Positions 1 through 64,000 of a stretch of DNA of 64,000 bases are shown here, piece by piece (position 1 is the stretch's first letter; each line of letters begins with the position of its first letter). Source of the DNA: Saccostrea echinata (taxonomy: Eukaryota); assembly GCF_033153115.1 (NCBI RefSeq), contig NW_026889753.1, positions 124,001 to 188,000 of the forward strand, given 5' to 3'. Position numbers and translations under genes: made by a program. Below the pieces are notes generated by a model. It was not told the DNA's origin, made no database searches, and worked only from the letters and a program-made list of their open reading frames with translations.

Positions 1-39765: not shown

Positions 39766-40469
39766 TTAAATATTCAGATAGATTTTCCCAAAACTTGGCA
39801 TGTATACTGAAGTCAATGTACGTTACATAAATTATAAAATTATAGATTTTTCTATTGTAGTTTTCATACATAAACCTCTTTGTGCAAAAAAGGTGGATTC
39901 TAATGCAACAGTTTTGTAAAATGCACTGATGTATGAGGTAGCTAAACGCGAAAGCGTTTGATTGTGATGTCATAATTGAATGACGCAAAAACACAGCTTT
40001 TCATGACGTATTTCATATAACAAAACTTAACAAAATATGACTAAAATATTGATTGCATTAGAATGAGAAAAAACTATCTTCTTTCTTATTTAACGGTCGC
40101 AAACTGAGTTTTGTTTACCGGCGACTCAAAAGCGGAGCCGGTAAAACGGATATTTGCGACAGTTTAATCAGCATTAATGGTCGCAAATAACAAGTGATAA
40201 GATAGTTATTCCCTAAAATACATGTCGTTTACCTTGCTTTTATTTTGTTATCCGCTTTGTTGAAGGTCACTGCTTCACTGTACCTGCAGTATTATAAAAG
40301 AACGATCGATTTTCTTCATTTTAAATTGTGCACTTATCAGGTAATGCAGGTAGGCGCTATGAAATTTTTTTCAAAAAAATAATTAACCTAAAACTGTCAT
40401 ACTACATATAGCAATACCAATTTTTTGCTGTACATAAATTAATTAAACTAGACAAGAATTAAATACTTA

Positions 40470-43030
40470 TTAAGTGTTCTGCCTCCATAGGTTCTTTTAA
40501 AAAATGCAGGTATAAATTTTGAAATGTCCGTCCATCATGCAACAGGGAGTGGATATTGAATTCCTTTTTCCACAGATACTGACTTTATTGAGCAAACCTC
40601 CGTTCTCTGTTAAAATCTGAAGAAAGCATTTTTTTATCAGCCGATAATGTTAATTTTTTTGTGGTTTCTTTGCTGAAGAAAAAGAATATGCAGCTTAAAA
40701 TCTCCACTATAACCCAGAGGGTTTAATATTCTTCCTGCTGTCACATTGTGCATGCTGTGACGTTATTTAAATGACAATTTTATTGATTGAGGTGCTTTCA
40801 TGTATCAATATGAACAAGCTTTGTAAAGCAGCAATATTTAAACAAGGATGTTGTTTAGTGTTTATAAAACTTTACTTAACCTGCATATGTCTATTTTATA
40901 ACAGTATTATATCAATATTTATTTCCATCAACATAAAATTAATCGCGCAGGAAAATGTTCTATACAGACGATTACTTATCGATTGGAGCAATCATCCATA
41001 TAATAAACAAACGGTATCAAAACCGTTTGTCAGCAAAATTTTTGGAAATTTAAATACTAAGTATTTATTAATTCGTTAAAGATTAACTGTGCAACTCTAT
41101 GAATTTTGAAAATTGATTAAAAGGCCTCTTAACTTTAAGAGTTTGCATTATATCTAAATTTACTGAAAACCTTGGCTGAGAAACAACAAAGATCATACTT
41201 TATTTTGAAAGAATGGCAACAAGTCAAAATGGCATCTCTTAACCGATCACAACCTTAATGAAGTTTCTGCGTAACAAATCCTAGACAATGCTAAGCCTGC
41301 ACGGATGTAGAAGGGGGTTAGGAGCCCCATCCCTCTTGATTTTCATTTATTAAATTTCTGTGTAAAATTTTGTTTTGTTTTGGTTGTTTTTTTTGTTTCT
41401 AATTTTATTCTTCTTTTTGCTTGTCAAAAAATGTTTGAGTCCGATATTTGTTAAAGTTGGTGTGAACTCCTCCCCTTCTCCAGAAAAATCCTGGATCCGC
41501 ACATGCGATGGATAAAATGCAGGTGCATTTACTTTCTTATCTGCTTTGTTAAGTGTCCCTATTTAAATGTGCACGCGGTATCACAACTGTATGACAAAGC
41601 CTATCATATTTAACCTTCTGCGATGGTAATCAAATAAAGGTAAGTGTTAAGCATTTTTGGTATTACGACGCTAGATTTTGTCCTTTTGACATTACTCATT
41701 CTACTGTTATTGAAAGTCTTTCCTAAAAATACTTTTAGTCCTTAAAAGAAATGTAAGATATATCCCCACCTACTACAAAAGAAAAATGAATTTATTATAA
41801 TTACACTGACTGATTAAGATACAAATTCTCCATTTCCAGTGGTGCGTAAATTTTATGTTTTTAAATCCATATTAAAAAGTCATTGACATTGAATTGAATT
41901 TCTTTTTTAGCCCATGGATAAAACCGTTATCTCGATTGTGTGTGATTGTGTGCTTTAAATGTACGTTGATCTAGTAAGGATATTATTATCCAAAACAATG
42001 CTCTTTTATGGTGAATTACGCGATAATTTAAAGTAGTTGGTTCTGGAATTTACGCCAATTTTTACATTGCCCTTATACGATTGCTTGTTCCTAAAGCAAC
42101 AGTTCCTCTCCCCGATGTAGTGATCATATAATATAAAAAGGTCCCGGACCATCCGATATTTCTCATATGGAGATGTTCCAATATACCGGTAAGGGGGTTA
42201 AAATTTATTCCTTTACTCGACACTGAGTCCCGCAGATCAATGAGGGAACTTTATCTGCCATCGCCTGTCGTAACAAGGGGCCTCGCTTTTTAAGGTCTCA
42301 TCCGAAAGACCCATAACTTCCACTTCAAAGCACTTGGCGAAAGGAGAGTTGCTATTTATTTTGTTTTTAATCGACTTGAATCAGTTGCTACCGGGGTTTC
42401 AACCAGCGACTTTTCGATCACGGAGCGAGTGCTCTACCGATTGAGCCACAGTGACGGTCACCCGATCAAGAAATGAGCGCCCAACTACTAGACTGCTGTG
42501 ACCAATTGAAACCCTTCGAAGAAAAATTATTTTTGAAACGCATATAATTATCAGTTTGGCGTACACGCTGACCTTCAAAAATACATAAATGAAAAAAGAA
42601 AAGATGTCATTATTTTTCTAAATTTTGAAATATGGTTTATTTCCTTTTGTACTGTGTGATTTAAATTTTTTTGATTTTTTTCTGATTGCATTTCCTGACA
42701 TTGATGTTGGGTTTTTTTTTTCAATATCAAACAAAGAATATATTTGTTTGAGCTTGTAATTAAGTAATTAGCAAATAAAGTTATGTATAGAAATTAATGA
42801 GGAGGAGCAATGGAAATTCCTCTCAAATTAGAGATATCCTTCAGGAAGTACAAAATAGTCAGAAAGAAATGTCTCAAAGTTGAATTCTCTGATAGCTTTC
42901 AGGATGAAACATGACTTATTAGATAAAAACAAAGGGATTGGGCTGGAAGAAAGTCCGAATTGTAAGACGTATGAATTATCTTTTTTAAGATTTATATGAT
43001 CTTTGAAATCTTTTCAACAACAGAGGCATG
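40470..43030 (+). promoter_or_regulatory. Paralogous presumed promoter/5'UTR/intron block, copy 2 (upstream of the patatin CDS)
   Basis: Shares with 23490-25230 the segments CCTTAATGAAGTTTC, ATGCAG.TGCATTTA, AATCAAATAAAG|GTAAGT (about 41639), ACGCTAGATTTTGTC, GAATTCTCTG and GGAAGAAAGTCC. Confidence 0.6.
42150..42458 (-). mobile_element. tRNA-derived SINE (Deu/Nin-like core)
   Basis: Minus strand ACCGTCACTGTGGCTCAATCGGTAGAGCACTCGCTCCGTGATCG matches the 20918 head; core CTTTCGGATGAGACCTTAAAAAGCGAGG. Confidence 0.8.
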
Positions 43031-43926
43031 ATTAATCAAACCGGTAGTGAAGTCTTACATGTATAATGTGGACTCAGATGTGTTCAAAACATTGCCCCTT
43101 CTTAATGATGGGGCTACATTAGGGTATGAAATTACTACATAGAGAATTTTTTTTTTTTTAAAAGAAGAGAAGATTTTTCATCTAAATTTTTTTTATCATA
43201 TCGTACTCTAGAAATTACATGTAAGGTTGTTGTCTCTTAAATCAATAGTGAAACTACAAAATAAATAGTTATGTGAATTCAGTGCAAAAGAGGCAAATAA
43301 AACGTAAATATTACAACATTGGTATTTTATTGCTGCATGATCCTAATATTATAAATATTCTATCGATATCTACACTAAAAATATCTTAAACACATTGTTG
43401 ACGTGCATTTTCAGCTTTTTTTTTTTAAAGAGAGTATTTTTTTTTTTTTTTAAAAACTCTACAATTTATTACATAGCTATGGGGATATGGGATAGGCTAA
43501 AAATTACGATTTGAGAGTATAAACGACAATCTTCTTTTGAAAAACAGGTCCACAATTAATTTTAAAACGCTTGTAGATAATTCATGTTTTAATTGCTTAA
43601 GGTTTTAACTTTTGTCGTTGAAATTCTCTAAATAGAGACTAAAGAATACACTAAAGTGAGGCACGAACAAATTAAATTCATTTTAAAGTTTTAGATAATG
43701 AAATCGGAAAGGAAAACACTAACAACATCGATACGCAATATAAATATCATAAAAACAATGCATGTCATAATTGATTTTGAATTATCAAAAACCATATACA
43801 TGTAACTCATATTCTTTAGATTTCAAAATGTCGTTGTAGGGGTCATAGCAAACAAATATATAAACCATTCACAAATAATTTTGCTTTTACAGTCATTTAT
43901 GTCATATTTAATTTACTGATTAAAGG

Positions 43927-46900
43927 ATGGGAACAGAGGTATCCAAAGAGCAAAGTGATCAAGTCCTTGTCGACGCCAAAAGTGAATATATTGATGAAGT
44001 CCTACAACAAGAAGACAATAACAGCGATCATGAGAGCGAGGAACATGTTCACGGTAACAGAAAGGGAAAACATTTATGTTACACAGTAGCGAGTTACAAC
44101 CAAAAACCAATTTATAAAATCAATGTTTGAAGAGGTGCAGTTAATATTCTTTCATTTATGAATTTGTTTCTTTTTTTTTTTTAGAATTAAGTGAATTGGA
44201 CAAGCTTGCGCAAACCATAGACCCGAAAAATTATCTCGATGAGTATCCTTTCGAAAATCTCATTTTTGAGGGAGGTGGAGCAAAGGGGATAGCATATCCT
44301 GGAGCATTGAGGGTGAGATATTTGAGATAATTGTTGATTTGTATTTTGTATGATATGAGTACTTTTACGATAATTTTGAACATGTTTTATCATTAAATAT
44401 TAGGAGAGTGCAATATGGTAGCAAAACCTAAGTTAATTATTAACCTGCATAAATTAGCTGTCCTGACTAATCCTTATTTTCTTTGATAAAAAATCGATTT
44501 CCTAAATTTAAGGAGATTCATTGCCAATTATTCTAGATTTCTTGCGATATGTCTCACGCAGTGTCGTTTTTATGTAGGTAAATAATACGTAATGATATGC
44601 GATTTCTTTCCATCAATAGAAGCGATAAAAGCCATATGAATAATATAAAAAAAATTATGTACAGTCTCAAAATTTAAAAAAAAAATTAAGAGAACTACCA
44701 CTTAACAAAATGAATAATATTTCACTTATCAAGATGTTTATGTTTTATACTTTCTCAGGTGCTAAAAAAATCAAATTTATTTTATGCATTTATATATATT
44801 ATTGATGTTTTAAATCAATGTAAGATTAATATTGCTAGGAAACTTATTCCTGAATTCGTATTCAGCATTCTGTTATTGCATGATAAAATACTAATATTTT
44901 ATTAATAGTAATGTACAATAAAATCAATTAATGAGTCAAGTGTTATAAATTGTTAGGTTTTTTACCAAAATCACTTCGATGTATTTATATTTTATTCTTA
45001 TATTTACTCAGGCATTAGAGGAAGTTGGTATTATGACAAGGATAAAACGATTTGCTGGTACAAGTGTTGGCTCCATAACAGCAACAATGGCTGCGCTTGG
45101 TTACAAAAGCACTGAAATTAGAGAAGTCATGTCGACAGATTTTTCAAAGTATTATGGTACTGTTCTAAATTATTGTTTTGAAAATTGATTGATTGATTTT
45201 GTTTAACGCCGAGTCAGCAATATTTCAGCCATATTTCGGCGGTGTTTTGATAATTGAAAAAAGGGTACTTGCAATGTTTTTGAATTACCTGCTTACTGTA
45301 GAATTTCCAACTCAAATTGACTGATACAAACTTTTGATTCTTATTTTGCAAACTTATCCAAAACAAATTGTTATGACGTTTCATGTCAAAAAGTGTCTCT
45401 GCGTGTTTGAGAGTCCTGTATTTTTATGTTGAAAGATGCTAGGTTTGGAAAATTCAGTATCATTCCAAATCTCCTCTGGTATTTGGGATGGCAACCACTT
45501 CATACCCTGTATGATTACATCGGAGAAATAGTTGAAAAGAAACTTGGTGATAAGGACGCTACGTTTGAACAAGTAATTCTTTCGTTATTTTGGTACATTT
45601 CAATTCAGGAATTTTTGCAAAATTTATGCTTCAAAAAATTTTTTTTTTTCCACAACACAATGTATATGTGAAATAAAGAATGGCAACATAAATGCGTTAG
45701 TTTTTCAGTTATCAATATAATAAAATTTAATTGGTTTGTATTGACTATTCATTTTTCTTCTACATTGATTTCTTCAGCTTTACAAGGAGTTGGGGAAGGA
45801 GTTGTGCATTGTTGCAACAAATCTCAATGATATGGAAGAGACTTATTTTCATCCTAAAACTACACCCAAAATGCCACTCAGGAAGGCGGTTCGTATGTCT
45901 ATAAGCCTCCCAGGTTAGTTTCTGCAGCCGTTATGTTACATTGAAATATGTTCAATTTTATGTACTTTGTTGTACAGATAATTTTCATATTTGGCAGGTA
46001 TAATGCAGCCTATCAAACATACTGATTTTGGAGTGGAGAGCATGTATGTGGATGGTGGTGTACTTATCAACTACCCAATAGAGTGTTACGATGGTGAGTT
46101 GAAACATGCTACCAACATTTCTGTAAGTAGAATTATTAGGTCATGATCAACACCAAGCTAGTTACTATTTCAGTTTAGAAACAATCGGTCAAAATAAATG
46201 ATATAAATACTGATAGAGACAGTGAATATTCTTTTACAAATTTCAAATAGCCGAATATGATTGATTTTCTATTATTTGTCTTTAGTAGGTACTTTTCAAA
46301 ATCAAAAAAATCTCATACCTCAAAAAAAGATGCGTTTCATCTATCTATACAGTTCTATAAAGGCATTTTTATTTAAATTATTTTTTATCTCTTCAAAAGA
46401 TTCTTAAATGTAGAACTTTTGCTTTATTTTGTAAATCATTTATCTTTCTAAAGTGTAACTCGGGACACCCTCTTCATTAAAAATCCACTGATTACATTTA
46501 TTGGCTTTCATCACCATATGATCGAGTATATCTTTTTTTTTTATCTCTTTTCTTTAAGAGCCATCAATTTTCCCTCATTTCAGGGTGGTGGCTTTCAATG
46601 AAAAAGGAGGATTCGTTTTTCGAAAGATTACAACCTTTAGAGAAACTCCCCTTTATAATGGATAGAAAAAACAGATTTGCTCGTGATGAGGCTCAGTCGT
46701 CCAAATCGCTGGGATTCATACTGGTAAAAAATAGAAATTATTGTAATTTGAAGTAACAACTTTTCAATATAAACTGACGGGAGCCTTTTGTTTTCTTTTT
46801 ATTTCATCAAATGTTTTTGTTTCAGTATTCTGAGGATGAGATTGAGTCTTTTAAGTCAACGTTTGAGTCCAGAAGGAAAACAAAACTACAGTTCCCAGAC

Positions 46901-49900
46901 ACACCAATGGGAAGGTAAATTATCCTTTGTACACCTTTGTAGGTGTTCAATTTGAAAACTTTGTTACCCGAATTCTCTACTATCCAATGTAGAGCAATAA
47001 GTTTTATCATTACACATACACTATTTGACATTTTAGAAGAGAAAATCGAGGAACATATTTCTGTATTTGACGACAGTTGAATTTGGACCCTCTATCATGT
47101 TAATTTTTCATGTTTAGATCTAAGATTCATTGGAATATAAATAGCTATCATCCATATGCAAATTAAAGCAATTGAAATTAAATAAAGGCAAATTGCGTGC
47201 TGTATTAAAATACGTGTATGTATGTCAGTAGCTATCCTACTTTTAGCATTGTTTTTATCTTTCATTTTTTATCAAAGGTTTTATTATACATTTCTACAAC
47301 GTAAAAGAGCCAAGAACAGGATTTTTGCGTTAGACCTCATGTGTTTTGCCTTCAAATGCTAAATTTTATTAGAAATCTTAATAAATTTTCATTTGCAACT
47401 GGCATTTCCATTTCATTTTTTCATTTTTTATAAAACAAATTATTTCAGTAGTCATCATGTTCCACAGAATATAGATCCAATAGCATGTGCATTGTATTTC
47501 TATTAAGCAACTTAAAACAAAAATAACAATTTTAAAACAATATCCCAATGCAATTGATTTGTTTGTTTAACGTCTATGATAAGAATTTTTTACTCATATT
47601 GAGACGCCACTACCTGCCAGTGGAGGACTACAAATCTAGACCTGTATTCGACACTTACGGCCTTTGAGCAGTGGGGGATCTTTTTCGTGCCAGCACCTAT
47701 TGCAACACTGAACCGCGATTTATAAGGTCTCATCCGAAGGAATGGTCTCCATATCTCGCTGTAGGATTTGAACCTGCAACGTAAGGATCAAATCCTTACT
47801 CCACGACTCTTGAGCGAAAGCTCTTACCACTGCGCCACGCAGGCGACCCAATCCAACTGATTGCATTAGCATCGAAAATTTAAGATTATCAAAATTAACG
47901 AAAACATCTAGTAATTTTCGTTTTTGTTTTTATTTAAATGAAATATGAAGATAACAAACAGTTATCAATCTCAGAAGTCCAATGAAACATTGCAAATTAG
48001 GACCTCTAAAAATATCAGCGATGGGATCAGGTACCATGGAGGAATAAGCATTCCCTGTCGACCGATCATAGCCGCCATGTACTCCTTGTCATGATCGGAA
48101 AAACGGAAAAATCCTAGACAATTCAGTGTGTAAATTAAATAATGACCTACAAATTTGTATGAAAAAATATTTTTAGATGATATTTTATTGTAAATTTAAT
48201 TTATGAAAGCTTGAGACACATTGTTTAAATGCAGATATATATGACTTTAAATTGCCATTCTTTCAGTGTTGTGGGTAGTATTAATAATTTATTTACAAGT
48301 CAGAATTTTGTATTTGCAATATTTGATTGTTTCCCCAATGTTTATTTCGAATGGGCTAAATAATTTATAATGTACAGAAATATGGTATTGCATTTAAATT
48401 ATCATTATCATGTATTTTTCATCTATTACCACACTTTTTAAGATGTTCCTTTCATTAAAACATTTTTGAAATTAAAGAAAGGCAACACAGAAAACGAAAG
48501 ACGAAAAGAAGTTGAATAAAGAACACCAATGTGTGAGAACTTCAGTTAGCAATTTTTTAAAGGTATATGTATTCAATATTAGAAGTGTGTTCAAATCTTT
48601 GAAAAGTATAATTTGAGTTAGATTCAAAGGGTTAATTCTAGTAACTATGTTTCCACACTTCTAGTTAAAGAATAAAAATTGTTAGTAGGAAAAAATCATG
48701 AATAAATGTTTCTTTGTGTTTTTATATATGTTTAGACCATATAATTTTTTGCAACACACAGAAGTACGTTTTTAATTTCTATTTGGGGGGGGGGGGGGGG
48801 GTTACCGAAAATATTCGAGCATTTAATAACTTTCTGTGTATATATTCGTTTCTTCACAGATACTGCAAAAGAATAACCTGGACAAAGATGAATTCATCAA
48901 CAGAGAGGAACTAGAGAACACCATAAAAAGTGTTCGTACAGCATTTGTATTACTTAAAAGATATTTAGAATAGCCTCTTTCTATCTATCTGAAATAACAT
49001 CATTTGTAATTCTAACATGTTTCCTTTCAGGAGGAGCTTACTGACTGTGACAAGAAACGTCTGTTTGGGAAGAATGTATCTGTTGACGAAGTGATGGCGA
49101 AACTAGACAAGGATGGAAATGGAAAGGTTCTACTTTCCTTAATAATTAAAGCCTAATTATTTACTTTTTCAGAAGAAGCTTGTCGTAAATCTTATAATCA
49201 ACATCAATTCTTGAAATCTTAGAGATTTTTATTTCTTTTTGGGGGTACTAGATCAGTTATGAAGAGTTAGTTTCATTCATTGAAGAAACAGGGATCTCAG
49301 TGGTTCACAGAAGATTAGGGTTTTGTAGACAACAAGTGAATACACTACTTTCTTTACTACAAACCCTCTACAATACGATGTCACTGAATATTGTGCGGAT
49401 ATCAGTCAGCGTAAGTTGTAGTTAAATATGGATTAAACTAAATGGATTAAATATTGATTAACAGAGGTATAGTTCTTGATATAATTTCCCCTTAAATAAG
49501 TTTGAGTTTAATTTTCTTCTTCTTTATTAAAAACGTAAACACTGTCTTATTATTATTATTATTTTTTATTTTTTTTTTTTTTTTTTTTGCAAAATATTTT
49601 TTTTTCTTTTGTTGGTATACATGTACGTAAGGGATTCTAGCTTACCTGTAAAAATGACAAAAATTGTTTTATTATAGGCTGCTGATATGTCACGTACAGT
49701 TGGCTTGAACTCGCATTATATAGGAACCCTTACATTTGATTATACCAAAGAGGATGCAGATTTCGTTGAACAGGTAATAAAACCTACGAATATAGTTCAG
49801 TGCTTTATCAGAATACACTGAGAAACCATTTCTGATGTACGGTTTTATTGATAATCAAAGGGTTAGTCATGGCTACAAGGTGTTTTGTTACATACATGCA

Positions 49901-50124
49901 TTAATTTGAGAGGGAGAGAGGGAGGGGGGCATGTGACCTTTGTCCGATATCGGTCTTTTGTTCGAAAATGAATAGATTCATCTTAGGAGCTAAAGAGATG
50001 TATTTATTTTCAGGAGAGTCATAATACCACTATGGCATTCTTGAAGAATTTCGTGGCAAAACTAAAGATTGAAAGAAAGGCCAAAGCTCCTGTCATAAGC
50101 ACGAAGAATGCGGTGGATGACTGA
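43927..50124 (+). CDS. Patatin-like phospholipase (ExoU/VipD-like motifs) with two EF-hands and a predicted N-myristoylation site; 14 exons, 538 aa
   Basis: GT-AG exons 43927-44053, 44185-44312, 45012-45156, 45436-45572, 45778-45913, 45998-46093, 46584-46723, 46826-46914, 48478-48562, 48860-48931, 49031-49126, 49252-49410, 49678-49773 and 50014-50124 total 1617 nt in one open frame. Motifs: MGTEVSK; FENLIFEGGGAKGIAYPGAL (oxyanion loop); FAGTSVGS (catalytic Ser); AVRMSISLPG; YVDGGVLINYP (catalytic Asp); EF loops NLDKDEFINREE and DKDGNGKISYEE. Confidence 0.92.
47552..47848 (-). mobile_element. tRNA-derived SINE (related subfamily) in patatin intron 8
   Basis: Minus-strand head GTGGCGCAGTGGTAAGAGC...GGTTCAAATCC, core CTTCGGATGAGACCTTATAAATCGCGG, tail AAACAAACAAATCAA. 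Confidence 0.75.
47940..48170 (-). mobile_element. Penelope-like element 3'-terminal fragment
   Basis: Similar to the terminal part of the PLE at 8900-9030 (GGGATCAGGT.CC, AATTTGTATGAAA). Confidence 0.55.
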
Positions 50125-51184
50125 AAAAAAATTGTAAACGCTTTAGAAAAGACTTTTAGTAAATATGGTGATGGTTTGTTTTAAATGCCAATCCTGTATA
50201 ATGTAGATTATGAAACTAATAAAGTGTAACACACAAGTGAAACTTGTTTTTTTATAATCTACGCAGTATATCACACAGGGGCCGGGTAGCTTACTATTTT
50301 TGATCTCCAAAAAGGCCAAATGGGGGTAAAAACATTTTTTCAAGAAAAACCTGGTTCCCAGAAGTCCCAGTATATATTTTCCCAATTGCCCATTCATATT
50401 TTGGAATATGATTGGTCGTGTACTGTAAATGTTCAGTTAGGCTTCGGAATTCTGCTTTTCACCCTTGAGTGGAGGGGGGGGGGGGGCAAACGCAATATTT
50501 ATCTACAAAAATTTAGTCTAGTTCCCTGAAATTCTCTTACATTTTCTCAGTAGACCATTCATACTTTTAATATGATTTCTGATGTCATGTAGATGTGCTA
50601 TAAGGTTTCCGGATTATCATTTTCACCTTGTGGGCTAAGATGGGTCGTAAAACGATGAGTTTTTTTTTCAATTAAACCTAAGTTCCCTGAACTACTTTTA
50701 CATTTTTCAGAGTAGCCAAATTATATTTTTGAATATAATTCATATTATTCTCTAGAAGTGCAATGTTGTTTTCAACCGGGGGAGGAATGTTAAAAAATGA
50801 CGATTTTCTACAAAACCTGATTCCCTTAACTCCTCTTATGTCTTATGCAGTATCCAATTAATCTTTTGGAATATATATAGTGGTATCCTGTAGGTAAGCA
50901 ATAATGTTTCAAAACTTTCATTTTCACTAGTGGGTCTAATTATGGGTAGCAATAAAACAGTTTTCTACATATGCAGTACATCCTGATATCAAGAAAATAT
51001 ACGTGATAAGTTTAATTTGTGAAAAAAGTAAAAAGAAAAAGTCTTCGGTTGTATATCTGGGGAGAGAGGATGTTTGCTCTTATAATGTAATGTGGGATAA
51101 TTTGGTATTTTTTGTAATGGAATGTTTATTTTGGGCTTTCTCATATTTTTCATATGGCAAAGCATAATTAAGATGTGTTGAGTA

Positions 51185-51343
51185 NNNNNNNNNNNNNNNN
51201 NNNNNNNNNNNNNNNNNNNNNNNNNNNNNNNNNNNNNNNNNNNNNNNNNNNNNNNNNNNNNNNNNNNNNNNNNNNNNNNNNNNNNNNNNNNNNNNNNNNN
51301 NNNNNNNNNNNNNNNNNNNNNNNNNNNNNNNNNNNNNNNNNNN
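51185..51343. other. Assembly gap (159 N)
   Basis: Run of N. Confidence 0.99.
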
Positions 51344-51409
51344 ATGATGTCACACAGTAAAAATAATCATAAAAGAAAAAGAAAAAGCACAGTTTCCAAA
51401 TTTCATTTA

Positions 51410-51450
51410 ACATAAGCGCTTTCTGGATTTAACAATCCTTCTTCAGGTGT
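51410..51450 (-). ncRNA. Degenerate minimal type-I hammerhead ribozyme motif (PLE-associated type)
   Basis: Minus strand ACAC-CTGAAGA-A-GGATT-GTTA-AATCC-A-GAAA-GCGC-TT-ATGT has the core boxes, a 5-bp stem II, palindromic AAGCGCTT at stem III and a partial stem I. Confidence 0.55.
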
Positions 51451-51699
51451 ACATACTTTGAACTGATTTGTTTTGCTTGGTAACGTTAACTATGACGTCA
51501 TGACGTCATGAGTGTCTTTGAAGGGAAGGAATAAATCCATGATTTCATAGTATAACGTAAAAGTTCGGGAAAATTGAATTGGACAATAAATCATGATTTT
51601 CTCAGTCTCAATAAACAAAGTACTTAAGAAATTAATTATACAAGAAAGACATGAACTTATCAAAAAATTAATGTTTGTTCAGTTTTGGTGACTTTAAAA

Positions 51700-51739
<40 letters not shown>

Positions 51740-52020
51740 GATTGTCACTGTATTTGTGAACATTTTTTAGCATGATTAAATTAAGTTTACTTCGTAATGC
51801 ATATAAAAAGGTTCCTCCCATATTTACAAACTACAAGCATTAAGTAGAAAAACAAATCTGATGCATATGATCAAGAACCAATAGCATAAAACGGAGGGGC
51901 TTATAGTTTCCGTCCGGTTTTAGCGCTATGACTTCGCGCTTCAACGAATTTCCGCAAAACGGGAACATATTTTCCACGTATCGGTATGAATTGCGCAACT
52001 GAAAATTGCTTAAATATCAG

Positions 52021-52890
52021 GGGCTCGTTTCTCAAGAAGTCGTAGATTTGGGCCTAAGTTAGTCCGACTAAGTAAGTTACGCCAAAATTTAGACGGGCCT
52101 AAATCGCGTTTCAGAAAGCGGCGTAAGACTAGACCTAAGACTAAGACCTCTCCGCTTAGTACTAAGCATGCACAGATCGCATTTTATTTGGTTTAGAGAC
52201 TACAATTACATGTGGCGGATCAATTAATATCAAACTTAAACCTAAATACAGAAGTAAAGCACGGAAAGCATGAGCGCGCGTGCATGTTTTCTCTCTTCAC
52301 CATCTTTCAAACAGATATATTACCCAAAACCTATCTGTATTATCAAGGTCAAAGCATTAAAATTAAACAAGTATTTTTGTATGCTCAGATTAATTTTAAA
52401 AAAATCTATATAGGCACAAATTACATATGAAAAACATAAACGTGCATGTACTCGATTGTGATATTCACAATTGTGTTTTATACAATCGTACATTAGAACC
52501 CAAACGATGTACATAGCATACATGTATATGTACTTGCGAAAAATTGGAATACATTAAGCATGAGGAACTTTACTGAAGAATTTTCCTTTGAAAATAAGCC
52601 ATATTGTCTTTTCACCTTGTTTTACATCAAAGTAAATACACATAAGGTAGTGGAAAAGACCTGGAACAGGTTCGTAGCAACTTTTCAAAAGTGGGGGAAC
52701 CCCCCCCCCCAAAAAAAAAATCTGACAAACAAAAAAAAACCTCTTAACTACCAAAAAGTGGGGGGGGGGGCTTTCCAAATTAATGTGACCAAAAAGCTTC
52801 ATTAACTGTCCAAGTCAAAAACCTAGTTAACTGTTCAAGTCATGGAATTAATTATGGAATTTGCCAGTTCTCGACCTTACAGCGACAAAA

Positions 52891-52922
<32 letters not shown>

Positions 52923-55076
52923 CACCAGTATCTGAAGGAAAATTAAATATCGCAAAATACTACACTCAGAAAAAGTGGAGGGCCGGGGCCCCCTAGCCCC
53001 ACCGCTACCTACGGACATGTGGAAAATTCAACAATTATGAAATCATATGTTATTAAAATATGGATAAGAGATTTTTGAAAATTTATCACCTGTATTGAAT
53101 TTATAATTTCATAACAGAATAATCACTTCAAACTGAATTAGATTTCTTGGCATTCAAGCTGATACATGTATTATAATACATGTATTACACTTTGGACATA
53201 CAGTATAACACTGATATCGATATGATGATTTACACAGTCCATGTAGAAATACGCATATATACAACATTTCCATTAGCACACGTATTCTCAATAAAGGTTT
53301 GCAAAAGCTTAATCAGTTTTTAATCAATTTCTTGTAATCCATATTACAGGCAAACAATATGGTATTTTAATAAATTTCTGAAATATTTTCATTCAATATA
53401 TTTCCATTCGGGATCAGATTTATTTAGATCGGGAAAGGAACAAATTTCAACATCACCATCTCTTTCTTTGAAATCTAGTTGCCCCGTTTCAATTTCTATA
53501 AAGAATATGATCATATACTATTTTTTTTATAGATGCTGAACGTTTCTTGAAGATTTTATCTAGATTTAAAGATATTAACAATTCAGGAATTTCATATTCA
53601 TAAATACTTTTAGATAAGCAAAATTTCTTCTTCATGATGTTTTATGAGTATAATGCATTAGATGACAGCAAATTTGAAACTCTGTTTCTCATTTACAATA
53701 AAAAAAAACATTTTTAACACGTTATTGGCCACTTTCTTTTTAAATGCATTTAATATAAAGTGTTTATCTGATAAATTGATCAAAAGACACTCTCAAATAA
53801 ATTCGTCTGAGAAAAGTACGATTGATTGTAAATTAATTAAAAACAAGTACCTATTTTTAAAAAAATGATAGACAAATCTGCACATCTTAAACGCAATGAC
53901 AGTTCATACTTTGAAATAGGAAAAAAAAATCAGCATTACGGACAAGATAATTAAATACTGGAACATTTTACGAATTCATATTTTTCTGTTCTATAATTTT
54001 ATATTTAATTAAAGGGGAAATTAAGGTAAAAGGTGCATTAACTTAATTGATGGCATAATTACCGAATATTTCTTATTAGGCCAAAATAAAATTATTGTTT
54101 GTTTCGAATTGCCTCCCACCTCATTGAAATGACCCCTCCTGGAAAAATGATGGGTGATACCCTTTACAAAAAGGCAGAAAATAATGTGTTCATTCCTTAT
54201 TGAGATTTTGTCATCAATTCTTATTTTAACTTCAATTTTGAAAAAAAAAATAATTTCCCTCCCTCCCTCCTCGATCTGAAACCTCCCAGGCGGCAATTCC
54301 AAACAAACAATTTTTTAAGGAGGACCTTATCGAAAATATATTAAATGTATATTGTTTGAGGAGTTTTTTTTACAAAAAACATTATCCAATTCAAAAATTA
54401 AACATTATCAGGGACCCAGTGTGTGGGGGAGATGAGGAAGGTGGGGGGGGGGGGGGGTAGGTAATTGAGTAACCAAAATATTCAGCAAACTTTAATAGTA
54501 CAAGAAAACAAATACTGAAAGTGCAGGTCAGCCTAAATTACAAGTTAATTTTAAACAGAAAACACCATTACTGAAAAAGCGGGAGGGTTGCAGCCCTCTC
54601 CCCCATACTACGCGTGCCTGTTTTTTTTTTTTTTTTTAACCCGGGCACTTCTTAATATCTTACCCAATTTCACAATTCATTCTTACTTACAAATTTCTAG
54701 TTCATCAAACCTTTTAACGGAAAAAGTCTGCATCCTCGCTGGATTTTTACTACCTTTCTATTTACCTACATAATAATTGAAATTTCCCTATTTTTCGCAT
54801 ATCATATATGTACATGAATAGGTATTATATCATATACATACAAAATAATTATTCTTTTATCTCTTTATGATCAAAACACTTGCCACTTTTTTCAAGTTGT
54901 GTACAGACTAAGAACTTACGCCTACTCATGAGCAGGCGTAGATTTAAGCTTAACTTTAGTCTCGACCAAGTCTGCGCCTTTTTGTGAAACGCTACTTAGT
55001 CCGATTTATGGATTTAGTCACTGACTTAGTCGGACTAACTTAGGCCCAATTCTACGACTTTTTGAGAAACGAGCCC
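52021..55076 (+). mobile_element. PIF/Harbinger-type non-autonomous element, copy A (orientation defined as +)
   Basis: TIR GGGCTCGTTTCTCAA.AAG...; flanked by CAG (52018-52020) and CTG (55077-55079); many CTTAG/CTAAG subterminal motifs; no transposase ORF. Confidence 0.88.
54079..54326. mobile_element. 248-bp MITE with TTA TSD inserted in copy A
   Basis: TTA|GGCC...TTGTTTGTTTCGAATTGCC...GGCAATTCCAAACAAACAA...GGACC|TTA; copy B shows the empty site (TTCTTATTATCG on the reverse strand) and copy C also lacks the insert. Confidence 0.85.
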
Positions 55077-55079
55077 CTG

Positions 55080-57920
55080 GGGCTCGTTTCTCAAAAAGGC
55101 CTACGACCGGGCGTAAGCTTAGTCCGGACTAAGTCAGTGACTAAACCCAAAAATCAGGCTAAGCAGCGTTTCACAAAAAGGCGCAGACTTCGTCGAGACT
55201 AAAGTTAAGCTTAAATCTACGCCTGCTCATGAGTAGGCGTAAGTTCTTAGTCTGTTCACAACTTGGGAAAAGTGGCAAGTGTTTTGATCATAAAGAGATA
55301 AAAGAATAATTATTTTGTACGTATACGATATAATACCTAATATACCTATTCATGTACATACATGATATGCGAAAAATATGTGAAATTTTCAATATTATGT
55401 AGGTAAATAGAAATAAGTAAAAATCCAGCGAGGATGCAAACTTTTTTCCGTAAAAAAGGTTTGATGAGCTGGAAATTTCTAAGAATTTTGAATTGTGAAA
55501 CTGGGTAAGATATTAAGAAGTGCCCAAGTTTTTTCAAAAAAAAAAAGGCACGCGTAGTTAAGGGGTGGGGGCTGCAACCTCCCGGTTTTTCAGTAATGTT
55601 TTTTTTTTCTGTTAAAAATTAAGTTGTAATTTAGACTGACCTACACTTTCAGTATTTGTTTTCTCATACTGTCAAAGTTTGCTGAATATTTTGGCTAATC
55701 AATTTATTGTACCTACCCCCTTCCCCATCTCCCCCACACACTAATAATTTTTAATTTTTGAAATGGATAATGTTTTTTGAAAAAAAAAATCTTCAAACAA
55801 TATACATTTAATATATTTTCGATAATAAGAAATATTCGGTAATTATGCCATCAATTAATTTAATGCACCTTTTACCTTAATTTCCCCATTAAATAAATAT
55901 AAAATTTATAGAACAGAAAAAATATGAATTTGTAAAATGTTCCAGTAATTAATTATCTTGTCCGTAATGCTGTTTTTTCCCTATTTCAAAGTATGAACTG
56001 TCATGGCGTTCAAGATGTGCAGATGGGTCTATTTTTTTTAAATAGGTACTTGTTTTTAATTAATTTACAATCTATCGTACTTTTCTCAGAGGATTTTTTT
56101 GAGAGTGTCTTTTAATCGATTTATGAACAGATAAACACTTTATATTACATGCATTTGAAAAGAAAGTGGTCAATACCGTGTTAAAAATGTTTTTATATTG
56201 TAAATGAGAAACAGAGTTTCAAATTTGCTGTCATTTCCTGCATTTTATAAATCCTCTTTTCTCATAAATCGCATATCAAGAAGAAGAAATTTTGCTTATC
56301 TAAAATATTTATGAATATGAAAATCATGACTTGTTAATATCTTTAAATCTAGATAAAATTTTCAGCCAGAATAATCAATTCAAACTGAATTAGATTTCTT
56401 GGCATTCAAGCTGCAATATGTATTAAATACATGTATAACACTTTGGACATACATGTACAGTATAACATTGAAATCGATATGATAATTTACACAGTCCATG
56501 TAAAAATATGCATATACAACATTTCCATTAGCACATGCATTCTCAATAAAGTTTTGCAAAAGCTTAATTAAATTTTAATAAATTTCTTGTAATCCATATT
56601 ACAGGCAAGCAATCTAATATTTTTATAAATTTCTGAAATATTTTCATTTAATATATTTTTAGTCGGGATCAGATTTATTTAGATCGGGAAAGGTACAAAT
56701 TTCAACATCACCATCTTTTTCTTTTAAGAGATAAATTCAATAATTAATAAACATTTTACAGGTGATTGAAAATTTGACTTATAAGTCTAAGTAGTTTGTT
56801 TCATGATCCTGGGACCTGTTATGAAATTATAAATTCAATACAACTGATAAATTTTAAAAAATCTCTTATCCCTGTTTTAATAATATATATATGATTTCAC
56901 AATTGTTAAATTTTCCACAGATCCGTAGAACCCGGTGGGGCCAGGGGGCCCCGGCCCTCCACTTTTTCTGAGTGTAGTAGTTTGCTAAATTAAATTTTCC
57001 TTCAGATGCTGGTTGTCCCCCCTCCTCCCCACACACTGTAAGGTCGAGCACTGGCAAATTCCATAATTCTATGACTTGGACAGTTGACTACATGTAGCTT
57101 TTGACTTGGCAAATTCCATGACTTGGAGAGTTAATTAGGTTTTTTGACTTTGACAGTTAATGAATTTTTTTTTGTCACATTAATTTGGGAGATCCCCCTA
57201 CCCCCGCAACCCCACTCTTTGGTAGTTTAGGATTTTTGGTGGGCTTGTCAGATTTTTTGGGGAGGAGGTTCTCCCCTCACTTTTGAAACCGTTGCTACGA
57301 ACCTGTTCAAGGCCTTTCCCACTATATTTATTTTAATGTAAACATAAGTGAAAAGACAATATGGCTTAATTCAAAGGAAAATTACTTCAGTAAAATTCTT
57401 CATGCTTATTGAATTCCAATTTTTTGCAAGTACATGTGCTATGTACATCGTTTGGGTTTTAATGTACGATTGTATATCGAAATATCACAATCGAGTACAT
57501 GAACATTTATGTTTTTCTATTGTAATTTGTACCTATGTAGATTTTTTGAAATTTATCTGAGCATACAAAGATATTTATTTAATTTTAATGCTCTGACCTT
57601 GAAAATACGGATAGGTTTGCGTAATATATCTGTTTGAAAGATGTTGAAGAGCGAAAACATGCACGCGTGCTCATGCTTCCCGTGCTTTACTTCTGTATAT
57701 AGGTTCAAGTTTGATATTACTTTGATCCGCCACATGTAATTGTAGTCTCTAAACCAAATAAAATACGATCTGCGCATGCTTAGTATTTAGCAGAGAGGTC
57801 TTAGTCTTAGGCCTAGTCTTACGCCGCTTTCTGAAACGCGATTTAGTCCCGTCTAAATTTTGGCGTAACTTAGTCGGACTAACTTAGGCCCAAATCTACG
57901 ACTTTTTGAGAAACGAGCCC
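55080..57920 (-). mobile_element. PIF/Harbinger-type non-autonomous element, copy B (inverted relative to A)
   Basis: GGGCTCGTTTCTCAAAAAG...CTTTTTGAGAAACGAGCCC, flanked by CTG on both sides; interior is reverse-complement similar to A. Confidence 0.88.
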
Positions 57921-59233
57921 CTGGGGCTCGTTTCTCAAAAAGGCCTACGACCAGGCGTAAGCTTAGTCCGGACTAAGTCAGTGACTAAACCCCAAAATCG
58001 GACTAAGTAGCGTTTCACAAAAAGGCGCAGACTTAGTCGAGACTAAAGTTAAGCTTAAATCTAGGCCTCCTCATGAGTAGGCTTAAGTTCTTAGTCTGTA
58101 CACAACTTGAAAAAAGTGGCTAGTGTTTTGATCAAAAAGAGATAAAAAAAAATTATTATTTTGTACTTATACGATATTCATGTACATGTACATATATGAT
58201 ATGCGAAAAATCGTGAAATATACAATTATTATGTAGGTAAATAGAAAGGCAGTAAAATCCAGCTAGGATGCAGACTTTTTTTCCGTAAAAAGGTTTGATG
58301 AGCTAGAAATTTGTAAGAATTTTGAATTGTGAAACTGGGTAAGATATTAAGAAGTGCCCGAGTTTAAAAAAAAAAAAAAGCAGTCAGGCGTAGTATTGGG
58401 GAGGGGGTTGCAACCTTCCCGTTTTTTCCAGTAATGGTGTTTTGTGTTAAAAATTAAGTTGTAATTTAGTCTGACTTACACTTTCAGTATTTGTTTTCTT
58501 GTACTGTCTAAGTTTGCTGAATATTTTGGTTACTCAATTATCTACCCCCCCTTCCCCACCCCCCTCCCACCCACACACACTGGGTCCCTGATAATGTGTT
58601 ATTTATGATATAGATAATGTTTTTGAAAAAAAAAACTCCTCAAACAATATACAGTTAATATATTTTCAATAATAAGAAATATTCGGTAATTATGCCATCA
58701 ATTAAGTTAATACACCGTTTACCTTAATTTCCCCTTTAATTAAATATGTGTATAGAACAGAAAAATATGAATTTGTAAAATGTTCCAGTAATTAATTATC
58801 TTGTCCGTAATAGTGTTTTTTTTCCAATTTCAAAGGAGTAACTGTCATGGCATATAAGACGTGCAGATGGGTCTATCATTATTTTTTAAACAGGTACTTG
58901 TTTTTAATTAATTTACAATCTATCGTACTTTTCTCAGACAAATTTTGTTTGAGAGTGTCTTTTGATCGATTTATGAACAGATAAACACTTTATATTACAT
59001 GCATTTGAAAAGAAAGTGGACAATAACGTGTTAAACATGTTTTTTTTTTTAATTGTAAATGAGAAACAGTTTCAAATTTTTCTGTCATTTAATGCATTAT
59101 ACTCATAAAACGTATCAAGAAGAAGAAATTTTGCTTATCTAAAAATATTTATGAATATGGAAGTCATGACTTGTTAATATCATTATATCTAGATGAAATC
59201 TTCAAGAAACATTCGGCATCTATAAAAGAAATA

Positions 59234-59604
59234 CATGTGTTTACGAATTGAGAGTGTTTGAGAATTCATGAGGACATGAACTACGACGCTTAATTCACGC
59301 GTTCGCCGGCGTTAGCGCTTCATGATAAATATGCAGGCGTGAAGCGGTGTAGTTCATGTGCCTCATGAATTCGCAAAAATTAAATTCATATCTTATATTT
59401 ACATTATTTTTCTGATGACTTGCCACATATTTTTGTCATTCAACGATCATTTTTGAAAGAAAATAAAGTTTGCACTATAATAGTTGACTTTAATCACATC
59501 ACAATGGAAATATTCTTACTCATCCCAAGGTAGTCCATGAGAACATGAACTTTTTTTAATTTGCAAAAGATGTTGAGGAAAAATATTTGAAAAAACTAAA
59601 TATA
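59234..59604. mobile_element. ~370-bp insertion with an internal hairpin (possibly Crypton-like non-autonomous element)
   Basis: Absent from the homologous site in copy A (53500-53545); inverted repeat GAATTCATGAGG-ACATGAACTAC...GTAGTTCATGTGCCTCATGAATTC. Confidence 0.6.
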
Positions 59605-59705
59605 ATATGATCATATTCTTAATAGAAATTGAAACGGAACCACTAGGTTTAAAACAAAAAGATGGTGATGTTGAAATTTATACCTTTCCCGATCTAAATA
59701 AATCT

Positions 59706-61993
59706 ATTGGCAAATAGTTCGCAGGTTACTGAAGGGTTCTAAGCCATCACACTCTGTTCCATCTCTAAAAGAAGATAATGCCTATGTATTTACAGATGAA
59801 GGGAAATGTGAATTACTGAATGCTTATTTTTGTAAAGTTTCTTCTAATGATAACATAGATAAAGACCTTCCCGAATTCGAAACAAGGACAGAGGCCAAAC
59901 TTGACAATACCACAATAGACGAAAATGAAATTATGGATATTATCGAAATTTTAGATTCTAAAAAAGCCTCCGGTCCCGACAATTTTAGTCATATTTTAAT
60001 AAAAGAAATAAGTAATGAAATTGCAATCCCTCTAAAAATTCTGTTCAATAAATCTCTGAAAACTGGGAAATTTCCATGTGTTTGGAAACATGCTAATGTT
60101 ATTCCTGTCTTTAAAACGGGAGAGAAATCAAACCCATCAAACTACAGACCAATTTCCTTGTTGAGTTGTATGGGGAAAATCCTTGAAAGAGTAATGTTTA
60201 AATACATCTATAACCATTTAGTATCACATAAACTGTTATATAACCTACAAGCTGGATTTATGCGTAGACATTCAACAGTCACCCAGTTAATAGAAATTTA
60301 TCTTAACATTTGTATTGCTTTAGACAATAAAGAAGTCACCTGCTTTGCTTTTTGTGATATCAGTAAGGCATTCGATACGGTTTGGTTGAAAGGCTTAAAA
60401 TACAAATTAGAAAAATACGGGTTTGTGGGTGAAGTTCTTGCTTGGTTAAATGATTATCTTACTGGTCGATCACAGCAGGTCAAAATCAAATCATCAAGTT
60501 CTTCAGTGGGAAGAACGAAAGCAGGAGTTCCCCAAGGTTCTGTTCTTGGGCCTTTACTTTTTTTAGTATATATAAATGACCTACCATGTGGACTCTCAGG
60601 TCTCTCTAGACTATTTGCAGATGACACATCTGTGTCAAACACATCTAAAAACTTGAAAGACTTAGAAAAACTTACTAACCATGATCTAGAAAAAATTAAC
60701 CAATGGTCAAAAAACTGGCTTGTAAAATTTAATTCTGAAAAAACCAAAATATTAATATTTGGCAGTAGTGAAGATGAAGTATCCAAACTAAGCTTTAAGT
60801 TTGACAGTCAAGAAATCATTCCATCTTCTACTCACTGTCATCTTGGACTTTCGAATTCTGGGAAATGGACAAACCACATTGATAATATTATTAAAAAGGC
60901 TTCAAAAGAAACTGCAGTTCTTAGAAAATTGAAATTATCTTTAAATCGTGATTTCTTAACAAAGATGTATACTACATTCATTAGGCCCTTATTTGAATAT
61001 GCATCAGAAGTATGGGATAATATTTCTGCAGCTGACTGTGAAAGGCTAGAGAAACTTCAATTAGAAGATGCACGTATTGTAACTGGACTTCCTATTTACT
61101 CCCCCCGTGACTCTTTATATCATGAAACAGGATGGGAAACACTTGCTTATAGACGAGAAAAGAGAAAGTTATGTTTAATGTTTAAAATAAAACATGGTCT
61201 CGCGCCAGACTATTTATCGAATCTATTACCTCCTGAAGTCTCAGAAATAACCCAGTATGATTTACGAAATTGTAATAATATTGTTATACCCAAATGTAGA
61301 ACGAACTTATTAAAAAAAATTCCTTCTTTCCATCTACAATATCATTATGGAACGCCTTGCCCTCTGAAATCAGAAACCTTGAAACTGTAAATGCTTTCAA
61401 AAAAAGACTTCTTAAATGTGAATCTCCCCCAAAATATTTTTCTTTTGGTGAAAAGAAAATAAACTCAATTCTAACTAGAATGAGACACAATGTGAGTCTC
61501 CTTAAGTCAGACCTGTTCAAAGTCAGGCTTTCAGATAACACTCATTGTTCTTGTGGATATACCAATGAAAACACTGAACACTTTTTTTTGTATTGTAAGA
61601 ATTATGCTGAAATAAGAGCAGAATTATTTCACACTATAAGAAATAACAAAGGAACAATAGACCTTGACACAATTCTATTTGAGGACTCAAACTTGGGACA
61701 ACAAAATAATATGAACATAGCTAAAGCCGTACACAAATATATTAAAAAATCGAAAAGATTTTTATGAATACCCAGCGTAACCATTCTGTATCTATTACAA
61801 CCCCTTTCCTTTCTTTCTTTGCACCCCCACCCTTTTCTTATTTCCCTGCACTTTTTTTGTATTGTACATTTGTTGGTTGTACATCACGTGTATATGTATA
61901 TGTCATTTTGTTTGTGTTGGAGAGGACAATTCTAAGTTGGTAAAACTTGTGTCCAATCCTATTGATTATGTTTCAATAGAATATGTTTAAATA

Positions 61994-62030
<37 letters not shown>
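59706..62030 (+). mobile_element. 5'-truncated CR1-group LINE (RT plus C-terminal CCHC) with poly(A) tail and TSD
   Basis: Frame is open from the truncation point (YWQIVRRLLKG...) through NYRPISLLS, CDISKAFD, GVPQGSVLGPLLF and LFADD. One frameshift lies at the A-run near 61312-61319, then CSCG...EHFFLYC to the stop at 61767. A-tail runs 61995-62030; TSD AAATCT at 59700-59705 and 62031-62036. Confidence 0.93.
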
Positions 62031-62037
<7 letters not shown>

Positions 62038-63373
62038 ATCCCGACTGGAAATTATTAAATGAAAATATTTCGGAAATTTATAAAAATACTAGACTGCTTG
62101 CCTGTAATATGGATTAGAATAAATTAATTAACTAATTAAAATATATATTTTATATTATTGATAAACTAAAAATACTTGATTGACTAATTAAGCTTTTGCA
62201 AATCTTTACTGAGAATGTGTGTGCTAATGGAAATGTTGTATATGCGTATTTTTACATGGATTGTGTAAATTATCATATCGATATCAATGTTATACTGTAT
62301 GTCCAAAGTGTAATACATGGTAATACATGTTTTATAATACATGTATAAGTTTGAATGCCAAGAAATTTAATTCAGTTAGAATTGATTGTTATGAAATTAT
62401 AAATTCAATACAACTAATAAATTTTCAAAAATCTCTTATCCATATTTTAATAATATATGATTTCATAATTGTTAAATTATCCACAGGTCCGTAGAACGCG
62501 ATGGGACCAGGGGGCCCCGGCCCTCCACTTTTTCTGAGTGTAGTAGTTTGCTATATTAAATTTTCCTTCAGATGCTGGTGCCAACCCCTCCCCCACCCCA
62601 TTTTGTCGCTGTAAGGTCGATCACTGACAAATTCCATAATTCCATGACTTGGACAGTTAATAAGGTTTTTGACTTGGACAGTTAATGAAATTTTTTTTTT
62701 GGGGGGGGGGGGTCCCCAACTTTTGAAACCGTTGCTACGAACCTGTTCCAGGCCTTTGCCACTACCTTATGTGTATTTATTTTAACATAAAACATAAGTG
62801 AAAAGACAATATGGCTTATTTTCAAAGGAAATTTACTTCAGTAAAGTTCTTTATGCTAAATGTACTCCAATTTTTCGCAAGTACGTATGCTATGTACAAC
62901 GTTTGGGTTTTAATGTACGATTGTATATCACAATGGAGTACATGCATGTTTATGTTTTTCAAATGTAATTTGTATCCATAAAGATTTTTTAAAATTTATC
63001 TGAGCATACAAAAATAGTTATTTAATTTTTATGCTGTAACCTTGAAAATATGTATACAGATTGGTTTGCATAACATATCTGTTTGAAAGATGGCGAAGAG
63101 AGAAAACATGTACGCGCACTAATGCTATCCGTGCCTTACTTCTGTATTCAGGTTTAAATTTAATATTAATTTGATCCGCCACATGTAATTGTAGTCTCTA
63201 AACCAAATAAAATACAATCTGTGCATGCTTAGTACTTAGCGAAGAGGTTTTAGTCTTAGACCTAGTCTTACGCCGCTTTCTGAAACGCGATTTAGGCCCG
63301 TCTAAATTTTGGCGTAACTTCCTTAGTCGGACTAACTTAGGCCGAAATCTACGACTTTTTGAGAAACGAGCCC

Positions 63374-63750
63374 CAGGTGTCTACTTACAAAAGGTTGACA
63401 TATATGTAGTTTACAGAATATTTACTCAGCTACGTTAAGGACGGCTTGAGTTCATATTTCTGAGGCACAGCGTAGCGAGTATCATTAAAAATTTATGAAG
63501 TAACAAAAATTAATTATATCGCATATTGACGCGTAAGCTGTGTACTTTCCCAGATGCAGGTTAAATATAGGAAATATATCTGCATACTATGCAACAAAGA
63601 ATAAACATTAAGTTTCTTTTTTTCAGTGAATACCAACTTTGTTGAACAAACCACCGTCCTCTGTTAAGATTTGAAAAAAACTATTTTGTGTCAATCGATA
63701 TTTTGTTTGATTATTCTTTGGTTGCTTAGCAACAGAAAAAAGATGTGCAG
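63374..63750 (+). promoter_or_regulatory. Paralogous presumed promoter block, copy 3, right part (left part at 51885-52020)
   Basis: AAAAGGTTGA.ATA.ATGTAGTTTAC..AATATTTACT.AGCTACGTTAAGGA..GCTTGAGTTCA.ATTT.TGAGGCACA matches 23338-23420; 51888-52010 matches 23206-23320. Confidence 0.65.
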
Positions 63751-64000
63751 ACATACACTGTAACCTTTGGTGTTATATCGGGCATATAACGAGACATGCT
63801 TTTCGTATTGTATTTGAACAAACAATGTTTGTTTATTGAGGTACATTTATTATTCATGCATAAATAACGAGTTTCGTTTACAGACAGCAATAGTTAAACA
63901 AGGATATTGTTTTTATATATATAAAAGTGTAGTTAACCTATTGTATTAATTTCATTTTTCTACAAAAAAGTGATAAAAAGAAGACTTTAAACAGTATAAT

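Follow-up and report, generated by a model that had tools for sequence, protein, structure and literature searches.

Within the analysed window, i.e. a stretch of 64,000 nt of Saccostrea echinata DNA (contig NW_026889753.1), a patatin gene of 14 coding exons at 43927..50124 (+) encodes what its motifs predict to be an intact Ser-Asp patatin-fold lipase, i.e. an acyl hydrolase. An EF-hand pair is inserted in the patatin regulatory segment, where other patatin lipases get switched. The best explanation is that the product is a patatin-fold hydrolase with an EF pair of its own, and we consider it reasonably probable that it acts as a Ca2+-regulated, myristoyl-anchored phospholipase in lipid signalling or remodelling. 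All coordinates given below are positions within the window, and the exons of the gene are on the + strand.

Gene model and transcript evidence

The 14 exons splice into one frame of 538 aa with a single terminal stop, as the first-pass annotation had proposed, and 13 of the 13 introns are GT-AG. Introns 2-13 are present as GT..AG joints in all four runs, which consist of RNA-type contigs. Intron 1 is missing from the joint table (a poly-T stretch is skipped there), and it is spanned by single contigs in runs X3 and X4. The splice evidence comes from four runs representing at most three samples and two studies; the runs are contigs whose RNA nature is presumed, none being recorded as RNA. The joints listed cover at least 12 introns, and 15 more joints exist beyond those. 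Among the joints listed, the EF exons are tied to the catalytic exons by a continuous chain, not by one molecule.

A 5′-UTR exon is located 19.6 kb upstream of the ATG exon, at 24101..24273 (3′ end exact, 5′ end approximate). A loose contig end found in three of the four runs matches the window exactly and only once, at 24245-24268 (shuffled sequences, 0/100), a GT donor directly follows 24273, and the exon is joined to 43926. In the spliced transcript, an in-frame TAA precedes the ATG by two codons, so that Gly2 is real and an upstream in-frame ATG that would displace it is ruled out. A copy of the 5′-UTR exon was found upstream of tandem copy 2 of the gene. All 538 residues match the RefSeq model P0001 (LOC133178945) identically. 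P0001 has eight additional residues, at the beginning of exon 4; this longer exon was rejected, as the RNA joints do not support it.

Catalytic core and inserted module

The coding part of exon 1 (43927..44053) encodes a Met-Gly N-myristoylation motif and an acidic N-terminal segment of low model confidence. Exon 2 (44185..44312) contains the Gly-rich oxyanion loop (44271-44288, residues 72-77), exon 3 (45012..45156) the nucleophile elbow with the GxSxG serine, Ser103 (codon 45063-45065), exon 5 (45778..45913) patatin core, and exon 6 (45998..46093) the catalytic Asp243 of the DGG motif (46051-46053). All catalytic motifs are thus intact, in agreement with the annotation, and strands 5 and 6 and the C-terminal helix are present as well. 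The Pfam model Patatin (PF01734) scored 106 bits, compared to a gathering score of 27.7, for residues 68-261 of P0001; the Pfam scan yielded only Patatin and EF families and no ankyrin, C2 or cNMP-binding domain. The catalytic Ser is invariant among 111 animal and 120 bacterial homologues, and 110 and 120 of these, respectively, have the catalytic Asp. Exon 4 (45436..45572) encodes a hydrophobic helix that is kept in animal members and is a candidate membrane contact; its motif occurs in 104/111 animal, 32/120 bacterial EF, and 0/87 other proteins. The respective values for DGWWLS, a family-specific part of the D-segment that is encoded by exon 7 (46584..46723) and runs into strand 5, are 110/111, 120/120, and 0/87.

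The insert of stalk and EF-hands comprises about 120 residues and is located just after strand 5. It had been placed directly after DGG; its insertion within the fold was confirmed, but it starts about 60 residues past DGG, behind strand 5. Exon 8 (46826..46914) encodes the end of strand 5 and the start of the module (linker, PDTP motif), exon 9 (48478..48562) the long basic stalk helix into EF1, and exon 10 (48860..48931) the EF-hand 1 loop (48875-48910, residues 367-378). Exon 11 (49031..49126) contributes the inter-EF helices and the first half of the EF-hand 2 loop (from 49106), and exon 12 (49252..49410) the end of this loop (to 49266; residues 411-422), a flexible hinge, and the regulatory helix. 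Strand 6 and the next loop, the positional equivalent of the VipD lid, are encoded by exon 13 (49678..49773), and the C-terminal patatin helix and the stop by exon 14 (50014..50124).

The AF2 model of P0006, an 88%-identical orthologue, has a pLDDT of 88.6 and a pTM of 0.87, with pLDDT <50 at residues 1-7 and 36-43. It contains a strand (303-309), the stalk helix (335-371), two helix-loop-helix motifs, and then a tail of helix 454-473, strand 482-486, and helix 499-531. Strand 6 and the C-terminal helix thus follow the insert, and the return to a patatin tail had been annotated correctly. The coevolution couplings F306-V483 and F306-T513 join the tail to the core; no clean EF-to-active-site contacts were found in this analysis (318 sequences, Neff 192, mostly noise). 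The segment from strand 5 to the tail has 133-146 aa in 52 of 52 EF rows, compared to 5-17 aa in 42 of 44 EF-less rows. According to PMC12871566, the stretch after strand 5 is the patatin regulatory segment, to which the lid of VipD and the dimer helix of iPLA2-beta belong. The location of the insert in this segment adds support to Ca2+ gating, which can reasonably be inferred.

The EF region of P0001 scored 35.7 bits with PF00036 (cut-off 25.4), 26.1 bits with PF13405 (cut-off 25), and 29 bits with PF13499, slightly under the cut-off of 30. Each of its two helix-loop-helix motifs has a 12-residue loop in which positions 1, 3, 5, and 12 hold the ligands. The prediction of one canonical and one variant loop was correct, i.e. 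EF2 is canonical and EF1 has Asn at position 1. Among the animal proteins, EF2 is canonical in 103/111 and EF1 strictly so in just 17/111, with Glu12 in 104/111 and Asn/Asp1 in 97/111. The bacterial EF members are about 34% identical to the animal protein, and Glu12 is present in EF1 of 120/120 and in EF2 of 117/120. The Ca2+ ligands are therefore conserved on both sides, and the EF pair probably binds Ca2+.

Relatives and distribution of the family

Among solved structures, the best sequence matches are ExoU (1e-13) and VipD (1e-10), in accord with the earlier assignment to an ExoU/VipD-related branch, and VpdC was matched in NCBIfam (2e-24, but 85 bits versus a cut-off of 1000). This ranking is consistent with membership in the CDD subfamily Pat_ExoU_VipD_like. 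The Gly loop, GxSxG, DGG, and the order of strand 5, regulatory segment, strand 6, lid, and C-terminal helix are shared with VipD, VpdC, and ExoU. In contrast, the matches are confined to two catalytic blocks, with neither full-length nor C-terminal-domain agreement, and the oyster protein lacks their Rab5-binding, bridging or membrane-localisation domains. Unlike that of the three bacterial effectors, its regulatory segment carries the stalk and the EF pair. Its gene is endogenous to an animal and spliced, and encodes a myristoylation motif. The motif FEGGG had been taken for an ExoU/VipD signature; however, ExoU and VipD read LSGGG, and FEGGG is typical of the oyster-type EF family and of 85 of 87 small stand-alone relatives. 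These FEGGG-type patatins of bacteria, archaea, and giant viruses (~280-360 aa, uncharacterised) are the nearest EF-less relatives in the trees. They share a tail motif and up to ~43% core identity with the oyster protein, but they lack the stalk and EF insert, DGWWLS, and the acylation motif. The best viral fold matches, small patatins of giant viruses, reached 6e-18.

The top Foldseek matches were CapV and CapE of CBASS (1e-10 to 6e-9), also patatin lipases switched by a second messenger. They differ in being only ~14-20% identical and in being switched by cyclic dinucleotides and filament formation; the oyster protein has an NCBIfam score of 22 against a cut-off of 200. iPLA2-beta (PNPLA9) shares the fold (1.9e-5) and a Ca2+ response, in its case via calmodulin, and cPLA2-alpha, a known Ca2+-activated intracellular PLA2, has a related fold (1.9e-3). 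However, both are absent from the 43 PDB sequence matches with E<=0.01, and the oyster protein has no ankyrin or C2 domain, its Ca2+ sensor being the EF pair within the catalytic fold. Plant CDPKs combine an N-terminal myristoyl/palmitoyl anchor, a kinase, and four C-terminal EF-hands in one chain. As a design analogy only, i.e. acyl anchor, enzyme domain, and fused EF sensor, the layout of the oyster protein would resemble that of CDPKs more closely than that of recoverin, although CDPKs are kinases with four EF-hands and a non-homologous catalytic domain.

The combination of patatin and EF pair forms one clade (SH-aLRT 96-100) in trees from which the EF columns were left out; the supports are SH-aLRT only, and PNPLA sequences were left out of the trees. 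Members are found in a sponge, cnidarians (corals), molluscs, echinoderms (sea stars), hemichordates, some protists, and Myxococcota/Actinomycetota, the last with intron-less genes. The oyster gene, which had implicitly been given a special status, is thus one member of an old family of invertebrates, some protists, and bacteria. The best trees place the bacteria among the eukaryotes, and monophyly of the eukaryotes is not rejected (AU p=0.33; 35/66 rows). Contamination as the source of the bacterial sequences was dismissed, as they are single-ORF genes, their GC contents fit their own loci (0.52-0.72), and one is part of a complete Cystobacter chromosome. A fusion with a lipoxygenase, considered because several bacterial members are labelled ‘arachidonate 5-lipoxygenase’ by JGI, was dismissed as well, because 25 long or divergent members that were scanned contain no lipoxygenase domain.

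Two further ideas about the oyster genome were discarded. A CBASS-like connection to a Mab-21 fragment at 11429-11893 had an E-value of 0.0096, which fails the cut-off, and the fragment is absent from the best 150 of 364-453 genomic candidates. A substitution for a missing cPLA2 is refuted by two PF01735 (cPLA2-type) loci. Other patatin loci of the genome (C37, C9, C15, and C20:2.41M) were not matched in the search with P0001.

Proposed mechanism and alternatives

We infer the following series of events. N-myristoylation, in many relatives together with a Cys for palmitate, would tether the enzyme to the cytosolic face of a membrane. A rise in Ca2+ would load the canonical EF2, and probably also EF1. 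Via the 37-residue stalk helix from strand 5, the EF lobe would shift the regulatory helix, strand 6, and the lid-equivalent loop, and this shift may open the active site or order the catalytic Asp, so that a fatty acid and a lysolipid are freed. The EF pair would thereby do in one chain what Rab5, ubiquitin, and dimerisation do for VipD, ExoU, and iPLA2-beta, respectively. Activation is the favoured effect of Ca2+; the sign is uncertain because Ca2+/calmodulin inhibits iPLA2-beta, as stated in PMC12871566. Instead of a phospholipid, the enzyme might cleave a neutral lipid or a lysolipid.

The N-terminus bears on the question of whether Ca2+ binding causes a buried myristoyl group to be pushed out, so that the lipase relocates to membranes, i.e. 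the recoverin-type switch that had been annotated. The N-myristoyl motif itself was verified: a Met-Gly start is present in 72 of 111 animal proteins, versus 42 of 1373 internal Met residues that are followed by Gly, and Met-Gly and EF pair occur together in most animal members and in a protein of the protist Papus, which has a canonical EF2. However, the bacterial members retain their EF pair but largely lack the motif (MG start in 6/120, MGxxxS/T in 1/120), and enrichment is observed solely in eukaryotic members. In addition, the N-terminal extension shows little conservation and differs greatly in length. A Cys is present within positions 3-8 of 23 of the 67 animal MG-starters, suggesting a constitutive anchor. 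Recoverin has four EF-hands in a compact NCS domain that adjoins the myristoylated N-terminus, whereas the oyster protein has just two, at residues 367-422 and thus >350 residues from the N-terminus. The bacterial EF pairs and the Cys residues leave this switch unsupported, and we regard it as very improbable. More weight, albeit clearly a minority share, is given to the view that the EF pair is a structural or interaction module or a Ca2+-dependent brake, the lipase being either constitutively active or, in the manner of iPLA2-beta or CapV, controlled by a partner or through oligomerisation. The inhibition of iPLA2-beta by calmodulin, the oligomer activation of CapV and CapE, and the non-canonical position 1 of EF1 are compatible with this view. 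Furthermore, two Branchiostoma, one Thalassiosira, one MMETSP, and one Saccostrea protein retain the insert with degenerate EF loops, suggesting that Ca2+ binding is dispensable in some branches. Yet the position-specific conservation of the ligands in animals and bacteria is hard to explain without ion binding, and the EF loops of the tandem copies are identical save one Ile/Val change while the remainder of the lobe varies.

The annotation had also proposed an immune or cell-death effector, which would harm membranes upon a Ca2+ flood and the tandem copies of which would be immune-type expansions. The annotated tandem array exists; it consists of three copies, one of which is interrupted by an in-frame stop, and elsewhere the genome has six or more additional loci. 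The branches of the oyster subclade are longer than those of the conserved mollusc orthologue, and the relatives include CBASS lipases and secreted effectors. On the other hand, many gene families are expanded in oysters, the accessory domains of ExoU and VipD are absent, and the pairwise dN/dS values of the tandem copies are 0.12-0.18 overall and 0.07-0.10 in the core, which indicates that these copies are under purifying selection. Among the 96 ORFs that neighbour 16 bacterial loci, a full-length defence gene, PglW, adjoins only one locus, the remaining PADLOC matches are partial ones to an ABC-ATPase, methyltransferase or subtilase, and no cyclase was matched. The PADLOC and NCBIfam scores for defence lipases are weak and far under the cut-offs. 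Beyond gene duplication, no positive evidence for such an effector was found, and we consider it improbable; likewise, none of the observations identifies the protein as a toxin. The reading as a Ca2+-regulated, myristoyl-anchored signalling or remodelling lipase is preferred to all three.

As a class, patatin/PNPLA lipases are considered Ca2+-independent, and in the well-studied cases the switch is a separate partner (Rab5, ubiquitin, ABHD5, calmodulin or a cyclic dinucleotide). A sensor within the regulatory segment, if confirmed, would offer a one-chain model for the gating of catalysis by this segment. In invertebrates and protists, such a lipase would also be a further candidate for the Ca2+-dependent release of fatty acids and lysolipids, and the bacterial members would be a rare candidate for a Ca2+-regulated enzyme in bacteria. 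Tentatively, and with somewhat less than even confidence, we envisage an ancient undescribed class of Ca2+-activated phospholipases with a sensor of their own that arose by one EF-pair insertion into the regulatory segment, extends from sponges to amphioxus and protists, and was horizontally exchanged with myxobacteria and actinobacteria. It might act as a Ca2+-triggered membrane-lipid or cell-death effector and constitute a third Ca2+-dependent intracellular PLA route besides C2-cPLA2 and calmodulin-iPLA2. The family is apparently uncharacterised: searches of the open literature found no description among the papers listed, and it is not mentioned in passages of PMC11811501, PMC4987107, PMC12419801, and PMC10574481. 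The pairing of patatin and EF has already been seen in the automatic Pfam annotation of ‘uncharacterized proteins’, so that the novelty concerns the family and the mechanism and not the existence of the gene. The single-exon bacterial members, e.g. that of Cystobacter fuscus, make the Ca2+ question amenable to direct testing.

Gene model and domain architecture

The gene at 43927-50124 (+) is a real, transcribed member of a patatin subfamily whose regulatory segment contains a pair of EF-hands. The first-pass annotation had the gene model right, i.e. 14 coding exons, GT-AG introns throughout, and a frame of 538 residues. All 538 residues match the Saccostrea echinata RefSeq model P0001 ("uncharacterized protein"), and the eight extra residues of P0001 have no support from an RNA joint. 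Splicing was checked with four public runs (at most three samples from two studies), the RNA nature of which is presumed only. Contigs of 4/4 runs show joints at twelve of the introns, and intron 1 is bridged by contigs of two runs. The EF and catalytic exons are connected by an unbroken chain of joints, with no single listed contig covering both. The first exon of the transcript lies about 19.6 kb 5′ of the coding exons, with its match at 24245-24268 and its donor after 24273. The spliced leader contains an in-frame TAA two codons 5′ of the ATG, which makes the N-terminal Met-Gly the genuine start of the protein.

The Pfam matches of the lipase are Patatin (106 bits) and EF-hand families, and no others. 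No transmembrane segment was found, the highest 19-residue hydropathy being 0.98. An AlphaFold2 model was obtained for an orthologue with 88% identity, P0006 (pLDDT 88.6, pTM 0.87; numbering +5 relative to the window protein). Strand 5 of its patatin core (303-309) is followed by a 37-residue helix (335-371) leading into the first EF-hand (EF1) and then the second (EF2), a low-confidence hinge (440-445), a helix (454-473), a strand (482-486), and a long helix (499-531). Coevolution couples F306 to V483 and T513, and the core sheet is thus completed by the tail. Strand 5 and the tail are separated by 133-146 residues in 52/52 EF-bearing rows, compared with 5-17 residues in 42/44 EF-less rows and 37 and 46 in the other two, both on long branches, so the EF module represents a genuine insertion of ~120 residues in the fold. 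In a 2026 review (PMC12871566), the part of patatin lipases that follows strand 5 is termed the "regulatory segment", and the lid of VipD, which is opened by Rab5 binding, and the dimer helix of iPLA2-beta are assigned to it. Mapped by secondary-structure order, the EF insert is predicted to be located at the start of this segment.

Distribution and phylogeny of the EF-patatins

The subfamily is apparently undescribed, and no description of it was found in searches of open full-text literature. Both domains are already listed by automatic annotation, so the pairing itself was visible before. Of 8000 candidates scored with P0001 as query, 620 were matches. In the best 120, the named proteins come from molluscs, cnidarians, echinoderms, hemichordates, and one sponge; none is from a vertebrate, arthropod, or nematode, which does not prove a loss of the family. 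Thirty representatives of profile searches that were looked up add a brachiopod, nemerteans, amphioxus, the diatom Thalassiosira, an MMETSP transcript, and the protist Papus. The same patatin and EF domains occur in a protein-atlas cluster of mostly bacterial members. The best 80 GTDB loci include 17 full-length matches and one broken by a contig end, mostly from Myxococcota and Actinomycetota, with ~34% identity to the oyster lipase and a gene GC that agrees with that of the locus. A bacterial query retrieved at least 120 further proteins. The bacterial members make the question of Ca2+ regulation easy to test.

In trees made without the insert columns, the EF-bearing proteins form a single clade (SH-aLRT 96 with LG+G4, 100 under a mixture model with 59 rows, and 90-96 after addition of divergent members), with EF-less patatins of giant viruses and prokaryotes as neighbours. 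The bacterial EF group is nested among eukaryotes in the best trees, yet the AU test does not reject monophyly of the eukaryotes (p-AU 0.33), so a transfer across domains is likely, in either direction.

Several bacterial members, such as P0130, P0145, P0160, and P0173, bear the JGI name "arachidonate 5-lipoxygenase", yet have no lipoxygenase domain. In a single metagenomic sequence, P0189, an acyl-CoA dehydrogenase is fused to the patatin core, possibly through misassembly. In P0297, P0349, and P0369 (metagenome/Logan; three separate 50%-identity clusters), a Patched/sterol-sensing membrane domain is fused N-terminally to the patatin module, with EF matches in two and an altered nucleophile motif in at least two. 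They are likely from small eukaryotes, and the fusions hint at some connection with the trafficking of sterols or lipids.

Conserved sites and possible functions

The catalytic Ser and Asp are almost invariant across the homologues. EF2 is canonical in 103/111 animal and 77/120 bacterial proteins, and EF1 in 17/111 and 65/120, respectively. The main deviation of EF1 is at position 1, with Asn in animals or Glu in bacteria; its Glu12 is kept in 104/111 animal and 120/120 bacterial proteins. That these particular positions are conserved in both animals and bacteria speaks for genuine ion binding by the EF pair. The ligands are gone and the insert is retained in some amphioxus, diatom, and oyster members, and a structural or inhibitory EF module is a less probable reading that keeps some weight. 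We favour, with a little better than even confidence, a Ca2+-regulated, acyl-anchored lipase in membrane-lipid signalling or remodelling.

A recoverin-type switch, as proposed at first, is very improbable. Counted over related sequences, i.e. not over independent events, a Met-Gly start is present in 72/111 animal proteins, 43 of them MGxxxS/T, against an internal background of 3% and only 6/120 bacterial proteins; Cys occurs at positions 3-8 in 23/67 MG-starters. Together with the lack of a transmembrane segment, this suggests that the acyl anchor was added in eukaryotes to an EF-regulated enzyme and is not a piece of a recoverin-like switch.

The proposed role as an immune or cell-death effector is unlikely. 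The closest solved structures by sequence are ExoU and VipD, with the similarity confined to the two catalytic blocks; by fold, the closest are CapV, VipD, CapE, and PlpD, with 14-20% identity. All scores of NCBIfam effector and defence models on the lipase are far under the cut-off. Among 96 neighbouring ORFs at 16 bacterial loci (two of the 18 were omitted as syntenic duplicates), no recurrent partner family was found besides close relatives and generic ABC ATPases. A full-length defence gene is present at 1/16 loci, where the BREX-related kinase PglW (L015:1062-5300, -) adjoins one actinobacterial EF-patatin divergently, the sole clear defence neighbour. The tandem array of the oyster represents birth-and-death under purifying selection, which fits immunity without being diagnostic of it. 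The window lipase comes first among three copies that share an identical exon structure. The other two (L108-L110) lie at 201663-208746 and 218245-226872 of the contig G000:C4, again in a 14-exon layout. Copy 2 carries a single in-frame stop, corresponds to the two RefSeq halves P0003 and P0009, and is accompanied by a duplicate of the distant 5′ UTR exon (about 188357-188480); copy 3 is open across exons 2-13. Pairwise dN/dS values are 0.12-0.18 overall, 0.07-0.10 for the core, and 0.18-0.66 for the EF lobe (small counts), and the EF loops are unchanged except for one Ile/Val. The genome contains at least six further loci of the family, and also two cPLA2-type loci.

Other features of the window

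Inside the long first intron of the lipase gene (36600-39800), RNA-type contigs are patchy near 36800, 38050, and 39200-39800; they may represent repeats or exons of another transcript. Divergent from the 5′ UTR exon lies a C1q-domain gene (17905-18625, -; Pfam C1q 2e-13), preceded by a signal-peptide-like exon. A weak Mab-21 match at 11429-11893 (-) was rejected as sub-threshold (Mab-21_C, E=0.0096); the open frame of 154 aa there has a hydrophobic stretch and may be a gene fragment, either degraded or unrelated. LINE-type reverse transcriptase remnants are found at 12885-13767 (+; RVT_1 6e-15) and 59702-61767 (+; RVT_1 2e-31).
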